In this document: one piece after another, positions 1-64,000 of the stretch | Layout: every line of letters begins with the position of its first letter | How positions within the stretch are numbered: the stretch's first letter is position 1 | The notes under the pieces: model-generated | Database searches by the model: none | What the model was told of the DNA's origin: nothing | What the model saw: the letters and a program-made list of their open reading frames with translations, nothing else | Made by a program: the position numbers and the translations under genes | Assembly: GCA_017631085.1 (NCBI GenBank) | Contig: JAGBTY010000020.1 | Coordinates: 9,855-73,854 of the forward strand | Source of the DNA: Clostridia bacterium | GTDB lineage: Bacteria > Bacillota > Clostridia > Oscillospirales > CAG-272 | Direction of reading: 5' to 3' | Length of the DNA stretch: 64,000 nt

Positions 1-2
1 CT

Positions 3-455
3 CACAACTATCCTTACGATATATCCTATAACTGCTCTGTTATACAAAACAAGGTATTTGCGCTTGTCTGCCACATGTCCCCCACGCTCAAAAAGGACTG
101 TTCGGACTTGCATATTGAGCTCATAAACGTTCGCCAAGGGTATACAAAATGCTCTTCAGCCCTTGTGGGTGATAAAGGAATAATTTCTTCCGATGCTTCT
201 ATCTTAAAAGCAGCCGAGCAGCGAGGTATCAGAACACTTCGTATCTCGGAGGGCAACATTGAGCTTCAACCGTATTCTCACGGATTTATTGGAGGGGCTA
301 CGGGTTACGACAACGGAAAAATGTTTTTCGCGGGCAATTATATGACTCACCCCGACGGAAAAGAAATGGAAAGCTTTTGCAAAAGCTTCGGAATAGAGCC
401 AATATCACTTGCTAACGGCAATCTTACCGATATAGGTACGATCTTATTTATCTGA
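3..455 (+). CDS. conserved hypothetical protein, 3' part (ORF open to the window edge)
   Basis: Frame 3 has no stop from nt 3 (HNYPYDISYNCSVIQNK...) to the stop at 453-455, so the Met at 75 is probably internal. I see no motif I can name with certainty. Confidence 0.45.
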   Translation, partial: HNYPYDISYNCSVIQNKVFALVCHMSPTLKKDCSDLHIELINVRQGYTKCSSALVGDKGIISSDASILKAAEQRGIRTLRISEGNIELQPYSHGFIGGATGYDNGKMFFAGNYMTHPDGKEMESFCKSFGIEPISLANGNLTDIGTILFI

Positions 456-1536
456 ACATAGCTCTCAATGATCTGATACATTCGAAAAGCTTTCGCGAGC
501 TTTCCTCATTCTCGAGGATAAACGTTACATATTCAAGAGGCAATATTCTCGAAAGTCTCAAAAGCGACACAAAAAGCTCTGCTTCAGGAATGTTTTTATG
601 ACAAATGAATATAGGAAATATACCCTGCTTATTGTTTGCCGAATAGAAATATTCGGCAATATTTTTTTCTTGGCAAGAGGAATCAAAGCCAATACTTATC
701 ATATCAGAAAGACGAATATTCGAAAAGCTTTTTTCTATGCTCTTGACAAGATAGAAGGCGTTTTTCATATTGTCAAAAACAATATTTAATTGTATTTTTC
801 GCTCTGTATTTTTCGAAATCACTTGATATATCAAGCCATAATATAAACTGAATTTTTCGTCGGTATCCAAAGCCTCGCCCTTGCAGTATTTTTCAAACGC
901 AGCATCGCAATGATATTTGTCAGTTTTAAGGGAGTCAGATCGTCCTTCAATGCATATAATTATGTCATTTATTCCTTTATTTTCAATATGTTTCAAAAAT
1001 TCTTCCGCAAAGCCTACCATATCTTCAGCATCTACACAAATGTTTTTCAATGCCTCTTCAATATCAGCAGAATATTTGATATTATTGTTTTTTTCGACAG
1101 CGTATTCAGACATTTTTACGACTTGATAACCGTTTTTTTCATTGTTTTTTTCAACACTATAATTAGAATCAATATTTCCAAAAGCAAAACATAACCGTCT
1201 CCATATTTCAGATGCATTATAGCTATCGATCTCATCCTTTGAGATCAGACTGTCAATATATTCTCTTTCACCCATAAGAGTAAAAACACAAAAAATTTCC
1301 TCAACAAAATCATCAAACAAACGTGTTCCCTTACCCCTGCCGATAGCGCTGCACACAAAAGCGAATTTTTCGAAATCCGACATTTTGTTGGTATCGTTTT
1401 TTTCGTGGGATGAGAGCATTTCAGAGAGTCTTAAAAGCTCATCGTTCAAGAATATTTCAGTCGGATTGTTAAGCCTTTTGTATTTTTCACTTTCACATAT
1501 ATAAGAATTCATAAGTACTTTGCCTTCAATTAACAT
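448..1536 (-). CDS. hypothetical protein (low-GC orphan, no recognisable motif)
   Basis: 362-aa uninterrupted ORF that is visibly AT-richer than its neighbours. It converges on the upstream gene and overlaps its 3' end by 8 nt. Confidence 0.5.
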   Translation of the reverse strand: MLIEGKVLMNSYICESEKYKRLNNPTEIFLNDELLRLSEMLSSHEKNDTNKMSDFEKFAFVCSAIGRGKGTRLFDDFVEEIFCVFTLMGEREYIDSLISKDEIDSYNASEIWRRLCFAFGNIDSNYSVEKNNEKNGYQVVKMSEYAVEKNNNIKYSADIEEALKNICVDAEDMVGFAEEFLKHIENKGINDIIICIEGRSDSLKTDKYHCDAAFEKYCKGEALDTDEKFSLYYGLIYQVISKNTERKIQLNIVFDNMKNAFYLVKSIEKSFSNIRLSDMISIGFDSSCQEKNIAEYFYSANNKQGIFPIFICHKNIPEAELFVSLLRLSRILPLEYVTFILENEESSRKLFECIRSLRAMFR

Positions 1537-1639
1537 CTGCTTGATACCTCATTTTTTTCGTTTGCCTATCTTTTTTTATTATATCACCCTTTTTCCTTTT
1601 TTTCAATAATATATTTTTCTAAAAAATAGCAAAAAAATG

Positions 1640-1668
1640 TAGACTTTTTCGCCTTTTTATGTTATAAT
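1640..1668 (+). promoter_or_regulatory. putative sigma-A promoter (TAGACT-17-TGnTATAAT) for the MBL hydrolase gene
   Basis: An extended -10 TGTTATAAT ends at 1668. A weak -35 TAGACT lies 17 nt upstream. The element sits about 35 nt upstream of the ATG at 1701. Confidence 0.35.
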
Positions 1669-1700
1669 AATATGAAGTATTATTTTTACACGAGGCATTT

Positions 1701-2315
1701 ATGAAAATCATACCGATCTGTCCCGAATCTTTTGCGTCAAATACTTACGCATTGATATCTTCCGGCCACGCACTTATAGTTGACCCTTCCGTTTCGGTGG
1801 ATGCCATTAAGAAGGCAACAGAAAAAGAAAATGCCATTATCGACGGTATCATACTGACTCACGGGCATTTCGACCACGTTCTCTCGATGGACGAGCTTCG
1901 AGCGGCAGAAAACGTTAAGGTATATATCCACAAAAACGATTCCGAGCTACTTACAGACGGAAGAAAAAATGCCTTTTATGAATTTTTCAGGCGCGAGAGA
2001 GCATTTGGTGCGGCAGACGTATTGCTATCTAACGAAGACACAATAAGACTTGGAGAAGAAACCGTAAAGGTCATCCACACCCCGGGCCATACAGAAGGTT
2101 CGGTATGCTATCTTGCCGATGGGATCCTCGTAACAGGAGACACACTTTTCGCAGGAACGATAGGCAGATGCGACCTATACGGAGGCAATGACGAAAAAAT
2201 ACGGAATTCCCTTTCCGTTCTTCGTACTCTCCCGACAGATCTTATGATATACCCCGGGCATGGCTCTTCCTGCACTCTCGGTTACGCGCTCGACACGGCT
2301 GCATATTATTTATGA
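1701..2315 (+). CDS. MBL-fold metallo-hydrolase (hydroxyacylglutathione-hydrolase-like)
   Basis: Contains THGHFDH (the HxHxDH zinc motif), then HTPGHTEGS and a C-terminal PGHG. Confidence 0.85.
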   Translation: MKIIPICPESFASNTYALISSGHALIVDPSVSVDAIKKATEKENAIIDGIILTHGHFDHVLSMDELRAAENVKVYIHKNDSELLTDGRKNAFYEFFRRERAFGAADVLLSNEDTIRLGEETVKVIHTPGHTEGSVCYLADGILVTGDTLFAGTIGRCDLYGGNDEKIRNSLSVLRTLPTDLMIYPGHGSSCTLGYALDTAAYYL

Positions 2316-2330
2316 CAAAAAAACATATAC

Positions 2331-4034
2331 ATGAAAGGAATTATGACAATGGACTATCAAAAACTCGCCGAGCTTTTATATAAAGACGTATCAAAAACTC
2401 CCGCTGACATTGAAGCGGAATTTCCCCCACGTTCCCTCCCCGAAGGAGCAAAGGTAACACGTTTCGCGCCAAGCCCTACGGGATTCGTTCACTTTGGAGG
2501 CCTTTTTCCCACGACGGTTGCAGAAAGGCTGGCGCATCAAAGTGGCGGTGTGCTTTACCTTCGTATAGAGGACACGGATGCGAAACGCGAAGTCCCCGGT
2601 GCTGCCGAAGCACTTATACGCACTCTTGCAACGTATGGAATAAACTTTGACGAAGGCGCAATTATCGGCGAGAATGGAAAGATAACCGATAAAGGCGCTT
2701 ACGGCCCTTACAAGCAGAGTCTCCGAGGCGATATTTATCACGTATTTGCAAAGCAGCTCGTTAAGGAAGGAAAGGCATACCCATGCTTCACCACCGAGGA
2801 AGAGCTTGAGGAACTTAACAAACAGAACAAAAAAGAGGAAATAAAAAATACCGATTGGCAGGCAGAAGCAGAGGCAAGACGCAAGGAAATGCTCGAGAGA
2901 CGCAACTTCACCATAGAAGAGGTAGAGGCTCATCTTGCGGCAGGTGATCCCTTTGTTTTAAGAATACTTGCTGACGGTGATCCCGACAAAAAGGTCAAAT
3001 TCACAGATCTTGTAAAGGGTAATATGGAGATCCCCGAAAACGACGAGGATTTCGTTCTCCTCAAATCAGACGGTATCCCTACGTATCATTTCGCGCACGC
3101 GGTAGACGATCACCTCATGGGAACTACACACGTTATTCGCGGTGAAGAATGGCTTCCAAGCCTAGCAAAACATCTCCAGCTATTCAGATATCTTGGATTC
3201 AAAACTCCCAAATATATGCACATAGCCCAGATAATGAAACTTGATGAAAACGGCAACAAGAAAAAGCTTTCAAAGAGAGACATGGGCGCTAACATGGACG
3301 ATTATACCGAAATGGGCTACTGTCCCGAGGCGGTATGCGAATACGTTATGACACTTCTCAACTCCAACTACGAAGAGTGGAGAATGCAAAATCCCGACAA
3401 GAGCTACACTGAATTCCCATTTAACATCAAGAAAATGTCGGTTTCGGGTTGTCTCTTTGATTTCAACAAGCTCAATGACGTATCGAAGAACGTTATCTCA
3501 AAGATGTCTGCCGAGGACGTGACCGAAAAGGTATCTGCATGGGCAACAAAATTCGACGCGGAATTCGGTGAGCTGCTTTTAGCAGACAAGGACTATGCAG
3601 AAAAGATATTTGCAATAGGACGAGGCGGAAAGAAGCCAAGAAAAGACCTCGCTACTTGGAAGGATGCAAAGCCATACATGGGATTCTTCTATGACAAGTA
3701 TTTCGAGATCGAAGCTCCCTATCCGGAAAGCTTTGAAAAAGAAGACATCAAGGCTATACTTTCTGATTTCAATGATGCTTTTGACGCATCTGACGATATG
3801 AACGTATGGTTCGATAAGATAAAAGCAATTGGTGAAAAATACGGTTATGCCTCCGACATGAAGGCATATAAAGCATCGCCCGAAAGCTTTAAGGGCAACG
3901 TCGCCGATGTCAGCATGTTTATAAGACTTGCGGTAACGGGCAAAATAAACTCACCCGATATGTATTCCGTAATGCAGATACTCGGGAAGGAAAAGGTTTG
4001 TGAGCGTATAGCTAAAATGATAGCTTCGCTTTGA
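2331..4034 (+). CDS. gltX: glutamate--tRNA ligase
   Basis: Class-I aaRS signatures: APSPTGFVHFGG (HIGH-type), RIEDTD and KLSKR (KMSKS-type). An alternative start at 2349 lies 9 nt after AAAGGA. Confidence 0.85.
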   Translation: MKGIMTMDYQKLAELLYKDVSKTPADIEAEFPPRSLPEGAKVTRFAPSPTGFVHFGGLFPTTVAERLAHQSGGVLYLRIEDTDAKREVPGAAEALIRTLATYGINFDEGAIIGENGKITDKGAYGPYKQSLRGDIYHVFAKQLVKEGKAYPCFTTEEELEELNKQNKKEEIKNTDWQAEAEARRKEMLERRNFTIEEVEAHLAAGDPFVLRILADGDPDKKVKFTDLVKGNMEIPENDEDFVLLKSDGIPTYHFAHAVDDHLMGTTHVIRGEEWLPSLAKHLQLFRYLGFKTPKYMHIAQIMKLDENGNKKKLSKRDMGANMDDYTEMGYCPEAVCEYVMTLLNSNYEEWRMQNPDKSYTEFPFNIKKMSVSGCLFDFNKLNDVSKNVISKMSAEDVTEKVSAWATKFDAEFGELLLADKDYAEKIFAIGRGGKKPRKDLATWKDAKPYMGFFYDKYFEIEAPYPESFEKEDIKAILSDFNDAFDASDDMNVWFDKIKAIGEKYGYASDMKAYKASPESFKGNVADVSMFIRLAVTGKINSPDMYSVMQILGKEKVCERIAKMIASL

Positions 4035-4073
4035 TCAGGTTTATTATATAATTAAATATCAGGAGATAAAAAC

Positions 4074-5732
4074 ATGGCAGAAATAGCAAATAATTTTATA
4101 CACGACATTATAGACGCAGACCTCAGAGAAAACCCCGAAATAAAGGTCCACACACGTTTCCCACCCGAGCCTAACGGATATCTCCACATAGGCTCTGCAA
4201 AGGCAATACTCATAAACTATGAGACCGCAAAAAAATACGGTGGACTTTTCAATCTCCGTTATGACGATACAAACCCCGCAAAAGAAGACAACGAATACGT
4301 TGAGGCTATATATGAAGACCTCTGTTGGTTGGGAGCTACACCCTCGGGCGGTGTTTTCTACGGCTCTGATTATTTTGACAAGTGCTACGAATACGCTGAA
4401 AAGCTTATCATGGACGGAAAGGCATACGTATGCGACCTGTCCTCAGAGGAAATGAAGGAATACAGAGGCACACTTACAGAACCAGGCAAGGAAAGCCCCT
4501 ACCGCAACAGAAGCGTTGAGGAAAACCTCGATCTCTTCAGAAGAATGAAAGCAGGAGAATTCCCCGACGGAAGCAGAACACTCAGAGCAAAGATAGATAT
4601 GGCGTCGCCTAACATGAATATGCGTGACCCCGCTATCTACAGAATAGTTCACACTTCTCATCACCGTCAGGGCGATAAATGGTGCATCTATCCTCTTTAT
4701 GACTATGCTCATCCCATTCAGGACGCGCTTGAGGGTATAACCTACTCTCTCTGCTCTCTTGAATTTGAAAATCATCGTCCCCTTTACGAGTGGGTAATAA
4801 ACAACATCGGAATTTTTGATCCCGAGCCCAAGCAGAGAGAATTCGCGCGTCTGAACGTAACCGCAACAGTCATGTCCAAGCGTTATCTTCGTTACCTCGT
4901 TGAAAACGACATGGTAGATGGGTGGGACGATCCCAGACTTCCTACAATATGCGGTCTTCGCCGTCGTGGCTACACACCCGAATCTATTTTCAATTTCGTA
5001 CGCAGTGCGGGCATCTCAAAGGCTAACAGTCTTGTTGACGTTGAAATGCTTGAGCATTCTATAAGAGAAGAGCTTAACGCAAAAGCCCCAAGAAGAATAG
5101 CTATCGAATCCCCCATAAAGCTGGTTATTACAAACTATCCCGAGGACAAGGTAGAATATTTTGAGCTTCCCAACAATCCTCAAGATCCCGAAGCTGGAAC
5201 AAGACAGCTCCCCTTCGGCAGAGAGCTTTATATAGACGCATCCGATTTTGCAGAAGTACCGCCTCCAAAATTCTTCCGTCTCAAGCCCGACGGAGAGGTC
5301 AGACTTATGGGAGCATATATTGTAAAATGCACCGAGATAATCAAGGACTCCGACGGAAATATTATCGAGATACACGCAACAGCAGATCTTGAAACAAGAA
5401 ACGGTAATCCTGCAGATGGTAGAAAGATAAAAGGAACTATCCACTGGCTCTCGGCAAAGGAAGCATGCGATACTACCCTTATGCTCTATGACAGACTCTT
5501 TACCATAGAGAATGTAAACGCGATCCCCGAGGATAAGACCTACAACGATTATCTCAATCCCGACTCCCTCCGTGTCGTTAAGGGTGCAAAGGTCGAAAAA
5601 GCCTTGTTCGAAGCAGCACCTGGCGAAAAATTCCAGTTTGTCAGAAACGGATATTTCTGCAAGGATACGAAAAATGAAAACACCTTTAACCGCATAGTCG
5701 GTCTTAAGGATAGCTTCCCTGCAAAAAAATAA
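4074..5732 (+). CDS. glnS: glutamine--tRNA ligase
   Basis: Contains RFPPEPNGYLHIGSAKA, LRYDDTNP and VMSKR, with a C-terminal anticodon-binding beta-barrel region. AGGAG lies 8 nt upstream of the ATG. Confidence 0.9.
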   Translation: MAEIANNFIHDIIDADLRENPEIKVHTRFPPEPNGYLHIGSAKAILINYETAKKYGGLFNLRYDDTNPAKEDNEYVEAIYEDLCWLGATPSGGVFYGSDYFDKCYEYAEKLIMDGKAYVCDLSSEEMKEYRGTLTEPGKESPYRNRSVEENLDLFRRMKAGEFPDGSRTLRAKIDMASPNMNMRDPAIYRIVHTSHHRQGDKWCIYPLYDYAHPIQDALEGITYSLCSLEFENHRPLYEWVINNIGIFDPEPKQREFARLNVTATVMSKRYLRYLVENDMVDGWDDPRLPTICGLRRRGYTPESIFNFVRSAGISKANSLVDVEMLEHSIREELNAKAPRRIAIESPIKLVITNYPEDKVEYFELPNNPQDPEAGTRQLPFGRELYIDASDFAEVPPPKFFRLKPDGEVRLMGAYIVKCTEIIKDSDGNIIEIHATADLETRNGNPADGRKIKGTIHWLSAKEACDTTLMLYDRLFTIENVNAIPEDKTYNDYLNPDSLRVVKGAKVEKALFEAAPGEKFQFVRNGYFCKDTKNENTFNRIVGLKDSFPAKK

Positions 5733-5764
5733 TCTCAAAAATCCTTTACGAAAGGGCATAAATT

Positions 5765-6046
5765 ATGAATCCTATTACTATTGCAATAATTTACCTTGCC
5801 GCAATTTCTTTGATATCTGTAATCGTTTGTATATACGATAAATTTTCGGCAAAACATAATCCGCGCCATAGGACAAGAGAAAGAACTCTTCTTTTACTGT
5901 CCGCACTCGGCGGCTCGGTAGCAATGTATGCCACTATGCAAATAATACGCCACAAGACCAAACACGTAAAGTTTATGGTTGGAATTCCCGTTATCATTAT
6001 TGTTCAAGCGGTTGCGGCATACTTTATCATTACTGCTCTTTCATAA
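5765..6046 (+). CDS. DUF1294-family small membrane protein
   Basis: N-terminal TM segment, DKFSAK...R.RE..LL..S.LGGS...Y......HKTKH, and a C-terminal TM segment. This is the typical DUF1294 pattern. Confidence 0.7.
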   Translation: MNPITIAIIYLAAISLISVIVCIYDKFSAKHNPRHRTRERTLLLLSALGGSVAMYATMQIIRHKTKHVKFMVGIPVIIIVQAVAAYFIITALS

Positions 6047-6069
6047 CTTCAAAAGAAAGGGATTTTAAA

Positions 6070-7692
6070 ATGAATACAGCTACAGATCTCACAAAATTCA
6101 GCCTGTTATATCCCGACGAAATGTCACAGATTCGCCATTACAACGGCGACGACGTACCTGCCATAGATATGTTCGTTTTGGACGAGCTTGGTCTTGCAGA
6201 AATATTTGAGCTTAAAAACAGTGACCTCGACGAATTTTTTACAACAGACGTAGACGTTATAAAACACCGTATGGATGTTTTTGACGATATGCTTGACAAC
6301 CCCGAACTCGCAATAACACTTAACAAGCTTATTCCTATACTCACCGATATAATGGAGCTGCGACGTCTCGAATTTGATTCGGGCGAAACAGAATCTTATC
6401 TTGAGAGTATAACCGAAATAGAGCTTTATATCTCGAGCATTTCCACACTTTATCAAGGCCTTTCGCCTCTTGGCGAAAAGCTTAAGAGTCAAGCCTTCAT
6501 AACACTTAACAACAGAATATGCGAACTTGTTGAAAGTGATTATTACAAGGAGCTTAACGCCAAGCTCTCCGAGCTCACAAGCAGGGTAAAGGATATCAAG
6601 AGCGTGACCATCGGAGTCAATCTTGACTCCCAGCTCCGTCCATCAAGCGCGGGAGTTCTTTCGATAAATCCCTCCCCCTTCCGTTCGGGAGACGTCATCG
6701 AAAAAATACTTCGTCTCAATTTTAAGGACGACGAATATACTTGTATTGCTGACCTCGTTCCGTTTTCAAAAAAACAGTCCGATAATCAAAAGGCAGCTAT
6801 GTCCCTTGCATTTAATTCTGCCATAAACGAAGTCTACCGCCAGTCACTTCGTTCGTGGAAAAAAATAGTACAGTCATACGTGCTTGAGAACACCGATTTC
6901 CTTTTGAATCTCATGCCCGAAATAGAATTTCTCGTAAAAGGAACAAATCTACTCCGAGCACTCAAGGAAAGAGGTCTCGATCTTTGCAAACCTGAAATCC
7001 TCACTCTTGACGGTGAATCGGTATTTAATGCTACGGGGCTTTACAATCCCTGTGTCGCACTTAAAGTCGATGATGAAATAGTATCCAACGACATTGAATT
7101 TAACCGCAACGAAGCAATGATCTACGTACTGACAGGTCCTAACCGCGGTGGAAAATCGGTTATAACCTGCGCCGTAGGTCTCTCACTTGCCATGCTCCAG
7201 CTTGGAATGTTCGTTCCCGCAACATCTGCCACCATATCGGTAGCCGACGGAATATTCACTCACTTCCCTACGGGTGCCGACGACACCATTGACAAGGGTA
7301 GACTTGGCGAAGAATGTGCGCGTCTTCGCGATATCTTTGACAGCGTGACCTCCAAGAGCTTTGTACTCCTTGACGAATCTCTTTCGTCCACAGGCTCTTA
7401 TGAAGCATCATATATTGCCGCAGAGGTGTTGGCGGGCATCAGCCGTATAGGCTGCCGTTGTCTATTCTCAACACACCTTCATGAGCTCGCCTCAGAAATA
7501 GACAACATAAACGCACGAACAGCGTCTCACGGCGGAAACAAGATCGATACGCTCGTAGCAGGTATAGAGGACGGAAAACGGTCATTTAAGATCGTTAGAA
7601 TGAAGCCCGACGGAAAGAGCTATGCGCGTGATATTGCCGACAAATACGGTCTTTCTTATGAAAATATAATCAAAGGACGTGCTCTAGACTGA
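6070..7692 (+). CDS. MutS-family ATPase paralogue (domain V only; no mismatch-binding or Smr domain evident)
   Basis: Walker A LTGPNRGGKSV, Walker B VLLDESLSSTGS, and STHLHEL typical of the MutS ABC-ATPase domain. The N-terminal ~330 aa are unassigned. Confidence 0.75.
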   Translation: MNTATDLTKFSLLYPDEMSQIRHYNGDDVPAIDMFVLDELGLAEIFELKNSDLDEFFTTDVDVIKHRMDVFDDMLDNPELAITLNKLIPILTDIMELRRLEFDSGETESYLESITEIELYISSISTLYQGLSPLGEKLKSQAFITLNNRICELVESDYYKELNAKLSELTSRVKDIKSVTIGVNLDSQLRPSSAGVLSINPSPFRSGDVIEKILRLNFKDDEYTCIADLVPFSKKQSDNQKAAMSLAFNSAINEVYRQSLRSWKKIVQSYVLENTDFLLNLMPEIEFLVKGTNLLRALKERGLDLCKPEILTLDGESVFNATGLYNPCVALKVDDEIVSNDIEFNRNEAMIYVLTGPNRGGKSVITCAVGLSLAMLQLGMFVPATSATISVADGIFTHFPTGADDTIDKGRLGEECARLRDIFDSVTSKSFVLLDESLSSTGSYEASYIAAEVLAGISRIGCRCLFSTHLHELASEIDNINARTASHGGNKIDTLVAGIEDGKRSFKIVRMKPDGKSYARDIADKYGLSYENIIKGRALD

Positions 7693-7714
7693 TACGTCCA
7701 AGAAAGGAAACAAT

Positions 7715-8194
7715 ATGAATTTTGAATTATTAAAACTTCTGGAGAGTGATGCTCGTCTCACTCCCGAACAACTTAGCATCATGCTTGATATATCTGTTGA
7801 AAAGGTTCGTGCAGATATTGCCGAGCTTGAAGCTGCAGGTATCATTCTCGGATATAAGACTCTCATAGATTGGGAGAAAACAGAGAGAGAATCGGTTTCT
7901 GCCATGATAGACGTAAAATTAATACCGCAACGCGACAGCGGCTTTGACCGTGTTGCGGAAAAAATATACAACTACCCCGAGGTCAAAGCAGTATATCTTA
8001 TGTCAGGCGGATACGACCTTTCTGTACTTATAGAAGGAAAAACGATGAAAGAGGTAGCTTATTTTGTAGCGCAAAAGCTCGCCACCATTGACTCCGTAAT
8101 GTCAACCGCTACACATTTCGTACTTCATAAATATAAAGATACCGGAGTCGTTTACGAAACCGGTGAAGTTGACGAGAGAGGAAACTGCAACTGA
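7715..8194 (+). CDS. Lrp/AsnC-family transcriptional regulator
   Basis: N-terminal wHTH (LLESDARLTPEQLSIMLDISVEKVRADI) plus a C-terminal RAM/AsnC_trans_reg-like domain. Its stop overlaps the start of the downstream aminotransferase (TGATG). Confidence 0.85.
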   Translation: MNFELLKLLESDARLTPEQLSIMLDISVEKVRADIAELEAAGIILGYKTLIDWEKTERESVSAMIDVKLIPQRDSGFDRVAEKIYNYPEVKAVYLMSGGYDLSVLIEGKTMKEVAYFVAQKLATIDSVMSTATHFVLHKYKDTGVVYETGEVDERGNCN

Positions 8195-9360
8195 TGATAG
8201 ATTATAGTAAAATTCTTTCCCCAACAGTAGTTAACACTCCAAAATCTGGAATACGTAAATTTTTTGACCTAATGGAATCCATGGACGACGTTGTCGGCCT
8301 TACCGTAGGTCAGCCCGACTTTGTAACTCCATGGCATATTCGTGAGGCAGGTATTACAAGTCTTGAAAAAGGCAAAACATACTATACCTCCAATGCGGGA
8401 ACGTTAGAGCTCCGTCAGGAGATAGTAAATTATATGTCACGTCGCTTCCACGTAAATTATGTGCCCGAAAAAGAGGTCATAGTTACAGTCGGCGGAAGCG
8501 AAGCTATCGATATTGCGCTGAGAGCTTGTATTGAAGTCGGAGACGAGGTAATAATCCCTACCCCATCATTTGTTTGCTATGCCCCCCTGACCGCTTTGTG
8601 CGGCGGAGTTCCCGTAACACTCGAAACAAAATATGAGGACAAATTCAAAATAAATCCCGAAGCACTTAAGGCTGCTATTACGCCCAAAACTAAAATGCTT
8701 GTGCTTCCATATCCCAACAACCCCACGGGAGCTATCATGACCGAAGACGAGCTTCGTGATATTGCAGAGGTAATAAAGGACACCAATATCGTTGTTCTTT
8801 CGGACGAAATATACGCGGAAATGACGTACGGCAGAAATCACTGCTCCTTTGCTTCTATTGACGGCATGTGGGAAAGAACGATAATTGCAAGCGGCTTTTC
8901 AAAGTCATATGCAATGACTGGTTGGCGTCTTGGTTATATCTGTGCTCCCAAAGAGCTTACCGAACAAATGCTCAAAATACATCAGTATGGTATAATGAGT
9001 TCTCCCACAACGTCACAATTTGCAGCAATTGAGGCTCTCAAAAACGGAGATGCCGACATTCAAATGATGGTTGAGGAATACAACCGCCGCCGCAGATATA
9101 TATATAACGCCCTTAAGGGACTCGGTATTGATTCATTTGAGCCCGAAGGAGCATTTTATATATTCCCGAATGTAGGGAAATTCGGCATGACAAGTGACGA
9201 GTTTTGTAACAGACTTATTAACGAGCAAAGGTGCGCCATAGTTCCCGGCTCTGCTTTCGGAGCAGGCGGAGAAGGCTTTGCAAGAATATCCTACGCATAC
9301 TCGATAAAACACATTACCCAGGCACTTGAAAGAATAGAGGCATTTATAAAAACTCTTTAA
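8194..9360 (+). CDS. pyridoxal-phosphate-dependent aminotransferase, class I/II (aspartate/aromatic type)
   Basis: Contains NPTGA and SGFSKSYAMTGWRLGY (the PLP-lysine motif) and ends with RISYA. Confidence 0.85.
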   Translation: MIDYSKILSPTVVNTPKSGIRKFFDLMESMDDVVGLTVGQPDFVTPWHIREAGITSLEKGKTYYTSNAGTLELRQEIVNYMSRRFHVNYVPEKEVIVTVGGSEAIDIALRACIEVGDEVIIPTPSFVCYAPLTALCGGVPVTLETKYEDKFKINPEALKAAITPKTKMLVLPYPNNPTGAIMTEDELRDIAEVIKDTNIVVLSDEIYAEMTYGRNHCSFASIDGMWERTIIASGFSKSYAMTGWRLGYICAPKELTEQMLKIHQYGIMSSPTTSQFAAIEALKNGDADIQMMVEEYNRRRRYIYNALKGLGIDSFEPEGAFYIFPNVGKFGMTSDEFCNRLINEQRCAIVPGSAFGAGGEGFARISYAYSIKHITQALERIEAFIKTL

Positions 9361-9370
9361 AAAAACAAAA

Positions 9371-9408
9371 CGGCTTTGCATCACCTTACTTATGCAGAGC
9401 CGCTTTTG
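9371..9408 (+). terminator. rho-independent terminator after the aminotransferase gene
   Basis: CGGCTTTGCAT...ATGCAGAGCCG stem (one G-U pair) followed by CTTTTG. Confidence 0.5.
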
Positions 9409-9505
9409 CAATATACGTAATATTTCATGCAAAAAAAGCAATTGAAAATAACCGCAAATAAATATATAATCTATATACATCTTGGTATATATTTAAGGAG
9501 AAAAA

Positions 9506-10999
9506 ATGTTTGAAAAAATAACTCCCGAAGAGGCTGGTATCAGCTCCATCAAAGTTTCGGAATTTATAAACAAGCTCAATAAACGAAAGCTCAGAATGCA
9601 TAGCGTTCTCATGATGAAGGGTGACAAGCTCTTCTCCGAATACTATTGGGCACCCTTCAGCGAGGATTTTTGCCACAGAATGTATTCACAGACAAAAAGC
9701 TACGTTGCAATAGCTATCGGACTTCTTGAGGAGGAGGGTAAGCTTTCGCTCGACGATACGATCGCATCGTATTTTCCCGAAAAAATACATACGGAGCTTA
9801 CAGAAAATCTGAAAAAACAAACAATAAGAGAAATGCTCACCATGTGTACCGTCGGAAGTGGGATCGGTTGGTGGTTTACGACCGATTATGAGGACAGAAC
9901 GGAACTCTATTTCAACGAGAGAAAGAACGGAACCCCAAAGCCATCTGGAACGCTGTGGAACTACGACAGTCAGGGTTCTCAGGTATTGTCAAATCTTGTA
10001 GAAAAACTTTCGGGGATGACTCTTTTTGATTATTTGAACGAAAAGATATTCATGCACCTCGGAACGTTCAAAACAGCAGAGATACTTAAGACAAGAAACG
10101 GTGATTCATGGGGTGACTCGGCTCTAATATGCAGACCGAGAGATATGATATCGTTTGCACGTTTCGTTATGAATTACGGTATGTGGAACGGAAAGAGATT
10201 AATGAACGAAGAGTATCTCAAAACAGCAACGTCTGCTCTTGTTAATAACTCAATAACGTCACATTATTCTGTATATTACTCTCTTGGCTACGGTTATCAG
10301 ATATGGCGTATTGAGCAAAACGGCTTTCTTTTTGTCGGAATGGGAGGACAACTTACGGCTTGCTTCCCTGATAAAGACCTTATTTTCGTTTGCACCAGTG
10401 ACAACCAAGGCAGAGAGCGCGCATATGACACCATTTTTGAGGCCCTGCTTGATATTATAGTAGATAACATAAATGACTCTCCGCTCCCCGAAGCTCCTGC
10501 GGACTACAAAGCTCTCTGCGACGCGACTTCCGATCTTAAGCTGTTTGCAGCAGAAGGGCTTGAGGACTCTTCCTTCAGAGACGAGATCAACGGAGTAAAA
10601 TATTCTCTTGAGAACAACCCCATGGGAATATCGGAATTCACGTTTTATTTTAATGATAAACAAACGGGTGAGCTGCATTACAAAAATTCTCAGGGAGAAA
10701 AGATACTTCCCTTTGGCGTAAACCATAATGTTTTTGGAAAATTCCCGCAGCTTGGATATTCAAACGGTATCGGCGGAGCTCGTACCGATGACGGATTTAT
10801 GTATGACGACGCCGTCTCTTTAGCTTGGCTCGACGAAAAGGAGATCATGATATGCGTTCAGATAATCGACAAATATTTCGGAAACGCATCTATGTTCTTT
10901 GCGTTCAAGGATAACGAAGCTGTTGTAAGAATGATAAAAACAGCAGAGGATTTTCTTGACGAATATCAGGGATTTGCACATGGAAAACGCGAAGATTAA
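9506..10999 (+). CDS. serine hydrolase, beta-lactamase/transpeptidase-like family (class C type) with a C-terminal extension
   Basis: SQTKS (the SxxK active-site motif) near residue 60. GGAG RBS lies upstream of the ATG. Confidence 0.75.
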   Translation: MFEKITPEEAGISSIKVSEFINKLNKRKLRMHSVLMMKGDKLFSEYYWAPFSEDFCHRMYSQTKSYVAIAIGLLEEEGKLSLDDTIASYFPEKIHTELTENLKKQTIREMLTMCTVGSGIGWWFTTDYEDRTELYFNERKNGTPKPSGTLWNYDSQGSQVLSNLVEKLSGMTLFDYLNEKIFMHLGTFKTAEILKTRNGDSWGDSALICRPRDMISFARFVMNYGMWNGKRLMNEEYLKTATSALVNNSITSHYSVYYSLGYGYQIWRIEQNGFLFVGMGGQLTACFPDKDLIFVCTSDNQGRERAYDTIFEALLDIIVDNINDSPLPEAPADYKALCDATSDLKLFAAEGLEDSSFRDEINGVKYSLENNPMGISEFTFYFNDKQTGELHYKNSQGEKILPFGVNHNVFGKFPQLGYSNGIGGARTDDGFMYDDAVSLAWLDEKEIMICVQIIDKYFGNASMFFAFKDNEAVVRMIKTAEDFLDEYQGFAHGKRED

Positions 11000-11004
11000 T
11001 ACAA

Positions 11005-11038
11005 TAAAAAAACAACCGCAATTAGCGGTTGTTTTTTT
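11005..11038. terminator. bidirectional rho-independent terminator
   Basis: AAAAAACAACCGC-aatta-GCGGTTGTTTTTTT lies between two convergent genes. Confidence 0.6.
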
Positions 11039-11046
11039 ATTTAATA

Positions 11047-12507
11047 TTATGACGCATATTTTACGCTCGAAGGAATTTTTCCAAGATCCACCGAATTAAA
11101 GTTCATATCTCCTTTAATAACGATCTCCTCTTTTTCACCTTCGTATGAAAATTCATAAGAAGCTATTCCTGTATTGATCACCTCGGCATCGAGCTCTATG
11201 TCGATCTCTTCGCCGTATATAGTCATATCAAGTTGAAGGTCTATAAACTCCGATCCCTTTTTTGAAAGATTTTCAAAATTAACGTATGCTTTTCCGTCAA
11301 CAGTAATATCGTCCATTTCCAAAGCTATCTCTGCATCGATACCTACAATATCACCGTCGTCGCCCACAAGCTGCTTCAATGATATGGTTCCGCTAACGTC
11401 AATGTCGTTTTCGATAATAAATTTATCGATTTCCAAGCTATATTCATTGTCGTCAATTCTGCATTCAACGTCTATCTTTGTAATTTGTTCTCCGTCTTGG
11501 TTCATGTCAGCATAAACGTTAACTTGCTCCAAGCGAGATGCGTCTTCTGTATAAGCTATCTCTACAATGATCTTGCAGACATCATCGTTCATTGATACAG
11601 GATAAAGTCCACCATCTTCTTCGTTCATATCGCCGTAGGCTTCGAGATCAATATCAATTGAGAAAAGGATTCCAACTATATTATCTCCTATTACCGCAAA
11701 TCCGATCTCAAGTCCAAGTGCATCTATCATGTCATCAATAAACTCTTCGGCTTCTTCGATTGCGTCCTCGTCAGTTGCATATCCCATTTCGGCATCCATC
11801 GTTTCAACGACCAGATCAATAAATCCGTCAACAAGAATATCATAATAGCTATCCTGAATAACATAATAGCCTTCCTCAATAGACAAATGCTCCTCATTAA
11901 GCGCTGGAAGCTTAAAATCGAGTATCTCCTCTACCGGTGTTCCCGCATACATTCCGAGAATAGAATCAACGTCCATTTCTTCATACTCGGAAATATATTC
12001 ATCAAGATAATCGAGCATCTCGGAAATTGTATATGATCTGTCTGTCTCATGATAACCGTTTCCAAAGTCCTCAAATGAGATCACGTCACCGTTTTCGGCA
12101 ATTGCCATATATACCGTTTCTTCCTCGGTTTTTACTTTTGTAATTCCGTCAGAAACACCAATGTATATTTCGGAGAACTTACTTCCGTTCACTGACATCT
12201 TGGCATCTGTTTCAAACTCTATATTCTTTATTTCGTCAACAATAACATCTGTTTTTAAATCATTGACCGATTCGGGAATCGATTTAAGTGCACTTGTCAG
12301 TATTTCATAAATGCTCTTATTACCGATAGCTTCAGAAATAACCTTCACATCGTTTTCAGGATCTTTATTTACCTTTGACGATCTATTATTTGATCTATCA
12401 TAGTCATCGTCATCATCATATTGCGTTTTGCTTGAGCATCCAACCAAAACCAAAGACAGACATACAATAACTGCCAGTATTGAAATCAATATGGATCTTT
12501 TTTTCAT
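11047..12507 (-). CDS. highly acidic lipoprotein, function unknown
   Basis: MKKRSILISILAVIVCLSLVLVGCSS is a signal peptide with a lipobox. The start at 12507 follows GGGGGA. The mature part is very Asp/Glu-rich. Confidence 0.6.
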   Translation of the reverse strand: MKKRSILISILAVIVCLSLVLVGCSSKTQYDDDDDYDRSNNRSSKVNKDPENDVKVISEAIGNKSIYEILTSALKSIPESVNDLKTDVIVDEIKNIEFETDAKMSVNGSKFSEIYIGVSDGITKVKTEEETVYMAIAENGDVISFEDFGNGYHETDRSYTISEMLDYLDEYISEYEEMDVDSILGMYAGTPVEEILDFKLPALNEEHLSIEEGYYVIQDSYYDILVDGFIDLVVETMDAEMGYATDEDAIEEAEEFIDDMIDALGLEIGFAVIGDNIVGILFSIDIDLEAYGDMNEEDGGLYPVSMNDDVCKIIVEIAYTEDASRLEQVNVYADMNQDGEQITKIDVECRIDDNEYSLEIDKFIIENDIDVSGTISLKQLVGDDGDIVGIDAEIALEMDDITVDGKAYVNFENLSKKGSEFIDLQLDMTIYGEEIDIELDAEVINTGIASYEFSYEGEKEEIVIKGDMNFNSVDLGKIPSSVKYAS

Positions 12508-12542
12508 AATAATGTCCCCCAAAAAATTTTTATCCATTAATT

Positions 12543-12571
12543 ATTATAATACTTTTTGTGTAGTATGTCAA
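12543..12571 (-). promoter_or_regulatory. consensus sigma-A promoter (TTGACA-17-TATAAT) for the lipoprotein gene
   Basis: Read on the minus strand: TTGACA tactacacaaaaagtat TATAAT. Both hexamers match the consensus exactly. Confidence 0.55.
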
Positions 12572-12646
12572 GTTCAAACGGATAATTTAAATTTGGAAAT
12601 TCAAAACAAAAAAATCAAGAGCTCAATTTTTTACACAACTAATGTC

Positions 12647-13096
12647 TCACAGACACCTGGTTACACCCCAATAAATAACACCGTATATGGATGAAGCAAG
12701 AGTTCCGTATAATAAAACAGGACCGGCAACAGTAAAGATCTTGGCACCTATACCGGTAACAAAGCCCTCTGCTTTGCTGTCTATTGCGGGAGACGCCACC
12801 GAATTTGCAAATCCTGTAATAGGTACTAAAGTCCCTGCACCTGCAAATCTTGCTATCTTATCGAACACCCCAAAAGCAGTGAGAATTATTGCGATCGACG
12901 CAACAGTTATTGAAGTCAGAGGCATATATATATCTTCGGACATAGAAAGCAAATTACCGTAAATATACATAAAGCCCTGACCTATGACAGATATTGCTCC
13001 TCCCACAAGAAATGCCCTTAAGCAGTCTCTTGGTAACAAAGACTTTTTTGCGTGTGCTATAGAATAACGCCTGTAGTCGTCACTGTTCATATTCAT
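12647..13096 (-). CDS. spoVAC: stage V sporulation protein AC
   Basis: Contains GGAISVIGQ...AGAGTLVPITGFANSV..PA...K.EG...GIGAKIF.VAGPV, which is characteristic of SpoVAC. The ATG at 13096 is preceded by GGGAGGTG. The 84-codon upstream extension in the ORF track is unlikely to be real. Confidence 0.8.
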   Translation of the reverse strand: MNMNSDDYRRYSIAHAKKSLLPRDCLRAFLVGGAISVIGQGFMYIYGNLLSMSEDIYMPLTSITVASIAIILTAFGVFDKIARFAGAGTLVPITGFANSVASPAIDSKAEGFVTGIGAKIFTVAGPVLLYGTLASSIYGVIYWGVTRCL

Positions 13097-13252
13097 AATA
13101 TCACCTCCCTTGTTTATATATTTTCCTCTGTAAAAAAATTTATTCCAGTTTTGTTTTGAAAAGTAAATTTTTTTCTTTTTATGTTTACAAATATGATTTT
13201 TTGTTGTATAATAATTTATAACAAAATATAAATTCTGTACGGAGGAATCCTT

Positions 13253-13606
13253 ATGGCAAATATGAATAATATCAAAACAAACGTTAGCCGCGTGGCAAAT
13301 AAGGCTATCAAGAAAACAGGAGAGCTTGCAGACATCGCGTCGATGCACTTAAAGCTCAAATCCCTTGAGCATAAGCTTGACTCAAAGTACAAAGATCTCG
13401 GTAAGCTCACCTATAAGCAGCTTAAAAGCGGAGCATCTCAAGCCGAAAAGATTGCAGATACCATCGTTGACATAGACGCTATTCGTGAAGAAATTCGTCT
13501 TCAGAAGGAAAAGATAGAAGCTGAAAAGCAGGCTCGCAAGGAAAGAAAGGCTGCTGCAAAATTTGAAAACGCAGAAAACAACGATACAGCAGAAGCTACT
13601 GAATAA
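13253..13606 (+). CDS. hypothetical coiled-coil protein
   Basis: 117-aa ORF with a GGAGGA RBS. It is Lys/Glu-rich with heptad-like character and has no enzymatic motif. Confidence 0.55.
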   Translation: MANMNNIKTNVSRVANKAIKKTGELADIASMHLKLKSLEHKLDSKYKDLGKLTYKQLKSGASQAEKIADTIVDIDAIREEIRLQKEKIEAEKQARKERKAAAKFENAENNDTAEATE

Positions 13607-13607
13607 C

Positions 13608-13645
13608 AAAAATCCGTCGAAGAATGTATCTTCGACGGATTTTTA
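13608..13645. terminator. bidirectional rho-independent terminator
   Basis: AAAAATCCGTCGAAGA-atgta-TCTTCGACGGATTTTT lies between convergent genes. Confidence 0.7.
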
Positions 13646-14269
13646 TTATTGTTTTTTAGATTTAATATCCTTCCCTCTCAATGCTCGAATTGGAGTCATA
13701 ATGAGTATGGTCAGGTCGGTAAAAAAAGACATCTCCTCTATATAAAGCTTGTCAAGCTCGGTCTTTTCCCTATCGGTCACGTTGTCACGACCGTTTATCT
13801 GTGCAAATCCCGTTATTCCGGGACGTACACTATACACCCCCGCCTCACGTCTCATTCTCGTTATCTCGCCCTCATTTAAGATCAAAGGTCTGGGGCCCAC
13901 CATACTCATATCTCCCAAAAGGACGTTAAAAAGTTGAGGTAACTCATCGAGACTCGTCCGCCTTAATATTTTGCCAACATGTGTAATGTGCTTTTCCATT
14001 CCAACAAATTCTGTCGTTGGAACATCGTGTGGTGCATCGGTGTACATCGTCCTGAATTTCAGGCAAACAAATATTCTTTCTTCCCTTCCAAGTCTTTTTT
14101 GTTTAAAAAACGCCCCACCCTCCGATGTCAAAGCCACGACAGAGGCAATAATAGCCATCAAAGGTGACAAAAAGACTATAAGAGCTGCAGAAAGGATAAT
14201 ATCTGTCCCTCTTTTAATAAAATGATATACCTTTGACTGTCTTGTGTTATTTTTAAGTAATTTATCCAT
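13646..14269 (-). CDS. undecaprenyl-phosphate sugar phosphotransferase (bacterial sugar transferase family, small PglC/EpsL type)
   Basis: One N-terminal TM segment, then KFRTM, DELPQL.NVL.G.MS.VGPRP and G.TG.AQ. Confidence 0.85.
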   Translation of the reverse strand: MDKLLKNNTRQSKVYHFIKRGTDIILSAALIVFLSPLMAIIASVVALTSEGGAFFKQKRLGREERIFVCLKFRTMYTDAPHDVPTTEFVGMEKHITHVGKILRRTSLDELPQLFNVLLGDMSMVGPRPLILNEGEITRMRREAGVYSVRPGITGFAQINGRDNVTDREKTELDKLYIEEMSFFTDLTILIMTPIRALRGKDIKSKKQ

Positions 14270-14322
14270 ATGTCACCTCCGCGGTATAGTGACATTAGGA
14301 TATGTATTATTCGAAAAAAAAT

Positions 14323-15012
14323 TCAGATCTTTGAGGTCTCAAATATAAATTTTTCAGTTTCCTTCATAACCGAGCTCCATTTGTTTCCCAATCGCCTTTT
14401 CGCTTTATTCCAATTAACGTATCCTTCGTCAGTACCGTGTATATCACTGCCAAAGGAGATGACAGCACCGTATTTTATCCATCTCTTTATACTTAAAGGA
14501 ACAAAGGTCTTACATATGCTGTCCGCATTTATTTGAGCAGGAAAGCCGAGTCTTAAAATCTGCTCTATCTGATTTTTATCATATCGGTCAACGTGTGCAA
14601 ATATTATGTTATATTTTCCGGAAGAGTTCAATGATTCGATGGTATCAAACATTTCTACGCTAAATCCCGTATAAGGAAGCTCAAGCAATAAAATATTTGT
14701 TCCCTCAAGACACAATTTTTCAAGTCCGTCAAGCTTGTCAAGATTATCGCAAAGCAGGATCTCCGTACCCACAAGAATTTTTGGATACTTCTCGCCCGTT
14801 TCTTCCATTGCATCAAAAAGACGCTTTGCACAATCCTCACGGCGTTTCAAAAACTCTGCCAGATCATCTCTTTGAGGATAAAAATGTGGCGTTGCACATA
14901 CAATATCAACCCCTGCGTCCCGTGCGAGAGTAAGCTGCTTGAGTGATGTTCTTCGCCTTTCACTTCCATGGTCGCATCCTGGAAGAATGTGTGCGTGAAA
15001 ATCGATCTGCAT
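14323..15012 (-). CDS. CpsB/CapC-type PHP-domain tyrosine-protein phosphatase
   Basis: N-terminal MQIDFHAHILPGCDHGS and TPH motifs typical of the YwqE/CpsB metal-dependent phosphatases. Confidence 0.7.
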   Translation of the reverse strand: MQIDFHAHILPGCDHGSERRRTSLKQLTLARDAGVDIVCATPHFYPQRDDLAEFLKRREDCAKRLFDAMEETGEKYPKILVGTEILLCDNLDKLDGLEKLCLEGTNILLLELPYTGFSVEMFDTIESLNSSGKYNIIFAHVDRYDKNQIEQILRLGFPAQINADSICKTFVPLSIKRWIKYGAVISFGSDIHGTDEGYVNWNKAKRRLGNKWSSVMKETEKFIFETSKI

Positions 15013-15029
15013 AATAAATTCTCCTTTAT

Positions 15030-16139
15030 TTACACAATCTTTTGCTCTAAAACGTCTGCGATTTTCTTTGATGCGTTTCCGTCTCCGAACGGATTATACT
15101 TTTGGTTTAAGATCACCTCTTGAGATGATCCAAAATCAGCCGAATATGCCTTACATATTTCAAGGCAAACAGCTTCTCTGTCAGTACCTACAAGTTTTAT
15201 AAATCCCGCCTCAATTCCCTCGGGACGTTCGGTAACTCTTCTCATAACGAGCACTCTTTTGTTCAAGGAAACTGCTTCTTCCTGTATTCCGCCCGAATCG
15301 GTCACTATAAATCTGCTTTTTGCGATAAGGTTATGAGTTTCCCGAACTCCCAACGGTTCTGTCAGAATTATTCGTGAATGTCCCCCTAAAATCTCATATG
15401 CAACACTTCTGACGAGCGGATTGGGATGAACAGGATATATTACGTAAAGATCACTAATTTCATCCACCGCTTCCCTGACACCCATAAGCATTTCCCGCAT
15501 AGCAGCACCGAGGTTTTCTCTCCTATGTGCAGTAAGGAATACACAAGCTTTATTTGAAGCAAGATCAAGAAGCGGGCTTGTAAATTTTGCATTCATGCTA
15601 TACTTCACAGCATCCACCACTGTATTCCCTACAAGAAAGAGTGACTCATCTCTGACCCCCTCGGCTTTTAGCATTTGAATAGCATTAATCGTGGGGGCAA
15701 AATTGTATTTTGCTATAAGAGATATAGCCTTTCTGTTAAATTCCTCGGGAAAAGGCTCATATATATTTCCAGATCTTAACCCAGCCTCCACGTGTCCTAC
15801 GGGTATGTTGCAATAATACGCCGAAAGAGCTGTTGCGAATGCTGTGGTCGTATCACCGTGAACCAATACAACGTTAGGAGAATTTTTTTTGAGAACCTCT
15901 CCCACACTTTTCAATACTGCCTCGGTAATGTCGAAAAGAGTTTGACCGTTTTTCATTATACATAGGTCGATATCCGCATCAATGCCAAATTCCTTGAGAA
16001 CAGAGCGTGTCATATCGGTATGCTGACCGCTCAAGCAAACGAAGACCTCTATACCCCTTCTTTCTTTTAGTTCAAGTATAAGAGGGCTCATTTTTACAGC
16101 TTCGGGGCGAGTACCGAACACAATCATTATCTTTTTCAT
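15030..16139 (-). CDS. wecB: UDP-N-acetylglucosamine 2-epimerase (non-hydrolysing)
   Basis: Contains FGTRPEAVKM.P, VHGDTTT, H.EAGLR, TDSGGIQEE and ERPEG. Confidence 0.9.
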   Translation of the reverse strand: MKKIMIVFGTRPEAVKMSPLILELKERRGIEVFVCLSGQHTDMTRSVLKEFGIDADIDLCIMKNGQTLFDITEAVLKSVGEVLKKNSPNVVLVHGDTTTAFATALSAYYCNIPVGHVEAGLRSGNIYEPFPEEFNRKAISLIAKYNFAPTINAIQMLKAEGVRDESLFLVGNTVVDAVKYSMNAKFTSPLLDLASNKACVFLTAHRRENLGAAMREMLMGVREAVDEISDLYVIYPVHPNPLVRSVAYEILGGHSRIILTEPLGVRETHNLIAKSRFIVTDSGGIQEEAVSLNKRVLVMRRVTERPEGIEAGFIKLVGTDREAVCLEICKAYSADFGSSQEVILNQKYNPFGDGNASKKIADVLEQKIV

Positions 16140-16313
16140 AAAAGTACAATTGAATAATAATCGATCCGATTGTATTTACACATTTTATTTTATCATGCAA
16201 TTCGAAATTTGTCAATCGGATAATATTATTTCCATATCTCCTTCCTTATATATTAAAAAGCCGTCTTCAGCAGAAGGTAAAAACACCATATCTGTTGCAA
16301 AACGGCTCTTTTC

Positions 16314-17396
16314 TTATAAACTTTTTGATATTCTTTCTGATATCTTATCCGCTTCTGTCATGAGCATTTCAAAATTCATACACGGAACGTATATTTTTTC
16401 AAGGGCAAAATGATATTCTCCCGCCCTTAAAAGATTTTTTTCCGCAAGAGAAGATATTTCTGTCTCTATTCGAAGCATTGCCTTGTACTCATGCTTTTTT
16501 TCCGTGTTAAGTTCGGATATATTCAAAAAACGTTTGGTATTTACAGTCTTGTAAATACCGTACGGTATTTTTTCATCTGAAGCATCAAGTACGATAAAGC
16601 AATCTCCCGTATTGTCAAACAAAACCGCATCAAGTCGGTTCGGATCAAGATAAGAATAGGAAACAGTAATAGGTTGTTTTTTCTTTTTTGCAGCATTTAC
16701 CACCGCCTCAAGATACTTGTATCCAAGCGAATAACTGTCGTTTACAACATATATCCTTTTAGCCCTTTTTTCATATAGATCAAGAATCACTCTTCCCTTC
16801 ATGCCAAAAGAAGAGCGTAACGCGACCTTTTGGAAAAATCCTTCTCCTTGCGGAAATCGCAAAACGGTATTTTCAGCAGCGCATTTGATCTTATCACTCA
16901 AAAGTGAAGATAGAACAATTCCCTCTCTCATCTCAGAGCCCCGAAGCATCATAGAAAGGTAACCGTATGCTCTTTTATAGCAAAGGCTCTTCTTTTTTGA
17001 TAACGCCTTTATTTCCTCTACCCTGCCCTCAAGAGATGTCGTATCGCAGCACCGAAGAAGATCGATCATCTCGTCTCTTGCTCCCGCGATCTCCGTGTCC
17101 ACCGTATGAGGTGCAGTTCCGTCCATCATGGCAATTTTTCCGTCGATAACTATTCCGTCTACAGAATCGGGATCGGAAGAGCAAAGATAATACTCTACTG
17201 TCCTGCCGCACTCTTCTTGTTTTTTCCCTATTGTTTTCATAAAGCTGCTTTTTCCGGTACCAGGTCCGCCCTTTATGATATATCTCTTTTTTATCCCACT
17301 ATCGTTGAATATCTGCTCGTAAAAGCTTCTGAATCCGTATCCGCTATTTGCCGCGGCAAACGCCGCGGTACTGATATTGCTCATGATATTCTCCAT
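16314..17396 (-). CDS. P-loop ATPase of unknown function, co-oriented 32 nt downstream of spoIIIAH
   Basis: Walker A GGPGTGKSS and a Walker-B-like VIDG...DGTAPH. An alternative start at 17384 is possible. Confidence 0.65.
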   Translation of the reverse strand: MENIMSNISTAAFAAANSGYGFRSFYEQIFNDSGIKKRYIIKGGPGTGKSSFMKTIGKKQEECGRTVEYYLCSSDPDSVDGIVIDGKIAMMDGTAPHTVDTEIAGARDEMIDLLRCCDTTSLEGRVEEIKALSKKKSLCYKRAYGYLSMMLRGSEMREGIVLSSLLSDKIKCAAENTVLRFPQGEGFFQKVALRSSFGMKGRVILDLYEKRAKRIYVVNDSYSLGYKYLEAVVNAAKKKKQPITVSYSYLDPNRLDAVLFDNTGDCFIVLDASDEKIPYGIYKTVNTKRFLNISELNTEKKHEYKAMLRIETEISSLAEKNLLRAGEYHFALEKIYVPCMNFEMLMTEADKISERISKSL

Positions 17397-17428
17397 TCCG
17401 CTATCTGAAAAATATATGTAAAAATGGG

Positions 17429-18001
17429 TTATCTCTCAATTATTTTTATATTAGCGGGAACTATACCCGATTGCTCGTATACTATCTCGTTTATCTGGGA
17501 GATCTGCGCAGGTGTAATACCCTCGCTCTTAACGACAATGCTCGCGCCCTCGTTGCTGATAACAGCTACACATTCCTCAAAGCCCTTGGCTATGATAAGA
17601 GTTTCAATATTTGCTTCAGACTCCATTACCTTTGCAAGCTTATTTATTTCTGCAAGAGCCTCGTTCTTTGCTGTCTCGGTAGACGATTCGTTATCAACTA
17701 CACTTTGAAGCACCTCTATCGCTTCATCTCTTGTTCTCTGGCGGTTTACCTGAACGCTTGAAAAATACGAATCGGAAACAGATCCCGCATCATCCGAGTC
17801 GTCTGTCTTGTTACCAAGCTGTGTTGTGTCCATACCGGCGCTCTGATCGTAATCGTATCCATCATCCTCGTTAGCAAATACAGCTATATTAATAATAACT
17901 GCCGCAAGTATCAAAACGACCGCACCAAAAATTATAAAGTTTCGTCTGCCCACTCGTTTACAAAAGGTTTTGAAGTTTTCTTTTAAGTTTTCTGCTTTCA
18001 T
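17429..18001 (-). CDS. spoIIIAH: stage III sporulation protein AH
   Basis: N-terminal TM segment, a low-complexity linker and a C-terminal YscJ/FliF-like domain (VNRQRTRDEAIE...VVKSEG). It is the last gene of the spoIIIA operon. Confidence 0.75.
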   Translation of the reverse strand: MKAENLKENFKTFCKRVGRRNFIIFGAVVLILAAVIINIAVFANEDDGYDYDQSAGMDTTQLGNKTDDSDDAGSVSDSYFSSVQVNRQRTRDEAIEVLQSVVDNESSTETAKNEALAEINKLAKVMESEANIETLIIAKGFEECVAVISNEGASIVVKSEGITPAQISQINEIVYEQSGIVPANIKIIER

Positions 18002-18077
18002 TTAAATTCCCTCCGAAAATTAATTTTCTGATACACTTTATATATATGTTTGTCCGATTTTAAATATGCCTGAAAAA

Positions 18078-18578
18078 TTATTTATTTGCCTCCGCAACCG
18101 AAATTTTGTTTGCGCTTATGCCAAAAGCAGAAGAAACCAGCTCGGTCACAGTCAATCTCACATTTGAGTTGCTACCGCCATCGCACACTATTCCTATACC
18201 TGCGATCTCGGGATTTTCATACCCCACCGCGACCGCCCTCTCTCCTGATCCGCTTCCCGTTGTAACAAGCTCGTTTCGGTATCCGGTGCCGCTTGATTGA
18301 GAATTTATCGCGTAGACAGTTCTGTATCCTCCCTTTAATGTAACGATCGCCTTTACGTTTTTTACCCCCTCAATACCTGAACACAGCCTTACTACCTTTT
18401 CTTCTATCTCTCTTGCGTACTCATCGGGATCCCTCTCATATTCTTTTATTTCGGTATCAGTGGCATTTTTGTCCTCTGCACCTATACTTCCGCCTATCAT
18501 TAGCACAAGCCCCAATATTCCGCATATCAGGAGTATGATAAGCCCTCCTTTTTTCTCTTTTTTATTTTCTCCCTCCAT
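18078..18578 (-). CDS. spoIIIAG: stage III sporulation protein AG
   Basis: N-terminal TM segment plus a conserved C-terminal domain (V.V.V.L..G...V.A.N....GIG.V..G). Its position in the operon fits. Confidence 0.75.
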   Translation of the reverse strand: MEGENKKEKKGGLIILLICGILGLVLMIGGSIGAEDKNATDTEIKEYERDPDEYAREIEEKVVRLCSGIEGVKNVKAIVTLKGGYRTVYAINSQSSGTGYRNELVTTGSGSGERAVAVGYENPEIAGIGIVCDGGSNSNVRLTVTELVSSAFGISANKISVAEANK

Positions 18579-18597
18579 ATGCCCTCCAGATTCATTA

Positions 18598-19080
18598 TTA
18601 CTTCATATCGTATATTATCTCACACTCTACGCTCAAAAGTGAAAATACGATCCTTTTGACAGCATGCGGATCTATACCTATTCCGTCTTTTCTTATTATT
18701 ACTCTCGCATCCGATATAACAAAGCTATCTTCCGCATCTTGAAGTGTTATATCCACGTCAAAAAGATCTGAAGATACCTCAAGCTCCGATGATATTATCC
18801 CCTCAAGCCTATCTTCCGTATCCTTTTCGCATACGTTTTTTTGCGTCGTGTCGTAATACTCCCAAAGCGCCTCCACACTCTGTATATCCTCTTCATATTC
18901 AATATCCGAAAAAATATCCTCTGCAAAAGCTATGCTTCCAAGCGGCATAAGTATTGCAGATACAACACACAATGATCCCACAAAGCTCACGTACTTTTTC
19001 ACTCTCCCCTCGGGAGAAAGTATACGGCAGATACCAACAAAAAGTGTAAGCGCCATGATACAATATATATATTCCTTCAT
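18598..19080 (-). CDS. spoIIIAF: stage III sporulation protein AF
   Basis: Two N-terminal TM segments. The size and the position between AE and AG fit. GGGGAGG RBS is present. Confidence 0.65.
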   Translation of the reverse strand: MKEYIYCIMALTLFVGICRILSPEGRVKKYVSFVGSLCVVSAILMPLGSIAFAEDIFSDIEYEEDIQSVEALWEYYDTTQKNVCEKDTEDRLEGIISSELEVSSDLFDVDITLQDAEDSFVISDARVIIRKDGIGIDPHAVKRIVFSLLSVECEIIYDMK

Positions 19081-19098
19081 CTGACGCCTCCCCTTTTT

Positions 19099-20238
19099 CT
19101 ACACAACGCTTATTTTAACGAAAATATACAGAGCAATTATGAACATCACGCTTGTCATTGCCACAACAGCTATAAGACAGGCGAACACGTTACCAAGCTC
19201 ACCGATAAACCCTGCCTCCGCGTCACTTCCTATCATATCAGCAACGGTCGATACGATCATAAATACCATCCTGCAAACGATAAGCGATATAAGAGTCGGG
19301 AGCAGAAGAGACACCAAAAACACGATACCGCTGACTCCAACCACACTCTTTATGTACCCTGCACTTGCCGCTACCGCCCTTAGAGTTTCTCCAACAGAAC
19401 CGCCCACCACGGGAATAAATGTCGATGCAGCAAGCTTTGCAGTTTTTGAAGCAACACCGTCAGCCGCCGATGCAACCTCGGTGGTTGCAGATAAAATGGT
19501 AAGCATTACCGTCATTATAAAACCTAAAAAAATGCTGTATCCTTTTTTTATTGCTCCCGATATACGTCCGAGCTTCATATCGGGGGATATACCCGAAACA
19601 AGTCCGAGAGCTGTCACGGTCACACATATCGGCATTACGCTTACGGCACATATGCCCTCGCTGACCGTTATAAATCCGTATAAGGTACTGCTTCCCGTTG
19701 CGGCACTATTTATGTTTCCTCCCATCGCCAATGTAGCTCCGAGCGCAGGAACCATGCAGAGCATTAGAGAATTAAGCCTTTCAAAATATTCGACAACGTC
19801 ATATATATGTAATTTGAGAACTTCAAGTATAGAGCAAAACACGACGCCAACCCTACAAATACCAAAAACTCCTGTCAGTGAGTCATTCTCAACAACCTTT
19901 CCAAGCGAACTTATCAAAGATGATATGATAACGATTCCCAAAAGAGTTGCGAATAAGCGAATTCCCTCTTTTGAATAAAACGAGAAAGTGTTTTTTATGA
20001 CGGTAAAAATATTTCTTGGATTTAAAAACTCGTCAATTCCATCTGCAAGCTCTGAAAGGTCATCGGCAAACATACTGTTTGGAAGAAGTTCCTCGCTTTC
20101 CTCTGGAAGCTTGTCTCGCGCCTCCGAAAGCTCATCGGGTAAAGTCATATTTTCTTCGCCGTATACACATATAGAAAAAAATGATATCACACATAAAAAA
20201 GCAAGGATAAATACTGTTTTTTTATATCTGCAAGTCAT
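19099..20238 (-). CDS. spoIIIAE: stage III sporulation protein AE
   Basis: Polytopic membrane protein with a signal-like N-terminus. The start at 20238 follows AAAGGA. The ORF-track start at 20295 would overlap spoIIIAD. Confidence 0.8.
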   Translation of the reverse strand: MTCRYKKTVFILAFLCVISFFSICVYGEENMTLPDELSEARDKLPEESEELLPNSMFADDLSELADGIDEFLNPRNIFTVIKNTFSFYSKEGIRLFATLLGIVIISSLISSLGKVVENDSLTGVFGICRVGVVFCSILEVLKLHIYDVVEYFERLNSLMLCMVPALGATLAMGGNINSAATGSSTLYGFITVSEGICAVSVMPICVTVTALGLVSGISPDMKLGRISGAIKKGYSIFLGFIMTVMLTILSATTEVASAADGVASKTAKLAASTFIPVVGGSVGETLRAVAASAGYIKSVVGVSGIVFLVSLLLPTLISLIVCRMVFMIVSTVADMIGSDAEAGFIGELGNVFACLIAVVAMTSVMFIIALYIFVKISVV

Positions 20239-20260
20239 AAAAAGATCCTTTGTTTTATTT

Positions 20261-20662
20261 TTATACTGACTGAAGAAGCTCAACAGCTCCTTCAAGTATC
20301 TCGTTTATGATAGGAATAGCAAGTGCCACGATCGCGAGCTTTCCACCAGTCTCTATTCCATCTGCTGCCACAGTCTCTCCAATATCTCTGCAAAGACTCG
20401 TGCAAATACCGCTGACATATGCAATGCCTAACGCTTTTACCATTACCTCCGCGTATTTCATGCCTCGGTCACCGAGTGTCTGTCTAAACAATTCGACAGT
20501 TTGTATCAAACTGTCACCGAAAAAAGCAAAGGTAATTCCAAATACCGCAACACCGCCTGCTATCTTTATTCCGAATGCCGCACCGCTTTTTAAATGTTCA
20601 AGTATTGCAGACGCGCATACGCAAACCAATGCAATGGCGCATATTTTAAAGACCTCCGCCAT
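20261..20662 (-). CDS. spoIIIAD: stage III sporulation protein AD
   Basis: About 130-aa protein with four TM segments and a typical ...GIAY...I....C.. core. The ATG at 20662 overlaps the spoIIIAC stop. Confidence 0.75.
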   Translation of the reverse strand: MAEVFKICAIALVCVCASAILEHLKSGAAFGIKIAGGVAVFGITFAFFGDSLIQTVELFRQTLGDRGMKYAEVMVKALGIAYVSGICTSLCRDIGETVAADGIETGGKLAIVALAIPIINEILEGAVELLQSV

Positions 20663-20663
20663 A

Positions 20664-20858
20664 CTAAAAATCAAATACGGCTCTTACCGTATCGAACAAT
20701 TCGCCTATCTCCCCCACAAGCATCAGCATAACAACAACTATCCCCGCAACAGTAACCAGCATAGCCTGTTCATCCTTGCCGGATTTATTCAAAATAGAAG
20801 CAGATGCCGAGACAAGCACACCAACCCCAACTATCTTCAAAATAAGACTAACATCCAT
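20664..20858 (-). CDS. spoIIIAC: stage III sporulation protein AC
   Basis: 64-aa protein with two TM segments (ILKIVGVGVLVS....IL..SGKDEQA..V..AG). Its operon position fits. Confidence 0.75.
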   Translation of the reverse strand: MDVSLILKIVGVGVLVSASASILNKSGKDEQAMLVTVAGIVVVMLMLVGEIGELFDTVRAVFDF

Positions 20859-20895
20859 TATATTCCTTTCCCCGCTCTTGCGTTTTCGAAAGCTT

Positions 20896-21390
20896 CTATA
20901 TCAGTAAAATTACAGGTATAAGAGTTCCCGTAATGCAAAGTGTTACGTTTCTTTTTTTCTTTATAGGAAGCTCTGCGGATATCTTCTCCCTGCGTTCGCT
21001 CAAAAGCTCCTCGTAACGTTCACAAAGCTTTATTTGCTCCTCTCGGTAACCCACGCCAAATTCCGAAAGAAATTCACAGAAAAGTCCTTTTACTTCATCA
21101 TCACCGACAAATGAAAAACTCCTCATTTCATTTATGTTACACGGCAATTCTTTCTCACAGTAACCGCAACCTGCCAAAAGCCTTTTCCCACGCGTGTCAT
21201 TTTTCATTCGGTCAAGTATTTTAGGAAGCGGAAGAGAATACATATCGACCATGTTTTTTATATATCTTATAACACCTATCATGCTGTCAACACCGTCAAG
21301 CACTATATCTGCTTTTCTATTAAGCTTCACCGATGCCACTATTCCGCATATGACGAAGATTACCGCCCCTGCTATTTTGAAGCCAATCAT
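20896..21390 (-). CDS. spoIIIAB: stage III sporulation protein AB
   Basis: N-terminal TM segment and about 165 aa. A strong RBS, AAGGAGG, lies 6 nt upstream of the ATG at 21390. Confidence 0.7.
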   Translation of the reverse strand: MIGFKIAGAVIFVICGIVASVKLNRKADIVLDGVDSMIGVIRYIKNMVDMYSLPLPKILDRMKNDTRGKRLLAGCGYCEKELPCNINEMRSFSFVGDDEVKGLFCEFLSEFGVGYREEQIKLCERYEELLSERREKISAELPIKKKRNVTLCITGTLIPVILLI

Positions 21391-22354
21391 CTACCGCCTC
21401 CTTACTGGTTATGTTATATTCGTATCCTTCCATTCCCGCTTTTCTTTTAATTCCAACGTAAAATCCGAAAACACCTGCATCGTGAAGAAGCTTGATCCCT
21501 TCACGCCTGAGCAGCCCCTCTACGCTACTTCCATGTGCTGACGCAACAAACGGAACTCCGCTGTTTTGAGCCGATGCTATTGCTTCTGCTTCGCTTCTTT
21601 CTCCTATCTCATCACATATTATCACCTGCGGATTCATACTTCTTACCGCGATCTCAATTCCCAATGCTCTCGGATAACCCGAAAGAATGTCAATAAGTCC
21701 ATCTCCGTTTCCAATGGAATATGTAAGCTCCTGTCTCGTATCTATAAGAGCAACTCTTCTTCCACCGTTTTGTATAGATAGATCGTTCGCAATATTTCGA
21801 AGAAGCGTAGTCTTTCCAACTCCGGGCGGAGAATATATAAGTATTCCCCGTTCCTCTTTGAGCAATAGTTCTGTTATTTCGCTACCGACACGAACAATAT
21901 TTTTAGGTATTCTGAAATTAAGAGCGCTTATGTCATATACTCCTATTATATTCTCTCCTTGACAAACAGCCCTACCGCATATTCCCACTCTTATTCCGTT
22001 CGCAACGGTTATAAAACCGTTTTTTATCGTCTCGCTGTGAGCATATAAGGAATCGTCGCATATCCTCGCCACAGTCTCGTCCATTTCCTGAGCACCAATG
22101 ACGGTTTTCAGAATTGTATTCTTGTCCGCCACCGTAAGAGAGGCTCGCCCATCTCTTCTTAACCTGATCTCCTCGGCAGAAAAGACAGATGCCGCCCCGT
22201 TCGTCTTTGATGCAAGCATTTGAAGCTCTTTCACAAGTCTGTTTGGCAAAACAGACAGCAGATATGCCGCGTTTTGTCCATTTATCGTATCTGTATTTCC
22301 TACGGTATTATGATTTCTTTTATCGACGATTATTGTCGCCACTTTTTCACCCAC
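21320..22354 (-). CDS. spoIIIAA: stage III sporulation protein AA (secretion-type ATPase)
   Basis: Walker A SPPGVGKTTLLR and Walker B VIICDEIG. GTG start at 22354, or possibly GTG at 22342. The 3' end overlaps spoIIIAB by 71 nt. Confidence 0.85.
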   Translation of the reverse strand: MGEKVATIIVDKRNHNTVGNTDTINGQNAAYLLSVLPNRLVKELQMLASKTNGAASVFSAEEIRLRRDGRASLTVADKNTILKTVIGAQEMDETVARICDDSLYAHSETIKNGFITVANGIRVGICGRAVCQGENIIGVYDISALNFRIPKNIVRVGSEITELLLKEERGILIYSPPGVGKTTLLRNIANDLSIQNGGRRVALIDTRQELTYSIGNGDGLIDILSGYPRALGIEIAVRSMNPQVIICDEIGERSEAEAIASAQNSGVPFVASAHGSSVEGLLRREGIKLLHDAGVFGFYVGIKRKAGMEGYEYNITSKEAVDDWLQNSRGGNLRHMRNSGIGEA

Positions 22355-22622
22355 CTTTATTTCTTGGTTAATTAATATGACATCTTTTTTTCATATATTC
22401 CTCTTCCGTCATTTTCTGCCTCTTGCTTAAGTTGTGTATTTCACATATTTTATACACTCAACGTTTTAAACAAAATACGGCATTTTTTTCACCTCTCTTT
22501 CACAAGATATTGTGTTGTTAACTTCGAGTTAATAATTTGTTAATGATATATTGTTGTTTTTGATTCGTCACTGTGGTAAAATTTATATGTATATTTATGT
22601 AAAAAAACATGGAGGTAAAAAC

Positions 22623-24449
22623 ATGCTTTATAATAACCAAAAAACTCCCGCTTTTTCGGGCGCTAACGGTATGCAGATCGGCTCTGAGCAAAGCAAAAAG
22701 AACAACTTTACTCTTTATGCCGACAACTCCGAAGCAAACGATTTCGACTCCTTTGACTCTTCCTATTCTTCTGGCGCTGAAAGACAAAGAAGACAAAATC
22801 ACAACCGTTCTCAAAGAAATGTCCCGCCCCCAAAAAACAATAACAGTACAAGAAATAAAAACACTCCTTCGATGTTTATTGCTCTCGGTGCTATAATCGC
22901 GGTTCTCATACTTATAATAGTGATCATAGTTGCGATCGTATCGTCAAACAAGAACATTACTCTCAAGAACAACGTTTTTGCATCATACACCGATTCTAAC
23001 GGTATCAATCACGTTGTTATAAACGGTAAAGATCTTGAGGAAAACACCTTTGAAAACGATATAGTTGTAACACCTGCTCTTGACCATTCATTTGCTTACG
23101 TAACAGAAGCTGTCACTGAGGGAGGCTATAACATTTACTATACAGACGGTAAGAAAATAAAGCCTCTTGCAATGGGAACAGTGTCTGAATGTCTTGCATT
23201 TGCTGAATATAAACCAGGTGTCATTTACAGAATGAGCAACGGTTATGTTTATCTCGGCACAGCAGATGACGGCGGAAATCACATTACGAGCTCACCCAAA
23301 GCAACCTCCTTTGTTATTTCAGGAGATGCTTCCACAGTTGCATTTAATGACACAGATGCTTCAGGTAATTCTATTCTTTCCAGATGGTACTCTAATAACA
23401 TTACGTCGATCACCACGGCTCTTCAGCCCGTTAAAACATCTATAGATGGCTCCCTCATATATTCAAGTGCTACGAGTACCAAGGATAATATTACAAAGGT
23501 TCTTTACGTTATTGAGTACGACGGTGACGAAGCCAAAACTCCTCATATGGTAAGCTTTGGCTTCGAAGACATACTTGAGATGAACGTTGACGGTGATGAG
23601 ATAATCTTTTCTGCTCCCACGGGAGATAGCATTTCTTCATACATATACAAGTATAAATCAAAGAAGCCTGATAAATATCAGCCACAAATAATAGGTAAGG
23701 GTGAATATCACGTTGCACAGATAGACAGCTCAGTCGTTTGTCTTGAAACATTCAAGGACGCATACCTTGAATGTGAAAACGTAGGCGCTGAAACGACCTC
23801 ATACATCGCGTGCCATGTAAAAAAACTTGACGAAACCCCAGAGCTTGTTTCCACAAACAAGGGCAAATTTACTCCCGACGGAAATTATTTCTACTACACC
23901 ATGGGAAAGACACTCTACAAGATAGATCTTTCAAAGCTTAAGGAAAAGCCCGTTTTCGTATTCAGCGACGTTGAAGAATTTGAGGTTACCTCAAAAGGAA
24001 GCGTTTATTTCACAGACAGTAACGACAGACTCTACTATCACAAGGGAAGCGCTAAACAGGGCGTAAAAGAAGCCGTCAGCGACAGCATATCTGCTATGTC
24101 TGTTCATGAATATACAGGAAAGCTTTACGTTGAAAACAGCACTACTCTTTCAATCAAAGTTTGTCAGGAAGAAAAGGTAAAGAATGACGAGCTGAAACTC
24201 GATTCCGATACGATCTCATCACTTCCCTTCTTCTTCGATCAAGCTACAAAGAATTCTTTTGTTGCGGTGTATGACAAAACAACGGGTTCATTCTCACTTT
24301 ACTACACGTCAAACGGAAAATCCTTCAAGAGCATTTGTGGCAATTGCTCGAAGATAAACGGAATTTCCGATCCAACGTATTTTTCAACGCCAAGCACTGA
24401 CGATATTATAGACGATAATATCGACGATACAGAGAACGCTGTAGGTTAA
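22623..24449 (+). CDS. single-pass membrane protein with a disordered N-terminus and a large extracytoplasmic domain, function unknown
   Basis: The ATG at 22623 follows GGAGGT. A TM segment (MFIALGAIIAVLILIIVIIVAIV) follows a Ser/Asn/Arg-rich region. The C-terminal ~480 aa have repetitive beta-strand-like Y/F-rich motifs. Confidence 0.6.
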   Translation: MLYNNQKTPAFSGANGMQIGSEQSKKNNFTLYADNSEANDFDSFDSSYSSGAERQRRQNHNRSQRNVPPPKNNNSTRNKNTPSMFIALGAIIAVLILIIVIIVAIVSSNKNITLKNNVFASYTDSNGINHVVINGKDLEENTFENDIVVTPALDHSFAYVTEAVTEGGYNIYYTDGKKIKPLAMGTVSECLAFAEYKPGVIYRMSNGYVYLGTADDGGNHITSSPKATSFVISGDASTVAFNDTDASGNSILSRWYSNNITSITTALQPVKTSIDGSLIYSSATSTKDNITKVLYVIEYDGDEAKTPHMVSFGFEDILEMNVDGDEIIFSAPTGDSISSYIYKYKSKKPDKYQPQIIGKGEYHVAQIDSSVVCLETFKDAYLECENVGAETTSYIACHVKKLDETPELVSTNKGKFTPDGNYFYYTMGKTLYKIDLSKLKEKPVFVFSDVEEFEVTSKGSVYFTDSNDRLYYHKGSAKQGVKEAVSDSISAMSVHEYTGKLYVENSTTLSIKVCQEEKVKNDELKLDSDTISSLPFFFDQATKNSFVAVYDKTTGSFSLYYTSNGKSFKSICGNCSKINGISDPTYFSTPSTDDIIDDNIDDTENAVG

Positions 24450-24467
24450 CAAACAAGAAAACATAAA

Positions 24468-24500
24468 TAAAGGACGGAGCTTTCTCCGTCCTTTTGTTTT
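24468..24500. terminator. bidirectional rho-independent terminator
   Basis: AGGACGGAG-cttt-CTCCGTCCT followed by TTTGTTTTT, between convergent genes. Confidence 0.6.
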
Positions 24501-25507
24501 TAATTTTCATTATATCTTTCAAGTGCCTCATGCGCAAGCTTTGCAACCTCTTCGGCTACGTATGGTGGAGATTCGATCTTCATTCGTCCTCCAAAAGATA
24601 ATACCCATGAATAAAAATTTGGGCTTAACATGACCTTTGCAGAAAAGGTAAATGTTTCTCCGTGATCACTTATAGTAACATCTCTTCCAAAGCGGTCGAT
24701 GACTACACCTGAAAGTGATGCGTCGCAATTTATGATGACGTTGCACGCCTCTCCTCCGTACATTCCGAATACCTGCTTACGATATACCGTCATATCAAAG
24801 TCGGAAAAACTCTGCGCACCATCTCTTTTTTCTTTGTCCATATAAAGCTCAATCATTTTATCAACTCTGAAATGCTTGATGCATTCAGCCTCGGAGTCAT
24901 ATCCGATAAGATAATAATTTTCGTCGTCCCACGAAAGCGCCCACGGACTTATTTTATAGAAATCACCGTTTCTTCTCAATTCCCGACGTTTAGATGCGGT
25001 CCAATCAAAATAACGAAAGCAAATTTTTCTGTTTTCCGCTATCGCACGATGGATCATATCCACGTTGCAAAATATCTCTTCGTTTTCCGCTTTCAATCTA
25101 CCCGACACAAGAACCTGTCTTCGAAGCTTCGCCGCATCATATTTACTCGCAAAGCCTTCCAGCTTTTTGATAAGTGAATTACTCTTTTTCTCTGTAATAA
25201 ACTTTGAAGATTCAACAGCATCAACCAAGAGCTTTAGCTCGGCGATCTCAAAGGTATGACTATCAAGATAGTATCTGACCTTCCTATCTCTCACTACCTT
25301 TATATCCATTCCAAAAAGCTTAAGCATTTCTATATCGTCATATAAGCTTTTTCTCTCCGAACTTATCTCATACTTTCCAAGCTCCTCGGATATTTCAGCA
25401 AGAGTCAAGCCGTGACTCTCATCTGTAAGCTCATTAAAAATACGCCAAAGATAAAGTAACTTCAGCTTTTGATTTGATCCCTTCGCCACAAGACTTCCCT
25501 CCTGCAT
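24500..25507 (-). CDS. WYL-domain transcriptional regulator (wHTH-WYL-WCX architecture)
   Basis: N-terminal HTH (LTLAEISEELGKYEISSERKSLYDDIEML). Central WYL-type core (ISPWALSWDDENYYLIGYD...HFRVDKM). An alternative GTG start at 25489 lies behind GGAGGG. Confidence 0.8.
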   Translation of the reverse strand: MQEGSLVAKGSNQKLKLLYLWRIFNELTDESHGLTLAEISEELGKYEISSERKSLYDDIEMLKLFGMDIKVVRDRKVRYYLDSHTFEIAELKLLVDAVESSKFITEKKSNSLIKKLEGFASKYDAAKLRRQVLVSGRLKAENEEIFCNVDMIHRAIAENRKICFRYFDWTASKRRELRRNGDFYKISPWALSWDDENYYLIGYDSEAECIKHFRVDKMIELYMDKEKRDGAQSFSDFDMTVYRKQVFGMYGGEACNVIINCDASLSGVVIDRFGRDVTISDHGETFTFSAKVMLSPNFYSWVLSFGGRMKIESPPYVAEEVAKLAHEALERYNEN

Positions 25508-25550
25508 TTATTATTATAATTTTATCACAGGCAAGGAAAAAAATCAAGTA

Positions 25551-25766
25551 TCAACCTGCTATAAGAGTATAAATAAGTATTCCTGCGAACATTAATATCG
25601 CTCCACCGATAGCTGAGAGCGAAAATCCCGAGCAGTTGCACGACTCGGATATAACACCCATCTCTTTCATTTCGTCCATATCGTTCACCTTTATCTCCTC
25701 TGTTTTGGAAGTTCTTTCAGTAGTATTAATCATAGCTCTGTAATCAAAATTAAGGTCTGCGTTCAT
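25551..25766 (-). CDS. small tail-anchored membrane protein (71 aa), unknown function
   Basis: The ATG at 25766 lies 7 nt after AAGGAAGGA. It has an acidic N-terminal half and one C-terminal TM segment (LSAIGGAILMFAGILIYTLIAG). It is co-oriented immediately upstream of the WYL regulator. Confidence 0.45.
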   Translation of the reverse strand: MNADLNFDYRAMINTTERTSKTEEIKVNDMDEMKEMGVISESCNCSGFSLSAIGGAILMFAGILIYTLIAG

Positions 25767-26103
25767 ATTGTTGTCCTTCCTTTCCGACAAATAAGTCTTC
25801 CAAAAACGAATAAAGTTTTTTGCTTTATTTCTTACTTTTTTTGATTTTTAATCCATTTTCGGAACTTTGCTTTCTATCTGTCTTGCAACTTCATTATACC
25901 ACATACTCTGTCCTATAAAAAGGACAATGTAAAATATTTTTTAATTTTTATTCCTTTTTAGGAATTTTTTATTATTTTTTCACTCAGATCAAAAATTAAT
26001 TATTTTGCATTTATATATTGAAATTTTTCGCCAGCTGTGATATCATATATTCAGGTCTATACGACCAAACCAACAACAAAAGCTTATAATCATGGAGGTA
26101 GCT

Positions 26104-26853
26104 ATGTCAAAAAAGATCAACGTCGTTATATGGAACGAATTCAGACATGAAAAAGAAATGGAGGATGTAAAAGTTCTATACCCCGACGGTATTCATGCTT
26201 TTATAAAAAACTTCCTAAAAAATAACGAAGACATGAATATAACACTTGCAGCGCTCGACGACAAGGATCAGGGGCTTCCAAACGAGCTTCTGAGCAAAAC
26301 CGACGTCCTTCTTTGGTGGGGACATTGTGCTCATAAGGAAGTAAACGACGAGCTTGTTGAAAAGATCCGCGCAAGAGTTTATCTCGGAAAAATGGGATTC
26401 ATTGCACTTCACTCCGGACACCATTCAAAGCCCTTTAAGGTAATAGTCGGAACAAACGGAAATCTCAGTTGGGGAAGAAATCAGAAAGAGATAGTTTGGA
26501 ATATGATGCCATCTCACCCCATCGCCGCAGGTATCCCCGACCACTTCATTCTTGAGGAAGACGAGCTTTACAGTGAGCCCTTCTATATTCCACAGCCTAA
26601 TGCCCTCGTTTTCGGTTCATGGTTTGAGGACGGCCACATCTTCAGATCGGGCGCATGCTTTATCAGAGGTGCAGGAAAGGTGTTTTATTTCCAGCCCGGT
26701 CATGAGACCTGCAAGAGCTACTATAACCCCCACGTTCAAAGAATAATCGAAAATGCTATTCGTTGGGCAGCTCCCACAGAGATCGGATACGAAATAACCG
26801 ACGAGTGTCCCGAGATAACCTCCGCAACTATTGCTGAATTTGATAAAAAATGA
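26104..26853 (+). CDS. ThuA-domain protein (trehalose-utilisation-like, class-I glutamine-amidotransferase-like fold)
   Basis: Contains INVVIWNEF.HE, D.LLWWGH..H..V and ALHS.H.SK.F, which are typical of ThuA. The ATG at 26104 lies 5 nt after GGAGG. Confidence 0.78.
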   Translation: MSKKINVVIWNEFRHEKEMEDVKVLYPDGIHAFIKNFLKNNEDMNITLAALDDKDQGLPNELLSKTDVLLWWGHCAHKEVNDELVEKIRARVYLGKMGFIALHSGHHSKPFKVIVGTNGNLSWGRNQKEIVWNMMPSHPIAAGIPDHFILEEDELYSEPFYIPQPNALVFGSWFEDGHIFRSGACFIRGAGKVFYFQPGHETCKSYYNPHVQRIIENAIRWAAPTEIGYEITDECPEITSATIAEFDKK

Positions 26854-26912
26854 CATTGTTTGTTAGTTTTGCACAAATTATATTTATAGCTTCAAAAAAT
26901 TATTAATTACTA

Positions 26913-26941
26913 TTTACAAATAAAAAATTATGTGATATAAT
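26913..26941 (+). promoter_or_regulatory. sigma-A promoter for hpf (TTTACA-17-TGaTATAAT)
   Basis: Near-consensus -35, 17-nt spacer, and an extended -10 TGATATAAT. Confidence 0.55.
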
Positions 26942-26992
26942 ATAGCCGAGGAGTAATATCCTCGGCTATATTTATTCAAGGAGGACATACAC

Positions 26993-27520
26993 ATGAAGGT
27001 ATCCATTATTGGAAGACAGATGAACGTATGGGATGAAATGAAGCTGACCATCGAATCCAAGCTCTCAAAGCTTGATAAATATTTCGATGACGAATGTACC
27101 GCCACGGCAACCTTAAGCTCAAGGCGGACACAGAAACGTCTCGAGCTTACAATAGTTTCCTCCGGAACGATCTTCAGAAGCGAGGTCGAGGACGAGACCT
27201 TTAGAAACGCCCTTGACAGAGCCATCTATTTAATAGAAAGACAGATCAGAAAAAACAAGACCCGCCTTGCAAAGCGACTTCGCAGTGGAGCATTTGACAC
27301 TGGATTTATGGAGACAGGAGAAGATTTCGAGGAAGAAGCGGAATTTACAATAAGAAAAAAATCTTTCCCGCTTAAACCGATGTCGGTAGAGGAAGCAATA
27401 CTCCAGATGAATCTTCTCGAACACGAGTTTTTCGTATTCAAGGACGATAAGACCGAGGAAGTTTGTGTTATCTACAAACGCCACGACGACTCTTACGGTC
27501 TGATAGAAACGGTTCAGTAA
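26993..27520 (+). CDS. hpf: ribosome hibernation-promoting factor, long form
   Basis: N-terminal S30AE/RaiA domain (I.GR.M.V.....I..KL.KLDKYF) and a C-terminal dimerisation domain (KPMSVEEAILQMNLLEHEFFVF...VIYKR.D..YGLIE). Confidence 0.9.
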   Translation: MKVSIIGRQMNVWDEMKLTIESKLSKLDKYFDDECTATATLSSRRTQKRLELTIVSSGTIFRSEVEDETFRNALDRAIYLIERQIRKNKTRLAKRLRSGAFDTGFMETGEDFEEEAEFTIRKKSFPLKPMSVEEAILQMNLLEHEFFVFKDDKTEEVCVIYKRHDDSYGLIETVQ

Positions 27521-27522
27521 TT

Positions 27523-27554
27523 AAAAAAAGGACTGCCTGCGGCAGTCCTTTTTA
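27523..27554 (+). terminator. rho-independent terminator of hpf
   Basis: AAAAAAAGGACTGCC-tgc-GGCAGTCCTTTTT. Confidence 0.7.
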
Positions 27555-27556
27555 TA

Positions 27557-27585
27557 TTGACAATACATTAATAATATGATAAAAT
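27557..27585 (+). promoter_or_regulatory. sigma-A promoter (TTGACA-17-TAAAAT) for the flavodoxin-like gene
   Basis: Exact -35, 17-nt spacer, and a -10 with one mismatch. Confidence 0.5.
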
Positions 27586-27621
27586 ATACGGTAGTTAATA
27601 AAAAACGCAACGGAGAGAAAA

Positions 27622-28140
27622 ATGAAGGTACTTATTATCTATGCCACACGCGGTGGGCTTTCAAGGAGATGTGCAGAGCTATTGAGAGACAGTCTTCCAA
27701 AGGTAATCGATGTCACGCTCCTTGATGCAAAGCACGATGCTCTTCCCTCGCCCGAGGGCTTCGACGTGGCAGTTGTAGGCGGCTCAATAAGAATGGGTGC
27801 GCTCAACAAAAAGCTAAAAAAATACATTAAAAAATACACCGCGGAGCTGTCGTCTATCGAGACTGCCGCGTTCATTTGTTGCGGTCATATAAATTACTTT
27901 GATGAATACAAGGATATCGAGCTTCCCAAAAAGCTCAAATGCTCTCTCGGTATACATTGCTTTGGAGGCGAGCTCAAACCCGATAAGCTCAAAGGAATTG
28001 ATAAGCTTATCGTAAAAATGATACGTTCCTCGGTAAAATACGAGGATTTTGAGGTCTCATTTTCTTCAAAGGATACACTTCCCGAAATGCTTCCCGAAAC
28101 AGTAACGAGACTTGCAGACAAAATACGTGACCTTCTTTGA
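27622..28140 (+). CDS. flavodoxin-domain protein (HemG-like/flavodoxin_5 type)
   Basis: MKVLIIYATRGG at the N-terminus and the overall ~170-aa alpha/beta pattern of short flavodoxin-like proteins. Confidence 0.65.
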   Translation: MKVLIIYATRGGLSRRCAELLRDSLPKVIDVTLLDAKHDALPSPEGFDVAVVGGSIRMGALNKKLKKYIKKYTAELSSIETAAFICCGHINYFDEYKDIELPKKLKCSLGIHCFGGELKPDKLKGIDKLIVKMIRSSVKYEDFEVSFSSKDTLPEMLPETVTRLADKIRDLL

Positions 28141-28227
28141 CAAACATACTGTATATTATAATCAAATTCAACATATAATATCACTTGTAGCACTTAAGTT
28201 TTGTGTATTTTTTCTCAAAACAAAAAC

Positions 28228-28256
28228 TTGACAAAACGCCCTAAATATGATATTAT
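28228..28256 (+). promoter_or_regulatory. sigma-A promoter (TTGACA-17-TATTAT) for tRNA-Lys
   Basis: Exact -35, 17-nt spacer, and -10 TATTAT ending 21 nt upstream of the mature tRNA 5' end. Confidence 0.6.
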
Positions 28257-28277
28257 ATATAGGTAGCTTCAAGCTAT

Positions 28278-28353
28278 GATCCACTAGCTCAGACGGTAGA
28301 GCACTTGACTTTTAATCAAGGGGTCCGGAGTTCGAGTCTCCGGTGGATCACCA
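28278..28353 (+). tRNA. tRNA-Lys (anticodon UUU), CCA encoded
   Basis: Folded by hand: acceptor GATCCAC/GTGGATC; D arm GCTC-AGACGGT-AGAGC; anticodon arm CTTGA-CTTTTAA-TCAAG; T arm CGGAG-TTCGAGT-CTCCG; discriminator A followed by CCA. Confidence 0.9.
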
Positions 28354-28354
28354 G

Positions 28355-28391
28355 AAAAGCAGAACATCATTTATGGTGTTCTGCTTTTTTG
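28355..28391 (+). terminator. rho-independent terminator after tRNA-Lys
   Basis: AAAAGCAGAACATCA-ttta-TGGTGTTCTGCTTTTTT. Confidence 0.7.
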
Positions 28392-28486
28392 TTTATCTTT
28401 CTTAACTAGAGCTCCTCAAATTCGCAAGAATTTGATTGACGTGCGATACGAGATGCTTAACATATGATAAACCTCCACGCACGTAT

Positions 28487-28514
28487 GAGTTCGACTGTCT
28501 CCGGTGGATCACCA
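28487..28514 (+). repeat. degenerate second copy of the tRNA-Lys 3' end (T-arm remnant + acceptor + CCA)
   Basis: GAGTTCGActgTCTCCGGTGGATCACCA compared with GAGTTCGAgTCTCCGGTGGATCACCA at 28328-28353. It has its own hairpin (28515-28551) and a second copy of the 19-mer GAGCTCCTCAAATTCGCAA (28409-28427 and 28571-28589). Confidence 0.65.
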
Positions 28515-28617
28515 AAAAGAGCATTTCTGCAATAGCGGAGATGCTCTTTTTAGCTTATTCGTCATGACTCGAGCTCCTCAAATTCGCAATGATCCCATTA
28601 ATATACGAAATAATTTC

Positions 28618-28660
28618 AAAAAAGGAAGCACTCGAACAAGTTCGAATGCTTCCTTTTTTT
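28618..28660. terminator. bidirectional rho-independent terminator at the lgt 3' end
   Basis: AAAAAAGGAAGCA-ctcgaacaagttcgaa-TGCTTCCTTTTTTT. Confidence 0.65.
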
Positions 28661-29453
28661 ATTCCTCGGATACCGTTTGCTCGATATCCTCCTTATTGTC
28701 AACCTTCATCGCTTCCCTTTTATAAAACTCACGAAGCGCAAAATAAAGTACTATTCCTATGACTACCATTAAAAGTGACCAGAACTGTGAGGGCGATATT
28801 ATTCCCACAAGCTCTCCTCTGTCGTCACCTCTGAGATATTCAATAAAGAATCTGAAGATTCCGTAGCAAATGAGATAAAGGCTGAAATTATGGCGAAATC
28901 TATATTTCAGGAGAAGATACGACATAATAACATAGAGTAGCAACAAGAAAATGGCTTCAAAAAGCTGTGTAGGAAGCACTTTTACAGCAAGTGTTGGGAA
29001 TTTTACTCCAAGGAAGGAGTCGGTCTCTTTTCCGTAGCAACAACCTGCAAAAAAGCAACCTATTCTTCCAAGTCCGTGTGCTATCGTTATACAGCATGGA
29101 ATAAGAGAAAGTATATTTGTAAGCTTGATATCAAGCTTTTTTCTCAAAGCAAAATACACCAGCAAAAAGAGCACAACTCCGCCGATAAGTCCGCCTATAA
29201 AGGTAATTCCTCTTCCAAGGCTAAAGCCTTTTTGTGGATCTTCTATATATTCATATACCCCTTGAAACAAGGCAGCCGAAAGAAATCCGACTCCAATCGA
29301 GGCAACTCCGTTATAAAAAGCAAAATCGAGTAGCTTTACATCTATCCCTAGTTTCTTTCCAAAAAGGTACAGCGTTCCAAAAGCTCCAAGAACACCTAAA
29401 GCTATCATTATTCCATACATGTGAACATTCAAAAATATAGGATCGGGTAACAT
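28659..29453 (-). CDS. lgt: prolipoprotein diacylglyceryl transferase
   Basis: Polytopic membrane protein with GRIGCFFAGCCYG and ...YG..RF..E.LR.D. The ATG at 29453 follows GGAGGA. Confidence 0.85.
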   Translation of the reverse strand: MLPDPIFLNVHMYGIMIALGVLGAFGTLYLFGKKLGIDVKLLDFAFYNGVASIGVGFLSAALFQGVYEYIEDPQKGFSLGRGITFIGGLIGGVVLFLLVYFALRKKLDIKLTNILSLIPCCITIAHGLGRIGCFFAGCCYGKETDSFLGVKFPTLAVKVLPTQLFEAIFLLLLYVIMSYLLLKYRFRHNFSLYLICYGIFRFFIEYLRGDDRGELVGIISPSQFWSLLMVVIGIVLYFALREFYKREAMKVDNKEDIEQTVSEE

Positions 29454-29558
29454 ATTATCCTCCGAGAATTTGATATTACCATTATACCATATCCTCTTGT
29501 TCAAAATGTAAACAAAAAGTAAAATCGGAGCAGGCTCATAAGAGTCTGCTCCATTATC

Positions 29559-30212
29559 TTATCTTCCCTGACAGTTCGGACGTCTGCAGGATCTATTCAT
29601 TCTATCGTTTTTTCCGGCTCTGTCAAAAGAGGGGTTAAATGCATAGAAATTCTTCGAATCAAGATTATCCTGAGCTATTCTCAAAGCATCTGCAAATCTC
29701 TGATAATGTACTATCTCACGCGCTCTTAAGAACTTTATTGGCTCTCGCACGTCGGGATCGTCGATAAGACGAAGCAGATTATCATAGGTAGTTCTCGCTT
29801 TCTGCTCTGCCGCTAAGTCCTCGTGAAGATCGGTGAGAATGTCACCCTTTACTCCAACATATTTCATATCAAATGGCACACCCGAAGCGGCTACGGGGTA
29901 AATACCTGTCGTGTGATCAACGAAATAGGTTGCAAAAGGGCTTCCCTCTATCTCGCTTTCCTTAAGATTTCTCGTAAGCTGATAAAGTATCGCCGCAACC
30001 ATTTCGAGATGCGCCAGCTCTTCTGTACCAACGTCGGTAAGTATTCCGGTCACCTTATCGTAAGGACAGCTGTATCTCTGGTGGAGATAACGCATCGACG
30101 CGCCAAGCTCTCCGTCAGGTCCGCCAAGCTGACTTATTATTATCTGCGCACTTTTGGGATCGGGGTTCTTTATTTTTACCGGGAACTGTAATTTTTTCTC
30201 ATATGTCCACAT
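29559..30212 (-). CDS. cotJC: spore coat protein CotJC (manganese-catalase family)
   Basis: Contains MWTYEKKLQFPV, GGPDGELGASMRYL.QRY and EELAHLEM. It is the third gene of the cotJ operon. Confidence 0.85.
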   Translation of the reverse strand: MWTYEKKLQFPVKIKNPDPKSAQIIISQLGGPDGELGASMRYLHQRYSCPYDKVTGILTDVGTEELAHLEMVAAILYQLTRNLKESEIEGSPFATYFVDHTTGIYPVAASGVPFDMKYVGVKGDILTDLHEDLAAEQKARTTYDNLLRLIDDPDVREPIKFLRAREIVHYQRFADALRIAQDNLDSKNFYAFNPSFDRAGKNDRMNRSCRRPNCQGR

Positions 30213-30536
30213 TTATCTCACCTCCAGATCTGATTCGCCATGCCACGGCCAAGGGGATTTTATCCAATCCCAGCTTGCGACACTCTTATTATCTCTCATC
30301 GTAATAGGTTTGCCGCTCTCGCCCATTGCGGCTACAAGCATTTCACGTTCCTCGCAAAGCTTATGGTAATATGCGAGTCCCTTTTCGCAATGGGGATACG
30401 CGTCAAGATAAAGATTTATTTCGACAAGCGCAAAATCTATCTTCTGAAGCTTTCTCATCATACTTTCTCTATCCCCGTTTCCAGAGGACATACATCCCAT
30501 GCTACAGCCTCTCGCTCTTACTCTTCTGTCAACCAT
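30213..30536 (-). CDS. cotJB: spore coat protein CotJB
   Basis: Contains L..I....FAL.E.NLYLD.YP....AL.YY and W.W...PWPW. The ATG at 30536 lies 8 nt after GGAGG and overlaps the cotJA stop. Its stop abuts the cotJC start. Confidence 0.75.
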   Translation of the reverse strand: MVDRRVRARGCSMGCMSSGNGDRESMMRKLQKIDFALVEINLYLDAYPHCEKGLAYYHKLCEEREMLVAAMGESGKPITMRDNKSVASWDWIKSPWPWHGESDLEVR

Positions 30537-30837
30537 TGCAGCATCCTCCCATTGATGTATTCCCATTATTTCCGGCTAAAAACGGCAGGTCAAGCTCGGA
30601 GAAAAGAGTTCCCTTCACGAGAGCCTTGTCTAAATCGTAAAGCTCTTTCCACTCCTGAATGGGCGCGTATACCATTGCAAGAGGATAACCCGAAAGTCCA
30701 AAGCTCTTATCTACTCTTCCATGTCCATGAAAAGGGCAGGAAGCTCCCTCCTCTATTCCGCTATTCGAAAGTATCTCACCTATGAGGTCGTCTCTTCCGC
30801 TTTCGTCATAGCGCATTTTGTTTCCTTCTGTATACAT
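30529..30837 (-). CDS. cotJA: spore coat-associated protein CotJA
   Basis: Contains LAMVYAPIQEW..LYD.DKAL.KGTLFSELDLPF, the CotJA signature. Confidence 0.7.
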   Translation of the reverse strand: MYTEGNKMRYDESGRDDLIGEILSNSGIEEGASCPFHGHGRVDKSFGLSGYPLAMVYAPIQEWKELYDLDKALVKGTLFSELDLPFLAGNNGNTSMGGCCNG

Positions 30838-30921
30838 TGAACTGTTTTACCTTTCTTGTCTATTAAAGACGTCATTTGACGTCTCAATTTCAGTATATGA
30901 CACTCCCTCCTCTTTTGATAT

Positions 30922-30960
30922 GAAAAAAACCTTGCCGAAAGACGCTTTGTCTTGGCAAGG
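30922..30960 (-). terminator. rho-independent terminator (minus strand) ending an orphan ~120-nt unit upstream of cotJ
   Basis: On the minus strand: CCTTGCCAAGAC-aaagc-GTCTTtcGGCAAGG followed by TTTTTTT. Confidence 0.6.
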
Positions 30961-31044
30961 CTTTTACTTATTCATACTTATTTTTCTTTTCTGCTTTTTG
31001 AAGCTTATTGGTATAGCCCAAGTCGTCCTTTTTTCTACCACCTT

Positions 31045-31073
31045 ATTTTACCGCATATTTTAAATAATTTCAA
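31045..31073 (-). promoter_or_regulatory. sigma-A-type promoter (TTGAAA-17-TAAAAT) with no ORF behind it
   Basis: On the minus strand: TTGAAA ttatttaaaatatgcgg TAAAAT. It lies between two minus-strand terminators. Confidence 0.45.
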
Positions 31074-31078
31074 TACGT

Positions 31079-31105
31079 GAAAAAAAGGGGCAAAGCCCCT
31101 TTTTT
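31079..31105 (-). terminator. rho-independent terminator of the DUF3794-like gene
   Basis: On the minus strand: AAAAAAGGGGC-ttt-GCCCCTTTTTTT, starting at the stop codon. Confidence 0.65.
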
Positions 31106-32591
31106 ATCTGTTTATAAGGACAAAGCTTTCTCCGTCCCTATATTCTATCTTATCCTCGCAAACGTTATATTTTTTAGCTATTGCCCAAATATCTTCTACG
31201 TTTTCAGGGAAGCAAATTACAGTCTCTCCTTTAACACACATGACGTCGTCACCCACGGAGACATTTTTAACTACGCGTATCCTCTCCTCTCCAACGCATT
31301 TCATATTAACTACCGCCTCGCAGGACAAAAGAATATTTTCCCCATCCTCCATAGCCTTTGTGCCAAGTGCCATACATGATATGTCCATGCTTGTTGCCTC
31401 ACTTACACCGTCGGTCTCAAATCTTATAGGGAAAGCCACCTCGTCTGCAGTATATTCACCGCTCTTTTTGCTTATGAGCGAAAATCTTGCATTACCCGTG
31501 AGAACGTATTTTGAATTTTCAAATACGCATTTATCAATATTCACCTTTGTAAAGCATTCGACTATTTTTGAATCCTCCGACATGTTTATATCCTTTTTAG
31601 CTATCCTCTCGTTTATCGAGAAGTTTCTATCGGTGCATTTGAGGCATATAGGAAGTATTTTTTCCTCTTTTTCAACGTCGCACATCTTTTCGGTAGAATA
31701 CATATCCGAAAGATATGTCGTTTTTTGATTTGACATCACCGACACCTCTACTGTAACATCTGCCGAGCACACTATTCTATCTTCCTCTACACTTACCGAA
31801 AGGTCTGTAATATATCCTTTAGCCGAAAGTCCGTCAGTCTCACCCATGTCACACATGATCTCTCCCGACACGGGTATCCTTCTCTCTTGCCTCAAGGTAT
31901 TTCCCTCTTCGTCACACATCAGAAGTATGATATTCACGTCTCCTCTGAAGCTTACGCCTCCGTCGATAACTGCCGTATCGCTTACGAACACTTCTCCGTC
32001 CGCATAAACGACACGTGACGAATCCGAAGGCATAGGAATTTCGGAGGTCACCTCGAACACGTCAGAGTTTGCTACACACTCCACAAGAGCTTTGATCTCT
32101 CCTATTCTTCTCATTACTTTATTCGCGTCAAGAGCGGAAGGTATCGCTTCTCCGTAAGCCTCTTTGCCATATGCTCTCACGTGAGCGCAAAGCTTTGTTT
32201 TTATACTTATCTTATCTGCCGATACTACGCGCACAGATGTGTTTTCCACCTCTATATGCGGGAATGCAACTACATCGGTGATCGAGTCATTTACACGGTC
32301 AAAAGGAATATTTACACTGTATTCGGAGGAAGTGGGCAAGGCATGAATACCGCCATCTCCGCCCATATACAGTATCCTGTATTCAACCTGCCCATTAAAT
32401 TCTGCGCTGTTTGCCCCCATGTATTTCGCAAAAGGAAGAACACGTGCCTCAACGTGAAGCAAACGGCGTATATCGGGTTGATAGTCAGGAAAGCTATAAT
32501 CGGTCGAGGAATCAAAATATACCGTTTTGTCACATACCACCGCTGTCATATACTCCATATCACTGTTTTCGAATGCTTTTTCATTGTTCAT
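31104..32591 (-). CDS. DUF3794-like (SipL/SpoVID-N-type repeat) sporulation-associated protein
   Basis: 495-aa soluble protein. The N-terminal ...PDYQPDIRRLLHVEARV... resembles the DUF3794 repeat as I remember it. It sits next to cotJ. Confidence 0.5.
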   Translation of the reverse strand: MNNEKAFENSDMEYMTAVVCDKTVYFDSSTDYSFPDYQPDIRRLLHVEARVLPFAKYMGANSAEFNGQVEYRILYMGGDGGIHALPTSSEYSVNIPFDRVNDSITDVVAFPHIEVENTSVRVVSADKISIKTKLCAHVRAYGKEAYGEAIPSALDANKVMRRIGEIKALVECVANSDVFEVTSEIPMPSDSSRVVYADGEVFVSDTAVIDGGVSFRGDVNIILLMCDEEGNTLRQERRIPVSGEIMCDMGETDGLSAKGYITDLSVSVEEDRIVCSADVTVEVSVMSNQKTTYLSDMYSTEKMCDVEKEEKILPICLKCTDRNFSINERIAKKDINMSEDSKIVECFTKVNIDKCVFENSKYVLTGNARFSLISKKSGEYTADEVAFPIRFETDGVSEATSMDISCMALGTKAMEDGENILLSCEAVVNMKCVGEERIRVVKNVSVGDDVMCVKGETVICFPENVEDIWAIAKKYNVCEDKIEYRDGESFVLINR

Positions 32592-32764
32592 CTTCTGTCC
32601 CTCTCTGCAATTTATTTATTCGGTAAATCTTATGCGAGATATATTTTTTTTATTACATCACTTAAAATCCACACAGAAAAAAATAAAATACTTTGACATA
32701 TTGACTTTTTTGTGTTATAATATAAAATGTATATAAATGACCATTTGAAAATTAAGGAGAAAAA

Positions 32765-34081
32765 ATGGTAAAAATAACTGACGTTCTTCCGAGAAGCCGA
32801 GCAGGCAAGGCAGGAATTCTTGTGGGAGACATTCTTATTTCGATAAACGACCAGGAAATAAACGACGTTCTTGACTACCGCTTTTATCTTGCGGATAAGC
32901 AGATAGAGCTAAAGGTAAAACGCGGTGAGCGAGAGCTTGTTTTTAAAATAAAAAAAGCCGAATACGATGATATAGGACTGGACTTTGAAACTCCTCTTAT
33001 GGATAAAAAGCATTCATGTGAAAACAAGTGTGTTTTCTGTTTTATTGATCAGCTTCCTCGCGGAATGCGCTCCTCCCTATACTTCAAGGACGACGACTCA
33101 CGTCTGTCTTTTCTTCACGGAAATTATATCACACTTACTAACCTTGAGGAGAAGGATATACAGCGTATAATCGATATGCATATATCCCCTGTAAATATTT
33201 CGGTACATACCACAAACCCCGAGCTTCGTGTTACCATGATGAAAAACAAGCGTTCGGGAGACGTACTGAAGTACATGGACATGTTGGCTGGGGCCGGTAT
33301 ATCCCTTTGCTGTCAGATAGTTCTTTGCAAGGGCCTCAACGACGGAGCGGAGCTTGACAGAACCATGTGTGACCTTGAAAGACTCGCTCCCGCAATGGAG
33401 AGCACCGCAATAGTTCCCGCGGGACTTACAAAATACAGAGACGGTCTGTACCCACTTGAGCCCTTCAGTGCCGGGGAATGTGCGAAGATCATAAAGCAGA
33501 TAGAAGCCTTTGGCGATATGTGTATATATAAACACGGAACGAGACTTTTCTATCCTTCCGACGAATTTTATCTCAAAGCAGGTCTTCCCCTTCCCCCCGA
33601 TGATTTTTACGAGAGCTACTCCCAGATAGAAAACGGAGTGGGAATGATAACCGATATGAGCACGGCAATTGACTATGAGCTTGAATCGGCAGAAGACTAT
33701 AAATCAGATTTTTCCTCGCGCTCTCCCCGTCATGTATCCATTGTTACGGGATATGCGGCATACGACCATATACTCTCAAAAGCTAAATTGCTTGAAAAAA
33801 ATTTTGAAGGCTTAAAAATTTCAGTATATAAAATAAAAAACAACTTTTTCGGAGAACACATCACGGTTTCAGGTCTCCTTACGGCAAAGGATATATCCAT
33901 GCAGCTGAAAGGACAAGACCTTGGAGACGAGCTCCTCATTCCCTCCTCGTGCCTCAGAGCAGAGGGTGATGTTTTTCTCGACGACGTAACCCCCGAAGAG
34001 CTCTCACGTGAGCTTCACGTCAGCATCCGTCCCACGTCAAGCGACGCCGCCGAGTTCATAAGGAACGTATTGGGGCTCTGA
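32765..34081 (+). CDS. PDZ + radical-SAM-like DUF512 protein
   Basis: N-terminal PDZ (AGILVGDILISIN) and the Cys cluster CENKCVFCF (CxxxCxxC). Its position directly upstream of der is typical of Clostridia. Confidence 0.75.
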   Translation: MVKITDVLPRSRAGKAGILVGDILISINDQEINDVLDYRFYLADKQIELKVKRGERELVFKIKKAEYDDIGLDFETPLMDKKHSCENKCVFCFIDQLPRGMRSSLYFKDDDSRLSFLHGNYITLTNLEEKDIQRIIDMHISPVNISVHTTNPELRVTMMKNKRSGDVLKYMDMLAGAGISLCCQIVLCKGLNDGAELDRTMCDLERLAPAMESTAIVPAGLTKYRDGLYPLEPFSAGECAKIIKQIEAFGDMCIYKHGTRLFYPSDEFYLKAGLPLPPDDFYESYSQIENGVGMITDMSTAIDYELESAEDYKSDFSSRSPRHVSIVTGYAAYDHILSKAKLLEKNFEGLKISVYKIKNNFFGEHITVSGLLTAKDISMQLKGQDLGDELLIPSSCLRAEGDVFLDDVTPEELSRELHVSIRPTSSDAAEFIRNVLGL

Positions 34082-34109
34082 AAAAATCTTTAGGAAAGGA
34101 ATTATACAG

Positions 34110-35438
34110 ATGTCAAGACCTGTAATAGCCATAGTTGGAAGACCCAATGTTGGAAAAAGCACACTTTTTAATAAACTTATAGGAGAAAGACGCTCCATAG
34201 TAGAAGACACCCCTGGTGTTACAAGAGACAGAATATACGGAGTAACAGAATGGAGAGGACGTAAATTCAGCGTTATCGACACCGGAGGTATTGAGCCAAA
34301 GACCGACGACATCATACTGAAGCAGATGCGTTTTCAGGCAGAGATAGCTATTGAGAGCGCTGACGTTATACTCTTCATGTGCGACGTCCGCACAGGACTT
34401 ACCGCAGACGATAAGGATATTGCAATAATGCTCCAAAAAAGCCAAAAGCCTGTCGTTCCCTGTATCAACAAATGCGACAGTGTGGGAGCTGTTCCCTTTG
34501 AGTTTTATGAATTTTACGAGCTTGGCTTCGCTATTGAGCCTATTGCTCTGTCTTCTGTTCACGGAAGCGGAACGGGTGATATTCTTGACGCTGTTGTTGA
34601 TTCCCTTGGTGAATACGCGGAGGAAGATGACGACGACGATAGCATAAAGGTCGCCGTTATCGGAAAACCCAATGCAGGAAAATCCTCTATAATCAACAAG
34701 ATAATAGGACAAGAGCGACTTATCGTATCAAACATTGCAGGTACGACAAGAGATGCGGTTGACACGCATCTCGAAAATGAACACGGAAAGTTTACCTTTA
34801 TCGATACCGCAGGTATCAGACGTTCTTCAAAGATAAATGACAAGATAGAAAAATACAGTGTTCTCCGCGCACACATGGCTGTCGAGAGAGCCGATGTTTG
34901 TCTTATCATGATAGATGCGTGAACAGGAATCACAGAGCAGGACGAAAAGATAGCAGGTATCGCTCACGAAGCGGGAAAAGCATCTATTATCGTCGTAAAC
35001 AAATGGGATAGCATAGAAAAAGACAACAGTACGGTCAATACATTTAACGAAAAGATCAGGACAGCTCTTTCGTATATGCCATACGCTCCCATAGTTTACG
35101 TATCCGCCCTTACAGGTCAACGTATTCAAACACTTTTTGAGCACATCAAATACGTTCACAATCAATCGACAACAAGAATATCCACGGGTATGCTCAACGA
35201 CGTCCTTGCCGACGCTACCATGAGAGTCCAGCCTCCGTCGGATAAGGGTAAGCGACTTAAGATATATTATATGACGCAGATCTCGGTAGCCCCGCCCACC
35301 TTCGTTCTTTTCTGCAATAACGCAGAGCTTTTCCATTTTTCATATCAGCGTTATATTGAAAATTGCCTCAGACAGACCTTTGGATTTAACGGAACTCCCA
35401 TAAAGCTTATAATCAAAATGAAGGGAGATAATACATGA
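34110..35438 (+). pseudogene. der: ribosome-biogenesis GTPase Der (EngA) interrupted by an in-frame TGA at 34920-34922
   Basis: GD1 has GRPNVGKST, DTGG and NKCD. GD2 has GKPNAGKSS and DTAGIR, then ...MIDA*TGITEQD...VVNKWD, followed by the KH-like C-terminus. The frame is unchanged across the stop (34110 and 35076 are in phase). Confidence 0.85.
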
Positions 35439-36130
35439 ATACCGTCAAGGGACTTCTTTTCGACTTCAACGGCACACTGTTTTTTGACAGCAAATATCAT
35501 ATGGAAGCATTTCGCCGCTATTTCAGAAGCCACGGAAAACCTGTTCCTACAGACGAATTTATGGTTCATAACATATTTGGTCGTACTAATACACAAATAG
35601 TCCGTGAAAATTTCAATATTAATGCAACAATAAAGGATATTGAGGAATTTTCCCAAGAAAAAGAGATAAATTACAGAAAGCTTTGTCTTGAAGTACCCGG
35701 CGGTATTCAGCTTGTTGAAGGAGCAGAAGAAATGTTCGACTCACTTAAGGAGGCAGGTATTCCATTTTGCATAGCAACAGGCTCGGGAGGCGATAATATC
35801 GAATTTTATTTCGAGCAGTTCAATCTCTCACGATGGTTTGATATCGGAAAAAATATCGTATTTGATGACGGAACATTCAAAAGCAAGCCTGCCCCTGATA
35901 TATATCTTATTGCAGCCGAGAAAATCGGACTTTCAGCCTCAGAATGCGCGGTGTTTGAGGATGGAACCTCAGGAATGATATCCGCTATGTCTGCAAACGC
36001 CGGAGCTTTGGTCGCTATTTATGATTCTTCCCTGCCAGATCCAATAACAGAAGATATACACCCAGATATAACTGTCCACAGCCTTGCAAATTGGAAAAGT
36101 ATCCTCGCAAAGCTCGGATTGAATATTTAA
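35435..36130 (+). CDS. HAD-superfamily hydrolase (beta-phosphoglucomutase-like subfamily IA)
   Basis: Contains LLFDFNGTLF (DxD-type motif I), ATGS and FEDG.SG. Its start overlaps the der stop (ATGA). Confidence 0.8.
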   Translation: MNTVKGLLFDFNGTLFFDSKYHMEAFRRYFRSHGKPVPTDEFMVHNIFGRTNTQIVRENFNINATIKDIEEFSQEKEINYRKLCLEVPGGIQLVEGAEEMFDSLKEAGIPFCIATGSGGDNIEFYFEQFNLSRWFDIGKNIVFDDGTFKSKPAPDIYLIAAEKIGLSASECAVFEDGTSGMISAMSANAGALVAIYDSSLPDPITEDIHPDITVHSLANWKSILAKLGLNI

Positions 36131-36160
36131 AATCCAAAAACTTCGAAAGGAAGTGCTATT

Positions 36161-37441
36161 ATGTTTGTCGATAAAGTAAAAATATATATAAGAGCCGGAG
36201 ACGGTGGCAACGGCGCTATCTCATTCAGACGTGAAAAATACGTTTCTCACGGAGGACCTGACGGCGGTGACGGCGGTCGTGGCGGTAATATCGTTTTCAG
36301 AATAGATCCCGGCTCAAACACACTCCTTGCTTTTAGATATAAAAGAAAATTTATTGCAGGCAACGGCGGTAACGGTATGGGAGCAAAATTCCACGGTGCT
36401 ACAGCCGATGACCTTGTGATACTCGTTCCTCCCGGAACTATAATCAGAGAAGCGGAAAGCGGACGTATCATTCACGACATGACAGAAAATGACGGTGCTG
36501 ATTTCATTTGCGCTCACGGCGGTCGCGGCGGTTGGGGTAACAGACATTTTGCTACCGCCACAAGACAGGTTCCTATGTTTGCTAAAAACGGAACTAAAGG
36601 TGAGGAAATGGAGGTCACACTTGAGCTTAAGATGCTTGCGGACGTTGGTCTCATAGGATATCCAAGTGTTGGAAAATCCTCTATCCTCAGCTGTATCAGC
36701 GCAGCAAAGCCTAAAATTGCAGATTATCATTTCACCACCCTCTCGCCAAATCTTGGCGTCGTATCCACAGGTGGAGAGGAAGGCTTCGTTGCCGCGGATA
36801 TTCCCGGTCTTATCGAAGGCGCTGCTGAGGGTGCGGGACTTGGACATGCATTCCTCCGTCACGTTGACAGGTGCAGACTGCTTCTTCACGTAGTCGATAT
36901 TTCCTGCTTTGAGGGACGCGATCCCATAGACGATATAAAGCTCATAAACACAGAGCTTGAAAAATACAGCCCTGAACTTGCGAAAAGACCCCAGATAATT
37001 ATTGCAAACAAGTGCGACTCCCTTGACAGAGATGTCGTTGATATTGAAGCATTTGAAGCCTTTGTTGAAGAAAACGGTTGGGAGCTTCTTTACGTTTCAG
37101 CCGCTACCGGTGAAGGACTTGATGAAATGGTACGTCTTGCGGCAGAAAAGCTGCGCGAACTTCCTCCAATAACCATATACGAAAGTGAAATATCCCCCGA
37201 CGAAGAATACGTCTCGTCAGGAAAACAGACTACTGTAAGAAATGAAAACGGTGTTTATGTAGTTGAGGGCGAGTGGCTCTTCAATCTTATGGGACAGATC
37301 AATTTCGACGACTATGAATCGCTCAACTATTTCCAAAAGATACTCAAAAACAGCGGTGTTTTCGAGCTTCTTGAAGAAAAAGGCTGTCGTGACGGAGATA
37401 CAGTCTCTATGTATGAGTTTGAATTTGATTACGTTAAATAA
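36161..37441 (+). CDS. obg: GTPase Obg/CgtA
   Basis: Contains MFVDKVKIYIRAGDGGNG, GGPDGGDGGRGG, GYPSVGKSS, DIPGLIEGA and a C-terminal OCT/DUF1967 domain. Confidence 0.92.
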   Translation: MFVDKVKIYIRAGDGGNGAISFRREKYVSHGGPDGGDGGRGGNIVFRIDPGSNTLLAFRYKRKFIAGNGGNGMGAKFHGATADDLVILVPPGTIIREAESGRIIHDMTENDGADFICAHGGRGGWGNRHFATATRQVPMFAKNGTKGEEMEVTLELKMLADVGLIGYPSVGKSSILSCISAAKPKIADYHFTTLSPNLGVVSTGGEEGFVAADIPGLIEGAAEGAGLGHAFLRHVDRCRLLLHVVDISCFEGRDPIDDIKLINTELEKYSPELAKRPQIIIANKCDSLDRDVVDIEAFEAFVEENGWELLYVSAATGEGLDEMVRLAAEKLRELPPITIYESEISPDEEYVSSGKQTTVRNENGVYVVEGEWLFNLMGQINFDDYESLNYFQKILKNSGVFELLEEKGCRDGDTVSMYEFEFDYVK

Positions 37442-37447
37442 GAGTAT

Positions 37448-38083
37448 ATGAAAAAGAACTATCAACTTCTCATGGAGAAAACTATTCGGGAAAACATGGA
37501 GAGAGGGCGTCGCCCCTCTCTCTTGCTCCACTCCTGTTGCGCTCCATGCTCTTCTTACGTTTTAGAATATCTTGCATCTGTTTTTGACATCACGTTGTTT
37601 TTTTATAATCCAAATATTTCCCCGAAGGAAGAATATCTTTTCAGAGCAGAGGAGCTTTCAAGGCTCGTTGAGGAAATGAAGCTTCGCGACAATGTGAAGA
37701 TAATAGAGGGTGAATACGATCCCTCCGTCTTTTACAGTGCTACGAAAGGAATGGAAGAACTCCCCGAAGGCGGTGAACGCTGCCGTGTTTGTTACAGACT
37801 TCGTCTTAAGGAAGCTGCAAGAGTTGCATCCGAGGGAAATTTCGATTATTTCACCACAACCCTCAGCATAAGTCCTTATAAAAATGCCGAATGGCTCAAC
37901 GCCATCGGTGAGGAAGAGGGACAAGCGGTCGGAGTTCCCTATCTTTTCTCTGATTTCAAAAAGAGAGGCGGATACCTCCGTTCCTGCGAACTGTCGCAAG
38001 AATACGGTCTTTACAGACAAGACTTTTGCGGTTGCATATACTCGAAGCTTGAGAAAGAAAAAAACGCGAATATTAATAAATGA
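37448..38083 (+). CDS. queH: epoxyqueuosine reductase QueH (DUF208)
   Basis: Contains LLLHSCCAPCSSY, FFYNPNI.P..EY, C..CY..RL and a C-terminal FCGC. Confidence 0.85.
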   Translation: MKKNYQLLMEKTIRENMERGRRPSLLLHSCCAPCSSYVLEYLASVFDITLFFYNPNISPKEEYLFRAEELSRLVEEMKLRDNVKIIEGEYDPSVFYSATKGMEELPEGGERCRVCYRLRLKEAARVASEGNFDYFTTTLSISPYKNAEWLNAIGEEEGQAVGVPYLFSDFKKRGGYLRSCELSQEYGLYRQDFCGCIYSKLEKEKNANINK

Positions 38084-38087
38084 TAAT

Positions 38088-38124
38088 AAAAAATGGATTA
38101 TCTTTTTAGATAACCCATTTTTTT
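38088..38124. terminator. bidirectional rho-independent terminator
   Basis: AAAAAATGGaTTATCT-tttt-AGATAAcCCATTTTTTT between convergent genes. Confidence 0.6.
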
Positions 38125-38125
38125 A

Positions 38126-38941
38126 TTATTTATCAAGCATATCGATTATATCGCCTATAACACCCTCGTCGTTTGAGCAAAGGCAATGGCGACATACCTT
38201 TTTTACCGTATCTACCGCATTAGATGGGCACACGGAAATATCTGCCGCCATGAGCATTTCAAGGTCGTTTTCATAGTCTCCGACAGCTATCACACGACAA
38301 CCATCACCGCAAAGCGACCTTACGCTATCTATAAGCATTTCCGCCTTGCTTCGTCCCTTTGGAAGCACTTCAAGTATAGTGCTCCATGACCTCGTTATAG
38401 CATATCTGTCACTAAAATTCTCGTCAAGCTTTATTCTGATCTTATCAAGACTTTCAGGCGCGCTTCTGAATACCAGCTTATAGAAAGTCTCCTCATGCCA
38501 TCTGTCCATGGGGAGAATCTTTTTTTCGGAAGTTCCCTTTGTCATGTCATTGTGAAGATAAACGTTGTCAGGAGTATCGGTCAGGAGTCCCCTGACAGTT
38601 CCAAGTCTTATTCCGACTCCCTCATCAATAGAACGGACAAATGAAACCACCTCACGTACCCCCTCTGCGTCAAGAGGATATCCGTCAATTACTCTGCCAT
38701 TGGAAAAATCATAAAGGCAACAGCCGTTCAATGTGATAGCGGGCATATTCAGAAGCTCTGCCGCATTCGGAACCACGTCTAAAATATGCAATGGTGCGCG
38801 TCCTGTAGCAAGAGTGAAGCGACCGCCGTTTTTCTTGAAATATTCAAGGCTTCTGAGATTTCTCTCTACGAGCTTACCCTCTCGGTCAACAAACGTTCCG
38901 TCAATATCGCTCGCTATAATTATATTATCAAATCTTTTCAA
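38126..38941 (-). CDS. Cof-type HAD-IIB phosphatase
   Basis: Contains IIASDIDGTF, TLATGR, and GDYENDLEM near the C-terminus. Confidence 0.8.
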   Translation of the reverse strand: MKRFDNIIIASDIDGTFVDREGKLVERNLRSLEYFKKNGGRFTLATGRAPLHILDVVPNAAELLNMPAITLNGCCLYDFSNGRVIDGYPLDAEGVREVVSFVRSIDEGVGIRLGTVRGLLTDTPDNVYLHNDMTKGTSEKKILPMDRWHEETFYKLVFRSAPESLDKIRIKLDENFSDRYAITRSWSTILEVLPKGRSKAEMLIDSVRSLCGDGCRVIAVGDYENDLEMLMAADISVCPSNAVDTVKKVCRHCLCSNDEGVIGDIIDMLDK

Positions 38942-39912
38942 TCGATGGTACTGTCCCTTCTGAGCTGCTCTAAAAGGCCTTCAAAATTTTCAGGAAAATT
39001 CGCCTTAAATATCATTTCTTCACGGCTTTTAGGATGAACAAGCCTCAGCTCTGCTGCAAAAAGGCACTGGCCTTTAATATAAGCCTTATATTTTCCAATT
39101 GCCGTATTTTCCCCTCCGTATATGGGATCTCCCATAAGCGGGTGACCGATACTGGACATATGAACTCTTATCTGATGTGTTCTGCCAGTTTCAAGCTCAC
39201 ATCTGACAAGAGTATATCTTCCGTACCTTTCGACTACGCTCCAATGAGTGATGGCCTCTCTGCTTCGCTTGTCGCTGTCTCTTACTATTGCCATCTTTTT
39301 TCTATCGGTGGGGTGTCTGCCGATGGGCGCGTTGACCGTTCCGATGTCTTCCTTGAAATTTCCGCAAACGATAGCGTAATATATTCTTCTTACTCTGTGA
39401 TACTTTATCTCCCCTGCCAAGAAGATATGGGAAGCATCATTTTTAGCAACGACGAGAAGTCCCGCGGTATCCTTATCAATTCTATGAACAATACCCGGAC
39501 GAATAACTCCGCCGACTCCTGACAATTCATTACCACAATGATATAAAAGAGCATTTACAAGTGTTCCGCTTGGGTTTCCCGGAGCGGGGTGCACTACCAT
39601 TCCCTGCGGCTTATTTACAACTATTATATCACTGTCTTCAAAAACCACGTCAATAGGAATATTCTCAGGAGCCGCTTCGGCTGATTCGGGTTCGGGTATT
39701 ATCACCTCAAAACTCTCCTCACCGCATATCTTATAATTCTTCGCAACCGTCTTGCCGTTTGCCGTAACCTTACCCGCTTCTATAAGCCTTGTCACCGCAG
39801 AACGCGTCATTCCGCTTTTTTCTGCCAAAAACGAATCTACTCTCTTTCCTTTATCGGAAAAAGAAGAGGTATAAAGCTCAAGTTGCAGTTCAATTTCAAT
39901 ATCTTCTGTCAT
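38938..39912 (-). CDS. rluD: RluA-family 23S rRNA pseudouridine synthase (RluD-like)
   Basis: N-terminal S4 domain, then HRIDKDTAGLLVVAKN and GRTHQIRVH. Confidence 0.85.
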   Translation of the reverse strand: MTEDIEIELQLELYTSSFSDKGKRVDSFLAEKSGMTRSAVTRLIEAGKVTANGKTVAKNYKICGEESFEVIIPEPESAEAAPENIPIDVVFEDSDIIVVNKPQGMVVHPAPGNPSGTLVNALLYHCGNELSGVGGVIRPGIVHRIDKDTAGLLVVAKNDASHIFLAGEIKYHRVRRIYYAIVCGNFKEDIGTVNAPIGRHPTDRKKMAIVRDSDKRSREAITHWSVVERYGRYTLVRCELETGRTHQIRVHMSSIGHPLMGDPIYGGENTAIGKYKAYIKGQCLFAAELRLVHPKSREEMIFKANFPENFEGLLEQLRRDSTID

Positions 39913-39946
39913 GCTCTATACCTCCTTATATTATTTTATTTATTAT

Positions 39947-40504
39947 TTATTCTTCGGTGTTCGACATATCATCGGTGTCGATCGATGCCTCCGATGCTAT
40001 TTTTTCCGCCTTTGCCTTTTTACCCTCGTCAATCATTGAGATAATACACCAAAGTATCATCATTCCCGCGCCGATACATACAAAGGAATCGGCAACGTTA
40101 AATACCCATTTCCACAAATTCGGAAAAGCGTAAAAGTCGATAAAATCGACCACGTATCCAAGATATACTCTGTCTATCATATTTCCGACACCGCCGCCGA
40201 TTATGAACGACAGCGCAGTACATGCCAAACGGCTATCCGGACGAAATTTCCACATATATATAAGCAAAGCAATTATTGTTACAGTGGATATTATCATAAA
40301 CACCCATCTGTTATCCGAAAAACTGCCAAATGCAGCCCCGCGGTTCTCAACATAATTGAATCTGAATATTCCCTCTATGACTACAAAGGGCTCGTTTCTG
40401 TCAAGGAAGTTTACAATAAGAAGCTTTGATACCTGGTCCAAAGCCACAACTCCCGCGATTATTGCTATCCAAATAATCAAATTATTTTCCTCGTAAAGTA
40501 TCAA
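39947..40504 (-). CDS. lspA: lipoprotein signal peptidase II
   Basis: Contains DQVSK, NRGAAFG, GG.GN.IDR and FNVADS. Confidence 0.85.
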   Translation of the reverse strand: MILYEENNLIIWIAIIAGVVALDQVSKLLIVNFLDRNEPFVVIEGIFRFNYVENRGAAFGSFSDNRWVFMIISTVTIIALLIYMWKFRPDSRLACTALSFIIGGGVGNMIDRVYLGYVVDFIDFYAFPNLWKWVFNVADSFVCIGAGMMILWCIISMIDEGKKAKAEKIASEASIDTDDMSNTEE

Positions 40505-41283
40505 ATAAATTTTTCGGCAAGGAGACGAATCCTTCCCTTTTTGGTCTTTTCATCAACCGATATAATACGAAATCTGCCGTGCCCCCTTATCGAAATAAGA
40601 CTCGCGGCACGTATCATTCTGTCACATCTCTGCTCGGTCTCAAAATCGACCTCACAGTATCCGTTCAAAACTATTTCCTTTGCTTTTTCTCTTGACACCG
40701 ACACAAGTGCGCCAACGATACAGTCAAGACGAGGAGAGCTTACGGTATCCGATATAGCTTCGGTCTTTCGCCGGACTGAAAAATCCGAGCCGACCGATGT
40801 CTTCTCACACCTTACCTTATCGTTTCCTATCCTCTCACACTCGCCAATAATAAATTCGGATATCTTTCGGTCGCAAAAAACGTATGCACTGTATCCATCA
40901 TTATTGACCACAATATCTCCGAGTACAGCTCGCTCCAGACCCAAGGCGAGTAACGAGCCAAGAAAATCTCTGTGGGTAAATAGCCGATATCCGCTTCCGA
41001 TTATTCTTATTACTTCAATTTCGGTATCAACGCCATATGTCAAAAGCTCCTTTGGCGAATTTACCCCCTCCATATATTCGGGTATCTGATATATGCGGCA
41101 TCGCTCCGCACCCTCGTATCCACCAAAGACCACAAAGCTTTTTCTTCCTGCTGTAAGATACTCACAGCCAAAGCGAAGCTCTCTTGGAGAGAGAAATCCG
41201 CTGACGGCGATCTCTCCTCTATCTGCTCGACGTGAATGGTCGTCAAGCCTTGAATACAGATATCCAAATTCGTCCTTATCCAT
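40501..41283 (-). CDS. ylmH: YlmH-type RNA-binding (S4-domain) protein
   Basis: C-terminal S4-like domain (RLD.IV.....SR.KA.E.V..G.) and a position downstream of yggT and sepF. Confidence 0.7.
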   Translation of the reverse strand: MDKDEFGYLYSRLDDHSRRADRGEIAVSGFLSPRELRFGCEYLTAGRKSFVVFGGYEGAERCRIYQIPEYMEGVNSPKELLTYGVDTEIEVIRIIGSGYRLFTHRDFLGSLLALGLERAVLGDIVVNNDGYSAYVFCDRKISEFIIGECERIGNDKVRCEKTSVGSDFSVRRKTEAISDTVSSPRLDCIVGALVSVSREKAKEIVLNGYCEVDFETEQRCDRMIRAASLISIRGHGRFRIISVDEKTKKGRIRLLAEKFI

Positions 41284-41284
41284 C

Positions 41285-41548
41285 TTACAGTATAAGCAAA
41301 AGCAAAGCTATCAAAAGATATGATGCCATAAATGACATATCGATGGGAAGTCCTCTGAACCAACCCATTTTATCAAACAACGCACGTATAGGCGCTATAA
41401 CCGGCTCGGTTATAGCATAAATAAAATTTATAAATTTATTAGGCTCTATAGGGAACCACGAAAGTACAGCTCTTACAAGCATTGCAAGCTGAAGTCCCGA
41501 CAAAAGCAGTACCACAACGTTTCTGAAAACGGTTAACGCTATTATCAA
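41285..41548 (-). CDS. yggT: YggT/YlmG-family membrane protein
   Basis: Contains ...ML.RA.LSWFP........I...TEP...P.R. The TTG at 41548 lies 9 nt after AAGGAG and gives the typical 87 aa. The longer ORF-track version would include the sepF terminator. Confidence 0.7.
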   Translation of the reverse strand: MIIALTVFRNVVVLLLSGLQLAMLVRAVLSWFPIEPNKFINFIYAITEPVIAPIRALFDKMGWFRGLPIDMSFMASYLLIALLLLIL

Positions 41549-41584
41549 ATCTACATTCTCCTTTTCGATCACCCATGCGAGAAA

Positions 41585-41633
41585 TACAAAAAGCAGGACG
41601 CCGCAAAATGTTCTGTTACCCTTGCGGCGTCCT
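41585..41633 (-). terminator. rho-independent terminator between sepF and yggT
   Basis: On the minus strand: AGGACGCCGCAA-gggtaacagaacat-TTTGCGGCGTCCT followed by GCTTTTTGTATTT. Confidence 0.6.
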
Positions 41634-41668
41634 AAAACTCTTATATCCGACACAAAATCGACGCACTA

Positions 41669-42097
41669 TCAGTCGCCGTTATTTACCATTGCCTCTATAC
41701 TGCTTACGTCTACATTTTTAGGAGCAACAACAATAGTTGTCTTTCCAACTATTTTCATAACTCCGCCCAATGCGTGTGCTGCGCCAAGCAAATAGTCAAC
41801 AAGACGAACTGCCTGCTCACGAGCCATATTTTCAATGTTGAGAAGAATAGTGTTGCCGTTCATAAGATAGTCTGCTATCTCTTTCGCATCGTCATATCCC
41901 TTGGGATTTACTATCTTCAAGGATACAGTATTTGCTCCGAATGCCGGTGCAGGCTCTGCGGGAGTTGTAGCTGCATCAAAGCCGTTATCCATTTCGTCTG
42001 TTGTTTCGTTGTCGTCGAAACCGCCGCCACGGTAGTACTCATCGTCACCTGCAAAATCTCCGTAGTTACCGTTTTGTTTTCTTGTGAATTTTAACAT
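41669..42097 (-). CDS. sepF: cell-division protein SepF
   Basis: Disordered N-terminus followed by the DUF552 core (I....P..Y.DA..IAD.L..G....LN...M....A.R..D.L.G). Confidence 0.85.
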   Translation of the reverse strand: MLKFTRKQNGNYGDFAGDDEYYRGGGFDDNETTDEMDNGFDAATTPAEPAPAFGANTVSLKIVNPKGYDDAKEIADYLMNGNTILLNIENMAREQAVRLVDYLLGAAHALGGVMKIVGKTTIVVAPKNVDVSSIEAMVNNGD

Positions 42098-42131
42098 GAT
42101 ATTCCTCCGATTTTTATATTTATATTATTTT

Positions 42132-42821
42132 TTACTTAATAAAAAGGCTTCTGCCTATTCTGACTATATCCGAACCCGAGACTATTGCTTCCTCGAAGCT
42201 TTCGCTCATTCCCATAGAAATAATAGGTCTACCTATATTATGCAGTTTTTTTGTCCAAATGTCAAGAACATTTTCATAAGTTTTTCTAAAATATTTATAA
42301 TATTCTTCTTTTTTCTCACATTTTGGCGCCATCGTCATAAATCCCTTTAGATTTATGTTCGAAAATTTCGATATCTCCATGCACAAAGCCTCGGCATCTC
42401 TCGGCAAAACTCCGCTCTTGGCTTCTTCCTCTCCACTGTTTATCTCAATAAGAACGTCCATTACCTTTCCGTGCTTTTTTGCCTGCTTATCTATCTCGGC
42501 AGCAAGCTTTACTGAATCTACCGAATGAATAAGACACACCTTGTCGATTATATATTTTACCTTATTTGTTTGAAGAGTACCTATAAAGTGAATGTTTACG
42601 TTTTCTCTGTCACTAATTGCATCGTAATGCTCAAGAAGCTGCTGGACTCTGTTCTCTCCTATGTCACGGATCCCAAGACTCAAAAGTCGGTCTATTTCCT
42701 CCGGTGTCGCATATTTTACTGCTGCAAGAAGTAATACTCCTTCTCTGCCGCTTCGTATTTCCGCTTCACGTATTCGTTTTTTTATCTCTTCGACATTTTT
42801 GTCAATATACGTATAGTCCAT
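42132..42821 (-). CDS. yggS: YggS-family pyridoxal-phosphate homeostasis protein
   Basis: Contains LLAAVKY, FGENRVQ, HFIG.LQ.NK, and MGMS near the C-terminus. Confidence 0.85.
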   Translation of the reverse strand: MDYTYIDKNVEEIKKRIREAEIRSGREGVLLLAAVKYATPEEIDRLLSLGIRDIGENRVQQLLEHYDAISDRENVNIHFIGTLQTNKVKYIIDKVCLIHSVDSVKLAAEIDKQAKKHGKVMDVLIEINSGEEEAKSGVLPRDAEALCMEISKFSNINLKGFMTMAPKCEKKEEYYKYFRKTYENVLDIWTKKLHNIGRPIISMGMSESFEEAIVSGSDIVRIGRSLFIK

Positions 42822-42822
42822 T

Positions 42823-44067
42823 CTAATCCATTATCCTTCCGTCAAAAAGATTTTTTCCGTTTAAGATAAGCAACTCATTTTCTCCGAGATACATTTCCCA
42901 CTCTTCTTCATTTTCATGAGGTGTTACAAGATAATACTCCCTGTCCTCATATAGCACGTCAATATTTCGGTACCTCACGACACTTCCCTTAAGAACATAA
43001 ACAAAGATCTTGTTGCCATCACGATGTACAGCACTTTTGGGAACGTATATACCGCTTATTGAATTTACGCATATCTTTACATTTTGGCAGCGGTTAAACA
43101 CAAACCCCGCGGGAAGTCTGTCGGTATAAAAAACAAGTATATAGCTTTCGTCCTCCTCGTCATAGACTGTCGTCTCAAGTGTCATCGGAAGAGTTATGCC
43201 GCTATTTGAAGAAAAGGTCATTTCGTAGCTGTTTCCAATCTCGAAATAGATTATCTTTTCTTCCGGTATCTCCATGCACAGCTTCCACAACGTATGCTCC
43301 ACAAGCTTTCCGTAGCATCTTCTGCCTGAATCATCAGAGGATCCCATTGTCTCGGTCATAGCATCAAAGCTATCTCCGCTTATAGAATTTGCAGCATCAA
43401 TAGTAAATATATCCTCATATCCGTCGGTATAAGAATAAAAATATCCGCCAACGTCCGAAGTTTCATTTATATAGCTTCCACTATTAGATATTATTTCTGC
43501 TTTTGCTTTTTCCAATATCTCAAGACTTTCGCCCACAGAGGAGTCGCTACCCTTTGATGCGTAATCAAAGGAATTGAGCCCCGCCTTCAAACTGTCAATA
43601 TGAACAAGAAGCTCTTCCGTATCCCTGTTTGCAAGATCATCTATAAGAGCATAGTATGCTTCGTTTATATCCTCTCGTATATTGGGAAGATCGTTTACCC
43701 CGTATCCCTCAAGTGTACTTTTCTTAAGCGTACGTATCTCGTCGTCAATAAACTTTATTTTTTTAAGAGTTCCCATATCTCCGCCGTTTTCGTATACAGC
43801 GGCAAGAGTTGTACCCTCGGATATCTTCGTTCCGTCTTCTACACGGTAATCCGCTACACCTTTATTTGAGGAATAAAGACGTGTCTCGTCTCTGAAAATA
43901 TATCCGTCAGAATCAAGATATGTATTTTCGGTACTCATTCCCGTAATTATGGTGGTCATTTCATCTCCGAAAAGACCTATCACATGATAAAAGATATAGC
44001 ACAGAGCAACAAGTGCGGCAATAGCTAATAATATTTTCTTTTTTTGCAAAATACCTTTTAGCATCAT
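42823..44067 (-). CDS. membrane-anchored protein with a barrel-sandwich (HlyD-like) element, function unknown
   Basis: N-terminal TM segment and a lipoyl-like hairpin motif (GVADYRVEDGTKISEGTTLAAVY). It sits at the head of the yggS-sepF block. Confidence 0.45.
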   Translation of the reverse strand: MMLKGILQKKKILLAIAALVALCYIFYHVIGLFGDEMTTIITGMSTENTYLDSDGYIFRDETRLYSSNKGVADYRVEDGTKISEGTTLAAVYENGGDMGTLKKIKFIDDEIRTLKKSTLEGYGVNDLPNIREDINEAYYALIDDLANRDTEELLVHIDSLKAGLNSFDYASKGSDSSVGESLEILEKAKAEIISNSGSYINETSDVGGYFYSYTDGYEDIFTIDAANSISGDSFDAMTETMGSSDDSGRRCYGKLVEHTLWKLCMEIPEEKIIYFEIGNSYEMTFSSNSGITLPMTLETTVYDEEDESYILVFYTDRLPAGFVFNRCQNVKICVNSISGIYVPKSAVHRDGNKIFVYVLKGSVVRYRNIDVLYEDREYYLVTPHENEEEWEMYLGENELLILNGKNLFDGRIMD

Positions 44068-44132
44068 TGCCTCTTTTCCTTTCCTTTGCTCGTGTAAAAA
44101 TATATCCTACATATTATTTTACCACAAAATCA

Positions 44133-45077
44133 TTAATTAAAAAAGAGCTCTTTTGCATTATTTACAATCTCTTCAAATGTTTTTATTCTGCCGTTCTCCA
44201 TAACAGGCAAGGATTCTACGTATTTCTTGCCTCCAAACCAGGTAATCTGCCTTTTAGCGTATCTACGAGTAGCTCTTTTAAGCTCGTCTACACAATTTTC
44301 GAGGTTATCCTCTTCCCTTACGTACGGCAAAAGCTCCTTATATCCTATCGCTTGTGCCGCCGTACTATTTCGCTCAAATATTCCCTCTTTTTCAAGCTCG
44401 GCGGTTTCCTCGCAAAGCCCTTCGGCTATCATTGCATCTACTCTTTTATCAATTCTTGAACAAAGCACTTCTCTGTCATCATAGTGAAGTCCTATTACCT
44501 TTGCGTCAAATCTCGGCTCTTCAAGCTGCGAGCGCCTGTCAAGCTCGGTCTTTGTAACACCGCTGAGTTTATATATCTCAATTGCTCTCGCAACACGCTT
44601 AACGTTGTTGGGATGCGTTTTTTCCGCACTTTCGGGATCTATCCTCTGAAGTTCCCTATGCAGTGCTTCCGCTCCGTTCTTCTCTGCGAAATCAAGAAGC
44701 TCTTGGCGAAGCTCCGCGTTCCCGTTCTCCTCACCAAAATCCGCCCCTCGAAGAAGCGCGTCAAGATAAAGTCCTGTGCCTCCGCAAACAATGGGAAGCT
44801 TTCCACGGCCGTGGCAATCCCTTATGGCACTATCCGCAAGACTTACGTAATCAGCACATGAAAAAGATTCCCACGGCTCGTTTATGTCTATCATATGGTG
44901 CTTTACTCTTGACTGCTCCTCTGCCGTTGGCTTTGCAGTTCCTATATTCATTCTTTTGTATACCTGCATAGAATCGCAGGATATTATCTCCCCGCCCATG
45001 CTCTCTGCAAGCGCCATGGCAAGTGAGCTCTTGCCCGATGCCGTCGAGCCGACGATGGCGTAAATTTTTATCTTCAT
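44133..45077 (-). CDS. miaA: tRNA dimethylallyltransferase
   Basis: Contains GSTASGKSSLA, I.CDSMQVY..M.IGTAKP, GGTGLY, and the family region ...AKRQ.TWF. Confidence 0.9.
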   Translation of the reverse strand: MKIKIYAIVGSTASGKSSLAMALAESMGGEIISCDSMQVYKRMNIGTAKPTAEEQSRVKHHMIDINEPWESFSCADYVSLADSAIRDCHGRGKLPIVCGGTGLYLDALLRGADFGEENGNAELRQELLDFAEKNGAEALHRELQRIDPESAEKTHPNNVKRVARAIEIYKLSGVTKTELDRRSQLEEPRFDAKVIGLHYDDREVLCSRIDKRVDAMIAEGLCEETAELEKEGIFERNSTAAQAIGYKELLPYVREEDNLENCVDELKRATRRYAKRQITWFGGKKYVESLPVMENGRIKTFEEIVNNAKELFFN

Positions 45078-45140
45078 TTTTTTCTCTTATTTTTAAATTT
45101 GATTTATTATAAAGATTCCGTATCCGATATTTATTTTGCC

Positions 45141-45260
45141 TATAGGGGCGTGCATTGCACGTCCGCGGACGCCCGACAACCTATGTCGAGGGATTTGAGT
45201 CACCCGACAACGAAGTATACGGCAATTTATACAATCAACATCGCGTCCGCAATGCTGATG
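45141..45260. ncRNA. GC-rich element with nested inverted repeats (candidate structured RNA or protein-binding site)
   Basis: GCATTGC..GCGGACGC (45152-45171) is complementary to GCGTCCGCAATGC (45243-45255). Internal palindromes are GTGCAtTGCAC and GTCCGCGGAC. CCCGACAAC occurs twice, and a GTCGaGGG / CCCGAC helix is possible. Confidence 0.25.
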
Positions 45261-45321
45261 CAATATAAGATTTTACCGATTGGTAATATTGCACAAACCA
45301 AACGGAATATTCACAAACAAG

Positions 45322-45350
45322 TAAAGAGGCTATCTGATTAGACAGCCTCT
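45322..45350 (-). terminator. probable terminator of the deaminase/zinc-ribbon operon
   Basis: On the minus strand: AGAGGCTgTC-taatca-GAtAGCCTCT followed by TTACTTGTTTGT. The U-tract is only moderate. Confidence 0.45.
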
Positions 45351-45366
45351 AACAAATAAAAGGATC

Positions 45367-45579
45367 TTACTTTACTGCAACCGCCTTTTTCTCAAAAGCG
45401 TTTCTCTCTGATTTTTTTAAAGACTTTGAGTTACCCACCACTCTATATGAGATACCATTTATACCCATATTTCGCTTTTGACCAATGGTGGCATCCTCCC
45501 AGTTGCAATCTGTGCAAATATAAGCACCAAAGTATGAATTATACGAAACTACTTTTCCGCATTTAGGACAAATTTTCAT
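45367..45579 (-). CDS. 70-aa C4 zinc-ribbon protein with a basic tail, translationally coupled to the upstream deaminase
   Basis: Contains CPKC-x14-CTDC. The RBS GGAGGTG lies 6 nt upstream. Its ATG overlaps the deaminase stop (ATGA at 45576-45579). Confidence 0.6.
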   Translation of the reverse strand: MKICPKCGKVVSYNSYFGAYICTDCNWEDATIGQKRNMGINGISYRVVGNSKSLKKSERNAFEKKAVAVK

Positions 45580-46733
45580 CTCAACACCTCCATAAATTTA
45601 AAATAACTATTAAACGTAACACCTTCAAAAGGCACTTGGCTAACATTGTGTGCTGCTAAAGTTTTCTTTGCTTCTTCTTGCGGATAAGGCTCATAATATA
45701 TAACTTTTTTGATACCTATTTGTGCTATTTTATTCGCACATAGATTACACGGATATGTAGTAGTATAAAGCGTTGCTTTCGAATGATTAGTAGATACACT
45801 TAATCTTGCCATATTGACTATTGCGTTTTCTTCCGCATGTAGTGCTCTACAATAGTCCAGCATTTTGGAATTGTTTTTCACAATAGAAGAAATCTTGCTA
45901 GATACTTCTGGATCTTTTAGTTCACCTTGTATCTTTTCATTGATATCTTTCCTTAAAAACTTCCGATAGCACATCCCATACTCGCGCTTACAAGAACGTT
46001 CGAGAACCGGAACTTCATTATACCCTGAACTAAAAACATTTCCGTATTCATCTATTATCAATGCGCCCACTTTTCGTTGGGTACAAGACGATCTCATGCT
46101 ATTAGCATATGCCATAGCCATTAATGTTTCCATTTCTGTAGGCTCGTACATAGCATTCTTTTCGACCAAATCAACATATCTTTCTACTATCTTTTTGAGT
46201 GTAACAAAATCGTCAGATTGCTCCGCATGAATTTTTGTTTCATTCAACACGATAACATCTGCCATTTGATAACACAAAGTGATTTGTTGTCCGTTTTCAT
46301 CTTTTTCATCTTTGTCGCGTTTATCATCTTTTTCAAAAACTGACAAATCACCTTTGTATTTATCTCTTACTCTCTCCCATCTAGTATCTTTGCTAGCCCA
46401 AACCGCCAGCAAATAAAACTCTGGAAAATGTTTTTTTAAACTATCAATTTCGTGCGTATTACGAATGCTATCAATAACAAATTTATCACTATCAGTTGAA
46501 TCAATAATTTCAATTGCTTTATCAGCTAAATACCCTGCGCCATATTGGGCTCTCGTCTCATTTCCCTTATCTTGAAGATCACTCCTAGAATATTCGCCAT
46601 CTGTTATGGCACTTCTCAATATTTCTGATAGTGAAATGTACTTGTAGCCTTTTGAAGATAGAATTTTTTTTGCAATATAAGAACATCCACTTCCAAACGG
46701 TCCTGTTAAACCAATAATCTTTTTCCCAGGCAT
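45576..46733 (-). CDS. P-loop nucleotide-kinase-like domain fused to a dCMP/dCTP-type zinc deaminase (AvcD / antiphage dCTP-deaminase-like)
   Basis: The N-terminal IIGLTGPFGSGCSY resembles the CoaE/dNMP-kinase-like P-loop. The C-terminus has LHAEENAI (HAE zinc/catalytic motif) and YPCNLCANK (PCxxC). The ATG at 46733 lies 9 nt after AGGAG. The gene is AT-richer than its flanks. Confidence 0.8.
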   Translation of the reverse strand: MPGKKIIGLTGPFGSGCSYIAKKILSSKGYKYISLSEILRSAITDGEYSRSDLQDKGNETRAQYGAGYLADKAIEIIDSTDSDKFVIDSIRNTHEIDSLKKHFPEFYLLAVWASKDTRWERVRDKYKGDLSVFEKDDKRDKDEKDENGQQITLCYQMADVIVLNETKIHAEQSDDFVTLKKIVERYVDLVEKNAMYEPTEMETLMAMAYANSMRSSCTQRKVGALIIDEYGNVFSSGYNEVPVLERSCKREYGMCYRKFLRKDINEKIQGELKDPEVSSKISSIVKNNSKMLDYCRALHAEENAIVNMARLSVSTNHSKATLYTTTYPCNLCANKIAQIGIKKVIYYEPYPQEEAKKTLAAHNVSQVPFEGVTFNSYFKFMEVLR

Positions 46734-46953
46734 AAACAAAAGCTCCTAACAATGATGCACTAATATACACACATATTTTACCACAAAAAAAACTAAAAAA
46801 CAATACTTTACAAAAAATTTGTTTGTAAATATTTTATTTAATCAACATCCCTTCGCAAAAAGATTAAAGAATTGTTGTTTTTAAAAAACATATAGAATCA
46901 AAAAATCATTCAAACACCAATAGATGTAACACTTTTTTCCTTGCTCGCTTCTT

Positions 46954-48042
46954 TTATACTATCAACATCGCGTCGCCAAAGGAGAAAAATCTATACTTCT
47001 CCTCCACCGCGACCTTATATGCCTCCATTATCTTTTCTCTGTTATAGAGAGCCGATACAAGCATAAGAAGCGTACTTTCTGGCAAATGGAAATTTGTGAT
47101 GAGAGCGTCCACCGCTTTGAATTTATATCCGGGATAGATAAATATTCCCGTATCTCCCGATATTGCTCTTACGTGTCCATCGTCGTCCGTAGCACTCTCA
47201 AGGGTTCTGCATGACGTCGTTCCTACACATATGACCCTACCGCCTTTAGCTTTTGCCTCGTTTATAATATCCGCGCTTTCCTTTGAGACTGAGAAAAACT
47301 CGGTATGCATGACGTGTTCGTCTATTCTTTCGACCTTGACGGGACGAAATGTTCCAAGCCCTACGTGAAGCATTACAGGGGCTATCTTTACGCCCTTTTC
47401 CTTTATCTTCTCCAACAGTTCGGGAGTAAAATGAAGTCCGGCAGTAGGTGCTGCCGCAGAGCCTTCCTCACGGGCATACACTGTCTGATATCTGCTGTTA
47501 TCTCGAAGCTGTTCTGTTATGTAGGGAGGCAGAGGCATAAGACCTATCTGGTGAAGTATCTCATATATATTTGAATATTTTTCTCTGTCATAATCAAAAT
47601 GTATTATTCTGTTTCCCTCGTCGGTAATATCTACTACCTGTGACGTAAGACTTCCGTTACCGAATACTGCCACAGAGCCTATCCTTGCTCTCTTACCGGG
47701 TTTTACAAGGCACTCCCAAGTATCTATCTCGCGTTGTCTCAAAAGAAGCAACTCAAGTGTCGCGTCCTCTCTTCCCTTTGCGTGACCGTAAATTCTTGCG
47801 GGAATTACCTTGGAATCGTTTATTACGAGAACATCTCCCTCATGCAATCTGTCTATTATATTGTAAAAATGCTCATGCTCAATACTTCCGCTTTTTCTGT
47901 CAAGCACCATGAGCCTTGAATGATCCCTCTTTTCCGCAGGATGTTGAGCTATGAGCTCCTCGGGCAGATCATAAAAAAAATCTGATGCCTTAAGATCTGT
48001 GGGCTCTTTTTTATTTATAATACGTACTGAACTTTCTTTCAT
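46954..48042 (-). CDS. queA: S-adenosylmethionine:tRNA ribosyltransferase-isomerase
   Basis: Contains [34 protein letters not shown]...[12 protein letters not shown] and VGTTS.R.LE. Confidence 0.9.
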
Positions 48043-48098
48043 TTCTTTTCCTTTTCCATACTTAAAATATATTTTCGTTGATAAATTTCAAAAAGTTA

Positions 48099-48127
48099 TT
48101 GACAGACAGCAAAAGTTATGCTATTAT
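48099..48127 (+). promoter_or_regulatory. sigma-A promoter (TTGACA-17-TATTAT) of the L-box/dapAB transcript
   Basis: Exact -35 and a 17-nt spacer. The -10 ends about 20 nt upstream of the riboswitch core. Confidence 0.55.
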
Positions 48128-48139
48128 ATTGTGGAAAGT

Positions 48140-48316
48140 ACATATAATTATGGTAGAGGTGCGACGTATCACTGCTATACTGTAAGGCTTCCGCAACCGT
48201 TTGAACAGTATACGCGAGGATATATCGCCGAAGGCATTCCGTTTGCGGTAGCGGCGTGTGCTGGTCATGTCGGTCAATAGCCGTATGATTGTCATCATTT
48301 TGATGGAGAGCTATCT
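48140..48316 (+). promoter_or_regulatory. lysine riboswitch (L-box)
   Basis: 5' GGTAGAGGTGCGAC, an internal CGCCGAAGG, and 3' TGATGGAGAGCTATC match conserved L-box blocks. It lies upstream of the lysine-pathway genes dapA and dapB. Confidence 0.8.
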
Positions 48317-48363
48317 GTTATTGTTGTAGTGTAAATCTGTATTTATATTATAGTACAATTTCA

Positions 48364-48390
48364 GCTGGTTTTCAACCAGTTTTTTATTTT
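48364..48390 (+). terminator. putative riboswitch-controlled terminator (expression platform)
   Basis: CTGGTT-ttc-AACCAG followed by TTTTTTATTTTTT. The stem is short. Confidence 0.4.
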
Positions 48391-48444
48391 TTATATGAAT
48401 TCTTTCGAAATTTTATTAAAAACAGAACAAAAGGAACAAATCAA

Positions 48445-49338
48445 ATGAGTAAGAACAAGCAAACTATCTTCACCGGGGCGGCAACAGCCATTATCACCCC
48501 ATTTTTAAACGGAGCGATCGACTACGAAAGCTTTGGAAAAATAATTGAAGACCAGATAGCAAGAAGCATCGATGCTATCGTCGTCGCAGGAACTACGGGT
48601 GAAGCGGCAACACTTACCCATGAGGAGCACTGCGAATGTATCAAATACGTTGTAGACAAGGTAGCGGGAAGAGTTCCTGTTATCGCAGGTACTGGCTCTA
48701 ATGATACCGCATACGGTATTGAACTTTCGAAGTACGCGTGTGAGGTCGGAGCAGATGCTCTTCTCCTCGTTACCCCCTACTACAATAAGGCAACATCCAA
48801 GGGACTTATCAAAAACTTCATCGAGACTGCAGAGGCGACCGATAAGCCTATTATTCTTTATAACGTTCCTTCAAGAACGGGCTGTAATATTTCCATTCCC
48901 GTTTACAAGGAACTTGCAAAGCACGAAAGAATAGTAGCCGTAAAGGAAGCATCCGGTAACCTCAGTGCCGTAGCAGAGCTTGCGGCTGAATGTGGAGACG
49001 ACCTTGACATTTATTCAGGAAATGACGACCAGATAGTTCCTATCATGTCTCTCGGTGGAAAGGGTGTCATCTCTGTCCTTTCAAATATTCTTCCAAAGGA
49101 AACTCATGATATTGCAGAGCTTTGTCTCAATGATAATTACAAAGCAGCTGCTGCGCTTCAGCTTAAATATCTGAAGCTTATAAACGCTCTCTTCTGTGAA
49201 GTAAACCCCGTTCCCGTAAAGACCGCAATGGCAGAGCTCAAGATGTGTGACATTGAAATGAGACTTCCGCTTTGTGAAATGGAGGACTCTAACAAAGAAA
49301 AACTCTTGGCTGCTATGAAGCTCCATAATCTTATATAA
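48445..49338 (+). CDS. dapA: 4-hydroxy-tetrahydrodipicolinate synthase
   Basis: Contains G...A..TPF, VAGTTGE, GTGSN.T, YYNK and YN.P.RT, with a KEASG active-site lysine context. Confidence 0.92.
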   Translation: MSKNKQTIFTGAATAIITPFLNGAIDYESFGKIIEDQIARSIDAIVVAGTTGEAATLTHEEHCECIKYVVDKVAGRVPVIAGTGSNDTAYGIELSKYACEVGADALLLVTPYYNKATSKGLIKNFIETAEATDKPIILYNVPSRTGCNISIPVYKELAKHERIVAVKEASGNLSAVAELAAECGDDLDIYSGNDDQIVPIMSLGGKGVISVLSNILPKETHDIAELCLNDNYKAAAALQLKYLKLINALFCEVNPVPVKTAMAELKMCDIEMRLPLCEMEDSNKEKLLAAMKLHNLI

Positions 49339-49377
49339 ACACAAACCTCTAAAGTATCAAAGAAAGGACTGTTTATC

Positions 49378-50154
49378 ATGATAAAGGTTATCCTTTGCGG
49401 TTGTCAAGGAAGAATGGGACAGGCGATAGCAACCAAGGTCGAATCGGAAAAGGCTTTAGGTATCAAAATAGTTGCAGGGGTTGACATAAACGGATCATCG
49501 GGTGCTCAAGTATGTAGCTTCCCTGTTTATAGCTCCATAAGCGATTTCCCCGGAAAAGCAGATGCTATAATAGATTTCTCGCATCATACCGCACTTCCCG
49601 CTCTGCTTGATTATTCAATATCTACAAGCACTCCCATAGTAGTGGCTACAACAGGACATACGGTTGAAGAAATTGAGCTTATGAAGAGCGCTTCCGAAAA
49701 GGTTGCTGTCTTTTCTTCGGGGAATATGTCCATAGGCATAAATCTTCTTATAGAGCTGTGCAGAAAAGCATCGTCAACTCTCGGACTTGGATTTGACATT
49801 GAAATAATAGAAAAACATCACAACAAAAAGCTCGATGCCCCCAGCGGAACTGCCCTTATGATAGCAAATGCTATCGCAGACGAAAGAGGCGAATGCGACA
49901 GCGAATTTGTATATGATCGCCATACCGTAAGAAAGCCTCGCGAATCCAAAGAAATAGGTATACATTCTGTCCGCGGTGGAACTATCGTAGGCGAACATGA
50001 GGTGCTTTTTGCGGGTGAAAATGAAATGATAACCATTTCTCACTCGGCAGCCTCACGCGAGATCTTTGCCGCAGGTGCATTGAGAGCATCTGTATATATT
50101 GCAGGCAAAATGGCAGGTCTTTATAACATGACCGACCTTATAAATAACATATAA
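49378..50154 (+). CDS. dapB: 4-hydroxy-tetrahydrodipicolinate reductase
   Basis: Contains GC.GRMG, DFSH, TTG, N.S.G.N and E..E.HH..K.DAPSGTA. Confidence 0.9.
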   Translation: MIKVILCGCQGRMGQAIATKVESEKALGIKIVAGVDINGSSGAQVCSFPVYSSISDFPGKADAIIDFSHHTALPALLDYSISTSTPIVVATTGHTVEEIELMKSASEKVAVFSSGNMSIGINLLIELCRKASSTLGLGFDIEIIEKHHNKKLDAPSGTALMIANAIADERGECDSEFVYDRHTVRKPRESKEIGIHSVRGGTIVGEHEVLFAGENEMITISHSAASREIFAAGALRASVYIAGKMAGLYNMTDLINNI

Positions 50155-50163
50155 TACATTACG

Positions 50164-50203
50164 AAAAAGCTGACAAATGACGGTTGTCATTTGTCAGCCT
50201 TTT
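50164..50203. terminator. bidirectional rho-independent terminator
   Basis: AAAAAGCTGACAAATGAC-ggtt-GTCATTTGTCAGCCTTTT. It overlaps the stop codon of the convergent HAD gene. Confidence 0.7.
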
Positions 50204-50838
50204 ATTTTTAAATATTCGATCAATGATACCAGATCGTCAAATATTTTTGCGTCTGTATGCTCCTCGAGATATTCTCTCGACTGATGACCTCTTGCAACAA
50301 GATAACATTCAGCACCAAGTAATTTTGCCGTTTCAGCATCATGGTCGGTATCGCCTATGAATATTGCTTTGCCGCAGTGCTTCTTTCGCCATTCTTTTGC
50401 TATATCAAGCTTTGAACCTGCATGAATATTATCGAGCCCCAATGCATCGTCAAAAAAGCCGTCTATACCAAGCGATTTAAGCTGTTCATTGAGCATGTTC
50501 TGCTCTGTTGCAGATATAATGATCTGGCGAATCCCACATCTTTTAATTTTTTTCAGCGTTTCTTCCACATCTGAAAACAGCCCTGCTCTCTTTACGTTTT
50601 CCAGATAAAGCGCTACCCAAAGGGGAGCTATTTTTTCATACGGTTCTTTTTCAAAATCAAATCCAAGACGCCTATAATAATCTATAATGGGAAAGCCAAA
50701 GACTTTATAATAATCCTCCTTACAGGAGAGAGTCGGAAGATCTCTTTCCTGTAATAATTGATTGACAGATATTATTCCGATCTCCACATCGTCAAGCAGA
50801 GTTCCGTTAAAATCCCAAATACAATATTTAATATCCAT
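50194..50838 (-). CDS. HAD-superfamily hydrolase (phosphoglycolate-phosphatase-like)
   Basis: Contains IWDFNGTLLDD (motif I), ISAT, and IGDTDHD (motif IV). Confidence 0.75.
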   Translation of the reverse strand: MDIKYCIWDFNGTLLDDVEIGIISVNQLLQERDLPTLSCKEDYYKVFGFPIIDYYRRLGFDFEKEPYEKIAPLWVALYLENVKRAGLFSDVEETLKKIKRCGIRQIIISATEQNMLNEQLKSLGIDGFFDDALGLDNIHAGSKLDIAKEWRKKHCGKAIFIGDTDHDAETAKLLGAECYLVARGHQSREYLEEHTDAKIFDDLVSLIEYLKIKG

Positions 50839-50846
50839 TTTTCTTC

Positions 50847-50880
50847 AAAAACAGGTCGCCCGAAAGCGACCTGTTTACTT
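50847..50880 (-). terminator. rho-independent terminator of the lipoprotein gene
   Basis: On the minus strand: AAACAGGTCGC-tttcgg-GCGACCTGTTTTTG. Confidence 0.7.
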
Positions 50881-50886
50881 TTTTAG

Positions 50887-52671
50887 TTATCCTTTTATAA
50901 CACAACCGATCTTAGTAAGCCACTCTTCATATATAGCAGCAAGGCTACTTCCTTCACCGTACGTATCTTCGTCATACTCCTCACCTAATGCAGGAGTATA
51001 GCTAGAGTTACCGTGTATTATTATGGAATTAAGAGAGTTGACCTCTATAAATGCCTTACTAAAGAAAGCCTCAAGCTCTTCCACAGTTTTACATGCAACC
51101 ATTTTATCATAATATTCAGCAGACTTTGCTTTCAGCTCTTCCATAAGACCTGCATTAAGTCCATATCCCGAATTTGCAACGTCAAATCCAAAAACAAGAC
51201 TAAGCTTTGCGTCTCTGTTCTGTTGCATCTGATATTCTCTTATATTATATGCCTCATTTGCATCTTCAAGAGGATAAGCAAGAAGAACGTTACCAGTCTT
51301 ATTAACATCCATCAAATAATCTTTGTTAAGTCTCTGAACTGTATAATATGTCTTTGTAGATCCTGTTATATCCTTCTCTTTGTACTCTTTAAGCATATAA
51401 TTTTCACCTTCTATTCCATAAAGAAGAAGGTTTCTGAAATCTGCATTGGTATTGAGATACGTAACGATCTCCATACTTCTCGAAACGCTCGTAGAAGATT
51501 TGTTTACCGCAAACATATCGGAATAAAGGTCTGCTGTTTCAAGTGCGGGCATTGCAACGGGAACTATTTCATATTCATCTCCGTATTTAGCAATAATTTC
51601 TGCTCCGCCCTTTACGTATCCAACAGCAAAATCCTTGTCCTTTTCTTCCTCTGTTGCATAATATCCAGCTTCCTTATAACTCATAAGTGTCTTTACCTGA
51701 TCGGTAAACTCGGCGTTTAAGAAGGTGTTCATGAATTTGGAATATTCACCCTCTGTTCCGTAATTCCACTCAGAATCATAAGAACCTGACAAGAGTGAGA
51801 ATCTTTCATAGTCATTCTTCAATGTATTCTTGTCGATCTTACCGTCTTCATCATAGCTGAAATCCGTACTGAAATATCTTATGTTAAGAAGGTCGTAAGC
51901 TTCTCCCGTTCCCGAATAAAGCGGAACGTATTCGTCGGACATATATTTGTCAACGTAACCAAGAACATCCTGACAAGAATCGCAAACCAAAGAAGTAAAT
52001 TCAGAATAATCCGAATTTCCACCGTATGTTCCATAGTTCATTTCCTTAAGAACATTTTTATTAAGAAGGAGATATGTATATTCACCTATAGGCTTATTCG
52101 TAGGAATAGCATATATACCCTTGTTATCCGCTTTCATTGAAGAAAGATATGCGGGAGTTATATATGAAGAAAGAAGCTTAGATGCGTTTGATACCTCATC
52201 ATTAAGGTTCTGAAGATATCCCGCTTTCATATACTGCTTGAATTTCGCCTGTCCACCAACATAGAAAATGTCTACCTGGCTATCCGAAATTGCGGGATAA
52301 ATAAGCTCTCCCTCTTCATTTGTCTGGTCACCTGCTTCTGCGGAGGTTTCTGTTTTTCCACCCTGCGCCTTGGATTCTACGAAATCCTCTTCAAGTGCAG
52401 TATAATATTCGTTCAAGGTAAAGAATCTAAGATCCAACTGTGTTTTAAATCTTGCCTTGGTTATTTTATTAACAGCTTCCTCAATTTTTTCTTCCTGATC
52501 TTCGCTTATTTCATTTTCGGAAACAAGATACATTGACAATGTTATCGTGCTCTTTGAAGCTTCTTCCTGGATATCCTTCAGTGCATCATCCTGCGAGTTT
52601 TCACCACAAGAAGCAAGCGCGCCAAGAATAAATATCATACTTATAAGAAGGCATACGATCCTTTTTTTCAT
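50887..52671 (-). CDS. large extracellular lipoprotein, probably an ABC-transporter solute-binding protein
   Basis: MKKRIVCLLISMIFILGALASCG is a lipobox signal. The ATG at 52671 follows GGAGGA. The size and composition resemble family-1 sugar-binding lipoproteins, but no permease gene is adjacent. Confidence 0.5.
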   Translation of the reverse strand: MKKRIVCLLISMIFILGALASCGENSQDDALKDIQEEASKSTITLSMYLVSENEISEDQEEKIEEAVNKITKARFKTQLDLRFFTLNEYYTALEEDFVESKAQGGKTETSAEAGDQTNEEGELIYPAISDSQVDIFYVGGQAKFKQYMKAGYLQNLNDEVSNASKLLSSYITPAYLSSMKADNKGIYAIPTNKPIGEYTYLLLNKNVLKEMNYGTYGGNSDYSEFTSLVCDSCQDVLGYVDKYMSDEYVPLYSGTGEAYDLLNIRYFSTDFSYDEDGKIDKNTLKNDYERFSLLSGSYDSEWNYGTEGEYSKFMNTFLNAEFTDQVKTLMSYKEAGYYATEEEKDKDFAVGYVKGGAEIIAKYGDEYEIVPVAMPALETADLYSDMFAVNKSSTSVSRSMEIVTYLNTNADFRNLLLYGIEGENYMLKEYKEKDITGSTKTYYTVQRLNKDYLMDVNKTGNVLLAYPLEDANEAYNIREYQMQQNRDAKLSLVFGFDVANSGYGLNAGLMEELKAKSAEYYDKMVACKTVEELEAFFSKAFIEVNSLNSIIIHGNSSYTPALGEEYDEDTYGEGSSLAAIYEEWLTKIGCVIKG

Positions 52672-52936
52672 TTTTTCCTCCATGAAACCTTTCGGTTCTA
52701 CTCTAAATTAAATACTATAATATTTTAACTCATTTTTAATAAAATGTCAAGTGATTTTTTCTCCTTAAAACCTATTAAAGATTTCCTCGTTTTTTATTTA
52801 TTAACATAAAATCTTTATTAGTTTTAAAAAGTTCAGCATTATTCACATATCAAATTCGATCGTTTTGTTCGTTATGTCAATTCATGTTGTATAGTTTAAA
52901 TAAATCATTTGATATTTTTTGTTAACTATAACGATT

Positions 52937-54076
52937 TTAGTCAAGAAATCCTCTCAAATGTCTTGCGCGACTGGGGTGGCGAAGCTTTCTGAGTGCTTTA
53001 GCCTCTATCTGACGTATTCTCTCTCTGGTAATGTTAAATTCTTTACCTACCTCTTCAAGAGTACGAGTTCTTCCATCGTAAAGTCCGAAGCGAAGCTTTA
53101 TAACGTGTTCCTCTCTGGGCGTCAGTGTATGAAGCTCCTTTTCGATTACTTCTCTGAGTATCGTTGTTGCGGCTGCATCGGAGGGAGCCGGCGTATCTTC
53201 ATCAGGAATAAAGTCTCCAAGATGGCTGTCCTCTTCTTCGCCTATGGGGGTTTCAAGAGACACGGGATCCTGAGCTATCTTCATTATCTCTCTTACCTTT
53301 TCTACACTCATTCCCATCTTTTCGCCGATCTCATCAGCCGTAGCCTCGCGACCAAGCTCCTGAAGCATCTGTCTTGAATATCTGGAAACCTTATGGATAG
53401 TCTCAACCATATGAACAGGAATTCTGATGGTTCTCGCCTGATCCGCAATAGCTCTCGTTATTGCCTGACGTATCCACCACGTTGCATACGTGGAAAATTT
53501 ATATCCTCTGCTGTAATCAAATTTGTCAACAGCCTTCATAAGTCCAAGATTTCCCTCTTGAATAAGATCAAGGAAAAACATTCCCTTTCCTACGTATCTT
53601 TTTGCGATACTTACGACAAGCCTGAGGTTAGCCTCTACAAGCTCGTTTTTAGCCGCGACCTTCATCTGTTCGGTAGAGTTTTCATCGATCATTATTTCTG
53701 CAAGCTTTCTTTCTCTTTCAGAAGTAAGAAGCGGAACTCGTCCTATTTCCTTAAGATACATTCTTACAGGGTCGTCAATAGCAAGACCTTCCTGCTCAAG
53801 TATCCTTTCCATATTTTCACTTGTACCGAAGGATTCGACCTCTGATTCTATTTCATTCATTTCGATTGCAGAGAGATCGCTGGGGAGAGGAATACCGTTA
53901 TCCTCAAGAGTATCGTATAATTTGTCAAGTGTCTCACTGTCAAGGTCCATTCCTTCAGCCGCTTCAGTAATGTCAGCGGTGGAAAGCTTACCCTGTTTTC
54001 CTTTTTCAATGAGCTCCTCTATGCTCATGACTTTTTCGTTTTTAACTTCATTGTTGTTTTCTGCCATTTCGTCCAC
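52937..54076 (-). CDS. rpoD: RNA polymerase primary sigma factor
   Basis: Regions 1.2 to 4.2 are present: YLKEIG, the sigma-70 region-2 block DLIQEGN.GLMKAV.KFD...G.KFSTYA.WWIRQAI, and [23 protein letters not shown]. Confidence 0.92.
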
Positions 54077-54078
54077 CC

Positions 54079-55875
54079 TTATTTTATTCCAGATATTTTA
54101 GGATCTTTCCTTTCTTTTGCTTTTCTTAACATTTCCTGTCTCGCCTTCAGGTCATCAAACCCGTCCGAGAGTGAAAGCGCGTTCTTTTCCTGCTTTATGC
54201 TTTCTATACACGATAAAAATACTTCTTTATCGTTTTTAGCCAAACGGCGACGCTCTACCTCCAGCTTTTCGATACGCCCCATTTCTTCAACACTAAAGTA
54301 CTGTCCAAGCAAGGCTTTGGAGAATCCGCCTTCGCTGTTTTCGAGCTTACATATCTCCTCAAATACTCTTCTGCCGAAATCCGTTACAAAATCATTAGGG
54401 GTTATGCCCGCCTGACCTTTTGCGGCTTCTTGCCTGAATTCGTCATATATGAGCATCAAAGCGATAACAGCTTCCTCGGAATTACTCGCACGTATATTCT
54501 TTGAGGATTCGAGATTAACTCTGTCTCCTATATTTTTTACCGAAAGCTGTGCGTCTCTTCCTTCTTTTTTCTTATATTCTTTTATTTTTCTGTATCTGAC
54601 ACGCTCAACGTCGTTTTTCATGGCTTCTGTATTGTTGCCAAGCACATCTGAAGCCCGTCTGATATAAATATCTCTCTCAACCTCCGAGCCTACTACAGCT
54701 ATCAGCTCACATACTTCAGACGATGCCTTTATTTTGTCTTCGGGCAAAGCTAAATTGTATTTTACGACAATTTTTTCAAGTTTAAAATCAAATCCTGACT
54801 TGCTTTCTCCAAGAAGCGACTTGAATTTTTCAGCACCGTATTTCTTTATAAACTCGTCAGGATCTTTAGCTCCCACAACACTTAATACCTTTACCTCAAG
54901 CCCAGCTTCATTCAAAAGTCTCATCGCCTTTGATGCCGCATTCTGTCCCGCCTCATCCGAGTCATAACATATTATTACCTTTTTGGTATACTTGGCAAAT
55001 ACTCGAGCCTGCTCAGACGTTATCGCAGTTCCAAGCGTTGCGACCGCGTTTTCGAAACCCGCCGCATGAAGCGCGATAACATCCATATAGCCTTCGCAAA
55101 GTATCATATATTCTTCCGAATGCTTCCTTGCGAAGTTAAGAGCAAATAAGTGACGGCTCTTCTTAAACGCAGGCGTGTCCGACGTATTCAAATATTTGGG
55201 CTTTGAATCGTCCATTACTCTTCCGCCAAATGCAACGATATTTCCAGAAGTATCTATTATGGGAAATATTATTCTATTTCTATAATAATCATATACTCTT
55301 CCAGTTTTTTTGCTTTTTCCACCCAAGAAGCCTATGACAAGCTCTTCGTCGGTATATCCGAGCTTTTTCATATGCTCTGTAAGTGCGCTGAAGCTGTCCG
55401 GAGAAAAGCCTAATCCGAAATGCTTTATGGTAGCACCCGAGAGCTTTCGGTTATCTCTTAAATAACTCATAGCCTCTTTGCCGTATTTATCGTCAAAAAG
55501 ACGGTCCCTGAAAAATCTCGCTGCCTCAAGATTCATCTCATATATTCTTTTCCTTGAAACAGTATCAGCTTCTCCCGCGTATTCATCCTCGGGAACAGGA
55601 ATTCCCGCCCTGTCTCCAAGCCATCTTACTGCATCCACGTAGGAAAGATTTTCAGCTCTCATGATAAAGGTTATCACGTCTCCTCCTGCACCGCAACCAA
55701 AGCAATAAAAGCTTCTCGTGTTCGGAAAAACGGTAAAGGAAGGAGTTCTTTCACTGTGAAAAGGACAAAGGCCGTTGGAATTTGAGCCTGCTCTTTTCAG
55801 TGTTACATAAGAAGATATGACCTGCTCTATATCGCTTCTGTATACTATCTCATCAATTATCTCTCTCGGTATCAT
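54079..55875 (-). CDS. dnaG: DNA primase
   Basis: Zinc finger CPFH...PSF.V......F.CFGCG.GGD, the Toprim motif EGYMDV, and a C-terminal DnaB-interaction region. Confidence 0.92.
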
Positions 55876-56891
55876 TCTTTAGGCCCTCTCCACACTTTCG
55901 GGATACAGATATCCGAATAAACTTCTATCGCATATCTGTCGGTCATTCCCGAAATAAAATCACAAGCACATCTTTCAACCGAGTCTCTGTCACAGTTTCT
56001 TTTGTAAGTGTCAGGCATTTTTTCCGGATGCTTAACAAAATACTCAAAGAGATACATAAGCATTACCTGTGCCTTTGATTCTTCAGATTTGGCAATAGGG
56101 TTTCTATATACTCTCTCAAACAAAAACTCTCTGAGGGAATCGGTAGCCGCTTGTACTTCGGTCTCCATAGATATAGAAGGTCTGTTCATACTCGATCTTA
56201 TGATCGAGGAAACCATCGTATCTATTCTTTCGGAATGACTGTTTCCAAGAATATCGCGAAGCCCCGACGGAATATCCCGCTCGGAAAGTATACCTGCTCT
56301 GCAAGCATCGTCAATATCATGATTTATGTATGCTATTCTATCCGCAAATTTAACTATAACGCCTTCTAAAGTAGATGCCATGTGTTTTCCGGTATGGTTA
56401 ACGATACCGTCCCTCACTTCATAGCAAAGATTGAGCCCCTGACCTTCATTTTCGAGCTTTTCGACTACTCTAAGACTTTGCTTATAGTGTGTAAACGACG
56501 GATCAAAGCACTTTTGCATAGCGAATTCACCTGCGTGGCCGAAGGGAGTATGACCTATATCGTGCCCGAGTGCTGCGGCTTCGGTAAGGTCCTCGTTAAG
56601 TCTTAAGCCTCTTGCGATTATTCTTGCTATCTGCGTGACCTCAAGAGTGTGAGTCATTCTTGTTCTGTAATGGTCACCGGTTGGTGCTAAAAACACCTGT
56701 GTCTTATACATAAGTCTTCTGAAAGACTGTGAGTGAAGTATCCTATCTCGGTCTCTTTGAAATTCAGTTCTTATATCACAAGGAACACAGGGGGTTTCTC
56801 TACCTTTTGTAGCAGAGGTAGGGAATGCGTATACCGAAAGATTTTCTTTTTCATGCTCAAGAAATCTATCCCTTATGCTTTGTACTTCCAT
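55872..56891 (-). CDS. dgt: dGTP triphosphohydrolase-like HD-domain protein
   Basis: Contains F.RDRDRI.HS..FRRL..KTQVF, R.TH.LEV.QIAR, and HDIGH.PFGH. It overlaps the dnaG start by 4 nt. Confidence 0.85.
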   Translation of the reverse strand: MEVQSIRDRFLEHEKENLSVYAFPTSATKGRETPCVPCDIRTEFQRDRDRILHSQSFRRLMYKTQVFLAPTGDHYRTRMTHTLEVTQIARIIARGLRLNEDLTEAAALGHDIGHTPFGHAGEFAMQKCFDPSFTHYKQSLRVVEKLENEGQGLNLCYEVRDGIVNHTGKHMASTLEGVIVKFADRIAYINHDIDDACRAGILSERDIPSGLRDILGNSHSERIDTMVSSIIRSSMNRPSISMETEVQAATDSLREFLFERVYRNPIAKSEESKAQVMLMYLFEYFVKHPEKMPDTYKRNCDRDSVERCACDFISGMTDRYAIEVYSDICIPKVWRGPKE

Positions 56892-56989
56892 TACCCTTCC
56901 TCCTTTTTTATTATTTATTCCTATCTAATTATAATATATCAATTTTTTTTGAAAAATACTTTTTTTGACATGATTTTTGTTTGTTTTTT

Positions 56990-57033
56990 AATAAAAATCA
57001 CTCCAACCCACGTACAAATGTGATTTGGAGTGA
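56990..57033 (-). terminator. rho-independent terminator of the aspartate kinase gene
   Basis: On the minus strand: ATCACTCCAA-...-TTGGAGTGAT followed by TTTTTATT. Confidence 0.65.
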
Positions 57034-57047
57034 TAAAATTCTATTTT

Positions 57048-58364
57048 TTATTTTACAAACTCTGCATAGATAGCAGTCATAGCCTTGTCGAAATCATGCT
57101 CCTCAATTCCGATTATAATTGATATCTCGCTTGAACCCTGATCTATCATTCGAATGTTGACTCCTGCCGCGGATATTGCGTCAAAAATTCTTGCCGCAGT
57201 TCCCTTTGCCTTTACCATTGCTCTGCCGACAACCGCAATAAGCGCAAGATTATCTTCGATAGAAATAGTATCAGCTCTTACACTTCTGTTCATAGAAGAA
57301 AGGACCTTGTCTCTCTTTCCCTCAAGAGCAGCGGTGGAGAGAACGATACTCATGTTATCAATACCCGAAGGAAGATGCTCAAAGGATACGTCATTGTCCT
57401 CAAGCACTTCAAGGACCTTTCTTCCGAATCCAACCTCGGAGTTCATCATGTCCTTTTCAATAGTTATAACAGAAAATCCCTTCTTACCCGCAATACCTGT
57501 AATGACCTTTTCGGTATCGTACTCTGCAGTTTCGGCAACTATCATAGTTCCGGCATCATCAGGACGGTTGGTATTTCTTATGTTTATCGGAATACGCGCA
57601 TATCTTACAGGGAATATTGCGTCCTCGTGAAGAACTGTCGCACCCATATAAGAAAGCTCACGAAGCTCACGGTAGGTGATAGTTTCTATAGCGCAAGGAT
57701 CGTTTACTATTCTGGGATCCGCCATCATAAAGCCGGAAACGTCGGTCCAGTTTTCGTAAAGGTCAGCCTCTACTGCTCTTGCAACGATAGAACCCGTTAT
57801 ATCCGAGCCTCCTCTTGAGAATGTCTTTATCGTACCGTTGGGCATTACACCGTAAAATCCGGGAATAACGGCTCTCTCATGCTGCATAAGCTCCGCTCTC
57901 ATTGCGGCATTGGTTTTTTCCTCATCAAACGTACCGTTATCTCTGAAGAAAATAACGTTTTCGGCATCTACGAATGTATATCCGAGATACTTTGAAAGGA
58001 TAAGAGAATTGAGGTATTCTCCACGGCTCGCGGCATAGTCGCGTCCCGAGCGATGCATCATTGCGTTCTTTACGTATTCAAGCTCTCCGCTTATATCAAA
58101 ATCAAGGCCAAGTTCTTCGATAATACCGTTGTATCTCTCCTTGATCTTTTCATAGTATTCGTCTATACTCTCGTTATTCTTTATCATTTCATAACACTTG
58201 TAGAGCATATCCGTCATCTTTACGTCATCCTTGAATCTTTTTCCCGGAGCGGAAGGAACGACGTATCTACGCGATGGATCGGATTTTATTATACGGGCTA
58301 CCTGCTTAAAATGCTCTGCGTCAGCAAGTGAGCTTCCACCAAATTTTACTACTTTAACCTTCAT
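57048..58364 (-). CDS. aspartate kinase
   Basis: Contains MKVKVVKFGGSSL and GGSD.T, with tandem C-terminal ACT domains. The ORF track allows a start 10 codons further upstream (58394). Confidence 0.88.
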   Translation of the reverse strand: MKVKVVKFGGSSLADAEHFKQVARIIKSDPSRRYVVPSAPGKRFKDDVKMTDMLYKCYEMIKNNESIDEYYEKIKERYNGIIEELGLDFDISGELEYVKNAMMHRSGRDYAASRGEYLNSLILSKYLGYTFVDAENVIFFRDNGTFDEEKTNAAMRAELMQHERAVIPGFYGVMPNGTIKTFSRGGSDITGSIVARAVEADLYENWTDVSGFMMADPRIVNDPCAIETITYRELRELSYMGATVLHEDAIFPVRYARIPINIRNTNRPDDAGTMIVAETAEYDTEKVITGIAGKKGFSVITIEKDMMNSEVGFGRKVLEVLEDNDVSFEHLPSGIDNMSIVLSTAALEGKRDKVLSSMNRSVRADTISIEDNLALIAVVGRAMVKAKGTAARIFDAISAAGVNIRMIDQGSSEISIIIGIEEHDFDKAMTAIYAEFVK

Positions 58365-58460
58365 ATTGTTACCATACCTTTCGATATTTTTCATACCTTA
58401 ATATTATATAAAAAACACATCCGATTGTCAATAAATTTTTAAAAAAACCATTAAAAATCT

Positions 58461-60410
58461 TTAATTGCTTTCGGAAACATATCTTGCGGCTTGAGTGGAA
58501 AAAAGTTCATAGTATCTTCCCTTCATAGCCATAAGCTCCTTGTGCGTTCCCTCCTCAACAAGCCGACCTCTTTCAAGAACGATTATCTTGGAGGCTGTTG
58601 TCGCGCTTGACAGTCTGTGGGACACGAATATGGTCGTTTTATCCTTTCTCAACTCGTCAAACTGCTTAAATATCTCCTGCTCCGCAAGTGGATCGAGAGA
58701 TGCAGTTGGCTCGTCAAGGATAAGAATATCCGAGCGGCTGTAAAAAGCTCTCGCAACGGCAAGCTTTTGCCACTGACCTATTGAAAGCTCTGTTCCGTCC
58801 TTTTCAAAAACTCTCATAAGAGGAGTATCGTATCCGTTTGAAAGACGGTCAATGAAATCGTCTGCATTTGCTTGCTTTGCCGCGTTTTCTATCTCATTTT
58901 CATCCGTCTCTCTTAAAATATCACCAAAACGGATATTATCGGAAACGCTAAACGCGTACTTTCCAAAATCCTGAAAAATTATTCCGAATATTCTATAAAG
59001 CTCATTCGGATCATACTCTTTGAGGTCCTTTCCGTCAAGAAGTATACACCCCTCGGTAGGATCATAAAGCCTTGTCAAGAGCTTTATAAAGGTCGTCTTT
59101 CCTGCTCCGTTAAGTCCTACAAGAACTGCTGTCTCACCCGGACGGATAGTTAGGTTTATGTTATCAAGAACCTTCACGTTGCTTTCGGGGTAGGAAAAGC
59201 TGACGTTCTTAAATTCTATCGAATGAGGACAACCTACCGCTATTTTCTCGGTCTTACTGTTTGAGGGTACGACCGTAGGCTTTTCATTCATAAATGATAT
59301 CAGGTTGTCAATAAAGAGCGTTCCCTCGTATACTCCCGACGAAACGGCAATAAGAGAGCTTATATTCGCAGAAATTGACGTAAGCGCGGTGGTATAAAGT
59401 GAATAGTCACCTATCTGAAGCTCTCCCATAAATACGTGATACGCAATAAGAGCAAAGAACACGCAATTAAGTGTAGATGATATAATAGTTATTATAACGA
59501 GAAGGATATTTTCCTTCAGAATGAGCTTTTTTATGCCTCTGTAATATCTTTCAAAAACGTCGTTATAGGTGTCAACAAACGTATCTCCAAGCTCATACAT
59601 TCTTATCTCCTTTACCATGTCCTTATTGACCATGATGTCGGAGTAATAATTCATTTGTCTGCGGTCCTTGGAGCGACGGCGCATATATGTCACCGTCTTT
59701 TTACGATAATAGAAGCTGACTGCCGCCGTCGGTATCGACATGAGTATCATTATGGGGGCTATCCACCACATATCAGGTGCTGTAAACAGAACGGCAATAT
59801 AGCTTACGAGAGTAATAAACGTACTGATAGCGGAAAAGGTTGAAGACAAAACACTTATAGGGCGATTTCCCGCTTCTCTGTTAGCATTTTCAAGCTTCTC
59901 GTAAAATTCGGGACGGTCAAAGGATGCTATGTCTATCTCCTTTGCCTTATTCATGATCTTGGTCTTTACGTGTCTGACTATCTTTTCTCCCGCGATTCTC
60001 GTAACCGCAACGTTAAGTCTCGATATTACCTGATTTAATATGCGATAAACAAAGAAGCACACTATAAGGACCATCAGCACAGAGCCCAAAAATACTGCTC
60101 CGTATGAAATTCCTGTGCTTTCGAGAACTGCCTTCTCGGATATTACCTTTTGAAGCTCATTCAGTATCTCCTTGGATATTAATGAGCCTACAATAGGCAA
60201 AATACCCGTTATTACCGAAAACAGCATCATGAATATCAGTATCCACGGTCCCGTTTCCCAAACGAGCTTTATTATATATGCCAAGCGCTTGAAGAATCCT
60301 CCAAGAAGCGCCTTCATATATTTTGGCACGTCACGTAAACCCTTGGGACGAGGAACTCTTTCATATTCGTCCTTCATAAGCCCAATATAAGGCATTCTTT
60401 TTTCTCTCAT
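58461..60410 (-). CDS. ABC exporter, fused permease/ATPase (type-I exporter)
   Basis: Six-TM N-terminal half, Walker A GLNGAGKTT, signature LSIGQWQ, and Walker B ILILDEPT. The ATG at 60410 overlaps the HIT gene stop (TGATG). Confidence 0.85.
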   Translation of the reverse strand: MREKRMPYIGLMKDEYERVPRPKGLRDVPKYMKALLGGFFKRLAYIIKLVWETGPWILIFMMLFSVITGILPIVGSLISKEILNELQKVISEKAVLESTGISYGAVFLGSVLMVLIVCFFVYRILNQVISRLNVAVTRIAGEKIVRHVKTKIMNKAKEIDIASFDRPEFYEKLENANREAGNRPISVLSSTFSAISTFITLVSYIAVLFTAPDMWWIAPIMILMSIPTAAVSFYYRKKTVTYMRRRSKDRRQMNYYSDIMVNKDMVKEIRMYELGDTFVDTYNDVFERYYRGIKKLILKENILLVIITIISSTLNCVFFALIAYHVFMGELQIGDYSLYTTALTSISANISSLIAVSSGVYEGTLFIDNLISFMNEKPTVVPSNSKTEKIAVGCPHSIEFKNVSFSYPESNVKVLDNINLTIRPGETAVLVGLNGAGKTTFIKLLTRLYDPTEGCILLDGKDLKEYDPNELYRIFGIIFQDFGKYAFSVSDNIRFGDILRETDENEIENAAKQANADDFIDRLSNGYDTPLMRVFEKDGTELSIGQWQKLAVARAFYSRSDILILDEPTASLDPLAEQEIFKQFDELRKDKTTIFVSHRLSSATTASKIIVLERGRLVEEGTHKELMAMKGRYYELFSTQAARYVSESN

Positions 60411-60748
60411 CACGCCATGCTTTCGGAAAGCTTTTTGCCTCCCATTATATGAAAGTGAAGATGCTTTACAGACTGACAAGCGTCATCACCGCAGTTGGAA
60501 ACTATACGGTATCCACCCGAAAGCCCTGCCTTCTTTGCTATTTCGGGAATCATTTCGAATATATGCGCCACATATTCGCTGTTAGTACCATTCACCTCGT
60601 TGGCAGACGCGATGTGAAGCTTGGGTATTACCAGAATATGAGTGGGTGTCTGAGGAGCAATATCGTAAAATGCGAGACACATTTCGTCCTCGTAAACCTT
60701 ATTTGAGGGTATCTCTCCCTTTACTATACGACAAAATAGGCAATCCAT
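60410..60748 (-). CDS. HIT-family (HinT-like) nucleotide hydrolase
   Basis: Contains CLFC.I..GEIP, the histidine triad HLHFHIMGG, and a 112-aa length. Confidence 0.88.
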   Translation of the reverse strand: MDCLFCRIVKGEIPSNKVYEDEMCLAFYDIAPQTPTHILVIPKLHIASANEVNGTNSEYVAHIFEMIPEIAKKAGLSGGYRIVSNCGDDACQSVKHLHFHIMGGKKLSESMA

Positions 60749-60836
60749 ATTGATTTTTCCTCCGTTTTATGCTAAAATATTTATAATAATACACATTAAT
60801 AATATCACAATTAAGAAAAAATGTCAAGGAGACACC

Positions 60837-61931
60837 ATGAATTTGGACCAAGAATTGACAATTAATACGACGAAAGACCTATGGAGCTACCTTGCTTCTA
60901 CCGACAAGACCATAGTCATGTACGGAATGGGCAACGGAGCCGATAAAATAATCTCTGTATGTGACCGTTTCGGCATTGAGGTATCCGATTTTTTTGCAAG
61001 TGATGGCTTTGTAAGAGGTCATAGCTTTCACGGAAAAAGAGTTCTTTCCTATTCGGAAGTTAAATCAAAATATTCCACTGAAAATCTTATCGTTCTTCTC
61101 TCTTTCGCGTCATCTCTCCCCGATGTTCTTGAAAATATAAAAAAGATAGCCTCCGAATGTGAGCTTTACGCTCCCGACGTTCCTGTTTGCGGAGAAACTC
61201 TTTTCACATATGATTTTTATGAATCCAATAAATCTTCTTTCAATCTGGCTCGGTCACTCCTTTTCGACGAAGAATCCAAAAGGATATTTGACAATACCGT
61301 ACTTTATAAGCTGACAGGTCGCATCTCTTATTTATTCTCTGCCGAATCAGACAAGGATACCGTATACAGAGAGCTTTTAAGGTCCGACGAAATAAACTGC
61401 TATGCCGACCTTGGAGCATACAACGGAGATACGATCCGAGAGCTTTTGAACTACTCCGAGACACTTTCCTATGCCGTTGCGTTTGAGCCTGACCGCCGCA
61501 GCTTCAGAAAGCTTAGCGAATACGCAGAAAGCGAGACTCGCATAGGTGAACTGTTGCCCCTACACGCTGCGGCATGGTCAGAGGATACGGTTCTGTCATT
61601 CAGCAACGAGGGAAATCGAAACTCGGGACTTTTCGCAAAAGGAAAGGTAGAGGATATCTCTGCAAGAGCTCTTGACAGTGTTCTTGACGGACGTGGCGTC
61701 GACTATATAAAATTTGACGTAGAAGGCGCGGAAGCCGAAGCCATAAAGGGCTGTAAAAAAACAATAGCACATTACCGCCCAAAGCTTCTCGTCTCTATCT
61801 ACCATCGAAGCGAGGACATTTTCGCACTGCCTTTGATGCTCGCAGAAATGTGCCCCGATTATAAATTCTATCTTCGCCGTTACCCATATGTTCCCGCATG
61901 GGATCTGAACTTTATTTGTATACCGAACTGA
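60837..61931 (+). CDS. FkbM-family methyltransferase
   Basis: Contains DLGAYNGDT (SAM-binding loop) and VDYIKFDVEGAE..A..G. The ATG at 60837 follows AAGGAGA. A TTGATT-17-TAAAAT promoter lies at 60751-60779. Confidence 0.75.
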   Translation: MNLDQELTINTTKDLWSYLASTDKTIVMYGMGNGADKIISVCDRFGIEVSDFFASDGFVRGHSFHGKRVLSYSEVKSKYSTENLIVLLSFASSLPDVLENIKKIASECELYAPDVPVCGETLFTYDFYESNKSSFNLARSLLFDEESKRIFDNTVLYKLTGRISYLFSAESDKDTVYRELLRSDEINCYADLGAYNGDTIRELLNYSETLSYAVAFEPDRRSFRKLSEYAESETRIGELLPLHAAAWSEDTVLSFSNEGNRNSGLFAKGKVEDISARALDSVLDGRGVDYIKFDVEGAEAEAIKGCKKTIAHYRPKLLVSIYHRSEDIFALPLMLAEMCPDYKFYLRRYPYVPAWDLNFICIPN

Positions 61932-61939
61932 CGAAACCT

Positions 61940-61982
61940 AAAAGAAGACACAAATGCCATTGCATTTGTGTCTTCTTTTTTA
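61940..61982. terminator. bidirectional rho-independent terminator
   Basis: 16-bp stem AAGAAGACACAAATGC-catt-GCATTTGTGTCTTCTT flanked by A and T runs. It overlaps the metH stop. Confidence 0.7.
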
Positions 61983-64000
61983 TTTCTGTACACATATTTC
62001 TTCCGCGTATCTTACTGCCTCCATGGCATCGGATGCGTACTTATCCGCACCTATCCTTATGGCGTATTCCTCGGTAAGTACCGCGCCGCCGACGATTATC
62101 TTACACCACGGAGCTTCTTTTCTCAAAAGCTTGATGGTATCCTCCATAGCTGGAACAGTGGTGGTCATAAGGGCGCTAAGTCCTACTATGGGAGCTTTCA
62201 ACTCAACCGTCTTTTCGACTATGTCCTCGGGAGATACGTCCTTGCCCATATCGATAACAGAAAAGCCGTAATTTTCAAGAAGAAGCTTTACGATGTTTTT
62301 TCCAATGTCGTGTATATCGCCCTTAACGGTCGCTATAACGATCCGTCCCTTATCCGCAGCTCCGCTGCCCTTTTCAGCCATATGCTTTTTTATGACCTCA
62401 AATGCCGACTTTGCCGACTCGGCGCTCATAAGAAGCTGTGGCAGATATATTCTCTTTTCCTCAAAGCCCTTTCCAACGATATTCAACGCGGGAATTATAT
62501 TCTCATTGACTATGTCGAGAGCTACACGGCTTGAGAGCATAAGCGAGGTTATCTCCCCTGCCTTTTCTTTGAATCCCTTGACTATTGCTTTTTCAAGCTC
62601 CGAGGAATATTCGGCAGTACATTTTTTCTCGTTTGTCAGAGATGCAGCATTTACAATAGAACCAAAGGTCTCCGCCGCTTCTATATACGACGCGCAGTTT
62701 TCGTCATTTCCCGAAAGCGCGTTATAGCTATAATATGTCCTCATCATCTCTTGCGAGTGAGGATTCATTATTGCCGCGGAAAGCCCGTTTTCCAGCGCCA
62801 TGGCAAAGAAAGTGCTGTTTACCGCATCTCTCAATGGCAGACCGAATGATACGTTCGAAACACCAAGCGATGTGTGACAACCAAGCTTCTCTCTTATAAG
62901 CTTTAATGCTCCAAGTGTTGCTCTTGCGGCATTTATATCAGCACTTATGGTCATTGCCAGTGTATCAAAAATTATGTCTTTCTTTTTAATTCCGTATTTC
63001 TCAGCTTCACGAAGTATCCTCTTTGCTATCAGAAATCTTTCCTCGGCACTGTCGGGTATACCTCTCTCGTCAAGTGTAAGGGCAACCACAACGCCACCGT
63101 ACTTTGCAACAAGAGGAAATACGCTTTCCATACTCTCGGCTTTTCCGTTGACCGAGTTTATCATTGCCTTACCGTTATATCTTCGCATAGCTCTTTCCAT
63201 TGCGACCGTATTTGACGTGTCTATCTGCAGAGGAAGGTCGGTCACCGCCTGAAGCTCGTCTATGACGCGACAGAGCATTTTGGGCTCGTCTATATCGGGA
63301 AGTCCTACGTTCACGTCAAGAACGTGTACCCCCTTTTCCTCCTGATTTACTCCCTCTCCGAGAATATAGTCGAGGTCATTTTCAATAAGCGCTTGCTTAA
63401 GCCTCTTCTTACCCGTAGGGTTTATCCTCTCACCAATAAGTACTGGGGCTTTTCCAAAGGTCACGGCATGGGTGTATGAGGATATAAACGTAATTTCCTT
63501 ATCGATGATATCTTTAGGACTTTTCTTCTTTGTTTTTTCGGTAACAGCCTTTATATATTCGGGAGTCGTTCCGCAACAACCGCCTACAACCCTAACGCCC
63601 ATATCTATAAGAGTCTCAATGTCGACGGAAAATTCTTCCGCATCTACATCGTATACGGTCTTTCCGTCACACACGGACGGCAGTCCTGCGTTTGGCTTCA
63701 TCACAACGGGAACAGAGGCAACCCGTAAAAGTTCCTCGGCAACTCCCATGAGCTGCTTCGGACCGAGAGAACAATTCGCGCCTATGGCATCAGCACCCAT
63801 ACCCTCAAGCATTGCGACCATTGCCGCAGGAGATGCTCCCGTCATAAGCTTTCCGTCCGCACCGTATGCATTAGTTACTATAACAGGCAAAGTACTGTTT
63901 TCTTTCACGGCAAGCAATGCGGCTTTTGTCTCATAGGAATCGTTCATAGTTTCAATTATTATGAGATCCACTCCGTATTTAACACCAAACTTTACCGTTT
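61980..64000 (-). CDS. metH: cobalamin-dependent methionine synthase, short form (Hcy-binding + pterin-binding + B12-binding; N-terminus outside the window)
   Basis: Contains GANCSLGP and GGCCGTTPE (Hcy S-methyltransferase), the pterin-binding barrel, and DIHDIGKNIV (DxHxxG B12 motif). The ORF is open to the window end. Confidence 0.85.
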   Translation of the reverse strand, partial: TVKFGVKYGVDLIIIETMNDSYETKAALLAVKENSTLPVIVTNAYGADGKLMTGASPAAMVAMLEGMGADAIGANCSLGPKQLMGVAEELLRVASVPVVMKPNAGLPSVCDGKTVYDVDAEEFSVDIETLIDMGVRVVGGCCGTTPEYIKAVTEKTKKKSPKDIIDKEITFISSYTHAVTFGKAPVLIGERINPTGKKRLKQALIENDLDYILGEGVNQEEKGVHVLDVNVGLPDIDEPKMLCRVIDELQAVTDLPLQIDTSNTVAMERAMRRYNGKAMINSVNGKAESMESVFPLVAKYGGVVVALTLDERGIPDSAEERFLIAKRILREAEKYGIKKKDIIFDTLAMTISADINAARATLGALKLIREKLGCHTSLGVSNVSFGLPLRDAVNSTFFAMALENGLSAAIMNPHSQEMMRTYYSYNALSGNDENCASYIEAAETFGSIVNAASLTNEKKCTAEYSSELEKAIVKGFKEKAGEITSLMLSSRVALDIVNENIIPALNIVGKGFEEKRIYLPQLLMSAESAKSAFEVIKKHMAEKGSGAADKGRIVIATVKGDIHDIGKNIVKLLLENYGFSVIDMGKDVSPEDIVEKTVELKAPIVGLSALMTTTVPAMEDTIKLLRKEAPWCKIIVGGAVLTEEYAIRIGADKYASDAMEAVRYAEEICVQK

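Follow-up and report, generated by a model that had tools for sequence, protein, structure and literature searches.

An important question raised by the 64-kb stretch of DNA analysed here (the window) is what a pair of AT-rich genes is doing between queA and miaA, how it came to be there, and whether it could be a nucleotide-depletion defence in which a deaminase is held in check by a protein partner. An earlier note on this DNA had reported the open reading frames, their flanks and motifs, an ATGA overlap between the two genes and a GGAGGTG ribosome-binding site, and an ORF scan and direct reading found every one of these in place. The interval contains two minus-strand genes, the deaminase gene first and the zinc-ribbon gene second (Table 1), flanked by miaA (44133-45077; Pfam IPPT, 1e-86) and queA (46954-48042; Queuosine_synth, 1e-142). 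Its AT-rich character, also pointed out in that note, was evident in a GC content of 0.338 versus 0.413 for the window; at the 1.7-kb scale the GC content of the window reaches its minimum here, an equally low value being found in only 0.08% of 1.7-kb segments of the 64 kb. At its maximum the deaminase ORF spans 45576-46739 (minus strand; 387 aa, a TTG start also being possible), but translation probably begins with the ATG at 46733, which has AGGAG 9 nt upstream and gives a protein of 385 aa. The GGAGGTG, 5 nt ahead of the zinc-ribbon ATG, is contained in the final codons of the deaminase gene (M-E-V-L-R-stop); the overlap of the two genes implies that their translation is coupled. The sequence TGTGGTAAAAT, also present at loci L014 and L015, may be the promoter of the cassette, although a consensus scan gave other sites nearby too, and would leave a 5' UTR of ~40 nt.

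Table 1. Features of the queA–miaA interval, in window coordinates.
Feature	Position	Strand	Evidence or remark
Horizontally transferred block, ~1.72 kb	45247..46970	-	97-100% identity to L014; GC 0.338
Repeat copy 1: functional queA 3' end, left junction, attL-like	46953..46979	-	Boundary of the L014-shared block falls here
Repeat copy 2: degenerate queA-end sequence within the cassette	46833..46859	-	Identical in L014
Putative cassette promoter	46775..46803	-	TTGTTT, 17-nt spacer, extended -10 TGgTAAAAT
Short-form kinase-like/dCMP-dCTP deaminase gene, proposed effector (toxin)	45576..46733	-	ORF; Pfam, PADLOC, NCBIfam, AF2 model
Coupling junction	45576..45591	-	GGAGGTG Shine-Dalgarno 45591-45585 and ATGA stop/start overlap 45579-45576
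70-aa C4 zinc-ribbon gene, proposed protein antitoxin/regulator, translationally coupled	45367..45579	-	ORF, homologue conservation, dN/dS
Intrinsic-terminator-like hairpin 3' of the zinc-ribbon gene, operon end	45325..45350	-	11-bp stem, 5 GC pairs, T-rich tail
Repeat copy 3: displaced original queA 3' end, right junction, attR-like	45226-45252	-	Matches the empty site of L057
Conserved ~75-90-nt cassette end element, closing in repeat copy 3	45219..45307	-	nhmmer E 3.5e-24

Comparison of the miaA–queA interval between genomes bore out the earlier suggestion that the insert was not inherited vertically. In a relative with 80% identity (L057) the site is empty: queA adjoins miaA, and the sequence there corresponds to repeat copy 3 with its adjoining downstream DNA. 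Elsewhere the same site is filled with other cassettes (L056) or other genes (L059), and in a different species (L014) it carries a block that is 97-100% identical to the one in the window, whereas at the protein level its queA shares only 77% and its miaA 53% identity. All five contigs with an identical queA or miaA (5/5) carry the insert, and no empty site was found among them. These comparisons bear directly on the view that the large gene is a housekeeping fusion of a ComEB-like dCMP deaminase with a kinase, serving nucleotide salvage, and that the small ORF beside it is incidental. Its deaminase domain does resemble dCMP deaminases, and distant kinase-deaminase fusions without a zinc-ribbon partner are found in Aminicenantes and Acidobacteria. 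But the presence or absence of the cassette at this position refutes this view in practice; the cassette is also nearly identical across species, the deaminase reaches just 55.3 bits against the ComEB equivalog TIGR02571, whose cut-off is 219, and purifying selection on the small ORF is strong. We regard such a housekeeping role as very improbable.

The ends of the insert point to how it moves. It is bounded by direct repeats, three copies of the final ~27 nt of queA, where none would be expected by chance; copies 1 and 3 contain the two ends of the block shared with L014, and the queA gene of the window takes its last ~10 nt and stop codon from the cassette. Copy 2, together with positions 46860-46952, forms a 120-nt mini-unit that is probably the remnant of an earlier insertion. 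Searches with nhmmer recovered the end-element family in the window, at L014 (three copies) and at L015 (two to three copies). No consensus RNA structure was found for the ~75-nt cassette-end repeat. We also considered that the end element might mimic queA coding sequence over 70 nt and rejected the idea, as only the last ~24-27 nt match. Other cassettes at this queA hotspot are classical two-gene toxin–antitoxin (TA) modules in which the toxin gene leads, for example Gp49/HTH, and the queA–miaA interval encodes no integrase in the window or at L014, L015 and L056. Judged by these sequence comparisons, the cassette is mobile and inserted site-specifically at the queA 3' end. Elements known as CIME-type are cis-mobilisable, recombinase-less derivatives. 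SGI1, in turn, inserts at the 3' end of trmE (PMC8409611; PMC6531882). Our cassette resembles SGI1 and CIME-type elements in its insertion at a gene's 3' end (here the last ~20-25 nt of queA), the regeneration of that end, flanking repeats, tandem accumulation and an empty site; it differs in being only 1.7 kb long, in having neither integrase nor transfer function, and in that its units end in a conserved ~75-nt element, which we could match to no known type of site.

What, then, does the first gene of the cassette encode? Direct reading gives a P-loop (IIGLTGPFGSGCSY) and the deaminase motifs LHAEENAI and YPCNLCANK. In Pfam, residues 9-137 match AAA_18/AAA_17 and residues 202-349 match dCMP_cyt_deam_1 (1.4e-19), and the AF2 model (pLDDT 84.8) agrees, with an N-terminal domain similar to 3lw7 (TM 0.86), an AdkA-like kinase, and a C-terminal domain similar to dCMP deaminases, so that a P-loop kinase-like and a zinc dCMP-type deaminase domain are present in one polypeptide. 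The assignment to the AvcD/anti-phage dCTP deaminase family made in the earlier note was upheld: the protein matches the PADLOC dCTPase model PDLC02373 (E 1.4e-95, profile positions 156-520 of 630) and aligns over its full length with WP_223351761.1, an 'anti-phage dCTP deaminase' from an E. coli plasmid (BLASTP, 31% identity, E 8e-42), full-length identity to annotated proteobacterial anti-phage dCTP deaminases being 26-31%. Its 239.6 bits against the NCBIfam equivalog NF041025 fall under the 400-bit cut-off, which makes it a member of a divergent short subfamily and no canonical member, so that equal function is not to be assumed from the model. The catalytic and zinc-binding residues H299, E301, C329 and C332 (HAE, PCxxC) are invariant in 65 homologues, and the C-terminal FMEVLR is kept in all short-form loci. 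A family search returned 844 homologues at E ≤ 1e-5, and the 120 listed of them are all short-form. Searching the PDB by sequence and by fold, we found no solved structure of a defence dCTP deaminase.

By profile, alignment and fold, then, we place the deaminase in this family as a divergent short form. With the described anti-phage dCTP deaminases (Tal et al., bioRxiv 10.1101/2021.04.26.441389; PADLOC dCTPase; NF041025) it shares the two-domain architecture and a sporadic, mobile-element-linked distribution. The long forms measure 510-576 aa, in contrast to 385 aa here, and have a C-terminal extension of ~50-80 residues as well as insertions; the short form has no such extension and is without several of the insertions. 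Moreover, the anti-phage dCTP deaminase is known as a single gene, whereas the short form is coupled to a downstream zinc-ribbon gene.

One feature of the P-loop called for a different reading. The earlier note had taken the Cys at the position of the Walker-A Lys as a sign of degeneration and suggested that the kinase-like domain may be regulatory, a suggestion which we find unsupported. This Cys is present in at least 90% of 65 subfamily sequences and in 15/15 of a smaller alignment, with GSGC[ST] in the short subfamily and GSG[IV]KS in the long forms retrieved. The E. coli protein studied by Tal et al. likewise has a non-canonical nucleotide-binding motif with a Cys beside the Gly, and both G29A and C30A in this motif abolish defence; G29/C30 of that 576-aa protein plausibly correspond to G16/C17 here. 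Since the Cys is nearly invariant and its counterpart appears to be required, we do not consider it, on the strength of these alignments, a mark of decay.

The second gene encodes a real protein, as indicated by dN/dS values of 0.01-0.09, at saturated dS, and by a confident zinc-ribbon model (AF2 pLDDT ~88 for residues 1-30, <50 for residues 43-56). It carries the motif CPKC-x14-CTDC and belongs to a family of 60-80-aa proteins (45 clusters; 351 representatives at 50% clustering) in which C4, C7, C22, C25, SYFG and WE are invariant. PADLOC returned no match for it and Pfam matches were sub-threshold only; against the PDB, sequence and Foldseek searches gave generic Zn ribbons alone (best E 0.1, none significant), the nearest folds being the ribbons of TFS4/TFIIB, RPA and PriA. 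Given such generic matches, the fold offers no clue to function. In the literature we found neither a report of AvcD or dCTP deaminase working with a protein partner nor any description of this zinc-ribbon protein, which agrees with the earlier claim that such a configuration is undescribed.

What could a small ribbon protein do for a deaminase? One answer would be that it is a positive partner, a sensor or adaptor which, by way of its ribbon and basic tail, detects phage nucleic acid or protein and activates the deaminase or anchors it on replicating DNA. Zn ribbons typically bind nucleic acid or protein; the disordered tail keeps a pI of ~10-11.5 across the main clade although its sequence varies; and some proteins carry this ribbon joined to other C-terminal domains, as a modular adaptor might be. 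Against this, the tail is acidic in some clade members, for example at L021, and the characterised members of the AvcD/dCTP deaminase family need no protein sensor.

The zinc-ribbon gene tracks with kinase-deaminase genes, a point that the earlier note had proposed to survey. In all 13 places where four divergent deaminase homologues occur it follows the deaminase gene immediately and overlaps it by 4 nt, the arrangement is the same in 10/10 genome loci with a deaminase of ≥59% identity, and it adjoins the deaminase in 11/18 metagenome loci, at deaminase identities down to 44%. The ATGA overlap is kept in the short-form loci that were read (a set that did not take in L046, L048 and L051, with deaminases of <55% identity), and at L045 (44%) the genes do not overlap. 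Every intact short-form deaminase examined, in ~25 lineages with unrelated flanks, has its partner. The homologous loci are set in surroundings rich in mobile and defence genes, such as integrases, relaxases, FokI, PDC-M41A, CARF/STK kinase and HipA-like genes. At four loci (L005, L022, L023, L062) the deaminase is broken or deleted and the partner intact, and no intact short-form deaminase without a partner was seen among the loci examined. Orphan partners also occur in phage-like DNA (L043, L061); in the scan of viral contigs CPKCGK was too generic a query, and the specific motif NSYFGAY[IL]C returned two loci.

Strict pairing would suit a sensor or adaptor equally well. However, if an activator were lost, some intact deaminases should be left unpartnered, and none was seen; phage-borne orphan copies are also more easily understood as inhibitors; we therefore think a positive partner rather unlikely. 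Decay of the deaminase beside an intact partner at four loci, the reverse being unseen, and the phage orphans instead favour a protein antitoxin or inhibitor, and we infer that the zinc-ribbon protein acts in the role of AvcI. An obligate activator or subunit would also give the pairing and the asymmetry of decay, though less strongly.

The latter possibility deserves its own consideration, as the ribbon could be a constitutive structural subunit or assembly factor that offsets the missing C-terminal extension and insertions and regulates nothing. The short forms are indeed 385 aa long against 510-527 aa for long forms, the C-terminal FMEVLR is invariant, and the coupling implied by the overlap would favour balanced synthesis of two subunits. 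Yet the long-form extensions compared, those of the E. coli and Photobacterium proteins, show neither the Cys motif nor similarity to the ribbon, so that we rejected the ribbon as the product of a split gene. No natural deaminase–ribbon fusion is found among the 120 homologues listed, where longer entries are due to mis-called N-termini, and neither phage orphans nor copies beside dead deaminases would be expected of a subunit. This makes a purely structural role improbable.

Returning to the antitoxin reading, we propose that the locus is a two-gene, self-promoted nucleotide-depletion defence or TA cassette in which the ribbon is the labile protein antitoxin of the deaminase, a proposal that we hold to be evenly poised between right and wrong. 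In uninfected cells the zinc-ribbon protein would bind the deaminase and keep it inactive; when a phage shuts off host gene expression, resynthesis of the ribbon would stop, the partner would decay, and the deaminase would be released. The active enzyme would then convert dCTP/dCMP to dUTP/dUMP and so starve replicating phage DNA. Gene organisation, coupling, the disordered tail and the asymmetry of decay are compatible with a type II TA system, in which the small co-transcribed partner would bind and neutralise the deaminase and be the less stable of the two.

This logic has a precedent in AvcID of Vibrio cholerae, where a dCMP/dCTP deaminase toxin is checked post-translationally by the labile, co-encoded AvcI sRNA (PMC10511110; PMC9455884). 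The toxins are homologous, and in both cases shut-off of host expression would free the enzyme. AvcI is a non-coding sRNA upstream of avcD, whereas the candidate antitoxin here is a zinc-ribbon protein encoded downstream; being a protein and not an sRNA, it would make the cassette a type II-like version of AvcID. We found no AvcI-like upstream element conserved across divergent short-form loci and no Rfam match in 45000-47000, bearing in mind that AvcI-type sRNAs may lack sequence conservation and that an unconserved or antisense RNA escapes both upstream comparison and Rfam. Among type II systems, MqsR/MqsA is a toxin-first operon whose toxin is an RNase and whose antitoxin has a zinc-coordinating N-terminal domain and an HTH. 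It shares with our pair the toxin-first order and a small zinc-binding partner, but there is no relation in sequence or detectable fold, the toxin here is a deaminase and its partner has no HTH. Most type II TA operons place the antitoxin gene first; the second position of the zinc-ribbon gene departs from that rule, a point against the antitoxin reading.

A TA-like organisation also invites the thought that the pair is chiefly an addiction module, stabilising the mobile cassette and the islands in which it travels and having no dedicated anti-phage role. It is always found on mobile DNA, and its neighbours at the queA hotspot are classical TA cassettes. On the other hand, the anti-phage activity of this enzyme family has been demonstrated and defence genes adjoin other loci of the pair; addiction and defence can coexist. 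We consider an addiction role of this exclusive kind quite improbable.

Deaminases that deplete nucleotides are an established anti-phage strategy, and to our knowledge the AvcI sRNA of Vibrio is the one means described of keeping them silent. Control by a protein partner conserved across a large clade of Firmicutes would be a second, experimentally tractable solution; the partner would lend itself to pull-downs, structural work and degradation assays, and it would explain why present annotation pipelines give these genes no name. More speculatively, an AvcD-like clade common in gut and rumen Clostridia may have swapped the AvcI sRNA for a zinc-ribbon antitoxin, with the phage orphans being anti-defence decoys and the queA site an integron-like cassette array served by a recombinase in trans; we offer this wider picture tentatively, as possible though on balance doubtful. 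If true, a single toxin family would be under RNA control in one lineage (type III) and under protein control in another (type II-like), and zinc-ribbon copies carried by phages would neutralise the host deaminase; the antitoxin reading indeed predicts a class of phage-encoded inhibitors. Small TA and defence cassettes inserted successively at the queA 3' end would likewise constitute a previously undescribed array, and such queA-linked arrays suggest that very small defence and TA modules may spread among gut bacteria in a way not recognised so far.

The segment between queA and miaA (Pfam Queuosine_synth, 1e-142, and IPPT, 1e-86) contains two overlapping genes, one for a kinase-like/dCMP-deaminase protein and one for a small C4 zinc-ribbon protein. 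GC content is 0.338 in the insert versus 0.413 in the window, and as low in only 0.08% of 1.7-kb windows. The ORF list, the sequence and a GC scan bore out the earlier note on both ORFs, the ATGA overlap, GGAGGTG, the flanks and the low GC, and all the motifs it quoted (GPFGSGCSY, HAEENA, PCNLC and CPKC-x14-CTDC) were found. The ATG, preceded by AGGAG, is the likelier deaminase start, and the product then has the length called for homologues.

Coordinates of features in the window and in the compared loci (L handles)
Feature	Locus	Position	Strand	Remark
queA 3'-end repeat, copy 1	window	46953-46979	minus	last ~27 nt; repeat search; none expected by chance
queA 3'-end repeat, copy 2	window	46833-46859	minus	as copy 1
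queA 3'-end repeat, copy 3	window	45226-45252	minus	as copy 1
Large ORF	window	45576-46739	minus	387 aa counted from TTG (ORF list and sequence)
Likelier deaminase start	window	46733	minus	ATG 9 nt after AGGAG; 385 aa
Small ORF	window	45367-45579	minus	70 aa
Gene overlap	window	45579-45576	minus	ATGA, shared by both genes
Shine-Dalgarno	window	45591-45585	minus	GGAGGTG within final codons of large ORF
Terminator-like hairpin	window	45350-45325	minus	3' of small ORF
queA-miaA interval	window	45078-46953
Cassette units	L014	3759-7045		several
Cassette units	L015	285-2295		several
Empty site	L057	5040-5240
TA-like cassettes	L056	1240-3225		two
Cassette-end element	window	45219-45307		~75-90 nt, conserved
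Cassette-end element	L014	5427-5510, 5580-5653, 6957-7043
Cassette-end element	L015	286-374, 2210-2294
DNA 3' of native queA stop	window	45100-45225		semi-conserved
DNA 3' of native queA stop	L015	367-470
DNA 3' of native queA stop	L057	5090-5160
Lysine riboswitch	window	48146-48321	plus	RF00168
dapA	window	48445-49338
Broken deaminase	L005	2850-4004		in-frame stop
Broken deaminase	L022	4001-5160		frameshift
Broken deaminase	L023	4001-4452		large internal deletion
Ribbon after deaminase remnant	L062	1794-2083		IMG/VR contig
Ribbon domain of phage protein	L061	10232-10756		IMG/VR contig
Orphan ribbon	L043	3001-3147
Stand-alone ribbon	L041	2995-3198
Stand-alone ribbon	L044	754-993
Small Cys-free ORF	L033	2147-2329		proteobacterial plasmid
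Small Cys-free ORF	L034	2142-2312		proteobacterial plasmid

The kinase plus deaminase architecture of antiphage nucleotide-depleting deaminases, proposed from the sequence, was recovered by profile search: Pfam assigns residues 9-137 to AAA_18/AAA_17 and residues 202-349 to dCMP_cyt_deam_1, and the PADLOC dCTP-deaminase defence model matches at 1.4e-95. The NCBIfam 'anti-phage dCTP deaminase' equivalog matches over the full length at 239.6 bits, below its 400-bit cut-off. An E. coli plasmid anti-phage dCTP deaminase is 31% identical (BLASTP, E 8e-42), and tblastn against plasmids found such enzymes in E. coli, Klebsiella, Photobacterium and Vibrio (residues 6-381, 26-30% identity). Insertions, together with an extension of 50-80 residues at the C-terminus, distinguish the long forms (510-527 aa) from this protein, which lacks both. 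In the AlphaFold model (pLDDT 84.8, pTM 0.82), the N-domain resembles an archaeal AdkA-like kinase (3lw7, TM 0.86) and the C-domain the dCMP/dCTP deaminases of T4, human, S. mutans and PBCV-1; sequence and fold searches of the PDB found no defence dCTP deaminase structure. There are 844 homologues with E ≤ 1e-5 (59-99% identity among the 120 matches listed), and the protein sits in a tight ~385-aa subfamily in which HAE, PCxxC and most of TGPFGSGC[ST]Y are invariant. Conserved in at least 90% of this subfamily are the last two C-terminal residues (M, L) of FMEVLR and the P-loop Cys, whose place at the usual Walker-A Lys position is therefore a fixed subfamily trait, whereas the retrieved long forms have GSG[IV]KS at the site of the short-form GSGC[ST]. 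For their E. coli dCTP deaminase, Tal et al. (bioRxiv 10.1101/2021.04.26.441389) report that defence is lost with G29A and with C30A, both within the nucleotide-binding motif. Throughout the family the motif departs from the canonical form, and it is needed for function where tested, which leaves the suggestion of a degenerate, merely regulatory kinase domain unsupported, although it may yet hold. Within a known defence family, the large protein is a new member of a divergent short form.

The small protein is nameless in databases and appears in no paper found by literature search; no model in PADLOC covers it, Pfam and NCBIfam give nothing above threshold, and its fold is generic (sequence and fold searches against the PDB). 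Its homologues form 45 clusters in the 90% database; clustering at 50% leaves 351 representatives, of which 57 have E below 1e-10. Residues 1-28 are nearly invariant (M-K-I-C-P-K-C-G-K-x3-Y-N-S-Y-F-G-A-Y-I-C-x2-C-x-W-E), and their codons have dN of 0.015-0.21, saturated synonymous sites and, where computable, dN/dS of 0.01-0.09. In the AlphaFold model the ribbon (residues 1-30) is confident, at pLDDT about 88, and the tail is disordered; the tail varies in sequence and is basic in the main clade (pI about 10-11.5) and acidic in some members (e.g., at locus L021). By this conservation and the confident ribbon model, the small protein is real. Five homologous proteins of 160-315 aa (P0178, P0197, P0215, P0262 and P0283) have an N-terminal ribbon fused to unrelated C-terminal regions.

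Pairing was examined through ribbon-homologue neighbourhoods, a genome scan by deaminase patterns and a metagenome scan by ribbon patterns. Four divergent ribbon homologues (48-57% identity) had a 384-391-aa kinase-deaminase gene directly upstream, with a 4-nt overlap, in 13 of 13 places, including L005, where an in-frame stop interrupts the deaminase; these places have unrelated flanks (integrase/relaxase element edges, FokI, guaA, or a tRNA gene upstream). The genome scan found the ribbon gene and ATGA overlap at all ten loci at ≥59% identity, variant ribbon N-termini included, and in the metagenomes the deaminase lay immediately upstream in 11 of the 18 loci, at identities down to 44%. The small gene thus tracks with kinase-deaminase genes, the point that the earlier note proposed to check. 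Seven distant kinase-deaminase fusions (32-39% identity; Aminicenantes, Acidobacteria and one archaeon) had no ribbon. The idea that the ribbon split off from the long forms was rejected, since their C-terminal extensions have no Cys motif, and no natural deaminase-ribbon fusion was seen among the deaminase homologues examined. Literature searches gave no paper on a protein partner of this kind, so that, within the scope of these searches, a zinc-ribbon protein as obligatory partner is an undescribed configuration, as the earlier note supposed.

The insert itself is a mobile cassette. L014, a roe-deer caecum Clostridia MAG with queA and miaA proteins 77% and 53% identical to those of the window, carries the same deaminase/ribbon cassette after queA; its DNA is 97-100% identical from about 46970 to about 45247 in a sliding comparison, and identity falls sharply within repeat copies 1 and 3. 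In L057 (queA 80% identical), miaA directly follows queA, and the queA end and downstream DNA match copy 3 and its following DNA; copy 3 is therefore the displaced original queA end, the present one having been supplied by the cassette. The closest relative, L056 (queA 88% identical), has two different TA-like cassettes, each closed by a repeat of L056's own queA end. With one relative empty and another differently occupied, a housekeeping fusion held here by all relatives does not describe the site.

More generally, small cassettes with promoters of their own stand in tandem arrays in the queA-miaA intervals of the window, L014, L015 and L056. The kinds present are deaminase/Zn-ribbon, Gp49/HTH, DUF4160/DUF2442 and a pair made up of an unknown 211-aa ORF and a DUF2442-like ORF. 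Each unit closes with a queA 3'-end copy, and no recombinase was found within the intervals compared. As a hotspot, the queA 3' end gathers small cassettes one after another, in a manner comparable to recombinase-less cis-mobilisable elements. SGI1 at trmE, an integrative element targeting a gene 3' end, is likewise comparable (PMC8409611; PMC6531882). The cassette-end element (consensus TTTGTGCAAnATTACCAATCGGTAAAATCTTATATAGCATCAGCATTG, then the queA-end copy), which closes each unit in L014 and L015 at a length of ~75 nt, is a possible recombination site; no consensus RNA structure was predicted for it, and Rfam gave no match. Just 3' of the native queA stop, DNA semi-conserved across species (…CGTTGTCGGG…CTCGACATAGG…) could be either the terminator native to queA or a miaA leader. 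Elsewhere in the window, a lysine riboswitch (68.9 bits) precedes dapA and dapB, an ordinary, known arrangement.

Decay of the pair is asymmetric: the ribbon is intact beside the three broken deaminases and, in L062, after a mere 31-residue remnant of the deaminase C-terminus, and no intact short-form deaminase without a ribbon occurred among the loci examined. L062 also encodes, farther upstream, a HipA-like/DUF3037-like pair that PADLOC matches weakly (PDC-M66A/B). Ribbon homologues without any deaminase also exist, one of them in phage-like DNA among genes matching PHROG families (L043), and in L061 a 174-aa phage protein begins with the ribbon as its N-terminal domain; stand-alone ribbons may be anti-defence proteins or reflect a wider use of the domain. 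In AvcID, the labile AvcI sRNA holds AvcD in check until phage shut off host transcription, which sets the deaminase free (PMC10511110; PMC9455884). Upstream regions of divergent short-form loci have a promoter alone in common, and an Rfam scan of 45000-47000 in the window gave no match, so an AvcI-like sRNA is not evident. On two proteobacterial plasmids (L033, L034), a 56-60-aa 'hypothetical protein' ORF just upstream of the long-form deaminase occupies the region where AvcI would be expected and was probably called in error over the sRNA. Other cassettes at the hotspot are classical two-gene TA modules (Gp49/HTH, DUF4160/DUF2442). It is possible that the ribbon acts as a sensor or activator of the deaminase, or as its structural subunit; the decay asymmetry, the phage-like orphans, the lack of an evident sRNA, the TA neighbours and the AvcI precedent lead us to favour a protein antitoxin or inhibitor, a reading with about an even chance of being right. 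Broader than any of these roles, and very probable, is the reading that ribbon and deaminase would work together as functional partners within a defence/TA module.
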